From assembly GCA_951406725.2 (NCBI GenBank), contig OX597821.1, forward strand, positions 55,800,001 to 55,864,000: DNA of 64,000 nt, in the 5' to 3' direction. A program made the position numbers and the translations under genes. The stretch is from Octopus vulgaris (taxonomy: Eukaryota). Positions within the stretch are counted from its first letter, which is position 1, and each line of letters starts with the position of its first letter. The notes beneath the pieces are model-generated. The model worked only from the letters and a program-made list of their open reading frames with translations, was not told the origin of the DNA and ran no database searches. Below are positions 1-64,000 of this stretch, piece by piece.

Positions 1-99
1 GGTATTTTCCAGATTGTTTTATCGTTTCTAGATTCTTGTTTCTTTTTCCAGTTTCTCCCACATCTTCCATTCTCTCATTTTCCAATATCTAAAGAAGTA

Positions 100-1380
100 C
101 AATGCCCGAAACCATGGCATACAAATGCTCAGGAATCAATGAACTAGATACTGTACAACACACACACAAGAAATAAAGATAAGGAAGGAATATTATAGAT
201 GAACTATATGCTATCATAGGTGAACTCGGTGATTACATAAAACAGAGCCAAATTCAAAAGATATGGTAATAGACATCAACACTTTAGCAGTCCCAGTTAT
301 ATGTTACAGTTATGATATTCTTCACCTGGACACTAAATGAATAAGCATGACTAGGTGGAAAGGGAAGAAATATAATGACTGCATGTAGAATACACCACCT
401 AAATTTGACCTAGAAAAGTTATATATATATATATATATAGCACGAATTGAAGGAGGTAGGGGTCATAGGAAATTATTATAAAATATCCCCCATAGGACTG
501 CGAAAATAGTTAATTCAGAATCATGGAAAACCGATACAAATATCTACAAAACATAAACAAATCAAAAAGATGCTTTCTGTTTTCAAGGAAGCAATGGCCA
601 TAATAATTTATGAAGCAAAAAAAGAAATAGCAAAAATTATAAAGCATCTAAAATCTATGCTAAAAATTGAGAAGCAGCTACAATCTAAGCTAAAATATAT
701 ATCAGAATATCATGATAAAACGATAGCAAGGAATGTCAACCAGTGGAATAAGCTAAACAGAAAAGAAATAAGCAGGGTAAAATCCCAACACTGGCTGAGA
801 AGCGCAGGACTCAAAGCAGAATTTGAAGGAGTTTTAACTCTGGTACGAGAAATTACCAAAAACACAAAATGAAGCAGAATACAATACGTAACTGCAGAAT
901 ATGTGGTGATGGAAAAGGATAAAAAATCTAATCATATTGTCTATGACTGTCCAGTCTTTCCATGAAGGAATAAATTTACAAGCATGGGAGTACTGGGATT
1001 TACATACACTGGATGTTGTGCAAATACTACTGAATGCTAACAGAAAGAAAAATATGGTGTAGGCATGTTCCAGAAAAGGTTTCAGAAAACGATAGGGCAG
1101 CGATAACTCTAGGATTTTCCAGTACATACAGACAAATCAAAGTTAAGAGGCCAGATATTTTTGCTAAATGCTACTAAGGGGAAAATCGACAAATCAGTCC
1201 TAACAAATGGCAAGGTATTTCTAATAGAAAGCGGAAATAGAAATAATCCAGATGTGGAACCTGAGGACAGAAAACGATCCTAACAAGAACAGGTGTGTTA
1301 GGTATGGTCAAAAACATACGGACAAAACATGACGAGAAAAAGAGATAAAAGTACACACAATACACAAAACATGTGAACAC
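100..1380 (+). mobile_element. Decayed R4/Dong-type (RLE) non-LTR retrotransposon, 3' part
   Basis: ORF 570-872 ends in QHWLRSAGLKAEFEG, matching the better copy at 20811-21683 (HQWLRSSGLKAENEG). A CRICG zinc-knuckle start lies near 892 and an RPDI endonuclease motif near 1147. Many stops and frameshifts. Confidence 0.75.
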
Positions 1381-1543
1381 AGTATTTATACCCACTTAAA
1401 CGTGGATTTTCTATTAGAAGAAAAACATTACTGAGGTACATACCATGAGAGAATTTCCCACATCGGCTTTACGTGCAAAATAGACTATTGTTTGTATCTC
1501 TTGCGGTTTATAAATCACCACCATCTCCAGCGTCGAGACCCTG

Positions 1544-1578
1544 GATCACGTGATTTCGACCTTCTTTGGTCTCGTCAG
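1544..1578 (-). ncRNA. Minimal type-I hammerhead ribozyme core (Penelope pLTR-like)
   Basis: The minus strand reads CUGACGA-GACC-AAAGAA-GGUC-GAA-AUCACGUGAU-C: intact core, 4-bp stem II, palindromic stem III and AUC triplet. Stem I is imperfect. Confidence 0.6.
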
Positions 1579-3514
1579 TGACGTTCATCTATTATTGAAA
1601 CCACTTCTGTGATCTTGCGTTAGAGGTCGTATGCTGTAATATCATTATCACCAACAAGTGACATTGATTACCCAGTAGAAAAGTGTGTTGAGATAATCTG
1701 TGAGAATTATTTCACGCTATCGATTCCAGTGCACTAGGATATCTCATAAAACTTATATATCACAAGGTGTACTTAAACAAATATAGTCTGAAACACTTTT
1801 GCTCTATTAGCACTCTATTCAGCACTAAAGAGTGTCTTCATTGAACGCTAGATTGAAAGGACTAAACCCATCTAAACTCCAAGAGACCGATAAGAAAGAT
1901 GCAAAATGATGGTTACTGTTAGTAGAGAGCACCTACAGAAAACAATGATGATGATATTATAGGCAGTTGCTTTCGGCTGGAAAAGAATTAAACAGATAAT
2001 GGAGGAAAGTGATTGCTCTAAAGTATTTTGAGGGAAACAGTGTTGTTGACTATTTAGATTTGTGTAAAAGTGTCCAATAAAACTGTCGGTGGTCTGATTT
2101 GAGAAAGTCATAGAGTGAAGTGATATGTAAATCATTGTACGTAAGGAACGTTCACCATGTTACTCAGTCGTTATTCTTTACTTCTGGTGTCCTGCATTTC
2201 ACGTCTTATTGACTGCTTTGTCTGTTCACTCGTTCATGTGACAAATAATTCTCGTAGTGTTTATATTGATTGCCGTGATTGAGTGATTTGAGCCGAGCAA
2301 TTATTGTCAGTGTTTTCGTACTTCAGTTTCCTTTCCATTTATATAGGTGCAGCTGTGACTGTGTATTTAATGAACTTTCCCCCCAACCGTATGATCTTAG
2401 GTCCAGTCGCACTGAGTGGCACCTTGACCAAATGTCTTCTACTACAGACCCGGGCCAACCAAAACATTGTAAATGAATTTGCTAAGCGGAAACGGCTCGG
2501 CAAAAATTAATAACAGAATAAATATCAGGCTTTAGAAAATAAGTACTTTGGTTGATTTGTTTGCCTAACAAGGCGGTGTCCCAGTATGACCGCAGTCTAT
2601 TGACTGAAGTAAGTAAGAAATAAAAGGCATGCGTTTCTATATCTCTTTAATTCTTTGTACATTTGTTTCGAAATGCATTATAATACAAAGAGTATATACA
2701 TTTAGGAATCCTTTAAGATATGTGTATTTTCTTTTAGCTGGAAGAGTTTTAATTTTACTTTATCTCTGTATGCTGATGCTAATTTTTTTTTTCATTTCAT
2801 TTGCTACTTTTGGTTAGGTTGTGATTAGATTCTTCGTTCGTTAATTACTTTTACTGGCAGTTTTAGCTCATGAACTAGTTAAATATTTGCCAATATCATT
2901 GATCTATATGAGTTGCATTCCACTTCTTTACACTTGCGTCTTTAACTTTATATTCTTTACACTTGGTTCCTTACAGTTTGTAATCCTGCACAAATCAAAA
3001 ACTTTCTTTAGCCAATATTTTATTCGCATAATATTTCGTTAGATTATATTTCCATACACTTTATCATAGCTTTGAAATGGTTTTTGTCCGTTTTACTATT
3101 CATTTTGTTTTATTAATATGTTCCTAACAGTATCAGTACAAATTGTTTGTTTTCAGTTATTCAAGCCAAATTCTTTTGTAAAGTGAGATTAGATACGTGT
3201 TTGTATTGATAGCTACAATTTGTAGTTCAGTATTTCACATTTACTGATTCTTAAATATTAACTTTCTTCTTTTCTATTTGACGAATTTTATGCTAAATAT
3301 TTTAACTTTACAAAATAATCAAATGGCTTTCTACCATTGTAGTTGGCGTAGCAGTCTTGATATTCAAACCAGCCAAATCTGTTCTGATCAAACAAATATG
3401 TGACAGAAGGTGTTCCAGTCAAGTAAATCTCTGTTGTGGTGTTTCTAGCTGCGTATCATCTCCATGGTAGAACATACATTTTATAATCCTATTTCACATC
3501 TCAATTTGTAAACA

Positions 3515-3544
3515 ATGGAGCCGCTGGTTAAATGTTTCCTGCAG
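3515..3544 (+). other. Candidate first coding exon of an unidentified gene (MEPLVKCFLQ)
   Basis: aacaATGg start context followed by a CAG|GTAAAT donor, phase 0. No homology recognised. Confidence 0.2.
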
Positions 3545-4489
3545 GTAAATCACCAGTTTATTGCATTTCGGCTGCGAGACTGAGTCTCTAGCTTGAAACT
3601 TTATTTGAGGAGTGTCTCCTTTTTGTCAATGTGTTCATCTTTTGCCGGTGCATATATGTATGTGTGTGAATGTAAGTATGCATGCATGTATGTATGTAGA
3701 GTGTGTGTGTATGTGAAACGAACGTCTTACTCATAATTGTATAATTGTGTCAATTCTTAATTACACAGCTATGTGATCGTCGATATATATAAGATGATTG
3801 ATCGTCACAATAGCATTGTATTGAAGTATGTTATATGTAATGTTTCCAATCTTCCTTGTGTATAATTATAATACAATTATACATCATTGTTAAGCTTGTA
3901 CTTTTAGCATAATTATTTAGTTGAAATACTGTGTAGATCTCAATACGGTACAGAAAAGTAATGAAGTGAAAGAGTCACCTTGGCATATTCCTGTAATAAG
4001 AATGGTATTTTATTATAATTATTTCTTTTTTCTGAATCAGCAGAATTATTTTCAATTTGTTTCTGGCATGATTGATATACATTTTTATATTGATGCTACC
4101 ATATTGAATGTTAATATTTTCAGAATGAACAAATAGAGGACACTGTAAAAACCATCCGCTAGTCAAGTTATAGCTATGTAAATACTCAGTTTCTTTTCTC
4201 TCTTTACCCTCTTCCGTTTTGATGTTGTTCTGCAATTAATATTTACAACCAGAGAAGCCTTTGAGCAGTCTCTTTTGTACTTCTGGAAATTATTTATACT
4301 TTAGATAGTTATTTATCTACTGTGGTATTCCTACATTTAAAACGTTTTAAGCTGTGGTGAGACAGATTATACTGTGTAACGCGATTTTCGTCCTTGTGTA
4401 GCAACTATTATATCCTATTTGCTTACCACTAGAAAGTATGAAAATGGCTAATATTTCTTTCAAACTATGATTTTCTTACATTTATTCAA

Positions 4490-4650
4490 AACCCTAAGAA
4501 TCACTCTCAACACATGGTTATGATGCTTCCCCACTACTCCTGCTCATGGTCAGGGATGTACATATTGTCAGCCACTAAGGAATATGCTCAAGTGCTTAAG
4601 GCTAAGTAATTGACAAGCAAATATGTTGTGTTAAGCAGAATATTTGTTAA
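4490..4650 (-). repeat. Internal fragment of the (AAT)n-tailed repeat family C
   Basis: Reverse-complement similarity to 32700-32860 (ctcaacacatgg...ccactactcctgctc...cagccactaagg). Confidence 0.65.
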
Positions 4651-6332
4651 AACAGTATTTCTGCTTCAGCAACTCAGCGATGAATCTGCCTGAAATCTAA
4701 TTGAAAATAGGTCAGTTTCAAAGCATTGATGTCCAGGTCAAAAAGCAAAGTTTAAAAGTAAAAGAAATCATTTCCTAATATTTATATGCCAAAGACAAAA
4801 ATAATAAACATTTTGTTACACAGAGTTATAAAAGTGTAGATTTTATATCATTTCTTTACTTTTAATGATTAAGTTTGTAGGCCTCCTCCTCCCCCAGCGT
4901 GACATTTGGGTGTGTGTGTGTTTTTATTTCCAGCACCACTTGTAGATAAATATATAGTTTTGCAAGCAACTCGGATTTGCCTGTGATATATGCCACCTAG
5001 ATATACTTTGTGGCACATTCTTGGTGTTCACTAAGTATAGAGTTTGATTATCTATTCAGTTGATATACTCCATCCTGCATGATTGTTCAAGTTCAGTACG
5101 TTTTTATTTGGACACGTCAATCTGAAGGAATACGTAGCAGAGCCTACAATCTTGAAAATGATTCCATTTGGTTTTCTGATAGTAATGCAATGATTTCTTA
5201 TTTACGTTAATTTAGTTCTTGACGCCATTTTGAATTAGAGTCTGACTTGTTATATTTTTAAACAGCATTGTCGTTTTTAATAGCAGATTATCATTATTTT
5301 CGATATAACAAAGGTCTCTTGATTTAGATGTTTTCTTTTTATTACTGAGACTTCTTTTTGTTTGTTTTTTTTTATTATATTTCTTCTGTTCGTCGTTTAT
5401 GTACTCATTTTAAATATTATACACACCGGTATTTTAATCTAAAGCTGTTTCAAGTGCGAAAATTAATTTCATTCTTACCAGGCTAGAACCTGAATCGGCA
5501 GAGATATTATTCACACACAAATTAAAATGATTTATTCAGTATTGAGGTGAACTGAATCGAACAACAGATTGCTGAAGAAATATTATCAAGCAAGACTGTA
5601 AGACTGTATTCATTAATTCACTTCTCAAATAACTATTCTGCAGACAGCCACGTTAGCAGTAGAGTAAGTTATTTACTATTCTGCTTTTGACTACAGCAAT
5701 CAGTACCGCAAGCAATATTGCAAACAACTGCTACTCACACCCTGATTAGAATAATAAAGGTTACACATCTTTCATTTCTTTGTGCGTTATAAGCAATTTT
5801 GTAATTTCAGCTAGAGGTATTAGCATAGATATAAGAACGCATATATTGCTATCTGAAAATACGAGGGATTGCGGTTTTTAAGCCAGAAGAAATACAGTTT
5901 TTCTTTTTCTCTTTTAAGTTACATGTCTGTACAGCCTTTCGCAGTGATTATCAATTGAAATACGTCCTCAGATGAACAAATCAAGCATTAATTTTTGTCA
6001 ATTCCCTTAAAAGTATGTTTCCTTCTTCATCTTCGTGCCGCTATGCACGTGACAAACAAGGTGTATAACATATTTTTTCGATATGCCATATAATGGATAT
6101 CACACACGATAATTTATCTCACAATGAATTGCTGCACTGTATCGCCATTTATATAATATCAGAATATATTTTGAACTTTCTACAATGATTATGCCACTAC
6201 GTTGAACGGACAGACACAAGTGTATGTGTATGTATGTATGTATATATATATATTTATACTCACACATACACATACGTACATGTGTGTGTGTGTGTGTGTT
6301 GCTCAGAGGTTAAAACAAATACATAGTAATTA

Positions 6333-7460
6333 CACTGGGGAATAATTTGGAACATAATTTGTCGAATTCGCTTTTTCGCTTGATTTAGACTGAAATTGAC
6401 GTAATTATTTCAAAACTACAATCAGCTTTCTTCTAACACATCAAGTTTTTTGTTAAACAGGAATTATTTTTTTGCCAAAACGTGTGAATTTTGCTATTAA
6501 CCGCAATACTGAAATAAGAAGCAAACGCAAACCAAATAGTAATTTTTCTTATTTAACAATTATATTACAAAAACGTTTAATTGCATATATTTGGACCGAT
6601 ATTTCTGTCAAAATGGAGCTTCAGCAACTCAGGGAGTGAACTTGCCGCTTTGCATGAATAACTTGCATCACAACAATCTCTTTGCAGAGACAAGCAGTAG
6701 TCAGCCATCATGCTTCTGTGTCCTGTGCTTTGATACATAGTCACTATAGTTTCGATGCTTTGGTGGAATCTTTCTCCTTGCTCATCACTTATTGCACTAT
6801 GATATTCAGGGATGCGAAAGTATGCCATGCTTTTTTTCAAGGCCAAACACGGTCTCCAGAAGTTACTCATCCTACTATAGTCACAATAGTCACTGCTCAT
6901 CTTACAATAGTCATACATGTCTTAATTTTCTCACAAGACAAAACTGGAAACTTTCTGGTTAAGTATTTGAAACTGTCACTATTTCAGATTTTCAAAAAGT
7001 TTTCCCTACTATATGGGATTCTCAGGCTTTGTCCTTATCACCCAGTCTCATGCCAAAGTAAGTAAAGTAAGCTTTCTTCACAAAATCTTTGATTTTGTTT
7101 CACTGCTTAGATAAAGTGTAATATCCACAAATATAGCAGAAGACATCGGAACTGTGTTTGCATTTTCTTCTCTCACAACTGGCCATATTTCCGAAATAAA
7201 AGAAGATATTTAAGCCAGTTGTCACCATGGGAAAGCATTTTCAGAATTGTCAACATTTGTAAAATAAGCAAATGTAGATTTATGACAATAAAGTGCCATA
7301 ACGAACTGACATACCATGAAGTTCTTTCTAGAGTTCTTTGATTACCCATTATCATAAGAAATATTTAGAGGTTCAGCAAAACATGTCTCACCTGATTTGC
7401 AATGATAGTCACACTAAATCAAGCACAGCATGGGCATATCTGCAAAGTCCGCAAATACGT
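6333..7460 (-). mobile_element. Decayed Chapaev3-like (CMC) DNA transposon, 3' end with transposase remnant
   Basis: ORF 6577-6918 carries SDEQGERFHQ...YQ...MMADYC, a conserved transposase C-terminus. The terminus reads TTA|CACTGGGG at 6330-6340, fitting CAC termini and a TWA target. Superfamily assigned from recall. Confidence 0.6.
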
Positions 7461-8125
7461 GACGTGTTTGATATCAAAGACCACAGAAATGTGTTGTTTA
7501 TTAACATCTAATTGTGTAAAGGCCATTTCTGTCATCATCATGACATTTAAAACTGGTCAGACTGAAAATAATGAAAGTTACTAAAGTTTGATGATTTTTG
7601 TTTACGAAAGATGCTTAGATCATGTCTTTTGTTTTCACTTTTGATGTTGCATTTACTTTAAATGATACTGAAAATATGTTTTCAAAGTTACTAATGACTT
7701 GTAGATACGCGTTATTTAGTTCTGTAGCCATAATATACTATAAAGTATATTAAACATTTATATAAACCAACACCATCTTCTACTGCGTCAGCAGTGCGCT
7801 TTTCACAAATCACTAGTATTTAAGTACCAGCTTCCACGAATGCGATTAATATATAAATAGGTATATCCAATGTCTAAACACCGCTATTTACAGTCGCTGT
7901 TTAAGCAATGTGGTCGAAGATGATTAAAGGGTTAAATGGGTGCTGATAAAGCGGTAAAGATCCCCAATATGTGGCATATACACCCATTACCCTTTTCCCA
8001 TCTTCGATTTCATTGTTTGTTTACATCTAGTGTCTCGTATATGAAACGTTGTAACTAAAAATCAGTGCTAGCTATAATTTCCATAGAATATCTGTAGAGA
8101 TAACCATAACAAGTAATGTTTTCGT

Positions 8126-8283
8126 AGGAGTGGCTGTGTGGTAAGTAGCTTGCTTACCAACGACATGCTTCCGGGTTCATTCCCACTGCGTGGCACCTTG
8201 GCAAGGTGTCTTCTACTATAGCCTCGGGCCGACCAAAGCCTTGTGAGTGGATTTGGTAGACGGAAACTGAAAGAAGCCTGTCG

Positions 8284-8332
<49 letters not shown>

Positions 8333-8545
8333 ATGTTTATATGTTTTTGTTTGTCCTCCAACATCGCTTGACAACCGATGGTGGTGTATTCATATCCCCG
8401 TAACTTAGCGGTTCGGCAAAAGAGTCCGATAGAATAAGTACTAGGCTTACAAAGAATAAGTCCTGGGGTCGATTTGCTCGACTAATGGCGCTGCTCCAGC
8501 ATGGTCGCAGTCAAATTACTGAAACAAGTAAAAGAGTAAAAAGAG
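8126..8545 (+). mobile_element. tRNA-derived SINE family A (octopus-type, internal (TA)/(TG) microsatellite), near full length
   Basis: A box TGGCTGTGTGG, B box GGTTCATTCC, then CCTTGGCAAG, internal (TA)n(TG)n and tail ...CAGCATGGTCGCAGTCAAATTACTGAAACAAGTAAAAGAG. Many near-identical copies in the window. Confidence 0.85.
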
Positions 8546-9038
8546 AGAGTTGTGTCAAGCTCCATAGACGGGTCTGCATTTGATGAAGCCAAATCTATCC
8601 TTAGAAATAGTGACAGTGCTGGAAATGTTGAAAAATAGGCACTGGAGTTTGTGAAAAACCTTCACATTATTCAGCAAAATAGATCTCATTTTTGAAATCA
8701 GCATCCCAAAATTACAAGGCGACATGTCTCCAACACCAGACAAAAAACATGTACTCGGGAGTTATATATAGGTTTGATGTACGAAGCTTAAAAGAAGCCT
8801 GTATATATAGTAGAACACACAAACATATTAGATGTGAGATGATGTAAGGAATTAAAGGCTATTGTCTTGTGCAAAGCACATATACAGAGACAATAACAGA
8901 AATTGTTTATAAAAATAACAAAAATAACAAGTTTCTATGCAAAGAGGTATTTTGGGGCGAATCTATATCTGAGATCGTATGAGCAATATGTAACTGTTGA
9001 TAAGTTCAGCTGTACGTAGTAAAATACATAGACATACC

Positions 9039-9120
<82 letters not shown>

Positions 9121-9121
<1 letters not shown>

Positions 9122-9372
9122 TTCTTTTATTCTTTTACTTCTTTCAGTCATTTGACTGCGGCCATGCTGTAGCACCGCCTTTAGTCGAACAAATCGACCC
9201 CAAGATTCATTCCTTGTAAGTCTTTTACTTATTCTATAGGTTTCTTTGGCCGAACCGCTAAATTACGAGGATGTAAACACGCCAACATCGGTTGTCAAGC
9301 GATGGTAGCGTTAAAAACACAGATACACAAATGCACACACACACACATACATATATATTATATACGCACGCA

Positions 9373-9457
<85 letters not shown>

Positions 9458-9530
9458 GACGGGCTTCTTTCGGTTTCCGTCAACTAAATCCACTCAGAGA
9501 GCCGTGAACTCCCCGAGGCTATAGTAGAAG
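9121..9530 (-). mobile_element. SINE family A, head-truncated
   Basis: Reverse complement of the 8210-8545 body and tail. Confidence 0.8.
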
Positions 9531-10504
9531 ACGCTTTGTAGAAGCCCATCGAATGATCTGAGTCTGTTATCCAAAAAGCCTGCTTAAATGTCAATCATTC
9601 ACACCCTAATACGGTGAATGTGAATGTTAAATTCAGCGAACTACAGGAATAATCTCCATCGACACCAACGAAGACATTATTTATAAAGTTATATTTAGAA
9701 TTAAAAACAATTGTTGCAATTTCTTTCCTGAAAGTGAAAATTTTCATTTGCAATAAACTTGTGAAATTAATGTGTAAGTAGAAAATATTTTCAAAGTTTA
9801 AACTATTTTCTCTCTGCCTCTATTTCAATTATTCACAATAACTTAAGAAAGCAAAATTCTCTAAATTGAATAACACCCCATCATCTCATATGATATTCTT
9901 TTATATGTTTATGAGTTTTCAATTTCCGTTTTTGTTAATCTCCGTCTACCATAAAAATTCAGATGAACCAGACTTTTTTAGTATTATATTTTTGAAACAT
10001 TTCTTCCATTCTACTGCGTATAAGTTATAACGAGGTGTTAAAAACACAATATATCGGAGCGAAAAGAATGTGGTCGCTGCAATAACTTTCAAGAACATTA
10101 GATGTATTTTGTTGTTCTTGAAGCTTGTCAGCACACAGATGATGATTTCAATATAATCCTGCTTGGATTGTGTACGTTTGTTCCGTCTACAGCTCGGTAG
10201 CTTTCGTAATAATAGAGAATGTTTTATTCAGTTTCCTACAGTTGTCAGTTGGATACACAGCTTAGACAAACCTCAAGGAAGATGAAACATGTCTATCGTT
10301 CTCACAAGCCACTACAGCGACGGTGTTCCTCTCGTTCCAATATATATTATTTTTAACACAAACGGTCTATGAAAAGATTTTATTTCAGATATATCCACAG
10401 TATCATATCTCATCATGGTGTGTATGCAATTATTATAAAGGCGAGTGTAATTTAATACTGTTCCAGTTGCATATACCAATTGAATTTTAGTTTATATTTC
10501 ATAT

Positions 10505-10680
10505 AAGTGTGGCCGTTTCTTAAGAAGTTTACTTCCTGCCACCGAAAGTACCATGCTGTAGGACTGGGTTCAGTCCCACTGCATGGTACATTGGGTAAGT
10601 GTTGTCTGCCTTAGCCCTGGACGAAAACCTTGTGAGTGGACCTGGTTGACGGAAACTGAAACCAGGCTATCATATATGTA
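10505..10680 (+). mobile_element. SINE family A, diverged 5' half
   Basis: gggttcagtcccactgcatggtacattgggtaagtg...ttgtgagtgga...gacggaaactgaaa. Confidence 0.65.
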
Positions 10681-11299
10681 TGTGTATGTGTGTACGCATT
10701 GTTACATAAAGTTGACCAAATAGAAAAAAACAAATGGATACTTTTAGTTATTCACCAAAGTCTGTGGATAGTTAAAATTCGCAGATAGAATGCAGTGTCA
10801 GTGAAGATTAAATATTCTGTTCATATACACATCAATACACAACTGGAGGGTTCTACGTTTTGCGTATTATTTTTGTTTATGGCTATACAATAATTTTTAT
10901 TCGGCTCACTATATTTATAAACTAATAAATTAGATATTATTTTGTACTCTCTGAAGAACTTTTGCGTAAATTATAACAGATGTTTTGTAAGAGATTAATT
11001 TTTCAAATAACGGTGGGGGTGGTCTCCGTCTTTCAGCGACGAGGTTTTGGTGGTTCGATCAAGTGAATCGCCATCTCCTGAATTAATGTATAAGTGACTG
11101 AACATTCTAAAGTCATGTATACGATTAATGTCATTTCCAGGCTGAATCAGAGTGACTTTTGTGTGGCAAAGCTATGCTTTTTAAATTACAGGTACAGTCA
11201 ATCCGACAGAGTTCCAATCAGTTTCCTTCATCCAATCTTAGTTGCAAATCATGAGATCGGTGTTAATATAAAATGACCACACGGTCTTGGGTTCGACCA

Positions 11300-11660
11300 C
11301 GTATTTAACAGACAACTGGGAAAGATATCTAGGTTATTGTTTCATTTTATGGCAGAAAATATTGACAAACTTATGAAATTTAAAAATGAGATTAATAGCA
11401 TCAACCATAATATTAAATTCAAGATGGAATTCAACCAGAATGAACTGCCACTTTGAAACATCTTAATTATGGACGCAAGTGCGAAGCTAGAAATCGGTGA
11501 CGACTGTTATCGCACATATTTAAATCAGTATCTTCTCTTCATATCCTGTCGTCCTAAATATACATTTACGAACATTCCATTCAACTCAGTAGAAAGGGCT
11601 TGCACGATAGTGTCGAATCGTAATTACATGATCCTTGAACATTGAAGCATATAGTTAATA
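11300..11660 (+). mobile_element. Penelope-like element RT/thumb remnant
   Basis: Translates to INSINHNIKFKMEFNQNELPL and QYLLFISCRPKYTFTNIPFNSVERACTIVS, matching the PLE patterns NIKFT.E...LPFLD and YL...S.HP...IP...R...I.S. Confidence 0.7.
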
Positions 11661-12600
11661 GCATGAATGCAACTTTATTGTTTAGACATATTGTTTTCAG
11701 TAGATCATTAACAATGAACTACTGAAATATTACAAATTTCATTGTTATCACTATTGCCTTGTGTTAAACTATTCGATTTGGTTCAATATATAAAAGGGAA
11801 ATTAGTTATAATTGCCATTTAGATTTCAGTTTTTCTTTCCAATACAAGCGTCTGCTATCTCGGAACAATCATTCACGCTCCAATAATTTATATCATTGTA
11901 TTCATTTTCGTAACTATTCATACATTTAAACTGTTACTTCTATAATAAGGGTTTAAATGGCTGAATGGATCAAGAATTAAAATTCTGTAACAGTCATAGA
12001 ATTATCATTTAATTCAAGTTAAACTAATCTACATTCTGAAAGAAGATAACGAAGTCGAAATATAGAAACTAAACAGAAGCCTAATAAAGTAATGAAAATA
12101 AAATAATAAAGTGAAACAGCATAAGAAAAATGGGAAATTCTGCAGGACTAAAAGCAATTACGACAGCAATTCTTGACACTCTTTCTGGTTGTTTTTACTA
12201 ACTTAACTAAGTAGCTATTGTGATGCCAAAAACGTACTTAATTTCACAATAATATTATACCGTTTTCCAAAATATTATGATAGAACTGGTGAAATATCAC
12301 CCGAGCTGCTGCTAGATATAGCCGGCAGATCGCATTCAAATCACATCCTATCTTCTTAAAACGGTAGTCGCATTTGATAGTGCAGACTAAGGTAAACAAA
12401 GATTGGATATTCTCGGCTACAAGGTCATTATTGATAAATTGTGTTCAATCAAAGCCGATCAATAAATCAACAACATAGACTTACATTTGCACACATTTCC
12501 ATCACAAAAAATGGGCCTAAATAAATTAGTTTAGTCAATGCAATAAATACTTGTGTATTGCAGTAATCATGCAACATAGGAATTCAAATCAACTCTCTTT

Positions 12601-13012
12601 TACTATCTTTTACTCTCTTTTACTTGTTTCAGTCATTTGACTGCGGCCATGCTGGAGCACCACCTTCTAGTCGAGTAAATCGACCCCAGGACTTATTCTT
12701 TGTAAGCCTAGTACTTATTCTATCAGTTTCTTTTGTTGAACCGCTAAGTTTCGGGGACGTAAACACACCAGCATCGGTTGTCAAGCAATGGTGGGGGGGA
12801 CAAACACAGACACACAAACATATACACATATATATATATATATATACATATATACGACGGGCTTCTTCCAGTTTCCGTCTACCAAATCCACTCACAAGGC
12901 TTTGGTCGGCCCAAGGCTATAGTAGAAGACACTTGTCCAAGGTGCCACGCAGTGGGAATGAACCCGGAACCATGTGGTTGGTAAGCAAGCTACTTACCAC
13001 ACAGCCACTCCT
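12601..13012 (-). mobile_element. SINE family A, full length
   Basis: Reverse complement of 8126-8545 from head to tail. It explains ORFs 12624-13022 and 12629-12895. Confidence 0.85.
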
Positions 13013-13544
13013 GCGGCTATAATATAAATATAATTAGAAATAATTTATCTCTAAATTTTTATATTCAACAACTTATATATCATAAACTGAGGCTACCACT
13101 TTAATACTTGTCTAGGATTTGTTTCCGTTTCCTTCAAGTATTTCCCATGAGAACTGTTAAAGTTATCATTGTTGGCGAAAGTTAAAAGATTTTGAGTTCC
13201 AAAGTAAACCTGTAGGAACTAAATCAATCGAATTTGATAGTCATTATATAAAAGATTATGATAGGTTTCACAGAGCTTTGTACTTTATTATTGCTTAAAT
13301 CCAACTTTCTCGTTTCTTTTACTGATACAATTCAATATCTTTCACAACCAGGATTACATGAATTCGATGGAAGTTTTTGTTGTTTTTTTTCTTAGGGTCA
13401 GAAACAAATACAGTAGGTAAATCAATAAATAAGAGAAGCTTAAATATTTGTTTCGTTCATGTAATAATGTCTATAATTCATTTACATAAGAGGTATTCGA
13501 TTTTAGTTACACACAACAGCGTCTTTGCTGCTGGATGGTTTTAT

Positions 13545-13600
13545 TGACAATATTGGTAACTTTCGATAAATTCATACTCTTCATCAGAAATAAATTGTCA
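13545..13600 (-). ncRNA. Degenerate hammerhead-like motif
   Basis: The minus strand reads UGACAAU-uuauuu-CUGAUGA-AGAG...UC-GAAA-GUUACC-aau-AUUGUCA. Distal stem I is 7 bp; U16.1 and stem II look degenerate. Confidence 0.4.
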
Positions 13601-14329
13601 ATTTTAGCACGAACAAACTTTCTGGTTTCTTTAATGTTTTCATATATTATTATTATTGTTATTAGTTATAGCTTCATTGTTGTCCTTCTTATTTTTATTC
13701 TTGTTGCTCATTGTTGTTGCTGAACGTATTTTAGGAGATCTGTAAGTCTGTCTTGTTCTCCTTTCTAGAGCGTTGTATTTGTTAATTTTAATGTTTAAGC
13801 AGACCAGAATAATGAGGGACATGTCACTTTCCTTTTGTTACTGGTGCACAGGAGAAAGTTCTGAAAAAGAGTAAGATTTTTTATCGAAATTTCTAAGACG
13901 GATTCTACGCTTTCCTTTTCACCACAGACGAGAGAAAAATAAACATAATTTTGATGGCGAAATGTTGTTTGAATCGAAACCTCCACCACACCGCACTACA
14001 GTCGTATCAATGACAACAGCACCAACATCAACAAGTCAACAGTAGCAGAAGCAGTGACAATGTGTCAAAGTTGCAATACCTGGCAAGGAACCGCCGCCAT
14101 CTGTGACAAAATTACCGACAGGAGAGAGGAAATCATTACCATTGATACCCTTAACAAGAAACGGGGAACAGCAATAGAACCACTACCTCCTCACTAGTAA
14201 TTAGCAATAACACCTGCAACAACAACGACAACAATAGTGGAACAATAGAATCATGGCAAAAGCGGCTCTTTTCCAGGGGCTACAAAAACATTTAATTCAG
14301 CTCCATTTGACAATAACAACCTGCATGGG

Positions 14330-14632
14330 AGTGGCTTTGAACTGGTTGGTCACCTGCATTCTCCTGATTTCCTACCCATCTGACTATAATCTTATAATCT
14401 GTTTCCCAACATGGTAAAATACTTGTCTGGGAACTAATATCGCAGTGACGATGATGTCGTCATATCTGGTATTACCACCAGCTACTATTGAAGTCTTCTT
14501 TGAGCATATCAACTTACCTGGAAGGATGCAATGCAGTTACAGATAAGATGTGTTGAAACTAATGCATACAAGATTTCACAGAACTAGCATCATTCCTTCA
14601 TAGTCAGCCTATGATCTTTTAGCCCACCCTCG
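14330..14632 (+). mobile_element. Mariner transposase 3' remnant
   Basis: Decayed GFELVGH..SPD..PSDY.LFPNM motif and a terminal ...ttttagcccaccctcgca resembling a mariner TIR. Confidence 0.5.
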
Positions 14633-15577
14633 CATATTATTAACTTCCAACCTTGGTGATAGACGTTATGTGGTGGCTTTTTAAGGTTGTCTCTGCAGAT
14701 TTTTCTATCGAAATTATAGCCATCACTGATTTCGTATCCAAATATGTCTAATTAAAATAATCGGATCGAAGAAGAGAAAATAAGAAATGGGTGCATACGC
14801 ATATTTTAAAAATTCTCGCTTTTTCTTCGTCATCACATCCAACTATTCACGAACTCATTGCTCAAACAGCTACTAAATAGCGGTTTAACAATATTGGATA
14901 TACAAATATTACATATTTAACACATTCCTGACATCTGGCTGATGCAATCATAATATACGACAAATCAATGCTGGCTATAGAAAATCTTCAGCGATAACCT
15001 TAAAAATTGATTTAATAGCACTGCTAACACGGTAGGACAAAGTGGTGACTTATAAAGCGTTTAATAAACTTTGTAGTATATTATGATTACATAACGAAAA
15101 TACAGTGTCCCTGAAAGTAAATAAGTTGTGTGGTGGATGTCACTGAAAGAGTTGAAAACAGACACGTTCCCTTTGATGAACCTTCAACAACTTTTTCAGG
15201 TTACACTTGAGAAATAAGATAAAGTTGAAAAGAAAGGGCTGCCCTCTAACACATTTGCTTAAATGTGGATGAGAGAGTCGAGCATGGACCGAGTGAAAGG
15301 GCATGCTCTGATCACGTACCTGTAGATTGATGTTATACAGCTTGGATAGGGTATTTGCCTTACTAGCCAGGGTGACCGTGGAATTTGTGGAACTTCCACG
15401 AGTAGCTTATGGAGGAATATTTCTTTCTTTGAATTTTTTCCTTGTTTTGTTATTACGTTTTTATACTGTTTTCATGTAATCCCGCATTATATCGTGCGAT
15501 AACAGCCTCGATATTTTTTTCAAACCTTGGCGATTAATAAAGAAATATACCTTCATCATCATCTTCTTCACACTATT

Positions 15578-15810
15578 CGCGAGCTGGGAGAATCGTTAGC
15601 ACACTGGGCGAAATGCTTAAAGGTATGTCGTCTGCTGTCATGTTCTGAGTTCAAATTCCGCTGAAGTCGACTTTGCCTTTCGTCCTTTCGGAGTCGATAA
15701 ATCAAGAACCAGTGAAACACAGAGGTCGATGCAATCCACTAGCCCCCTCTCCAAAATTTCAGGTCTTGTGCCTACAGTAAAAAAGATTATTATTATTATT
15801 ATTATTATTA
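15578..15810 (+). mobile_element. tRNA-derived SINE family B with (ATT)n tail
   Basis: gcgagctgggagaatcgttagc head, GAGTTCAAATTC B box, gtcgactttgcctttcgtcctttcggagtcgataaa central domain and tail gtgcctacagtaaaaaag(att)n. Confidence 0.8.
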
Positions 15811-16299
15811 TATGTGTTGTAAAAAGAGGGTACTTGTTCATGGTCCGTAAGTATTTTTTAAAATTTGTTTTATTTGGTATTCAAACTTTTGTTGAACTGT
15901 ACTAAATAATCGAGATCACTTTGCTGACAGTGAACTTGTTTGGATAAGATTTAGATTTCGAAAATTAACATTTCAAAGTAAAAACGATAACAATATGGCT
16001 TCCCAAATCGAAGAAAGTGGTGTCTGTTGGAACAGCTATTATGACATTACTTTCCCACTACTGGTTTATATGGCGGAGAGACAAATCACAGACATCAAAA
16101 CCACAACATCAGAAGCAGCAGCAGCACCAGTGACGAGCAAGATCAAATTTTAAAATCACACAAGCACGAATTCCACCACCTCGCCAACACTAACAACACC
16201 ACTACCAATATCGCCAATAATATCATGACCTCAAGCAGGCTGAGGGAAAAAGTAGGCAGTGCAAACAGCAGCTATTACAGCTATTATCTAGATATCTTT

Positions 16300-17520
16300 C
16301 GAAAAATGTCTGCAGGATGAAAATTATGTCACTCGTGGAGATGCTTTGCTACAGTTGAGGTAAGGAGATTCCCAACTGAAAAGTAAACCAAAGAAAATGC
16401 AGCACTCAGTCTCAAAATTGAGGAATTGCGGTTCATTACGACAAGCCATGGTTGTATTTTACGAAATAGAGAACAAAACAAATATTTTATAAGTGCAAAA
16501 ATGGGTAAGGAAAATTGGTCAGGTACGAGAATAGAATTACAGATACACGCCGATGAGTTCAGCATTGAAGACAACCCTCACCTGATCATCCTCACTAATG
16601 CAGAAAGCCGAGATGCAAGAACTCTGGTGAGACAAACCATTTAAAGACTTTCTACCTCATGCTGCTGCAGACACATCTAACACAACAATAACAATAGCAT
16701 CAAACGCAACAGCAGCAACAACAGCATAACCAACACACTCAGTGCCAGGAACAACAGCATCCAAAACTCAACAGCATCGGCACAGGGAGCAAAAGGAAAG
16801 TTCCATTCAACAACATCAATGTCAAGTACTGGTATAACACCCGAGAAAATCTATAGCGACACCTGTATAGCAACCCAGAGAAGCCTCACTCACATAAGTC
16901 GTCCAGACCACTGGCCAAGAAATACCCAACTGTGCAGAGATACCTCACATCTTGCCACAGAATTCCCCGACTGTGAAAAGTTACCTAGCAAGCAAAATTG
17001 CTTAGAAAGACCAGCAGAATAGATCCTGGTGAAAGGAAAACGTAAACATTTACAAACGATTATGCGCGGTACAAAACTAAAAACGAAGAGATTAGAATGT
17101 GGTACACAGAAACGAACATTCAATCTATACCAGCACAATTACAAATATCTCCAACGCTACAAACATCACCAGCATTACAAACACTTCAACAAACGAAAAC
17201 GCACAGCAATCCAGACCTAACAATATGAACAGCACTGCCAAGGTATCATCACTTACATGGCCATAGACACAATCAACGAGAACTTGATAAAATATATTCA
17301 AAAATACACAGACGTTACTCTAAATGATTACATTGCACCCTCACGTAACACCCATAGTAACATAAAAATTATAACAACGCAACAAACTGACAAACTGGGA
17401 GCAAAACATTCCAGAGGAATGAGAGATTTCCGTGAGACCACAAACAGAAGACTCTACAAAATTGTTTGTGGAGATACCCATACATAACCAAGAAGACAGA
17501 ACATCTGTATTGCCACGGTA
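16300..17520 (+). mobile_element. Possible decayed L1/Tx1-like ORF1 regions
   Basis: Fragmented, coding-like C/A-rich sequence with short ORFs (16426-16644, 17257-17487). No diagnostic motif seen. Confidence 0.25.
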
Positions 17521-17654
17521 ATAGTGTAAGTGATTGTCTCTATTCTTCTTTCTGACAAACATGACCTTGCTCAGAATAGGCAGTTTAAATGCATATCACC
17601 TGTAGTCACCTTAGAAACAGGGCCACCTTCTATTGACCGCAGGCAACAAAGCTT

Positions 17655-18160
17655 AGAGGTAGTGAAGAGAGAGCAGTGTATACCATCAAAGTGATACTGG
17701 GGCACAAATATATGAAGCCCAAAATAACCATAATGGCTATACACATGAGAATGGTACACGAGGCACGTGCATCACAATCATGTGCACGACATGGTGATCT
17801 CGTATGGAAATAAACAGCGCATGACATTGCAGGTGAAGCCCAGTAAGAATTTTCTTCGACTCGAGTAGCCTATGCCGCTGAAATGCTATGTTTGCAGAGG
17901 TGAATTATTCAAAGCCCAAAGAATTCGTCTGAACACATGACTATGATGCTTACCCACTACTCCTGCTCGCGATCAGAGATTCACATATCATCAACCATTA
18001 AGGGACATACTCAAATTGTGAAGGTCAAGCAATTAACAAGCAAATTTGTGGTATTGAGTAAAATATTTGCTGTAGCCCATCGTTTATACGGAAACAAAAT
18101 ATATACATGTTAACGTCCTAACACTTTCAATTAAGATCACAAATCATGAGAGCTACTGTC
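17655..18160 (-). repeat. Repeat family C, near full length
   Basis: Reverse complement of 32600-33149 (gagagagcagtg...ccatcaaagtgatactgggg...). Confidence 0.8.
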
Positions 18161-18184
18161 TTTTCATTTTTATTATTATTATTT

Positions 18185-18590
18185 TCATTGGCATCTTCAG
18201 TCAATTCCGTTTTCATTTCTTACCGAGTGTCTTCCAGATATCTAGGGCAGAGAAACGTATTGTATACATCGGTAGGCCATTAAAACGACCACGTCAGATT
18301 ATCCATTTAGAAAAAGGGAAAGTCAGAGACAAAAATAAGAACAAAATTTAAAGTAAAGAAATAAAATAAAAAGGGGTAGGAAAGACAATTCACAGCGACA
18401 ATGATTTTCTAAATACGTGTGACATACCAGTTAAGACAACTTTTTGCATTTCCTGCATAGATGGTGAGCCAGGGATCATTCTTAAATAATTTTCAGTACC
18501 TTTTAATCATTCCAAGTGTTCCTATAATCACTGGTATTGTAATCGTCTTGAGATGCCACATCATTTCGATTTCAATTAGCAAATCTCTTT
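18185..18590 (-). mobile_element. R4/Dong-type LINE 3' end, flanked by (AAT)n
   Basis: The minus strand encodes EIEMMWHLKTITIPVIIGTLGMIK, and the 3'UTR is homologous to 20645-20760. (att)n tracts lie on both sides. Confidence 0.8.
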
Positions 18591-18602
18591 TTATTATTTA
18601 TT

Positions 18603-18664
<62 letters not shown>

Positions 18665-19069
18665 AGAAATATTAAAATAACTAAGTCTCTCTAAAAGAGA
18701 ACAGCGGCAGCGTTCCCGGAAAATAATAGTTATCGCCATACTAATATGGCATTCTTATAAAAATAAGAAAAAAGCTATGCAGGAAATGCAAAAAGTTGTC
18801 TTAACTGGTATGTCACACGTATTTAGAAAAGCATTGTCGCTGTGAATTGTCTTTCCTACCCCTTTTTATTTTATTTCTTTACTTTAAATTTTGTTCTTAT
18901 TTTTGTCAAGTAGTGTGGAGCGACTGACCTCCCTTGTTCGAAGGTTATATGGATACAGTTTGTGTATCAAATAGCTAACTTAAGGCGATGGCCTCATGGA
19001 GCTAATAAGCGGACAGCTTTTTTCTTATTTTTATAAGAATGCCATATTAGTATGGCGATAACTATTATT
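18328..19069. repeat. Two interlocked near-perfect inverted repeats
   Basis: 18328-18460 is the reverse complement of 18775-18907 (133 bp), and 18722-18776 is the reverse complement of 19015-19069 (55 bp). Confidence 0.9.
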
Positions 19070-19088
19070 ATTATTATTATTATTATTA

Positions 19089-19330
19089 TATTTCTTGTTC
19101 TTTCAACTTTGTTTTTATTTCTTGCCGAGTGACTTCTCGAAACCTAGGGCAAAAACCTCGGTGTATACAATTGATATATCCCTTAGATAAACACGCCAGA
19201 TTGATCATTTATGAAATCAAATGATGTTATGTTTTAAAATGTCGCTCTGAGCTATCGAAAATGACTACATGGAAGGTTATCTTTCTGACATGCTAGTTAC
19301 AATCACCAAGACACATCCCGCATCCTAGGG
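19089..19330 (-). mobile_element. R4/Dong-type 3'UTR remnant
   Basis: tttcttgccgagtgacttctcgaaacctagggcaaaa matches 20673-20713 and abuts (att)n. Confidence 0.65.
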
Positions 19331-19654
19331 CGAGTGAAGGATAAAAGATGTTACAGTATGACTGAAAGCTTGGGAAGGGGAAGTAGCAGGGGCGGTAGCG
19401 AAATATTTTCATATAATACAACACAGACATTTAAATTGATAATTTTTTCTAGGGATGTGGGTAGTACAATCTTTTGGATTTCTTTGAAACGTGGTTCTTC
19501 TGTCATTTTATTCATTCCTCCAGGGCATGATGTTAATAATCCGCAAACATATTTCTCCTTATGCACTACTACTACTACTACTACTACTACTACCACTACT
19601 ACTACTACTACTACTATAGTAGAAAGGATTATTATTTTTATCATTGTTATTTAA

Positions 19655-20460
19655 GACGTCGCACAGTAGGTAATATCATGATGTTGCTTATTGAAGAAAT
19701 TGTGTCTACTGGGGTTTGAACTGTCTGTCAATTCACACAAAGGATCTCAGACTGACAGTACGTTTGGCAATATGCGTGTAGTTTCAAGTAATGCCGATTT
19801 TGCAATACACCTAGATTGTAGGGTATTTCTAAAGTTTCCAGATGTTTCTTCAGGCTGGGTGGTATTGAACCCAATGCTCCGATGACAATAGGGACAACCT
19901 TTATATTTGACGTTCGTAGCTTCCACATCTTCGCGATCTCAATTCCCAGTTCTCCATATTTATCGATATTTTCTCTTTCTTTCATAATAATATATGTTGG
20001 TCAGGCACTGTCACGTCGATTATGCACTCTTGTTTGTCTCTCCTAAAGATTACTATGTCCGGCCTTCGATGCTTCAACACCTAGTCTATCTGGAAGTCAA
20101 AGGCCTAGAGGATTTTTGACTCCCCCTTTTCATCCATTAAGCGTTCTACTGTAAATTAGTACCAATCACCCGTTGTATCGTATCCAGACTTCCGGCATAG
20201 TAGCCAGTGAAGGTTCTGCGCTACCTTTTCGTGTCTGAGCCCCTGCTGTTTCTGCGCATGACTTTCACAATCACTAACAATGTGAGTCATGCTTTCGACC
20301 CTCTTCCCACACATTCTGTAATGGTTCGTTCCACTTGTGTAGTATATATCTCTATTCGCTGAGTTAGTATTCTATGCTTGATCCTTGGCAGCGATGATTA
20401 GGCTCTCAGTCTTCTCTTTTTTACGTCACCGTTGCTGAGCCACCTCCAAGATGCTTCCTG
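19655..20460 (-). mobile_element. R4/Dong-type LINE 3' fragment (distinct subfamily)
   Basis: CCHC-like RMCGKRVESMTHIVSDC, RHEKVAQNLHWLLC, RRPDIV...IDVTVP and KYGELGIEIAKMW...PIVIGALG. Confidence 0.8.
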
Positions 20461-20587
20461 ATGAAAACTCATAGCTTGTTTTGCGGAGTATGATGGAAAG
20501 TGTCAGATGAAGAGCCCTGCGAATAATTCTTGCAATTCAAAACAATGCTGATTTTTGGAGGTGTTCTACTTTCTATTATTATTATAA

Positions 20588-20644
<57 letters not shown>

Positions 20645-20645
<1 letters not shown>

Positions 20646-21723
20646 TTTTTTTCTTCTTTCAAATTCGCTTCCATTTCTTGCCGAGTGTCTTCCCGACTCC
20701 TAGGGCAAAGAAACTCATAGTATACATTGGTAGGCCATTAAACCAAACTCAATAGTTCGTTCATTTTTTTTTTTTTAAGTTATATTAAAATACATGAGCA
20801 GCAACAGTTCTCACATCGACAATGCTCTTCTCAATACGTGTGATGTACCAGTTAAGACAATCTTTTGCACTTCTTGCAGGGATAGTAAGCCAGGGATCAT
20901 TCTCATATAATTTTCGGTTCCCTTCTTGATCATTCCTAGTGCTCCTACGATCACTGGTATTGTAACCGCCTTGAGATGCCACATTTTCTCAATTTCAATG
21001 AGTAGGTCTTTATATTTTCTGAGCTTGTCAAACTCTTTCGCTGAGATATTATGATCACAGGGGATGCTCATGTCGATCAATAAGCAAACTTTATTGTTTT
21101 GGTCTTTCACAACAATATCTGGTTTATTGGCCTTGATGGTTCGGTCTGTATGTACTGGAAAGTCCCACAGAATGGTTACATTTTCTCCTTCAGTTACAGC
21201 CTCAGGGTGGTGATTATACCACTTGTCGGCAGTTTTGATATTGTAATGCCGACTTATTAGCCAGTGTAGATATTGGCCAACTCTGACATGTCTTAATTTA
21301 TACTCCACTGGTGCTAAGACTTTACATCCAGAGATTAGGTGGTCCACTGTTTCAATCATGTCGTTGCAGAATCGGCATTTTGGGTCTGCTCCATTTTTCA
21401 TCACATTGGCCTGGTAGTTCCGGGTTAATAGGCTTTGATCTTGAGCAGCCAGGATGAAACCTTCATTCTCTGCTTTTAGCCCTGAGCTCCGTAGCCACTG
21501 ATGGGTTTGCTTCTGATCAACATCAGCTTGTTTGCTGCGGGCCACATATTTGCCGTGCAGAGGTTTCTCCTCCCACCTATCAGCCAATTGCTCGTGCGCT
21601 TTTTTCGTTGCCATTATTTTCACCTTCTTTGCAACAATAGTTGCCGTACTTCCCTCGGGTTGTTCAGTTTGGGTATCCTGCACGAGATCAATAGCAAATT
21701 TTTTGCTTTCCTTGATGATAGAA

Positions 21724-21724
<1 letters not shown>
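20645..21724 (-). mobile_element. 5'-truncated R4/Dong-type RLE LINE inserted in (AAT)n; open C-terminal ORF 20811-21683
   Basis: CRFC...ETVDHLISGC zinc knuckle, RH motif, and KPDIV...LIDMSIP...KLRKY restriction-like endonuclease. (ATT)n at 20573-20644 and 21726-21799. Confidence 0.92.
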
Positions 21725-21799
<75 letters not shown>

Positions 21800-21965
21800 G
21801 AGTGAGAGAGCAGCATATGCCATCAAAGTGATGCTAGGGTACAAATATAAGAAGAACAATATACCCATTATGACTACTTGTCTGTTAAGAGTGCATCAGG
21901 TACGAGCATCAAAATCATAAGTGGGCAACATGATGATCTCATATCAAGATAAACATGGCATGAAC
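21800..21965 (-). repeat. Repeat family C, terminal fragment abutting (ATT)n
   Basis: gagtgagagagcagcatatgccatcaaagtg... directly follows the (tta)n tract. Confidence 0.75.
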
Positions 21966-23099
21966 TTGAAGTAGTGTAAAATTTTGTTGTTCCTGTGAAG
22001 TAGTTCTGAGTTAGTAATTCCTGAACACTAATCCTAATATTTGCTTTCTTCCGTGTACAGAATATCTATAAGACTGAGCTGGTTTTACTCAGTTAAATAA
22101 AGTAGTTGAACGAACACCAATAAGAATGTCAGTAAATCAGTAATTTTGAAAGTTTGCTGCTAGCGTATTACTGACGGGAACCAGCTACATGTCTGGGTTT
22201 TATTTAAAAGAATATCTATAAATGACTCAAACATAAAATTATATTTACTGTTCTTCATTTTTTGTATAATGATTTTTGCATTATTACAAAAGCATTTGAT
22301 GGTTTCTTGATGAGAATTGAAGACAATAAGTCTAGTACAGTTACAGAAACTTCTTGTTTTATAACAGGAAGAATATTTTCTTTATGACTGTTCATAAGCA
22401 TATTAAATTTACTATTTCTCAGTCACTTTTACCTCCACTTTTCTATTGCTTCTACAGTGTCTTTGATAATGCAATTAGTATGTATATCAAGGTTTCTCTG
22501 TTCTTTTACGAAAACACAATGCATTGAAATATTTTCTACGGCTATAACCTCAATGTTGCTGTTATATTGTGCAATAAAACTTATCTAATTCTGCCGATAT
22601 TATTTATTATAACCATACATCTAGTTTATGTTATCTATATGCTTACAAGTTTGAGCACAAAGAAACCTCATGAGATATTCCAAATATCGATTCCAGTAAA
22701 CTATCTTCTGTTTAATCTACTATAAAATGTTCACTGTATTTGATTAACATTTCCAGGATATATCTTGATTAGCAAGATAAATTTTCTCTTCCTCAGACTT
22801 TAATCTTTTCCTCCCATTTTTAATTTTTATATTTAATCATATTTTTCAGTAATTGTTTATTCTTAACGGCTTTCGTTTTTCTCTTTACTCCTTTGTCTTT
22901 CTGTCAAGTTATTTGATACTTCAAAACGCGAATGCATGATCTAGAAGAACTATATCTATTCGTATGTTTAATAAAAAGAGATAATGGACCATCTATGCGT
23001 TAAACAGAATTAATTCCCACAAGTAAGACAAACGCTAGAAATCAACGATATTGCTAAGTTTTCACTATACATCCAGTAAAAAAAGATCTGTATTACGTA

Positions 23100-23470
23100 T
23101 CGAAAGGAAAGGGTTTGATAAAGTAAAGGCTTAGAAGAAAAGAAGTAAGGGAATGAGGAAGAAGCGAAGGAAGAGAATGCGAAGATAATGTAAAAGGATA
23201 AAGCAGAAATAGGAGGAAGGAAAGAAGTGGAAGGGAGGCGATGGTGAGAAGGAAAACAAAAATGGGGTGAAGAAGAAAAAGAAGAAGAAGAAGAAGAAGA
23301 AGAACAACAACAACAACAACAAAGGCGACAGGAGGAGACTAATGTGAAACGAAAGTAGGAAAATATGAAAAGAAAACCAAGATGAAGAAGAGATGGAGAA
23401 GGAAAAGTAAGGTAATGTGGAGGAGAGTAAGAGAAAGGGCAAATGAGCAGAAGCAGTGGCAGCAGCTAAA
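23100..23470 (+). repeat. Purine-rich low-complexity tract with (GAA)n/(CAA)n
   Basis: Directly visible. Confidence 0.85.
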
Positions 23471-24332
23471 ATGTAGAATATGAGAAATCTAGATAAAAAT
23501 TACTTTCAAACGAGCTTTAGAAAGTGTAATTTTCCAAAATTTGGTTCAATCCACTCGTATGTCTCTGGAGCTTTCCCAGATGACAGAAACATTAGTCAAT
23601 CAGCTGAATTATTCATTCCGGTCCTAGGAGTAGGTTATCTAACACAATACAAGCTAAACTCCACCATAAAATTTACCTCCAATGGAATTCCTGAAACCTT
23701 TATCTTCACCTTCTTCCTTCCTAAATACGATCGATGGAGAACATATATTTCGAGCCGACAAGGAACCACGGAGTGTTTGGCAGCCTGAGCTTCAGTCTTG
23801 GAGGGCACTGAAATTATGCAAATTGCCTTGCTCTCAAGAGATGCTGAATGTCGGACATTATCTCTTTCAGTGCACTTTCCACATCTGTCTAACTAGCTAC
23901 CTTCGGCTGCTTTGTGTTTATGGAAGCATATTTATATATTACTGTTTTGTATGTGTTTCTGCCAACACCGCCCTTTCCCAGCCTTATCAGTTTGGCCGCT
24001 TGGTCAAATATATATATATCCATCTGTAAGGGATCCATCTTGTATACCACCATGCCTTTCGCAGATGTTACTGGGAAAGTACTTTTGCTGTTGCTGCTGT
24101 TGGCGTTGTTATTCACACTGGTAATATTGCCGGCGTTTAAAGTATCGAGGCTACTGTTATTTTTATTTTCTTTTTATTCCTCTCTCATAATTTTTGCTAT
24201 TGTAGTGGTGGTGGTGGTGATGGTGGCTGTGTTCATAGTCTTACTGTTGTTCTTGTTACGTGATGTCTTTGGTATTGTCTCATTTATTGCGAGGAAATCA
24301 ACTTCATAATTGGAATCAAATTCCAGTGCTGT

Positions 24333-24364
<32 letters not shown>

Positions 24365-24715
24365 TTTGTTGTCATAGTGATAATGTGGTCCACTATACTT
24401 TGAACTTGTTGAATGCTCACATCTCGCCTCCTATTTGAGGGTAGAAAGCAGAGGACTCTGATGTGTCTTGCAATTTACTGCTCAAGCTACTTCTTCCTCC
24501 TCCATGTCTGTTAGCAGTACGGATGACGCCATACTTGTTTGTAAAATTACTCTCTCTTTACAGAACTGAACCCCACAAAGGAGCACAAAAAACAAACTAC
24601 CAAACCTTTGCAATGGTAGTAGTTTCAACATACGTTTTGTAACAAAATAAGCAATTAACAACTTTTGAAAACAAAAATTAGAACAATAAACTTACGAGCA
24701 AAATGACAGCAAGGA

Positions 24716-24838
24716 TTATCAGGAGGGTTTTAAGCACTTGAAAGACTGCTGAAAACTTGTGGATACCTAAGGTTACAGGCAGTAACCCACTAACCACATG
24801 AATCCTACCAGGAATAAGACGGAACCTGAGACAAAACC

Positions 24839-24915
<77 letters not shown>
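24716..24915 (+). mobile_element. Very short RLE-LINE 3' tail followed by (AAT)n
   Basis: TARIIRRVLST* C-terminus, then a ggttacaggcagtaacc hairpin, then (aat)n from 24840. Confidence 0.6.
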
Positions 24916-24917
<2 letters not shown>

Positions 24918-25371
24918 TGATGATGATATTTTAAACGGATAGACGTAGCTTTTCACAATAGTTAAATAAACAATACGGAGAGTGCGAAACGATTGCAATA
25001 GATATTTTATTGGTTGAACGATATTTCAGCAGCTAGCCTCTCTTTATCGAGTTCTAAATGAAAAGTGATAAAAATTCGAAATTATATAAATCCAAATCCA
25101 AAATATAAACGAGAGCAACCAGCGTCCCAACGCTGATGGAATCAGTCTTCTAATTTCATTTTTACAACTGGCAAAAAGAACAAGAAAGAAAAAAGAGGAA
25201 AAAAGGAAAAGAAGAATATTTAATCAAGCAGTTTTTTGTAAATATGATGAATTTCTCTTGTAATTTTATTCATTCTTCCAGGGCTTGATGCTAATAACCT
25301 GCAAACATATTTTTCCTCATGCATTTGGAGTACTAAAAGTGTAGCAGATTCAGAAGAGTTTAATTGACTTC

Positions 25372-25701
25372 TTGAATTTCTGTGACTGTTATGCTAAAAA
25401 CTATGGCTTTAAGTCCAACATAAAATTTACCTCTAATTTTTCAAAAACTAATCTTGAATTTTTGGACACAAACTTTAAATTTTCTGGTGACCGAATAGTG
25501 ACAGAGTTATTTTGCAAGCCCATATCATCCCATATTTACCTTCACCGCCACATTGATCATCCACATCATATAATTCAGTCAAATCCGAAATCTCTGTTTT
25601 TGAGGATAAAACGGATTTGCTTTGATATAGGGGACTATTGGGGACATGTAAATGCTATTGCTCACCATTATGTCAAACGCGGTTACAGTGAATCCCAATG
25701 A
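25372..25701 (+). mobile_element. Penelope-like element RT/thumb fragment
   Basis: NIKFTSNFSKTNLEFLDT...TELFCKP...YLHRHIDHPHH...PKSLFLRIKRIC...Y.KRGY matches the PLE consensus. Confidence 0.85.
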
Positions 25702-25719
25702 AAGGAAATAGCAAATGAT

Positions 25720-26490
25720 ATAGCTAAAGGGTGAAGATGGTGTTGAAATCCAACGTGAATGCCAAAAATTTGATTACCGGTGGTCAGGTATAGGGATTCT
25801 ATCCTCAAATGAACTGAGGAAATATCAACACTGTATAGAAAGACGATAAAGTTGACGCTGCATGGGGCGCTACACCCTAAATCAAACGTAAACACACAGT
25901 ATAGGAAAATAAAGAATGGTGGCAGAAGACTAATTAGTATAAGGAGTGAAGGGAGAACGCTCGCCGAGTATTTGATAATGATGAAAACCTGCTGCAATAT
26001 GCCGCGAAAGATATGGGTGTAAATGCAGATGAAATGAGCAAGGAAGAGTTAAAACCAAAAACCTGAGGAGAAGACAAAAGAAGACCTTCTTGAAATGAGA
26101 AAGCATGGGCAGTTTGAAAGAATACACAGGACGTGAAGATAATACAGCATCGTGGGCATGGCTTGAGCGAGGTGATTTGGAGCGTATTACTGAAAGCCTG
26201 ATCATTGTTACACAAGACCAAACTCTCGCTACCAATTCAGTGAAGTATAACATCTATAAAACTTCTGACACCAATAAATGTAGGCTTTCTGGAAAGAGTT
26301 TGGAAAATGTGACCCATTTGGTAAGTTGATGTGAGAGCCTGGCAAAAAAAGAATACAAACGCCGCCACGATAAAGTATGTGTGTATCTTCATTGGCTCTT
26401 ATGCCGTAAATACCAATATGAAGTAACAGAGAACGGGTATGAGCATGTACTAAGTAAAGTTATGCAAGAGGATGGAATTATCATTATTTA
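25720..26490 (+). mobile_element. Decayed R4/Dong-type LINE fragment
   Basis: HGALHPKSNV..Y...KNGGR, AWLERGDL..TESLIIVTQDQ, CRL..K..ENVTHLVS.C and RHDKVCVYLHWLLC. Confidence 0.8.
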
Positions 26491-26935
26491 TATATACTAG
26501 ACAATTGTAGATGTCTTTGTTTGTACTTCAATTAATTTTACACATACAGTACAAGCTAAAATCTATGGTTTTATACTGTACTTCATTGTACATATCCATA
26601 GCATCAAAAATAAACCATTTTGATACATTAGTAATTTATTTAAAAGGAACTAACTACTATGAACGCATCAAATATACAAATCGGCATGCCCGTTTTAAAG
26701 TGCTTAGTAATATTGACTATTGACTCACAGTGGAGGGTGGTTCGGTAATTTGTAACGGCAGTTGAAACTGTAACTCCAGTGATATCTGATAAAGACAGTC
26801 TCATAATAAGATATAACCTAAAATAAGATTTCATATTTGTTCCTAATTTAACGGTCATAGTAAACAAATACTAAGATCAGAAACACACATGAAACACACA
26901 TGAAGTGACACAAGCACACAAGCACATACACACAC

Positions 26936-26967
<32 letters not shown>

Positions 26968-28408
26968 GTGCACATACGCGCGCGCACACACTCGAACACA
27001 CGCGCACACACACACGAACGCACTCTAACACACACACACACACTCAGAACAAGTCAACATTTCAGTTATTACAAAGCAAAAGAAATGTAGATTTATTGTC
27101 AATTTATTAACAAACTAGTTCTGTTTGTTAAAGACGGACAATTTTTGTTTTCTTTTTAGTTTAAAATTTATGTTTTACAGACAATAGAAAATCAGAAATA
27201 CACGTTTTCTTTAATTAGTAAAACTCAGTTTTCACAGGATCTTTCCCTTGTCAATAAAATATCGCACTTTCTGTCTTTTTCTCTCTGATCGACTAATTGA
27301 GAATATACATTTATTCACAGTTGTCTCCATGTTAAAAGGATTTCTTGAGCAAATACGTGTAAATTAACGAGAAACATAGTGATTTGAAATAGAACAGTCT
27401 GGAAATTAAAAACTAATAAGGTAAATATTAGAGACACAACGTTCATAATATACCCAATGAATATAATTTAGATGAAAACATAGGATAGAATATATTTTAA
27501 ATAATGCTCTTATCATTTAGTATTTACAAATGGAAAAGTTGTTTAAGATTTCTTATTAATGAGTTACAGACAAAATTATATAACACTTGAAGAGACAAAG
27601 TCCATAGGAGGTGGGAAAAGTGGTAACTGGGGTAAAATGTATAATTTCTAATTTCTTGTTATTTTCTTCCTACCTGTTTGAAATCATTACTTTCTAAGTA
27701 TCGCATCATCATCTTGTACTGTTGCATCGTCTTTGGGAGTAAAATTGGTCTTGCATAGTGGCTGTTGTTCTTGAAACATAGTTACGTGACAGGTTCTTTT
27801 TTCTCGAGAAATTCTTTTCCAAATTTAACCCTATTGTATTCGAGGTTGTTAATTAAATATTTCGATAATTTTGATATTTAACAATTAATATTCTTTTGTT
27901 CGTTTCCAAGTCAATGTTTTCCTACATTTATGTCTACTTTCCTAATTTTTAATTTCAAAGAATGATGTCTAAACTAGGGTAAAATCAGTAATGATCAGCT
28001 TCAATCATTTCTTCTCTTTCACTGAATGGTATATATCATGAAGAGATCCACTCCAGCAGATACTGAAGAAGCTATAGAGAATATTTTGAAGAGATTTTAA
28101 ATTTAGCTGGGTTTTGTTAATTTCATAACACGTGCCATTTTTCCATACCCCTCTTTCATTTGACTTAGATGTTTTACACTTCAGTTACCTTTGAGATCTC
28201 CGTGAGTCTAAAAATGGCTATTGAGATGTATGACTTTCTTCTTAAATGTAATTCTGGAGAATTGAAGAGGTAAATTTACCTAACCTTGTCTTACTTATTT
28301 TTCCCCGGCTAAATTTGTCTTTGCATGCTCAAAGAGAAGACAAAATATTTTCTGAAATAATGTTCTGAATATATTAGCAACAGAGGACGTATAAATACCG
28401 CGGTGTAA

Positions 28409-28533
28409 TATTTATCTCCACTTAAACGTGGGGTAGAATAAACTTTACTTGTGGTTGATACCATCAGAGAAACTCTACCAACTTCACTGCTGAGACCGGC
28501 AGGTCACGTGATTTCGGCCTTGCTTGGTCTCAG
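28409..28533 (-). repeat. Second copy of the 1383-1578 pLTR-like unit with a broken hammerhead core
   Basis: Shares ccacttaaacgtgg, atacca.gaga and tcacgtgatttcg.cctt..ttggtctc with 1383-1578. CUGACGA is reduced to CUGA. Confidence 0.6.
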
Positions 28534-29774
28534 TAATTTTTGTATCAATATGTAAATGTGAGCAGATTTACACCAGTCTCTTTTATAGTTATGGTAATAT
28601 CACTATGATATTACTATAATATTGCTACGATACTGTAGGTATGACCAGTAATTATGGAGGGAAGACGTATATGCCATTTATATGGAACTATTTACCATCT
28701 GAGAACCTTTTGCCCGCACAACCAAAACAGGAGAGGACTTTCACTACAACAACAGCAATTGTGCAGCATCCGAGGCATTAGTAACAGCAGCAGCAAGAAG
28801 CAGCAACATATGCACCAATATCAGCAACAGCATTAATAGCGACAACACCAACGATCGTAACAACAACACCAGCTGCGGCAACAACAACACCAAGTTTAAA
28901 TCATCAACAGTAACGGAACAAGTTATTACAACTCATAAGCCGCTGCCTAGGAGTTACCCCAATCCCAGTACACTAGCTCTCTCTTTCTCACTCTCACTTT
29001 CTCTCTGTCTCTCTCTATATCTATCTACCTATCTATCTATCTAGTTATCTATCTATCTCTTCTTTTCCTTCTTCCCCTCCTACATACATAGATACACACA
29101 CACACACATACAAAAGAAAATAGACCCTTACTCCCGTCTGAGTCGGACTCTTTCCACTCGACAATCTCATCTTATAGTGAGGAAGAAAAGAGAAGGAAGA
29201 GCCTAGAAGAGCTAAAATGCTGGGGGGAAAAAACAGAAAGGAAAACGCACAACAATACCATAATCTCTTTATTAACACCAAACCGTTATATCCACCACAA
29301 CATACACACCATCACTGTTGCCACCCCTACCAACAGTATCAAAAAGAAAACATGCAAACGCAATAACAACAAACACACAAGCGCAAAACTAACAAAGACA
29401 CAAATCCGACAGCAACCAGAACAACAACACCAGCTAAATGCTCCTACAACATTAACAAATCTTAACCACACTTAACTTTGTTCAAGTAAGAAGGAAAAAT
29501 AATGAACTTTTATCATACCTCGCAAAAACTGAGGATATCAAGTTTGAAGTGGAATGACTTTGATAGGTAAATCTTCCACTTGGCACATACAATTATTAGA
29601 GAGTGGTTCGAACATAACTCGGGAAACCCAAGATCATAGCCACGAACAAACACCTTCGGGTTTTCCCTACAGCGCTCTATACAGAGATGGGATGTTAATG
29701 CATAGGATTGCCAACAGAAAAACCATTAAAGTAGGTGAACTCATTTTCCTTTTATCTTTCTTTTCTATCAACAT

Positions 29775-30320
29775 AGCTGCACTGAGAATAGGTTACATAA
29801 ATGCACGTCCTGGGGTCACCATGGATGCAGGGTCACCTCCTCGATGACTTCAGGTCATTATCTATAAATAAGATAGCCATCATCAAGTCCATGATTTCTG
29901 ATACACGCGCTTCGGGGCTATGCTATTTTGACAATTATGAAATTTATGCGTCTTTTAGTCGACTTAGAGTGACGGGGATTGAGTGATGATGTTGTTTCGA
30001 AAAGGCCTGGGCCTTGAGATACTGTCCATGTTTCTAATTCCGGACGTTATATTGTTTTTCCTGAGTGTCAACATTAGCGAAGTGGGTGCCCTCAGAGTAG
30101 TAGCTGCCTACGCCTACGCCCCAACTGGAGCATGGAAACAAGATTTCTTCAGGTATCTGGAGGTTTTCTAGAAACGTCCATGTCTTTGGTGTTACTGAGT
30201 GACTGGAACACGATCCTGGATGCACTTTTGGACTGGACGGAGCTATCTTATAGGAGAGTGGTTTGCAAAAACCTCGCAAGCCTATTCAGTCGTTTCCATC
30301 TTCCTGAGACATACGACTAA
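29775..30320 (+). mobile_element. L1/Tx1-like AP-endonuclease remnant
   Basis: LRIGYINAR (N-terminal motif), RVVAAYAYAPTG (VYAP-like) and VLLSDWNTILD (GDFN-like) across three short ORFs. Confidence 0.7.
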
Positions 30321-31489
30321 ATTTCATCGTATTTAGAAAGATTATTCGGTAGACCAGCAGATAGGGAATAGCTCTGTGAATTGTTGATAAACTTCTCACA
30401 ATTCAAAGTCGGGAGCTACATAGACAGAAAATTCATGATCTTCAGAGTCAATTGAGGGAGACTTCGTGGGTAGATCCGTACTGCGACTACCAACAGAATG
30501 GAAGTATTCCCTGCTCTGTGAAATGGTGTGCTACTATAATTTTTACTACTTTAGGACCGTAACTACGAAATGCAGAGTTAACCGGTTAGCGATGAGGTTG
30601 GCGTTTGTTATTGATATATCTATCCATGAAAACTTCCACCTCACACCGCTCAATGGGTGGATAAGAAAGCTGGCATGGGTGATCCCCTGCCCCTTATCAA
30701 TCTAGATGAATTGAAAGCTTTTATTAGGATCAACTATCAATACTGTCTCACAGCAACTTTAGAAGCTGGACCGCTGCAATGTACCGTGACATCTGCTCGG
30801 TGGTCTGAGTAAATGGCCGCCTATCTAAACCATTCAATATCATGCTTTCGATCTATCAAAGATTCACCTGAAAGTTGCATATCGTTTCCCACTCCCGCTT
30901 CCATAAATCCATTTCCTTGTGCCTCGCCATAAAATACTGCTTAAAAGCATTTCTACAGAACTCCCTTTCTGGCTATGAATTTTCTTTCCGATAAACCGAC
31001 AGTAGCTCAACGTAAAATCAACTGTTTCAATGGTATCTGAAAAAAATGCTCGCTCTAAGTTCCGTAATGATAAAAGTAATTAAATAAATAGAAGCGGGTT
31101 CGCATGTTTTGGCATGTTGTGAAATTAGTACCCGTGATTAAATTACAGGGTATTTGGCATCATGACATGATGGCAGAACCTATTAATTTGTTATTTCATC
31201 AAAACCTTTAACTTGTACTGCCTACTTCTCTATCCCAACTTGCTTAAATTAAGAAGCATACTTAAGGTACTGTAAAACGGCTGACTTGACAAGTAGCTTC
31301 ACGCAACTTATGTTATACTATTGTAGATTTTTTCTAGGTCCAATTAGATATCAGAGATGCCCACCAGTCTTGTAAATAGAGAATATATTTGAAGTTTAGT
31401 TGATTATTTTTATATCCAACAAAAATTACTTTCTAGTCATCATAATTTATATCAATAATATTTGCCTGTAGTAATTAATATAAATATTG

Positions 31490-31693
31490 GTTCCACATTT
31501 TGGCCAGCAGTTTCAAAGGAGGGGCAGTCGATTACATCGACCCCAGTGTTCAACTCATCCACATTTTAGTGACTCAGAAAGGATGAAAGGCGAAGTCGAC
31601 TTCGGCAGAATTTGAACTGAGAACGTAAAGACAGGTGAATTGACGCTAAGGATTTTGGCCGACGTCTTAACAGTTCCGCCAGCTCGCCGCCTT
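31490..31693 (-). mobile_element. SINE family B
   Basis: Reverse complement of 54601-54815. Confidence 0.8.
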
Positions 31694-31730
31694 TAACTAA
31701 CATAAATATTAATTAATATTTTTTTTTCAG

Positions 31731-31818
31731 GTAGAAGTGTTAATGGAAATATTCTTTGATAGTGTTTATGCCAGTTCCAGTGGTCAACAAGTCTTTAAGA
31801 AAGCGCAACCAAACTATT
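31731..31818 (+). other. Candidate exon (VEVLMEIFFDSVYASSSGQQVFKKAQPNY)
   Basis: Strong T-rich acceptor ttttttttcag, open frame and a weak GTAATT donor. Confidence 0.35.
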
Positions 31819-32506
31819 GTAATTAAGTTTGCTTTCCTTTCTGAAGCCGTTGTCAATACAATTACTGCAAAATTCAATTGGTGTTAAATTTAGCATCATT
31901 ATGAAAGCTAGCTTTCATATTAATCTCTTTCCCATAATTTAATATAAAACAGGTGCGCATTTTCAACTTAGAAGTGAGCTGTTTGATTGACTGCAAAAAA
32001 ATCCAACAAATAGATATAGCATATGTCTATATATATGTACTACAAGTTACTGGTTTAGATTCGGGGCCACTAATTTGGGAGAAAGGGGGTTGGTCTATTA
32101 CATTGATCCCTTCCCATAGTGCTCCACCTTTATTTTTATGAACCTCTAAAGAATGAATGTTAAACTAGTCTTGGGAAAGATTTGAACTCAGAGCTTAATA
32201 CTTCACAGAAAGTACAGCAAAGCATTTCTTCCACCGCTCTATTAGATTCTACCAATCAACATCCTTAAAGACTATATTTCCAATTTTTGCACAAGGCTAG
32301 TAATTTTAGGAAAATTGAGAAGTCAATAACATCGAGCCCAGTAAACAACTGATACTGTTTTCTCGGTCTCTAAAGAATGAAATATAAAGTTGACCTCTGC
32401 GAAATTTGAAGTTCGAAATAACAAGCAAGAAAAAATAACTCTAAGCATTTTGTTCGGTGCGCTAACGATTCTGCCAGCTTTGATGGCATGAACTGCTCTC
32501 TCACTC

Positions 32507-32556
<50 letters not shown>

Positions 32557-32569
32557 TAATATTAATGAT

Positions 32570-33149
32570 AAATGCCCTGAAGCAGTACTTAAATGCCTTG
32601 ATGCAGTACCAAGGCAGTGTCTCTCGTGGCTTCTGATCATAACTGATTGGAAGTGTTATCATGTACATTGTTTTGTCTTGGTATAAAAGATGGGCTACAG
32701 CAAATATTCTGCTCAGTACCACCGATTTGCTTATCAGTTGTTTGACCTTAACCAGTTGACTATGTCCCTTAATGGCTGACGATGTGTGCATCTCTGATCA
32801 CGAGCGGAGGTAGTGGGGGAGCATCATAGCCATGTGTTGAGAGGGATTCTTTGGGGTTTGAGTAATTCACCTCTGAAAACATGGGTGTTTCGTTCAACAT
32901 CATTAAACTACCCTTATTCAAGGACCTTTTGAGCGGGATGGGTTACTCGACCAGAAGAAAATTCTAACTGGGCCCCACCTGCAAGGTCATGTGCTGTTTA
33001 TCTTGATATGAGATCACCATGTCGCGCATATATGGTTGTAACGCATGTGCCTAGCGTACCCTTATCAGACGGATAGTCATGATGGGTATACTGGGCTTCG
33101 TATATTTTACCCCAGTGTCATTTTGATAGCATTCACTGCTCTCTCACTC
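32570..33149 (+). repeat. Repeat family C, full-length copy between (AAT)n tracts
   Basis: About 580-bp non-coding unit ending ...ctgctctctcactc then (aat)n. Homologous to 45005-45557, 17655-18160 and 33350-33511. Confidence 0.85.
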
Positions 33150-33150
33150 A

Positions 33151-33212
<62 letters not shown>

Positions 33213-33349
33213 TTCATTTATTTGCCGCGAGGGAGAAAGATGAGGGGGACAATACAGAGACAGAAATTAAGTGTTGGGATTTACATATAATAATCAAGTG
33301 ATAAATAAATAAATAAATAAAAAGTATGCACAGAATACACTGAGAAAGA

Positions 33350-33511
33350 CTGCACTGTTTATCTTGATATGAGATCACCATGTAATGCACATGTGGTTGT
33401 GATGCATGTGCCTGGTATACCCTTATCATGATGAGTAGTCATGATGGGTATACTGGGTTTCGTATATTTTACCCCACTGCCACTTTGATGGCATGCACTA
33501 CTCTCACACTC
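33350..33511 (+). repeat. Repeat family C, terminal fragment
   Basis: Duplicates 32993-33149. Confidence 0.8.
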
Positions 33512-33740
33512 AATGATAATAATAATCCTTTGTACTATAGGCACAAGGTCTGAAATTTGGTGAGAGGTTGCCAGTCGATTAGAGCGACTCCAGTGCGCAA
33601 CTGGTACTTAATTTATCGACCTTGAAAGGATGAAAGTCAAAGTCGACCTCAGCGGAATCTGAACTCAGAACGTAAGGACGGACGAAATGCCGCTAATCAT
33701 TTTGTCTGTTGTGCTAACGATTCTGTCAGCTGGTCACCTT

Positions 33741-33741
<1 letters not shown>
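33512..33741 (-). mobile_element. SINE family B
   Basis: Reverse-complement copy with (aat)n tail at 33512-33525. Confidence 0.8.
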
Positions 33742-33801
<60 letters not shown>

Positions 33802-33802
<1 letters not shown>

Positions 33803-35627
33803 CTATATATATATATAAAACTGAGACTGTGTGTCTGTCTGTCTGTCTGTGTGTTTCCCTAAAACTTGAGAACTACACAACCAATTTCATTCAAATTTTA
33901 CACATGCCTTACTTTCCTCCAAAATTTTTCAAAAGTCTTTGAAAATGTTTTTAATTTTTGAAAATTTTTTGAAATTTTCCCCAAATATTTTTCAAAAATT
34001 TTTTGATAATTTTCCCAAATTTTCTTGAAGCCGAGATTTTAAAGTTACAGAGACATTATTGATATATCATCTGAGGAAACACAACTAGATCTCATAATGC
34101 AGGGAAATAGTTTCTTAATCAAGTACCTGCACATCTGGAGAACTACGTTGCATGCAAACAATTGTAGTGATTAAAAAATAAATGTCCACTTCTTGTTGAC
34201 TCGAATTTTTTCAATTATCTATTCACACTCGACAGATGCCCAAACGCAAACCTGGAAATGCATAAACTGGAAACCACAGTTTAAATGTGACAGTGAACGA
34301 GCGAGCTTTATACTGTATTCTACTATGTTCTTAACAGAATATATTATAATTATATATATACATATATAAGACTGGCTTCTTACGGTTTACGTCAACCAGA
34401 TATACTCACAAGTCTTTGGTCAGCCCGATTCTATAGCAGAAGACACTTGCCCAAGGTGTCACGCAATAGTACTGAACCCAGAACCATGTGGTTGGGAATA
34501 AATATATATTTATATATATCTGTATATATATATACGGCAAGATGTGTGTGTGTGTGTGTACGGGATTGTAGTTTATGCACATCCACAATTAGCACGCATA
34601 TCGCTCAAATTTTAGGAGGACATTCCTGAACATCCTATCTGGGTTTTGTCAACTTATTTCTTTCCAGAGGCACCCGCGGATAGCGGTAAAAATCTATTTT
34701 CAGCCATAACTTTTAGCGGTAAAAATCTATTTTCAGCCATAGCTTTTTGACGGCGTCTAACAAAAAAAAAAAAAGAAGATAAAGAAAAGTGGAAGAAGAG
34801 AGGCAGAGAGTTTCATGGGAAAGACAAAGTGAGAGAGTGAGAGAGAGTAAGTGACGACGTTCATAAAATATAAAATGTAACATGTTTGTCTTTTCTTAAA
34901 CACGAGATATAGTGTTCAAATTCAAGATGTTTTTGAAAGACACTCTATTTTATAATCATAGTATCTATACTTTCTCACACAACAATTACAATATATTTAT
35001 TTTAAATCATTTATTTATTTTAAATCTTTCATCTTTCTTCCCCACCTCTCTCACACACATTACTTTGGGTGCGAAAGAGTTTTGTTTTTATTTTACGCCG
35101 AGTAAAAAAGTGTTTTGTTGACAATCCATTTATTTAACAACAAAGAAACAAAGAGGTGAGTAGCAATTTGTCAGTGAATTGCACAATATAAATGGGTACA
35201 ATTTCCGAGGCTTCCACCACACCCACTCCGTTTCACGGACCACAAAATGGGTTTTGTAGCATATTAAGAGGCCAGAGTAGTTGATTCCACGCAAAAAAAA
35301 AAACCGATTATTTTTCTTAGTGAAAATCGTGCGAGTGTTAATCTACAAATTTAACAACATTTTTCCATTCATTTCTGTTTATGAACATGTATACATGCAC
35401 AAAACATGCAATAGGTGTACGTACGTACATGTGTGTTCGTGTCTGCTGCCCATATATATTTATATTATATTATATTATATTATATATAATATATATATAA
35501 TATAACCAATTTCAACGGATTTTGCCCAAATTTGACGTCGATATTACTTAGTTTGGTTTGAAATAAAGAATTTGATTAGCTTAATAATCGTAACTTAATC
35601 CCGGACAAGGCGAGGTTATACTGCTAG
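33802..35627 (+). mobile_element. Non-autonomous Helitron with nested insertions, in an A|T site of (AAT)n
   Basis: 5' end A|TCTATATATATATATAAAA followed by (GTCT)n. 3' end has a GC-rich imperfect hairpin cccggacaaggcgagg followed by CTAG|T. No TSD. Confidence 0.7.
34681..34746 (+). repeat. 33-bp tandem duplication
   Basis: tagcggtaaaaatctattttcagccata at 34681 and 34714. Confidence 0.9.
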
Positions 35628-37252
35628 TAATAATAATAAAGTCGACCTGCGGGATTTGAAATCAGAACGTAAAAACGGACGAAATGCCGCTAACGGTGTG
35701 CTAACGATTTTGCCAGCTCGCCGCCTTATAACAACAACAGTGATGATGATGAGGCGGAGGAGGAGGAGAAGGATGACGATAATAATAATGATAACAAGAA
35801 CAAATATTTTCTTTATTAATCACACCGATTAACAAAAATATCGAGTATAATACAGAATATAAAGAGTGTCGGATTACATAAAAGCGTGTTAAACAGTAAA
35901 ATAACAGAGACAAAGAAGCAAAAATAATCAAAGATTAGTTCCCCAAAAGCGGGGAGAAGTTCTCCGAATGTTGAAACTCCATGAAATAAACCATGGTTAA
36001 GTTGACCACTAAAGCAAATAATCTCTCCCGGTCACCTTCATGGAATCTATATACTCATGCTCAAAGCCCGTTCATTCCGATCGTGTTAGTCACTCTGGTC
36101 CAATACTCGATCTCTTACACTACATACATATATATATATATATATCATTAAAACAGAAATGACCTATTTCATCCTATGGCGCAATGTGCGTCATCTTAGT
36201 TTGCCTCTTAATATGAACCAATATACAAAGATACTTCCCCATACATTTATATATAATCATATGCATAATATACAGAAAGATTTGATGGTTATACACTTGC
36301 TCAATCAGAACGAATTTGGGGCAAAAGAAAAGCAACAACAGCCATGAGTTGAGTAATTGATTTCATGGGATATGCAGCAGCTGTATAATTACTTTTGGAC
36401 ATTGATATGTTGTAGATAAGTTAGCGAAATTGCACACAGTATACTCGCCAGGATTGAACCTTGCATCCTTTCTTATAAAGCTCAGCTGCTTAGCCACTTA
36501 GTTTACTCAATGTCTTCTACATTGAATAAATGTATTCATGCCTATATTCATAGCAAATATTTCTCCGTTCTTTGTTTTCTTTGCTGAAACTAAGAATTAA
36601 ATAGGATTTAATAGTCTTTACCACGTGCGTTTATCTTCCTCTTAATAGTAAAAAATTCGGAAAACAATATGAAAACTCGCTTTGATATCATTATGAACTT
36701 TTACTGTTATCATATGTTCAATTGATCAGGAAAACAAATATTTGATACTGGAAATGCACAATAGATGATTTAGAATTTATGATAAAGGCTGGCCTGGCTG
36801 CTTCATAAATCTCATAACAATAACTGACTTACTGATGAATTGAGCATAGAATAAATGAAACATCATCAAAGAAGAAAGCAGACATTCCCAAGATGTTCGG
36901 TAAGCGATTGTTTGTGAATATGGTGCCCACGGTGATGCCATTCAAATACTGCTGTGTCGATCATAAAAGTAAATACAAGAAAAATGTGAAAGCAAAAATC
37001 TCCTAATATTATAAATGAAACGATTGAACTACCTCGAAAAAACATCTCCACTAAATGTCTTGGAATGGGTAACTGTTATAAATATATCTTTTCAAGTGAT
37101 GTACTAACAAGAGAGGAGTATTCCGTTTTTTTGTTTTTTGCTTTTTGTTCTTTTTTTTTGTTTCGCTAAACACAGGCAATTTGTTTTCATGTTGATATAG
37201 GAAGAATGAATGTATGAAATCACGAATGTGTGTATGCGTATGTGTTCGTGTG

Positions 37253-37307
<55 letters not shown>

Positions 37308-37454
37308 TCAAGTACATTCGTTTGCATACATGGAAGTATACACGCATGCATACACACACACACTCATTCATACAAGCATATACATGTGTGTGTGTGTATA
37401 TCACAACGATATCTTATTCATATGCATATACATATTATATATGCATATATAAGG

Positions 37455-38300
37455 TCTTTCCACTCTGAATTTTGAAGAAACTGAAACAGGTGGAAATCTG
37501 AAGGTTCAAGGTCGTGCAAATATGGAATATGAGGCAAAATATCCCAGCCAAGCCCTAGTAACGCGTCTACAAAGAAGTATGCAGTCTGGCATTGTCGTAA
37601 TGTAAGACGATACTCTAACAATTAACAAGTTCCGTCGCTTTTGGTGGATGTATGTGTTTAATTCATCCAACTGCTCACAATACACATCCAAATTGCTGGT
37701 CCTATTCGGTGGGAAAAACTCGTAAAAGATAATACCCTTCCAATCCCACCGAGTTGAAAACGAAATCTTCTTTGAATGAAGCCTTGCTTTGGAAGTTCTC
37801 TGTGGTCGTTCATTGAGCTCCCCCATGCGCCTTTATGTTTCACATTGTTATAGTGAATCAATGGATCGATTATAATTCGTCCCCCGTAACCATTCCCTTC
37901 AAAAACGGATTGATTTTTTTACATTCATTTGCAACGAATCGCAGATGGATATTTGCTGAGCCATGTTCTTCCCATCAAATTGATGTGAGATTCAAACATC
38001 GACCTTTCTAGCGTAATCAAGTTGATGCAGATAGTTTTCCATTCCCGATTTAGATATACGGAGAACATTGCGATCATCCTGGCCTTATAACCAGAGTTGT
38101 TCTCTACTAACTCCTGCATTTTATCGCTGTTAATCTCAATTGGACGACCAAAACGAGGTACAACTTGAACAGAAATATTTCCCGTTTGAAATCTTTAAAA
38201 GTACTTCTAGTATACACATTCTTTAATAATTTCCTCTCTGTACACGACATATAACTAACTGCAAAGTTTCCACTGCTTTCTTAATTTTTTTTTACTTCCA
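37455..38300 (-). mobile_element. Decayed mariner transposase fragment
   Basis: VTGDE, WDWKGIIFYE...DVYCEQL and HIPYLHDLEPSDFHLF (YSPDLAPSD-like) motifs. Confidence 0.85.
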
Positions 38301-38489
38301 AGTGCTGCTCGTAGATATCTCACAAAAGCTACGATCACCCTGACCTTTAGGGCAAGTGCCCCCTCCTTTTCATCTACCCTTGATCCACAGGTATATACTT
38401 AATATAGGCCCGTCCACTTGGGCCATTCACGCTAAATTCACCCACCTTTTAACAAAACTGCTGAGAGGTAGAACTTCTCTCCTTACCCT

Positions 38490-38641
38490 CCTTACATTCT
38501 GAATTCAAATTCTGCCGGGGTTCACTTTGCTTCTCATCCTTTCGAGGTCGATGAAATAAGTATCAATTCAGCATTGGGGTCCATGTAATCCACTAGCCCC
38601 CTCCCCACAAAATTTCAGGCATAGTGCCTATAGTAGAAAGG

Positions 38642-38712
<71 letters not shown>

Positions 38713-38722
38713 TATTATTATT
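38490..38722 (+). mobile_element. SINE family B 3' part with a long (ATT)n tail
   Basis: ttctgaattcaaattc...catcctttcgaggtcgat...gtgcctatagtagaaagg(att)n. Confidence 0.75.
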
Positions 38723-40464
38723 ATATGTTTGACTTTTGCTTTATATTTGTACAAGTTGGCTCCAAGTCTCACCCGGAGACCTCAAGAGACAACAGGTTGG
38801 AAGTTCACGTTGTTGTTATGCCTAGTGTGCCATATATTTGGTTGTTTTTTGTGTTGTACTGGTGGATGTCTAAAAAAAAATTAAAAAATAAATAAATAAA
38901 ATAAAATAAAATAAAATGTTTGTTTTAAACCTTGAGATTTCATAGAAAGTATTTTGCGTAGGATATGAGCAGTTCCCACGAGCACTATCTTTTGAATTTC
39001 TGCCATTTTGGGGTTTCCTGGTATCTGAGTTAGGTAGTTATCAGCCCCTTTTGCTATCATTCCCAGGGAACCTATGACAACAGGTATTGTTTTAGTCTTC
39101 AGCTTCCACATTTTGCTGATTTCTATTTCAAGATCTTTATATTTGCTCAGTTTTTGGTAGGTCTTTACAGATACGTTTATATCGATTGGGACAGTCATAT
39201 CAATGAGGAGGCATGTTCTTTGTTTGAAGTCTTTCAATATGATGTCTGGCCTATTTGCATCTATCTTTCTGTCAGTGGAATGGTGAAGTTCCAAAGGAGT
39301 GAGATATGGTCATTTTCAAGCACTGGGGGTGGTTTGTGTTCCCACCAGTTTTTTTCATGGGGCAAATCCAGGTTTTTGCAGATTACCCAGTGAATATATT
39401 GTGCAGCTCTATCGTGCCTGTTGAGATACTCTGTAGGCGCTAGAAGACTGCACTTGGAGACCACATGATCTATGGTTTCATTTTGTTGTCGGCATACACT
39501 ACACGTTGGACTGCTGTTGATCTTTAATGTGTTGGCCTGGTAGTTTCTTGTTGGTAGGCATTGATCTTGAGCTGCTATGATAAACCCCTCCGTTTCAGAT
39601 TTTAAGCCAGAGGCCTTTAGCCATTGATGGGTCAGGGCTTTGTCAACATCTGCATTATTCGCTCTCTTTGGGTATTTGCCATTTATCATTCAGAATATCT
39701 AAGGCCGCAGATTTAGCACGGGTTTTCATGCGCTTAGCTTTTTCTGTGCATGTTTCTTGTATGTCTATCTCTAATTCCGAAATTTGTTGTATTCGGAATT
39801 CACTTAGATATTCCTTTGCCTGTTTTGTTACGGAGTATGATGCTTTCTTGTTTTCATGTTTTGAGACAAGTTTTAACATCCAGTCCTCAGAGTTTTTCAG
39901 GTAGGTGTCTAGGCCAATTGTAGCAATCTTCATTGTTATTGCCAGTTGTAAAAGTCCACGGCCTCGCTCTTTTCTTGGCAGATAAAGTCGTTCTGTAACT
40001 GCCTTAGGGTGATGCATTCTATGCATTGTCAACAGTTTTCGTATTTTTCTGTCAAGGTTACATATTTCAGTAATTGACCAGTTAACGATATTGTAACTGT
40101 AAGTCACGACTGGTATGGCTAATGCATTGATCGCTTCGATCCTGTTTCTCGCATTCAGCTCTGTCTTGAGTATTGCTCTTACTCTGCGATAACATTCTCT
40201 CCTGATCCTTTCCTTCATCTCTGAATGCCTTATTCCGTCTCCTTCAATTACCCCTAGATACTTGTAGTTCTCCGCTGGGTCTAATTCTTTTATGACATTC
40301 TGCTGGTCAAGGTTAACGTTAAATGTTTCTGTCATTTTTCCTTTGATAAAGGTAGCTTTGCACACTTATCGAGGCCAAATTGCATTCTGATGTCATCACT
40401 GAATTGTTTGACAATCGCTAGTAAGCCCTTGAGTTGTTGGTCATTTTTTGCAAAGAGCTTTAAA

Positions 40465-40465
<1 letters not shown>
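38723..40465 (-). mobile_element. 5'-truncated R4/Dong-type LINE (RT C-terminus to RLE), frameshifted
   Basis: DLKLFAK...FGLDKC, YKYLGV, HPKAVTERLYLPRKERGRGL, CSVC...DHVVSKC, RHDR and RPDII...IDMTVP...KLSKY. (ATT)n on both sides. Confidence 0.92.
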
Positions 40466-40500
<35 letters not shown>

Positions 40501-40502
<2 letters not shown>

Positions 40503-41160
40503 GGTTTGACTTTTGCTTTGTATTTCACCAAACGACCTCAAGATAGAAGTTCAAGTTGGTCTTATGCTAAGGCCATCATATATTTGGTTTTGTACATAGC
40601 ATTGTTCTGGAGAATGTTTAAGAAAACATAAGAAAATTATAAGATTGTTTTAAAATTTGAGATTACATACACAGTATTTTATGTAGGATATGGACATTTC
40701 CCACGAGCATTATCTATTGAATTTCTGCCATTTTGGGGTTTCCTGGTATCTGAGCTATGCAGGAATTAGCCCCTTTTGCTATCATTCCTAGGACACCTAT
40801 CACAGCAGGAATTGGTTTAGTCTTGAGGTACCACACTTTGGCAATTTCTATTTCAGTTTTTGGTAGGTCTTCATAGACACATATATGTCGATTGGGACAG
40901 TCATATCTATGAGGAGGCATGATATTTGTCTTAAGTCTTTCAATATAATGTCTGGTCTATTCGCATCTATCTTTCTGTCAGTTTGAATGGGGAAGTTCCA
41001 GAGGAGTGAGATGTGATAATTTTCAAGCACTGGAGGTGGTTTGTGTTCCCACCAGTTTTTTTATCATGGGGCAAGTCCAGGTTTTTGCAAATTACCTAGT
41101 GAATATACTGTGCTGCTCTATCATGCTTGTTGAGATACTCTGTAGGCCCAAGGAGACTGC
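40501..41160 (-). mobile_element. Older sibling R4/Dong-type 3' fragment in tandem with the previous copy
   Basis: High similarity to 38723-39450 (WNFPIQTDRKIDANRPDII; same 3'UTR start gtttgacttttgcttt). Confidence 0.88.
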
Positions 41161-41163
41161 TTA

Positions 41164-41329
41164 AGACAGACAGACTGACAGACAGACAGACAGGCAGGCA
41201 GGCAGGTAAGTAGGTAGGTAAGTAGGTAGGTAGGTAGGTAGGTAGGTAGGTAGGTATGTAGGTAGGTAGGTAGGTAGGTAGGTAGGTAGGTAGGTAGGTA
41301 GGTAGGTAGGCAGGCAGGCAGGCAGGCAG
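41164..41329 (+). repeat. Compound (GACA)/(GGCA)/(GGTA)n microsatellite
   Basis: Directly visible. Confidence 0.95.
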
Positions 41330-41460
41330 AAACCTTGCAGACTATGTTTAGAAGAGTAGAAGTCACATCTTTGAACCCAGATGCTTGTTAATAATCTTCA
41401 TTCGGATTCATTAATTTTACAAATATTGTGATGTATAGCCGAATATCCTTGCAATTGATT

Positions 41461-41855
41461 ACCACCTTGTCGTTGGTTGCGGGGCTTGTGTGTCTCAATG
41501 ACCATCAAAGCTATGCTTGCGGGAGATTTGTCTCCTTTTATGGCTACCCAACCAGACAGGTTGATAGGTAGAGACCAGACGAAGTGTACTCAACTGGCCC
41601 TCCAGGTTGGGGTTTTAGGATTGGGCTAACAACCCGGTCTAGTACAAAAACAACATACCTGTTACAGAAACCGCAACGGCACTACCAAATGGCGTAGTCG
41701 AGGAAGTGTCCTCTCCGGTAGAACGCATGACGCGAGCTGTGAATGACGTGGACCGAGCTGAAGAGGATCCCACAGAACCCGCATCCGTTGGAAAAATGTT
41801 GTTGCGACCCTATGTTCTTCGAGCAATTAAGAAGCCTCAAAGAGAAGAGAGAGAT
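41461..41855 (+). mobile_element. Bipartite non-autonomous RTE-derived element (5'UTR fused to 3' end)
   Basis: ccaccttgtcgttgg..ggggcttgtgtgtctcaatg..agctatgc and ctggccctccaggttgggg..ggctaacaaccc resemble RTE/BovB-type 5'UTRs. gttgttgcgaccctatgttc resembles RTE 3' ends. No ORF between them. Confidence 0.6.
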
Positions 41856-42795
41856 AGCGACAATAAGGTGTCATAATTTTGTACTACTAAATTTGACAAC
41901 TCAATGAGGAAATATTATTCAGTATTTGGAAGTGTTAAATACTAATTGCATAAATAATATGTATAGACTACGCTACTTGTACAAGAGATACTGGAAATGA
42001 TAATTGAAAGGGAAGTATATCTCCAGCTTGCATAATTTATATTAAAGTGAAGGCATAATCCTTCCTTGGAATATAAATAATCTGTCGAGATATGCATTCA
42101 TAGCCTTCGGCCCAAAACTATTTACATCTTTCTACCAGTTATTGCACTTGCCAACGTAGCTTACAAATGATATATGCATACATTTGATAACGCCATTTAT
42201 ACTATCAGAAATTTCAAATAATTATGAAAGAATTATCAGAATTTGTATTTTATGGAGCAATTCTGACACTAATTCTACACTCTTTATAATCACGAAAAGT
42301 TAAAAAGTTTCCTAGACTAAGTAGATTTCTGGCGCTATATTGATATGTCATGCAATAACTGCAAATGCCGATATAAATTAATAAATATGAATAAATATAC
42401 ATTAATAAATATAAATGCATATACAACTGAGGCAGAGTATCAAACACAATGATAGAAATGTTGCTTGCTCGCCTGAGCAACATAGTAACAAACCAAAACT
42501 GTAAAAATATTTTCCTGACGGTAATATAATTATTGAAAATATTCTGCACAGAAGCATACAATCAGTGACAGACACATAACAAAATATCATTTTACATATT
42601 TCTGTGTTTCCCTATTTTTCTTAACCTCTACGTGACTTCACATCTAACTTAGTAAGATGGTTTTTCATGCGGGATAAAAAAATGATTTATGGCATATATA
42701 ATTCGGTAATAACAACAGCCGAAAATGGTCAATAAATTCTGACTAATTATTTTCGGAAATTATGATAATTTCTCACGTTTATTTTTGGAAAAAAA

Positions 42796-42839
<44 letters not shown>

Positions 42840-42855
42840 CATCATTATTATTGTT

Positions 42856-44615
42856 ATGAAAAATAAGAGCAAGGGTAATATAGCTAGCAACTATAGACCA
42901 ATAACTTGCTTACCATTAGTATAGAAGCTGTAAACCGGAATGCTTTCATAAAGTATTCACGAGCACCTTGACAACCAGAATTTGCTACCAGAAGAACAGA
43001 AAGGTTGCAGGAGGAAGGTTAGAGGAACACATGATCTATTGTATATAGACAAAGCAGTTCTAAATGAAGTAAAAGCTAGAAAGAAAAATCTAACAATAGT
43101 ATGGATAGATTATAGGAAAGCCTATGAAATGATCCCACACTCATGAATAAGTGAATGTTTGAATATATTCAGTATAGCAAACAACAGAAGAGAATTAATT
43201 AGCTGTAGCATAAAGAAATGGAAAGTAGATCTATACTCAGGAAACACACTCCAAGGGAAAGTTAATATCAAAATACGGATTTTCCGATTGCCAGATGGCC
43301 AGAAATTAAGATCATTGACAGGAGGACAGAGTTGTAAATATCTGTGAATGTTAGAATCTGACAGAGTTCTAACAACAGAAATGAAAGCGAAAATTAAGAA
43401 GGAATACATCAGAAGGGTGAGGAAGCCAATAAAGCCAAAGCTAAATGGTTCGAATCTAGTAAAGGCAGTAAATACTTGGGCAGTATCATTACTTAAATAC
43501 TCAGCAGCTTTTGTAAATGGGACAAAATCTGAAATAGACAGAAGATCTAGGAAGGAATTCAATAAGAAGGGAGGACTCCCACTCGAGGGCAGGGGTAGAA
43601 AGAGTATGCCTACTTAGAATGGAAGGTGGAAGAGGGATAATAGTAAAAGACTTCGTAGAGTTAGCTAGAGTAGATATAGATTCCTATGTGGGTAATAGTG
43701 AAGAAAGTTTATTAAAAGCTGCTAAAGCCACAGCAAGACACAGGAAAACCGAAAACTCAGACGGAGTTAAAAACCTTGGTAGATTCTCAAAGATAGTTGC
43801 AGCAAATAGTAGTAGTGAGACATGGTTATGGTTGCAGAAAGGAAAGCTGCAGAGGCAGACAGAAAGTTTTTTAGTAGCTGCACAAGATCAAGCATTAAGG
43901 ACTAATTGGATAAAAGCCAAAATAGACAAAAACAAGTAGATAACCAATGTAGATCATGCAAATAAAAAGTGGAAAGCGTTACTCATATATAAAGTAAATG
44001 TACTATGCTGACACAGAAAGAATACAAGAAAAGACATGACAACCTAGGGAGAAAAATCCACTGGGACGTATGTAGAAAGCTAGGATTCGAACATACTGAT
44101 AAACGGTATGAATATGAACCTAGTAAAGTACTAGAAAGTAAGAAATACAAGATGTTGTGGGACCTTAACAATTAGACTGACAGAGTAATAGAAGCTACCG
44201 ATTTGGTAGTAGTAGATAATGAGAATAGAAAGTTCAAGATAATTGACTTTAGAGTCCCAAATGATGAAAAAAGTTAATGAGAGGTATAGAAAAAATAGAA
44301 AAAAACACGAAACTAGCTACTGAATTACAAAGACTAAGGAAAGTGCGGGTAAAATGTATCCCAGTAGTATAGGTGCAATGAGATCTATCGCTAAAGAAAT
44401 GAACAGATGGATAGAGGAAATGAGCATAAAACCCAGTTTGCTACAGTTCAAGAAAACAGTGTTATTAGGGACAGCTAGGACACTTAAGAGGGTTCTTGGC
44501 ATCTAAGGTTACTTGCTGTAACCCAATAGGAGGGTTCTTGACATCAAGGATATTTGTTGTAGCCCGATGTTAGGATTATTTTCCTTTCCAACAGTCTAAT
44601 CTGATGTATGTATAT
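42856..44615 (+). mobile_element. Decayed R4/Dong-type LINE (RT N-part to RLE, internally deleted)
   Basis: NYRPITCL, EQKGCRR..RGT.DLL.ID, WIDYRKAY..IPH, WLQKGKL..TESFLVAAQDQ, RHDN.G..IHW and GTARTLKRVL*, followed by (AAG)n. Confidence 0.88.
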
Positions 44616-44694
44616 GAAAAGAAGAAGAAGAAGAAGAAGAAGAAGAAGAAGAAGAAGAAGAAGAAGAAGAAGAAGAAGAAGAAGAAGAAGAAGA

Positions 44695-44990
44695 AATACA
44701 AGCCACTGAAGGACGAGATGGAGCATGACGAAAGTAATGGTGATGCCGTTGGTAATTGGTGCAGTAGGCGCAATTTCCAATGACTTTGAAAAACATATTA
44801 AGAATACTGGAGCTGCTGTCAGGCTCGAGATGATCCAGAAGACAGCATTGTTGAGTACAGCTCGCATTCTAAGGAGAGTATTGTCTCTTTGAGTCACAGA
44901 AGACTTTATTTGAAACCTTTAGTGATTTGTTGTTACCTGCTTTCGAGTAAAGAATAACCGGTAATTTTGAATTATCCTAGAGAGTTTCAT
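44695..44990 (+). mobile_element. RLE-LINE 3' tail fragment
   Basis: VMVMPLVIGAVG...IQKTALLSTARILRRVLSL*, ending in (ATG)n. Confidence 0.75.
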
Positions 44991-45004
44991 GATGATGATG
45001 ATGA

Positions 45005-45557
45005 TGCAGTCCCAAGCAGTGGATCTCATGGCTTTTGATATTAATTGATTAGAAGTGATATCATGTACATGTGTTGTCTTGGTATAAAAGATAGGCTGCA
45101 GCAAATATTCTTATTATTCTGCTTACTACCACAGATTTGCTCGTCGGTTGCTTGACCTTAGCTAGTTGAGCATGTCCCTTAGTGGCTGACGTTATGTACA
45201 TCACGGATCACGAGCAGAAGTAGTGGGAGAGCATCGTTGCCATGTGTTGAGAGGAATTCTTTGGTGTTTCAATAATTTACCTCTGGAAACATGGGTGTTT
45301 CGTTTATCATCCTTAAACAAACTTTATTCAGGGACCTTTTGGGTGAGATGGGGTACTCAACGACGAAAATTGTAACTGGGCCCCACCTACAAGGTTATGC
45401 ACTGCTATCTTGATATGAGACCACCATGTTGTGCACATATGGTTGTGATGCATGTGCCTAGTGTACCTTTATCAGACGGGTAGTCATGATAGGTATATTG
45501 GGCTTCGTATATTTTACCTCAGTGTCACTTTGATGGCATGCACTGGTCTCTTATTCA
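45005..45557 (+). repeat. Repeat family C, full length, ending in (AAT)n
   Basis: Colinear with 32600-33149. Confidence 0.85.
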
Positions 45558-45659
45558 ATAATAATAATAATAATTTCTTTATTATTAAAAGCCGACAATA
45601 TAACAAAAAGGGACAAGTGTGGTTTAAGAAACAAACTCGAGTATAAATAAAACAAAAAC

Positions 45660-45930
45660 AATTGACAAAAATTTAAAATCAAATTCTCAAAAAGTGGATC
45701 AAGTTCCACCCAGGCCCAACCAAGGAATTCCACACATCCTGATCACTCCGACAACCAAGAGTGATTCAGGAAGGCACCTCTCTCCTTCTCAGTCCCTCCG
45801 ACTTGCAAGCACATGTTCAGTGTAGGCCTATTCGCATGAGTCTTCCTCACTGCATTCACCCACCTTTCAACAAATTTTCTAGGGGTTGAACTTCCTTTTC
45901 ACCCTCACTTTCCTCTTCATCGTTTTGAAA
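45660..45930 (-). mobile_element. Possible L1/Tx1-like 3' end remnant
   Basis: KRKVRV...FVERWVNA C-terminus-like text, similar to 38330-38490. Confidence 0.35.
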
Positions 45931-46075
45931 AAATTGTGTTAACATGTATTTTCGGAAATATTAATTTTCAATATTTTCTATACCAAATATGTTAACACAG
46001 TAGAAAGAATTGTCGACTTTGTAAAGTGAATTCTACATTTAAAGATGACATTTTTCCATTCCTGTTTTGTGATAT

Positions 46076-46640
<565 letters not shown>

Positions 46641-47656
46641 CTTACAGCAAAAGTAGTAAGCAGGTAAGGCATCCAATGGCTGGCTGAAACGAGTAAAAAA
46701 ATAAAATTTTAAGGAATAAATATTTAACAAAACTTTTAGGAAAACGTTATTAGTAGTTATGATGTACTCCCCGTTTTGTTCAGTTTGGCGTTATTAATAT
46801 GTTACAAATGTCTTGGCTTTCTCCGAGTTATGTTTTTCATAATTCTTTTTACTTCATTCATGCATATATATTTCATTCACTCTTTCTTCCACTGAAGAAT
46901 TTATAGCTATCAGTTCCAAATTGATCGACTATGTAGTAGACCCGGATTTTTCAATGAGCCTGCATAATGCCCAGATTATACCATATCTGCTGTAGACAAG
47001 CCAAAAACCATCGCACATTATAAATGTAACTGGTTGTTGGGTGTTATTGTCGAGTGTACGTTATCTGAAGGAAGCATTGAAGCAAAAGCAGTTGAGAGCC
47101 ATTGACCTTGACTGCTCTTCTAATAATAGATTTACTATCAGAGATAAATTTCTCCCTTCTTTTGTGCAGAAATAAAACGAAAATATTTGACATTTCGTAG
47201 GAAAGAGATACATATGAATTAGACAGGGTATATGTGATTATGAATGTGAGTGTGTATTTGTGTGTGAGTGTGAGTTTGCATGTGAGTGGGTTTATGTGCA
47301 TGTGTGCAAGAGAAAGAGAGAAACGGCCTATCTGTATGTGTCTGGAATTGTTTTTTATGGGAGTGCCAAATATCTAAAGGTCATCGATCGTGGGTTCATA
47401 TTCTTTAAAAATTGGGATGTGAATTTGTTAACTAATGACATGGATATTGAGTTTAGGAGAAGGATACATTATCTTTTAGGAATCATTAGACTGCGACCAT
47501 GCTGGAGTGCCACCTTAAAGAAATTTAGTCGAATGAATCGGTCCCGGTAATCATTTTCTTTATTTAAGCTTGTTATTTGTTGTATTAGTCACTTTAGCCG
47601 AACAGCTACGTTATGGGGATGTAAACACAGCAACACCGGTTGGCGGGACACACACA

Positions 47657-47694
<38 letters not shown>

Positions 47695-47725
47695 AATGTA
47701 ATATGTGACAATTATTCGGTAGCCA

Positions 47726-47788
47726 TGATAAAACTCCGAGTTTCGGATGCCGAGGTGGAAATCCACGCCGCCATCTCTTCAGTTATCA
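47726..47788 (-). ncRNA. Type-I hammerhead ribozyme candidate
   Basis: UGAUAA-CUGAAGA-[GAUG...GUGGA UU UCCAC...CAUC]C-GAA-ACUC G GAGU-U-UUAUCA: full core, 6-bp stem I, long stem II, near-palindromic stem III and GUU triplet. Confidence 0.72.
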
Positions 47789-47853
47789 GGTCATTGGGAA
47801 AATGCTATGAAACATTTTTCATAGCATTATTCATACCATTTTCCCGATGGCCG

Positions 47854-47914
47854 GATAACTGAAGAGATGGCGTCATGGATTTCCACCTCGGCATCCGAAA
47901 CTCGGAGTTTTATC
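47854..47914 (+). ncRNA. Type-I hammerhead ribozyme candidate
   Basis: GATAA (47854-58), CTGAAGA (47859-65), stem II, GAAA (47897-900), CTCGGAGT, T47909, TTATC (47910-14). Predicted cleavage is 3' of 47909. Confidence 0.7.
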
Positions 47915-48014
47915 ATAGCTACTGAATAATTGTCACATATTACATTTACAGATAAATTCCCTTATTTACATAATAGCGAAGTCTCTTTCATTCTTTTGTT
48001 ATCTTACCATTTTT

Positions 48015-48084
<70 letters not shown>

Positions 48085-49140
48085 GCGGCGAGATTCTTTC
48101 AATTTCCGTCTCCCAAATCCACTCACAAGGACTGAACTCGGGGCCATGTGGTTAGGAAAAGATCTCCTTACCACACAGCCATACCTGCACCTATTGAGTT
48201 GTATGTAGCAAACAACTTCGTTCTGGTCTGTCTTGATTGCCACCATACTTCAAAAGTATGATGGCAATCCAGTTTTAAACCTATTTAGACGTGAGTTTCA
48301 TTCTCGAACAGGCCTACTTTTAAACAAAGAAAACGTACAGTCATTCAAAAATTCGAAATCTGAAACACTTCCAATTCTTAGTATTTTGGGTGATGGGTTA
48401 ACCGTATATGTATTGAAGCTTTTGCAAGTGAAGGAAACATAACACTGTCATCCTACAGGGTACAGTATCCGTTCGATTTGTACTGAATTTGCTCTCATTT
48501 ATTGATAAAATGCATGAAAGACAGTGTAAATAAATAAAGACAGAGGTGTTGAAGTAAAATTAATTTGGTGTTTTAACACTTCAAAGAATGAATAAATGAA
48601 TTGTTTCTTTAAAATATTTCCCATGTTTGCAAGCGGATTCTTTTCTTTTTTTATATATGACTCGCACCTTTTTCATCAAAATTTCCCTTGTTACTTAAAT
48701 TCTATCCAATAACATAAAATGTTGGCGCGTAGTTCTCACATAAAATTAGTTCACCGTTTGCACTGTAATAAAAGGTATTGGGAGAAAACGAAAATTACTA
48801 AGTTACGTGTTTCGCTTCGGTGTTCGTTATTTCTGCGTCACTATGCTTTTCACTTCTTTGAAATGTGTTGGATAAAGTTAGGAAAAATTAACTGAATTTC
48901 AATTTCCGTCCATCACGTTTTTGATGGAAATGAAGTTAGAACATAAATATATTTGAAATTACATCAAAAGTGCCAGTGAATTATTATTATTTTTGTTGGT
49001 TAGTGACGATATTTTCTTATTATTATTACTCAAACTGTAAAAGAATTCAATATTGCCTGTAGTAGTTTTATTGAAGTCGGTATTGTAGTCGTCGTCCTTC
49101 TTGTTGTTGTTGTTGCTGTTGTTGCTGCTGCTGCTTCTGC

Positions 49141-49177
<37 letters not shown>

Positions 49178-49238
49178 ATTGTTGGTAATATCATTACTTT
49201 TTATTCTATACTTTTTTATTATTATCAACATTTTTCAG

Positions 49239-49345
49239 CTCATATCGATGATTCAAGAAATTCAATTTGTAGCATTGAATGAAATTCAGTATAAAGCTTT
49301 ACAACTGCGGAACAAGAATGAGTACTGGTGTCAAGTTATGGCAAG
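49239..49345 (+). other. Candidate coding exon (LISMIQEIQFVALNEIQYKALQLRNKNEYWCQVMA)
   Basis: tttttcag acceptor, AAG|GTAAAT donor, only one open frame, ends phase 2. Confidence 0.45.
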
Positions 49346-50547
49346 GTAAATGGTTGAAGAGGTGCAATAACTAAAAATTAAATACCGATTACTAAGAAGC
49401 GACAAGTTCCCAAACACATAATTTAGAATGTATGTTACGGCATACAGAGAAGTGTTTGGTTAATAACTGCTCAAGGATTCATCAGGATCTGTTTCAAAGT
49501 GTGTTTTAACATACTGAGCATTACACGAACGAACTGCATGTGGAAGGTGGAAGTTTCCATAAATATTTGACTATTAGTTTCTTTAAAGTTATTAAACGCG
49601 TAACAATAAAGAGTATGATATCCGCAATATGTTTAGTAATTTGACAGATATAGATTTATGTTGATATATTTATAAATACACTAGCTAGCCTTTTGGCTGT
49701 CAACATCTACTTGCGATACTTTAGGCACAAACGAAGTTAATATCCAATAATTATACTGAGTGAATGTATTAAGAGAATTTTAGTTGAAACACGCTTAACT
49801 TATGAGTGATCTGGTGGTGTAATGACCACTTCATTCGGGTGGATTAGTGATGATATTATGTTATTCGATTCAAAATAGTAATAGCAGAGTGCATGGTTTA
49901 GAGTATTCTTATGTAACTAGTATTCCCGTGTCGTCAAAATTGCCGACAATTCTATTAAAGATACAAATCAACAAGAAACTATTGATAAATGTCAGCAATC
50001 TAATAAATAAATGTACATACACAGAAGTGATGTGCTTAATGAATCAAATACGATTGCAAGTTCTCGATTGAAAATATCTATATGATACATGTCTGTGTCT
50101 GTGTCTGTGTATATATATATATACATAAATACGCATACATATTTGTATATACACCTTAGCATGTTTGCAAAATTGCAAAATTATGCTTATATATACACAT
50201 GTGTGTATGCATGTGTGGATGTGTGCGCGCGCGCGTATGTTTCTTTAATTTTTTTTAGATCGATGAAATCAATAAAATATATATATAACTTGGAAAAGGA
50301 AGTAAGGGCTCCTTACTTCAGAAAGGGCAATAATAGAAAAACGGACTAAAACGAAAGAAGAGAAAATGAAAATGTGTATATGAATGTGTCTGCCTGTGAG
50401 TGTGTGTGTGTGTGTGTGTGTGTATTATCGCTCACACAACACTGACATTTAGGGTATGTTATGTGAACAATGTTTTCTAAACAAATGTTTGGTATTTAAT
50501 TTTATATAAATATATATATATGTGGGGGGGGTGAAATAGATTAACTA

Positions 50548-51779
50548 TCAGGCCATCCCATTAGTTCTGTCTTATTTTACATTTTTAAAATTGAAAGAAA
50601 TTTAATAGTATTTTGGAACACATTTAAACTAATTAAATACTATTTTACAGAATAATAGAATTAAAATCTCTTTGATTAAGACCCTTTCTAACATGGAATT
50701 ATCCAAAAAGCATTTAAGGCACATAATGCTTTATGAATACTAAAAAGGAAACACTGCAGCCGAAGCGGCTCGAAACATACACTCAGTTTATGGGAAAGAA
50801 TGCTTGAATGAAAGAACTTCCAGAAGATGGTTTTCAAAATTCAGAAGTGGAGATTTCAGCCTTGAAGATCGAACAGGACGTCCATTTGAGTTTGATGATA
50901 AGTTCCTTGAGGCATTACTTGAAGAAAATCATGCATTATCAGTTGAAGAATTAGCAATAAAGCTTAGTTCAAACCATACAGCTGCTCATCGTCAACAACT
51001 TGCAAAGGTTCGTAAACTTGGAAAATGGGTGCCTCCTGAATTGTCTGTAAGCAACCGCAAATCCCTAGTTGCCCTTCTCTCCAGTCTCGCGAATTCATTT
51101 CACCCTTTTTGGATAGACTTGTGACTGGTAAGGAAAATTGGATCTTCTAACGAAATGTTAAACGTCATAAACATTGGCTTGGTAAAACGGAAAAAAGCTC
51201 AATCACAACCGAGAAAGGAACTTCATAGGAAACAGATTCTTCTTTCTATCTAGTGGGATTGAAAAGAAGTAATTCACTTTGAATTGTTACCACCTAATGC
51301 AACAATCAATGCTCAAGTCTACTGTCAGCAATTAGAGCGTTTGAACCAATCTTTGAAGAAAACAATTACCCGCTTTAGTGAATCGAAAAGGAGTGATGTT
51401 TCGTCGGGACAATGTGCGACCCCACACTGCAAAGATCACATCACAAATGATTAAAGTGCTTGGTTGTGAAAAAATTCCTCATTAACCTTATTCTCCCGAC
51501 CTTGCTCGTTCAGACTACCATTTGTTTCGTGGTTAACAGAATCATTTGGTGGATATAACTTTCGCAAGCCAGGAAGAGGTCGAAACTGATATTTCAAAGT
51601 TTTTCGCTTTGAAATCAAAAGAGTTTTACATTGATAGGATTAAAAAGCTTGTAAATAGATGGAAGGAAGTCATAGATAATCAAGGAAAGTGCATTGATGA
51701 TTAAATTTCAATTAAATATAACATTTGATCACTTGTTTTCTTTATTCAAAATTCGGACAGAACTTATGGGAAGACCTGA
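50548..51779 (+). mobile_element. Full-length mariner element, transposase pseudogene (about 50693-51703)
   Basis: 24-bp TIRs tcaggccatcccattagttctgtc / gacagaacttatgggaagacctga (3 mismatches), TA on both sides. RWFSKFRSGDFSLED, WVPPEL, DNVRPH and YSPDLARSDYHLF motifs with stops and frameshifts. Confidence 0.95.
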
Positions 51780-51822
51780 TAAATACAATTTACACTTTTA
51801 TTTTGAGTTAACTGCCAGCGTC

Positions 51823-54392
51823 TTTATTTTTTTTATTTTTTATTTTTATCTAGTTTCAGCTCACAAGCTGCGGCCATGCTGGGACACCGCCATTTGGTCT
51901 TGCTACATGATTTTACTTCACGAATGCTTTTTAGCAATTGTCATTTGGTGCATGAGAGAGTTCGATGCAGCTGCCCTCGTCTGCACCTCCTGCCGTGAAG
52001 TTGGTTCATCTGGGACACCTGACAAGAAGAGATCCAGTTTTATTTTAAAGGCATCTGCATCCACCCCATGCAGGTCTCTTAGGTTCTTCAGGAGGATATT
52101 GAAGAGCTGTGGGCCTCGGAAGCCCAGGCAATCACAGTATCTTGTCCAACATCTTGATGGCAAATTTGGAGTCCTTGGCACTGTGCAGTGGCGCCCAGTT
52201 CTGGCATTTGTGTAACTCTCAATGCCAAAGTCTGGGACAAGTCCTTCTAGGATCTTCCAGATGTATATTATGGCATATCTTTCTCGCCTACGCTCTAAGG
52301 AATAGAGTCTCAATCTCTTGAGTCTTTTCCCAATAGCTTATATGCTGCACAGAGGCTATCTTCTTCGTGTAGTTTCGTTGGATCGCCTCAAGTTCTGTGA
52401 TTAACTTGACACTGGATGGTGACCATAGCTGAGAGCAATAGTCAAAGTAGCTTAGGACAAGTGTCCTCCAGAGGACCATCATGGTTTCCTGGTCTCTTGT
52501 TCTAAAGGTTCTAAGAATCCATCCGGTCAGCCGCCTACATTTCATTGCCAATTTAGCAACATGCACATGAAAGGTTGCATCATCACTCATGTAAATACCC
52601 AGGTCTCGCACTGATTGCAATCCCTGGGATTGCAATCCCTCCAGATCCAGTGTACTTATTGGGTATTGCATGTAGTTTTGCATGCTGATAGCATAAAGCT
52701 TGAAACTTTTCAGCATTGAACTGCATGCTATTCTTTTCAGCCCACTTGTATATTTTGTCCAGCTCACATTGCAAGTACTTAGTGTCTTCAGGGTTCTGTA
52801 CTGCCTGTGAAACTTTTGTATCATCTGCATAACTTGTGATCGTGGCTCTCTGCGTGGCTGAGGGCATGTCTGAGAGGGCCATTATGAACAGTAGTGGTCC
52901 CAGAACAGTGCCTTGCGGAACACCGCTCACTATTTGCGTTTTAATGGCCACATTGGCTACTACCACCTGACTTCTATCCTTCAGAAAGTCATGAAGCCAT
53001 TCTCCCAATTTTCCAACAATGCCAAGATCACGCAGTTTGTGACATATCATTCCATGGTCGACTTTATCAAAGGCCTTTGCAAAGTCGAGATATATGACTT
53101 CCACATTTGAGTGGTTGAGCAGTCGTTTCAGCACCCAGTCATAGTGTTGTAGGAGCTGAGTTAAGCAGCTTCTTCCTGGTCGGAAACCATGTTGGGTGTC
53201 AAGCAGCAAGTCATTTTCTTCAAGGAAGGTGATTAGTTTCCTTCTGATTATTTGTTCAATGACCTTGCTGATGTGTGAGGTCAGAGAGATAGGTCTGTAG
53301 TTCTTAGCCTCCGCTCTGATATCTCCTTTATGAATAGGGCATATTTTACCTTCCTTCAGTTTTCTTGGAAGTTTACCAGTTGCAAGGAAGCTCTGAAAGA
53401 GGAACTGCAGTGGTCTTGCTAGGACTCTCTTACATACTTTTAGAAGGATTGCTGGGATTCCATCGGGGCCAGTCGCTGAGTTTATTTTCATTTCATCAAT
53501 AGCCTTTATTACACCGTCTTCCTTTATATTGATGTAATCAATCATCACTGCCTCTGATTTTATATCTGCAGTGGTAAAGAAGTCAGTTGGATTGCTGACT
53601 TGAAAATGCCCTAGGGGTGGAGTGAAAATACTCTTGAATTGCTCATTTAGTATTTCACTTACCCTCATTAGATTTCCTGTGAGTGTACCATCCTTTTCAA
53701 GGAGTGGCCCTATCCTACAGTGCACCGTAGCTGTTTCTTTGGCATACCTTAGAAAGCTCTGGGGTTAGATTTTATGTTGTCTATAGCCCAGGCTTCTTTG
53801 TCTGCTCTTTCTTTTTCATGGGAGAGTTGCAGACATTTTTCAATTTCCAACAGTTTTATTTTCAGGTGGGACTTTTCACTGCTTTCAATTTGTTTGTTTA
53901 GGCGATTTGAAACTTTTGTACGCCGTCTCATTAGAATTTTCTTCTCTCTGGGGATTTTGCTCTTGTGTACAGTGACCTTTCTCTCTGGGACACATTTGTA
54001 GCATATGGCTTGCATTACAGACATGAATTGTTGAAGTTTCATGTCGATGTCTGGCGAGGATAGACATTCAGGCCAGTTTTGTTTGAGGATCTCTTTCTCA
54101 ATTTGTTTCCAGTTTGCCTTATGGAAGTTCAAGCTGGAAAGATTCTGAGAGTTTCTTGTAGGCTGCATGTCCATGCTTTCCTTTGGCCCGTACATGGTCA
54201 GCTCTACCATGTTGTGATCCGAGAGTAGTGTCGGTGTCACTTTCACATTATGGATGAGATCCATATTATTTGTGAAGCAAAGATCCAGTATGTTACCTGC
54301 CCTGCTTGGTTGGAGTATTACTTGCTCCATGTACAGAGTGTTGATGAGGTTCAGGAGGGACCTCGCTTGTCCTCGTTCACATCGTGTCATTT
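51823..54392 (-). mobile_element. 5'-truncated CR1-group LINE ORF2 (end of APE endonuclease + RT), few frameshifts
   Basis: NILDLCFTN, GPDGIP, NYRPISLTS, QHGFRPGRSC, DFAKAFDKVDH, GVPQGTVLGPLLF, YADDTK and LYSLERRRERY. Ends in a (TAAAAA)-type tail. Confidence 0.93.
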
Positions 54393-54600
54393 AGAGCAAA
54401 ATTTTTGAATGCTGTCCGCCTGATTTACCGCCTCTGACAGTCACTCACTCCCACTCCGTTTCTTGTTCCCCCCGACAGAGTACATTGTTCTGTATTATAT
54501 GTACGATAGTGAGTAGTATACCTATTCTGAACATTGTGGTCAACATTTCCTTTTGACGTACTTAAACGTGACATATATTTTTGCAATATATCTATACTCA

Positions 54601-55440
54601 AACGCGGCGAGCTGGCAGAAACGTTAGCACGCCGGGCGAAATGTTTAGTGGTAGTTCGTCTGCCGTTACGTTCTGAGTTCAAATTCTGCCGAGGTCAACT
54701 TTGCCTTTCATCCTTTCGGGGTTGATAAAGTAAGTAGCAGTTGCGTACTGAGGTCGATCTTATCTACTGGCCCCCTCTCCCAAAATTTCGAGTTTTGTGC
54801 CTAGAGTAGAAATGAATATATTTATACTTATGAAGGCGGCAAACTGACAGAATTGTTAGCACGCCGGGCAAAATGCTTAATGGTACTTCGTCCGTCTCTA
54901 CATTCTGAGTTCAAATTCTTTCGAAGTCAACTTCACCTTTCCTCCTTTCGGGGTCGATAAAATAAGTACCAGTTGAGTACTGGGGTCGATGTAATCAATT
55001 TACTCCACCCCTAAATTTTCTGCTCTTGTACCAAAAGTTGGAACCAACACATTTATGCTAATAAGTGTGCATGTATCAATGTATGATGGTGCATGCATTT
55101 TTCCTCTGCGTCAAGTTAAGAAAAAATAGCTATGAAGCATTCAAATTAATACTATAGGATAAAAATGTAGTGAATCAACTAATTATTTTCTAAGACAACT
55201 GCAACTATTTAGATGGTCTTCTAATTTACTAATAAGTGCAGCGAGTTGGTTGAATCGTTAGCACGCCGGGCAGAATGCTTTACGGTATTTCGTCCGTTTC
55301 TAAGTTCAAATTCCACCGAGATCGACTTTGCCTTTCATCCTTTTGTGGTCGATAAAAAAAAGCACCAACTGGGCATTGTGGTGGAATTCATCGACTTACT
55401 TACTTCACCAAAATTGCTGGCGTTTGCCAAAATGTTAAAC
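54601..55440 (+). mobile_element. Three same-strand SINE family B copies (about 54601-54815, 54832-55045, 55238-55440)
   Basis: Each has g.cg..ctg.cagaa..gttagcacgccgggc, a B box and the central domain. Confidence 0.85.
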
Positions 55441-55563
55441 CAATTTACAAATATGTAGAAATATATTAGTTACTAATGAGGTTTGAACACTGTTTTGTTA
55501 TTCTTTCTCTTTTACTGACGACTTACTTTTTATCCACTGGATTCAACATTCTACTGATGCTAG

Positions 55564-55678
55564 GTCTGACAGTGCGGTTATATAAATACGAAGTCTGAGA
55601 TCCTTTGTGTTGAGATATTTCTATCCCGGAGTGCTTAAGTCAACAAATACTCTTAACATGAATTCTATAACCGGGGAA
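55564..55678 (+). pseudogene. Candidate exon in phase with 49239-49345 but containing an in-frame TAA
   Basis: ctag acceptor and GAA|GTAAGT donor. Reads (R)SDSAVI*IRSLRSFVLRYFYPGVLKSTNTLNMNSITGE. Confidence 0.35.
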
Positions 55679-56592
55679 GTAAGTTTCTATTCCTAAAATA
55701 AATAGTATCTACTTCATTTGTCCCAAGAAAATGCTTGATCAAATACAAATCGATATTTCAACCTTCAATAATTTTCCCAATAAGCAAGTCTTTGAAATGA
55801 AAGAAAATATAGCATCAGTTGGAAGCTTTTCTATTTTAATTGTTTGGGTGATAATATTTTAGTTCTCTTTCTATAAGAATATATTTATCTCATTCATGCT
55901 TTCTATATTAATTTTCTTTTTTATACTTCTTTTCTATATTTTTGTTTTCCTTATTTTCATTTTACTTGCGGCCTTTTGCAACGAAAGTGCAAGAAAACAA
56001 AAGAAAACTGAAGGTTTCCAATAAAAAATAGACAGTATTTGTATATACATTAATTGTATTATTTTCAATGACATTATTTTCAATTGATTTTCATTGTTTT
56101 TCTACATTTCTGCTCTACTGTATTAAGAGGTGAGAGAAATATGTATTCCTTACGAATTCAGTGACGAATAAACCTCATCAGATGAAAAAGAAATTATCTT
56201 TATAAAATAAAGTTTATTAGGTAAATATTTGTCCATGGCTTACATGTAGATTTAACAAACATTTCAAATGCTACCTGACATATGTATAAAAGAATAACGC
56301 GAATAACACAATATATTTTATGTATATATAAAGCAACAGCAACAATGAGAATTATGGTTCATATGTTCTTACCAACAGGCATACTCATATATCATAAAGC
56401 ATTTATTGCCTTCTGTATGTCTGTGTATGAGTGTATATGTATATACGAATGCTTGTTCGTATATACACATACCGATGTCTTAATCGCTTCTCTCCCCTTC
56501 AGAGAAATTTCTCCTTCCCTTCTCTTTCTTAGCACACTCCCCTTCTCACAGCCGCTTACTCTGATAGCAACAGTTGCCAGTCAAATTTCACA

Positions 56593-56644
<52 letters not shown>

Positions 56645-56706
56645 TGCACGCACATACACACACACACACACATATATATAATATACATATATATATATAT
56701 ATATAT

Positions 56707-57107
56707 TACTCTTTTACTTGTTTCAGTCATTTGACTGCGGCCATGCTGGAGCACCGCCTTTAGTCGAGCAAATCGACCCCAGGACTTATTCTTTGTAAGC
56801 CCAGTAATTATTCTATCGGTCTCTTTTGCCGAACCGCTAAGTGACGGAGACGTAAACACACCATCATCGGTTGTCAAGCAATGCTAGAGGGACAAACACA
56901 GACACACAAACATATACACACACATACAAATATATATATATATATACATATATACGACAGGCTTCTTTCAGTTTCCGTCTACCAAATCCACTCACAAGGT
57001 TTTGGTCGGCCCGAGGCTATAGCAGAAGACACTCGCCCAAGATGCCACGCAGTGGGACTGAACCCAGAACCATGTAGTTGGTTAGCAAGCTACTTACCAC
57101 ACAGCCA
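56707..57107 (-). mobile_element. SINE family A, near full length
   Basis: Nearly identical to 12601-13012. Confidence 0.88.
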
Positions 57108-57128
57108 CGACATATAAGTATTCATATG

Positions 57129-57204
<76 letters not shown>

Positions 57205-57206
57205 TA

Positions 57207-57490
57207 TGGTCCCGGTTTCAGTCCCACGGTGTGACACCTTAGCCAAGTGTCTTCTACTCTAACCTCGGACTCACCGAAGCTCCTCATATGTGTTTGCTTG
57301 TGTGTGTGTGTGCATGCGCGCTTGACAACCGGTGTTGATGTATTTACGACTCCGTAACTTAGCGGTTTGTTAAAAGAAACCGACAGAATAAGTAGTAGGC
57401 TTTAAAAAATGTGTACTGGAGTCGATTGATTCTACTAAAACTTCTTCGGCGTGGCCACAGTCCTGAAACATGAAAAATGATAAAAGATAA
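57207..57490 (+). mobile_element. SINE family A, diverged and truncated
   Basis: ggtcccggtttcagtccca...cttgacaaccggtgttg...gtggccacagtcctgaaac. Confidence 0.7.
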
Positions 57491-57499
57491 AAGATTTAC

Positions 57500-57698
57500 A
57501 TGCATACACACATACATGAATACATACATACATGCATACATACATACATACATACATACATACACACACATACATATATACATACATACATACATACATA
57601 CATACATACACACATACATACATACATACATACATACATACATACATACATACATACATACATACATTTACATGCATGTATGCATACATACATACATA
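57500..57698 (+). repeat. (CATA)n microsatellite
   Basis: Directly visible. It generates the MYVC/HTYI pseudo-ORFs. Confidence 0.95.
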
Positions 57699-59489
57699 AT
57701 TTATGATATATGAGTGTACGTGCTTGTTTCGGTGTGCATATATTGTATGTGCTATTTCCAGTACATACTTTATGCATCATCGTTCATATTTTCGCCACAA
57801 CAATCATACCTGGAACTTTTTACATACAAACTTCAATGAGATGTTTACATCTCCTTTCACTTTCATTTATTTTTATTCACACCGACGATTGAAATAAATG
57901 CTGCTAAATATTGCGTATGTACCAAGCATATTGCATACCACCAAGCATACATGCATACAGGTTTATTTGATGCACAAGCACGCCAATCATGCATGCATAC
58001 ATGCAGGCATATATACATATGCATGCTTGAATACAAACTTATAAGCATAGATACATGCATAAGCACACATAAAAACGCACTCGTAAAAACATAACATGCG
58101 AGTACGATACACCTTTACTTTGGGTAAAACCTTTTAGGGGTGTTTAATAACACAGTGTGACAAAATTTTAATTTTATTTTTTGTCTTTGTTATTTACTAT
58201 TTGTTATGATTTGTTATTTCTTATTTTCTTCTATCTAGAAATCAAAGGGAATAACAATGATTCCCTTCAAGCTTTGCTTTTGTGACCTGGACATCAAAGA
58301 TTTCGACCTGATCTATTTTGCGTTACATTACATAAATTCAGCGCTGAATTCTTCAAGCAGGGATATCGTTATAACAAATATTCTGCTCAATACCACAGAT
58401 TTGCTTGTCGTTTGCTTAACCTTAGCGGCTGACGATATGTGCATCTCTGATCACTAGCTGGAGTAGTGGGGAAACATCATTACTATGTGGTAAGAGGGAT
58501 TCTTTAGGGTTTAAATAAATATAAGAAAAGCAAAGTTTCAAGAAAATATTAGCCATTTTTCATACTTTCTAGGAGTAAGCAAATAGGAAATAGCAGTTGC
58601 TACCAAAATACAAACGAGCCTGTGAAGATGAAAGGCTAAGTCAACCTCAGCGGAATTTGAACTCAGAACGTAAAGACAGACGAGATGCCGCTAACGACTC
58701 TACCAGCTCACCACCTTTGTTACTTTTGTAATATCCCAATCGTTTATCAGTGTATTTTCTTTTTTGTCAACTATGTCGTTGAAATGCATTTTAACTAACA
58801 TAAAATATTCTGTTTCAATGTATGCAGCTTTAAAGAAGAAAAGAATTTTAAAATGCATTTGCAAACTTGCAAACATTTTAAGACAACGTCTTTTTATTTC
58901 AATGCTAGTTTCTACTTCGTCGTTCGCATAATCTTTTTATTTAAATTCCATCGATTTTGTATCTAACATCATAATTTTCTTTATAAACTCTCACCTAACG
59001 AATTCAATTTTCGTCGAGTTTTATTTATGCCAAATCTCAAAGTGTAATCATTATATATTGACCATACTGCAAGCTGTAAGCCATGCTTGTGGTAAATGCG
59101 AACATATTACGTTATTTTTCAAGCATTACATATCAAATAATAGTTTAACTTTGTTTCCAGATTTTCTTTTTATATTTCTTGAGGTATATCGTAGTATACA
59201 TCGATTATTTTTATAGCAGTCCCACAGAAATAAAACTCCTACAGAATCTCCTTTGTTTCGCGTTTTTTTTTTAAAGTTTCTTTGTTGTTTTTGTTTTTGT
59301 TGCTTTTTTTTACAATCAATATATATAGAGATTTATTTCCTATTATTGAGTAGCTAGGTATTTACTGAATATAGAATAACTTCCAAATTATTTCGAGAAC
59401 TTCTTACATATGAGAAATTCGAAAATGTCAAAAGCAGGTGAAACAAGTACACACTCATACACACACACATACACACACACACACACACG

Positions 59490-59522
<33 letters not shown>

Positions 59523-60334
59523 GCACATATGTGTGCGCGCACGTGTGTGTGTGTGTAGGATGTACATTAACTATTTACAGCTGTTCTTTCGATAGCCATA
59601 TAATTATATTACACTTTCAATTTCCACATTCCACACACTTTTACTAATTTTCATGCTAGTCATTTGTATAGGAATGCAAAGAAAACTAAAAACAATTCAA
59701 GAAATGGTGTATTGAATAACATTCTTATGTAAGAAGAAACATAAGGTTATGGATTATATTACTGCCTTCTCAGACCTTCCAATGCTGTACACAGATATTC
59801 TAATTTCTATTCACACATCCAGTGACAGGTTGTCAATATTGATCAGATTATACATTGTAAGTATACAAACCTTTCTGCCTTTCTATCACTCATTAACTAA
59901 AAGACTTTCGCTTGAATGGGCAAAGTTAACAATGGTGTGTCTTTTAATGAGATAAAAAGGAAATAATCATCTGCAAAAGACTCGATAACTTGACAACTAA
60001 TCCTGGTGTATACTCTTGTTATTATAGTTGTTTAGCCCCAGGCCAATCCTGAACAAGCAAAGCTATGGCCAAAAGCATACCATCCATGACCAGTCTGTCT
60101 TTTGTAAAAGTATTAGGATTTCATTATCTTTTTCCCGTTAGACAAGAATTGTCGACTGACACATGTGTTAGCGTTATTCAATACATAAGGAAAATTGACA
60201 AATTGACACATTATTACATTACACAAAATTACATTAATAGTCGATTGGTCTCGTTTCCAGGTACTACTTCTGAAATTTTCTATTAGTTACTACAGAGCCA
60301 ACAAGAACAAGCCAGCAAAGACTAACAAAGTTTA

Positions 60335-60378
60335 AACTTCCACTGACGGTGGCTTAGAAAGCAGAAACATTCGGAGTT
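60335..60378 (+). ncRNA. Degenerate hammerhead-like motif
   Basis: AACUUCC-a-CUGACGG-U-GGCU UAGAA AGCA-GAAA-CAUUC-GGAGUU. Stem I is evident; A9 and C11.1 are substituted. Confidence 0.4.
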
Positions 60379-60584
60379 ATCTCTCTTGTTTACTCCACCG
60401 AACAATAATATTAACCAACATTTATTCTTAATCATTGTACTTTAGATAACTGTGGTTATCCCTATTAAAACCATTTAATTACATTAACGTTTTTCTCTCG
60501 AAGTAACTGGCGGTCCCACAGATTAATGACTCATTATCTCATTTAACAATAGATTATTATCATTAGTTCTTACATTCAACATTA

Positions 60585-60804
60585 CGAGGGGTTGCTGAAA
60601 AGCTTCTGGTTTGGGGTAAAAGAAAATACAGGAGGATCAGTTAATTATGGTTTTATCCAAGCTATTCCCTTCTCAGATGCACACACTTATTGCAGCGGTT
60701 CTTCAGATTTTGTAAGCCCTGTAAAAGAACTCTGAAGGTTGGGCCTCAAACCAGGCCTTTCGCAACGCCCTTAAATGACGCAAGAACTTTTCAACACCCC
60801 TTCC
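60585..60804. mobile_element. Mariner-derived MITE
   Basis: TA|cgaggggttgctgaaaag...cttttcaacaccccttcc|TA with imperfect TIRs, about 220 bp. Confidence 0.7.
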
Positions 60805-60895
60805 TACATATGTGTGCAGAGATTCATAGATAAATACATACATACATACATACATACATACATACATACATACATACATACATACATACATACAT

Positions 60896-62360
60896 ACTAC
60901 AGAAACCTTATAACAGTAAGCCTCGATTATAAGAATATATTCGACTCTGTTCCCACTCATGGCTGTTGAAGCGCATTACCATCTAGCTAGTGTACCTGCT
61001 ACAACAGTTGCTGTCACTGAGAGGTTCACAAAAACCTGCGTAACAATCCTCACACAACTGGGAGCGGAACAATCACTTCTCATCTTATAAATATTTCAAA
61101 GGGAATATTCCAAGTAAACACTATTTCTGTATTTCTGTTTACTTTATTAATAAACCCGTTACCATTTCTGTCACAAAAATTTAAAGGCTGTCTGCTAGGG
61201 TCTGAAACTGCTAGAGATACTAATGTAACTGATAGTCTCTTTGTGGGCGATGATCTATGCTAAAAATGTTTACAATGCCAAAATATAGTTGGATTTAATA
61301 ACACTGACATTAGATTGGAAATTGGCTCGAAAGAAATGTTCATATTTCATTGCTGAATGTGGAAAATAATCTCACCCTCAAACCCAGAACCGCTGCGTCA
61401 ATAATTTCTCTATATGTCTCCTATTCCACACGAGGATTGTTACAAGTACTTAGGCATCGACGAAAATATATTATATGAAGATGCTGTGAAAGGAAGATAG
61501 AATAACCTGAGAATATTAAACCAGACTTACAAAAATGTGACAGTCGGAAGTCTCCTCTTACAACAAGATAATATCCCACAATGCATTTTCAGCACTAGTG
61601 TTAACACCATCATTTGAAATACTTGACTGGTTGGTAGAGTAAATCTATGCCATAGACATTAAACCTCTCAAGATCCTGACATTAGCCAAAAATGTCCATA
61701 TGATATCAATTGGCTCTACCAATGTGGAGGCAAATAGCCTAGTGGTTAGAGCACCGGTTCGAATCTCAGACCGGGTGATGTGAGTGTTTATGAGCGAAAC
61801 ACCTAAGCTCCATGCGGCTCCGGCAGAAGGTAATGGCGAACTTCTACTGACTCTTTCTTCCTGCATCTTGCAGCTCACCTGCGATGGACCGGCGTCCCGT
61901 CCAGGGGGAAAACCTATACGCCAAGAAACCGGCCCTTATGAGCCAGGCATGGCTCGAGAAGGAACAAAACAAACAAAACAACAACTCTACCTATGTAGAG
62001 ATGATTGTTGAAATCAGTGCAGATAGCTTGTGAATGTCGTCTGGACATCATTTGCTCAACAACAGTAAACAAAAATATAGATATGTAAACCTGATGCTGA
62101 AAAGTGAAGAGAACAACATCCTATACGTCGACAGGCTCCTCAGAAAGTGCTTTCTTCCTGACAACCTCCCATACAACCCCCAAACAGCTGGACTAACAAA
62201 CCTCAAAGAAGGTTCAGCATACCATGAGTATGTTTCCTAAAGACTCGAAGAAGACAGTAATATTGTTATGAAGTGAAGCCTCTCACTGACTAGTAACTGC
62301 TACTTCATATCACACTTCGAATACTATAGCTTTGCAGTCCAAGTGCAACATGAATAAAGG
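60896..62360 (+). mobile_element. Highly decayed R4/Dong-type RT region
   Basis: LDYKNIFDSVP, KGIFQ...S..LF.L.INPL, LFVGDDL and YKYLGI remnants. Confidence 0.7.
61726..61984 (+). mobile_element. tRNA-derived SINE family D (V-SINE-like 3' domain) with TSD
   Basis: A box TAGCCTAGTGG, B box GGTTCGAATC, cctgcgatggaccggcgtcccgtccagggg and a (CAAAA)n tail. Flanks ctctaccaatgt (61714) and ctctacctatgt (61985). Confidence 0.8.
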
Positions 62361-62372
62361 AGATAAATAGAG

Positions 62373-62796
62373 AATACCAAATGAGTTCCCTATGGATACC
62401 GTATTTATTACAACGAGTGGCTTGTAAACGTATCTAACGAGCGAAAGCGAGTTAGATACGTTTACACGAGTTGTAATAAATACGAGTTGTAATAAATACG
62501 GTATCCATAGGGAACTCGTTTGGTATTTTATTTATTACACACGAATAAACGACCATATTTTATTAACCCAATAACTAAATTCTTCACGTTTAGTTGTAAC
62601 TTATGAATGACAAAAGTAGTGCCGTCACCGTGACCACGGGTCATCACCATGAATTGACCAATCAGAAGCAGCGCTGTTACCGTGACCTCGGGTTATCTCC
62701 ATGGATTGACCAATCAGAAGCAGCGCTCGCAGTATCTGACATATGTTAGATACCAAAAATATCTCAAAGTGTTCTCACTCACATGTGTGTAATAAA
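62373..62796. mobile_element. Foldback non-autonomous element (Crypton-like MITE architecture)
   Basis: 155-bp hairpin centred on cgagcgaaagcgag, 2 x 52-bp CCAAT-containing tandem units, and a tttattacac (62531) / gtgtaataaa (62787) inverted pair. Confidence 0.55.
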
Positions 62797-63257
62797 CGTA
62801 TGTATCACCATTGTGGTTGTTTGGAATACTAGATGTTCCAAGTGAAACTGCATGCTTAACGGCGATGGATCATCAGTAAATTCTTTATTGTATTATGTTA
62901 CAGTGAACTATCACAATTTCTCCTAACATTGGCTCTTTATATCAATAACTAGTATTTGCTTCATTATAAATGTATTGGAACTGTTGCTATGATAACAGAT
63001 CTAAAGAACACTAAGGAAATCCAAGAGAAAGCAACGAGGCAGATGTTCATAAAAACCCACAAAAGGAGTTCCAGGAATGCTCCCATGAAAGGCATACAGT
63101 GTGTGGATAAAGTGTGTGGCTTCAAAAGGGGACTACTACGAAGGAGATTAAATGCCGAATTGATATGTGTCGTAGTTTTCTTTTTATAGCACCAGTCCTG
63201 ATACTTTTTGATCAGACTTCACGCTGGAAGCAGATACACTACATAAGTGGGTGTGTT

Positions 63258-63333
<76 letters not shown>

Positions 63334-64000
63334 TGAAAGCAGATCGGACGAAAACAGACTCCATGATTGCTGAATAGCGCAAATGTGGTTTTTCAGTCCT
63401 GCTAGCAACTGACCCTCTTTCGCAAAGACATGGCAATGATGGGCGTTTCTTTCGGTAGGTATTAAAATATTGTTGTTTTGAACCTTCATAAGCAGTTTCC
63501 TTCCTCCTCATAACGTACATTATTTTCCACATGGCAAGTGAAATAGATTCTGTTGATATGTTTTAATAATGGATTGTGCCAGGTGATATATCAAAGACAG
63601 TGTATTCACCAAGGTTGTGTGTCTGTCATAGGCAAGAAATTGATCCAGGTAATATGTTATCGAGAATGAACTGACCCACGATATGTATTTTAGACATTTG
63701 TCATATGATAGATGCAATAGTCAACGAATCGAGCTTGGTGTTGTGTTATGTACAATAGACTAAATTAATCAATATATTTTTTTATCAATGTACCCTTTTA
63801 CAATTTTCCGATTCTTATTCTTTCCCTGATGTATTTCTCTTCAAATGTTTCAATGTTGAGACATTGTACTGTTTTTGTTTAGATATTATTTTTTCATATA
63901 TAAAAACCTTGCTTTTGTTTTTGTTGTTGTTACTGTTTTCCTTTCAAAAAAATTCGTCAGAATGCATTATCACTTTATGATATGAAAATCAATAGTAAAA

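Follow-up and report, generated by a model that had tools for sequence, protein, structure and literature searches.

A hammerhead palindrome in an octopus (TA)n microsatellite, read as a truncated insertion of a Hydra-clade Penelope-like retrotransposon

How does a short palindrome whose two strands each bear a hammerhead ribozyme motif come to lie inside a microsatellite of Octopus vulgaris, and is it an element that moves as a unit or what the insertion of something larger leaves behind? The preliminary description of the window (the whole 64-kb stretch of DNA analysed here) had reported such a palindrome, and we confirmed it: an inverted repeat of 260 bp occupies positions 47691-47950, with arms of 118 nt each (47691-47808 and 47833-47950) and a type-I hammerhead motif located in either arm.

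Structure of the palindrome and its hammerhead motifs

By sequence comparison, the left arm is an inverted stretch of pLTR on the minus strand, without a tail, running from about -83 to +45 relative to the cut site (47687-47814); two substitutions lie at its outer end. The right arm is a direct stretch of pLTR on the plus strand (47829-47954) that reaches the same proximal end site (+45, ATA/AATT), and loose (TA)n ends are found at 47954 in public contigs. Between the two arms lies a centre specific to this copy (47815-47828, plus strand) which, by eye, repeats the opening ~14 nt of the sense arm and forms the central hairpin. The window arms differ at 8 of 118 positions, mostly by CpG-type decay, and at 0 of the 11 core nucleotides, so that the differences do spare the core, as had been claimed. 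Only the right arm goes on beyond the shared end, into a 67-nt tail (47955-48021, plus strand) that stops at a distal site (+112, again ATA/AATT). The extension of about 60 nt reported earlier is thus real, but the element ends at about 48021 rather than at 48013.

The element splits a (TA)n tract, of which TRF detects a left part of 14.5 units (47660-47688) and a right part of 33 units (48019-48084). Both flanks are halves of one repeat on the minus strand: a SINE-like left half (47483-47642; blastn, 69-71% identity to 4-5 other copies in the window, there joined to the right half) and a right half with an internal deletion (48080-48194; blastn). At 4 other places in the window, blastn shows the two halves joined by (CA)n(TA)n, which agrees with the earlier placement of the unit inside the (TA)n of such a repeat, presumably a tRNA-derived SINE. 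If the host repeat at 48080-48194 is a minus-strand Pol III SINE, the first TTTT on its would-be transcript is at 47797-47800, near the palindrome centre and just before the minus-strand ribozyme. Since this SINE-like copy is old and deleted, it is probably silent. The window contains 40 open frames of at least 110 aa; they are mostly fragments of other mobile elements, and none was recognised as a host exon. Pieces resembling such elements lie at 52288-54390, 39261-40365 and 20811-21725 on the minus strand and at 50744-51124 and 25345-25701 on the plus strand; presumably they include fragments of a non-LTR reverse transcriptase (RT) and endonuclease, a mariner-like transposase and a piece resembling the RT of another Penelope-like element (PLE). 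A mixed (TTG)n/(CTG)n tract at 49084-49199, which would read as polyglutamine on the minus strand, falls outside the open frames of at least 110 aa.

The core nucleotides and three stems of a type-I hammerhead are present in the sequence of both motifs. In the plus-strand motif (47854-47914), stem I pairs GAUAA (47854-47858) with UUAUC (47910-47914), CUGAAGA occupies 47859-47865, G10.1 (47866) pairs with C11.1 (47896) with one bulged C, and GAAA (47897-47900) and a GUU site complete the motif, with cleavage predicted 3' of 47909. The minus-strand motif (47727-47787) has its core at 47782-47776 and its GAAA from 47744, and its predicted cut is 3' of 47732. Run over the 64-kb window, our own type-I descriptor found exactly these 2 sites; in 100 dinucleotide-resampled windows the mean was 0.01. 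The Rfam hammerhead models gave no match in the window element, even for a single arm at E≤10. Because these models fail to match, we base the identification on the motif and its resemblance to tabulated Hydra-clade hammerheads. Matches to Rfam miRNA models were set aside as hairpin or (TA)n noise, since they lay below the gathering scores.

Stem III can be drawn as ACUC-G-GAGU, as proposed, or alternatively as 3 bp closed by a 3-nt loop. Fold prediction sides with the suggestion that this stem favours a dimer: the dimer duplex is predicted at -13.3 kcal/mol and no hairpin is predicted for the monomer. A lone arm is predicted to prefer another fold over the ribozyme by 8-9 kcal/mol. The dimer-stable stem III and the disfavoured lone-arm fold, as modelled, would be in line with a protein-assisted ribozyme, as in the element of the green anole discussed below. 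For the full palindrome the predicted hairpin reaches about -202 to -203 kcal/mol; relative to it, folding as a ribozyme is about 95 kcal/mol less favourable. The competition between double-stranded RNA and cleavage that had been anticipated is therefore expected, but it is one-sided: whichever strand is transcribed, the antisense arm comes first and the hairpin is favoured. In any read-through RNA the window ribozymes are thus predicted to be locked in a long hairpin, from which, according to the same modelling, only a transcript starting at the palindrome centre would escape. Since each strand has one sense ribozyme, there can be no double cut and no circle.

Full-length relatives and membership of the Hydra clade

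We searched a genome of 2.8 Gb in 227 contigs for relatives of the window element. Some palindrome centres hold pieces of an ORF, and tracing those pieces led to full-length copies. One of them (L124) consists of an inverted partial pLTR, a broken ORF, a 3' UTR of ~1.1 kb and a pLTR with a tail; another (L122) is similar. In tandem copies the tail continues into a 5' leader and then the ORF; the ATG of this ORF, at +217, lies ~215 nt beyond the cut site. Partial tandems of the full element were seen at L063, L067 and L080. The unit of this older lineage, that of the window copy, measures ~3.2 kb because of its long 3' UTR. Of 14 long stretches, none showed an intact ORF of the older lineage. 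A young sister lineage came up in a protein search; its RT region is 85% identical, and many of its frames stay open over 717 codons. Its copies (L254 and L262-L278, e.g. G000:C10:75577000-75583000) are ~99.5% alike, with a 2,589-nt unit and an intact ORF of 708 aa. The sense arm of the window copy is closer to the older lineage (90% alike) than to the young one (85%). The PLE origin and the inverted partial pLTR that the preliminary description had put forward are therefore both borne out, by two full-length parents with the same pLTR and by the partial inverted pLTR common to the window copy and these parents.

The young ORF carries RWK at position 37, DKT at 114, CxCx5C at 557, CxxC at 660 and CxH at 691, and RWK and DKT are present in 16 of 16 open frames. 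RWK is also found in the older lineage, and L124 has CxCx5C, CxxC and CxH as well. Pfam returned nothing significant for four proteins and a single-sequence search of the PDB with the ORF returned nothing; the one PDB match to a profile of the ORF, a retron RT, was weak (E=0.028). Among Atlas neighbours of the ORF at 0.96-0.97, GIY-YIG is present in 26-50% of members and RVT_1 in 18-77%. According to PMC8557442, the Hydra clade is marked by RWK, a DKG changed to DKT, a CxCx5C linker, and CxxC and CxH around a conserved E and N; its members insert into (TA)n, have a single ORF, are generally <3 kb and lack the CCHH motif in the endonuclease. On its motifs and the shared pLTR, we identify the window element as the pLTR, at the 3' end, of a Penelope-like retrotransposon of the Hydra clade.

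The likeness goes further. The octopus elements share with the clade the single ORF with RWK, DKT, CxCx5C, CxxC and CxH, the (TA)n target, and a 3' type-I hammerhead with a CUGAnGAN ... NGAA core. The letters of stem III in Hydra-2_aMil and Penelope-16_HM are identical to those of the window hammerhead, and Penelope-13_HM likewise has a 5'-truncated inverted copy and a hammerhead listed on both strands. The young unit of 2,589 nt falls within the <3 kb size of the clade. Differences are the tail of 67 nt, where 30-40 bp is described, the long bulged stem II and, in the older lineage, the ~1.1-kb 3' UTR and ~3.2-kb unit. The arrangement has been published before: these PLEs are described with an inverted 5'-truncated copy, a tail on one side and insertion into (TA)n (PMC8557442, Fig 2), and one Hydra element bears hammerheads on both strands.

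The closest named family in that source is Hydra-1_Obim of Octopus bimaculoides. By eye, 27 of its first 44 residues match a frame in L053, and it resembles the window element in a cut site after GUU and in the core CUGAAGAG, whereas its stems I-III are different and its 3' UTR is much shorter. To judge from these sequences, it is a sister family of the window element and not the same family. A 14-mer at stem I and the core of the window element is absent from the PMC8557442 supplement, in the portion compared. The openly accessible literature covered held nothing on the family or on an octopus hammerhead palindrome beyond the papers cited here. The family is probably uncatalogued, although it may already be listed in repeat databases or in papers that lay outside the search.

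Copies of the family across the genome

Exact genome matches numbered 2,033 for a 20-mer of the ribozyme and 2,616 for a downstream 20-mer, against 0 for controls, so the genome holds thousands of arms. Two samples were drawn. The 30 loci most like the query are by their choice biased towards its shape. The unbiased sample started from the first 100 matches listed of the downstream 20-mer on contig C1; after rows of one insertion were merged and two duplicated loci dropped, it comprised 82 insertions with 130 arms. The same insertion was met twice in three cases (L163/L164, 8 kb apart; L191/L192, 0.9 kb; L209/L238, 51 Mb), duplicated together with its flanks after insertion.

All 30 closest loci are palindromic and have the same outer ends, while their centres of 35-65 nt differ in 30 of 30. 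In the unbiased sample 44 of 82 insertions have the head-to-head two-arm form and 38 do not, and the centre is again different in every copy; two whole ribozymes, as in the window copy, occur in only 13 of 82. The outer ends obey simple rules. A tailed arm is paired with a tail-less one in 42 of the 44 two-arm insertions, and two tailed arms in none. Of 130 arm ends, 43 fall at one position and 41 at another (84 on the two together); allowing for chance TATA matches, these positions correspond to +45 and +112 relative to the cut site and both lie at ATA/AATT. By our own cut-off, 98 of 130 arm ends run into a TA-rich or purine-pyrimidine alternating repeat, a flank preference that agrees with the (TA)n targeting proposed earlier. 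At the other side, 105 of 130 arms cross the cut site, and 5' ends are 4-5 times commoner per base at -90..-61 than on either side, a hotspot also seen in 99%-identical young copies. A tailed arm stops exactly at the proximal site in 2 of 44 cases, about the chance level. A fossil trace of cleavage, in the form of 5' ends at the cut site, was not convincing (5 of 130 arms start at 0..+2, against ~2 expected).

Conservation of the core among copies, on which the preliminary description had made its reading depend, was no better than that of its surroundings. The core diverges by 4.5% against 5.4% at other non-CpG positions (p=0.30) and 16.7% at CpG sites, and all 11 core bases are intact in 42 of 74 arms that span the ribozyme. 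The ribozyme cores of the copies decay at the background rate with no sign of selection, and the window locus is an ordinary decaying by-product, one of many stump-sized pLTR copies.

These counts bear on the earlier suggestion of a retrozyme-like palindrome that moves as a unit. Such a non-autonomous element would be transcribed, cut by its two ribozymes and re-inserted whole with the help of PLE enzyme, and PLE-derived retrozymes exist (bioRxiv 10.64898/2026.07.22.740005). The ~320-bp form is common and the 13 insertions with two whole ribozymes fit this reading. Non-LTR retrozymes (Cervera and de la Pena 2020, PMC7229834; Li et al. 2026) resemble the window unit in being non-coding, in their type-I hammerhead and PLE pLTR ancestry, and in similar size. 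They are, however, hammerhead-bearing units of 150-450 nt repeated directly in tandem, which are cut twice to give monomers and circles, whereas the window unit is an inverted pair. Direct tandem hammerheads numbered 0 among the 100 matches listed (same-strand neighbours within 6 kb). With this, the differing centres in 30 of 30 loci, the core decay at the background rate, and a single sense ribozyme per strand in a hairpin predicted at -203 kcal/mol, movement as a unit is largely refuted already, and we give it very little credence. Two related candidates were also rejected: a MITE or fold-back DNA transposon, since the ends are asymmetric and the interiors differ in 30 of 30 loci, and a fixed deleted subfamily (a retrozyme-like 430-nt unit with the ORF start joined to the pLTR), since the junctions differ between copies. 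In the loci concerned (L061-L090, L033, L041 and L022), a 5' piece of the ORF ending at +320..+560 is joined to pLTR from about -62..-87, each with its own junction, probably where the enzyme switched template at the 5' end of the RNA.

Assembly is difficult where a palindrome lies between (TA)n tracts, and the inversion in the window copy might be an artefact of it. We regard this as extremely improbable: its arms differ at 8 of 118 positions, mostly by CpG-type decay; the two-arm form recurs in 44 of 82 sampled insertions; and contigs from independent public runs have opposite-strand joints at 9 different places among 15 joints listed. Since these independent contigs show many inversion joints and loose (TA)n ends at the same two sites, the structure of the family is real. 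Their support applies at the level of the family, the window copy's own centre (47799-47820) lying outside the coverage of 4 runs.

The young lineage forms the same structures. Among complete two-arm insertions, 21 of 23 are tail/no-tail by eye, in a count drawn from 44 loci of which part were picked for long ORFs. Young palindromes of ~300 bp (L279-L282) have four different centres and ends at -70..-80, and the lineage also forms 2,589-nt tandems and long head-to-head tandems. Its ribozyme reads CCGAAGA (U4C) in 40 of 40 pLTRs of L263-L278 and in 100 of 100 listed of 1,924 pattern matches. A U4C hammerhead has considerably lower activity in vitro yet still supports viroid infection (PMC3088659), so the young ribozyme is weakened rather than surely dead. 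The median distance between cut sites is 1,725 nt in the young lineage and 139 nt in the older one (29 and 9 pairs, p=0.0002). That the young insertions are longer may equally well be due to the ribozyme or to the loss of long palindromes over time. Young and older pLTRs differ largely by CpG-type changes, as if the former derived from a decayed copy.

Formation of the palindrome

With considerable confidence we read the window copy as a 5'-truncated insertion of a Hydra-clade PLE, composed of a tailed end and an inverted tail-less copy, and likely built at insertion by RT priming on both (TA)n strands. The putative GIY-YIG domain of the element would nick both strands of (TA)n; one target 3' end would then prime at +112 on the element RNA and the other at +45, and the ATA/AATT at both priming sites would provide ATA homology to the target. 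Both cDNAs would read through an uncut ribozyme, and most would end 60-90 nt upstream of the cut site. This stop zone is probably the 5' end of a transcript starting inside the pLTR, a start to which the clustering of ends points; Drosophila Penelope has an internal promoter in its pLTR (PMC2377424), which fits such a start. At the RNA 5' end the enzyme may stutter, as the repeated first ~14 nt in the centre of the window copy would suggest, or jump into the ORF leader, and the two cDNAs would be joined head to head by microhomology or filler. Lacking the ORF, the window copy is predicted to be a dead end.

A biochemical parallel is Poseidon PAc of the green anole (Frangieh et al. 2024, PMC11167929), in which two internal RT start sites define the tail; in vitro both strands are cut and extended, uncut RNA serves as template and cleavage is unnecessary. 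The octopus family resembles it in the AT-rich target and in the tail between two putative start sites. PAc belongs to another clade, and its hammerhead overlaps the ORF start, whereas the octopus ATG lies ~215 nt past the cut site. One difference tells against dual priming: the tail/no-tail rule in the octopus genome is nearly strict, whereas the anole element in vitro shows no strand difference in start site.

The two arms of an insertion are related to each other. Arm divergence within and between insertions is 7.4% and 9.2% in the 30 closest loci and 10.3% and 14.2% in 20 unbiased pairs. Two subfamily sites were also compared: at each, both arms have the same variant in 17 of 20 pairs, against shuffle means of 9.5 and 11.3. 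This sharing could alternatively reflect conversion between the arms after insertion, as the uneven centres could reflect later deletion. Shared variants would also be expected under the chief rival reading, in which the inverted arm is a fold-back copy, made when a cDNA or antisense RNA primes itself and is copied back on itself, with the centre later trimmed unevenly. Self-priming on an antisense template has been proposed for head-to-head junctions of rotifer PLEs (Arkhipova 2013, PMC3846280), and several octopus junctions lie in self-complementary ribozyme stems with a 4-18 nt overlap. Fold-back copying can yield only sequence already present in the first cDNA, however, and in the sampled insertions either arm may be the longer at the 5' side, the tail-less extending beyond the tailed or the reverse. 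Moreover, at L181, L186 and L234 a tail-only piece is joined to a tail-less arm with no overlap between the arms, and some young insertions have two multi-kilobase arms of different content. We consider fold-back copying distinctly unlikely, and priming on both target strands accounts better for these cases.

If the stop zone is the transcription start, it has a further corollary, which we put forward as a rather unlikely possibility. The centre of every mini-palindrome might retain two back-to-back internal promoters, from which RNAs would run outward in both directions, each with one ribozyme but lacking an antisense copy; the ribozyme would then act as a brake on its own element, from which the young U4C lineage, with its much longer insertions, would escape. 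If true, this reading would make for hundreds of cryptic promoter-ribozyme units in microsatellites.

How PLEs insert is called an open matter in PMC8557442 and PMC11167929, and the octopus family is a useful record of insertion. It supplies counts: a nearly strict tailed/tail-less rule, two ATA/AATT start sites, and a stop zone pointing to priming near the RNA 5' end. The young lineage adds an intact, recently active Hydra-clade protein and a natural variant of the ribozyme core. Since this lineage, with its intact ORF and U4C, makes the same mini-palindromes, the priming model can be tested directly, as can the role of the hammerhead.

Some further arrangements in the family were also observed. 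The left end of one young insertion (L254:440-720) is an inverted ~90 nt of host flank, with no pLTR arm there. Another young insertion (L273) has tails at both ends and an identical flanking repeat on both sides, by conversion or an assembly effect. A 9.5-kb near-perfect palindrome (96.5%; L127, G000:C17:79836000-79845900; also L131 and L116-L119) has two ~3.3-kb PLE arms; their flanks are mirrored too, it lies near a contig end, and it has relatives of 97-98% identity 60 kb and 12 Mb away.
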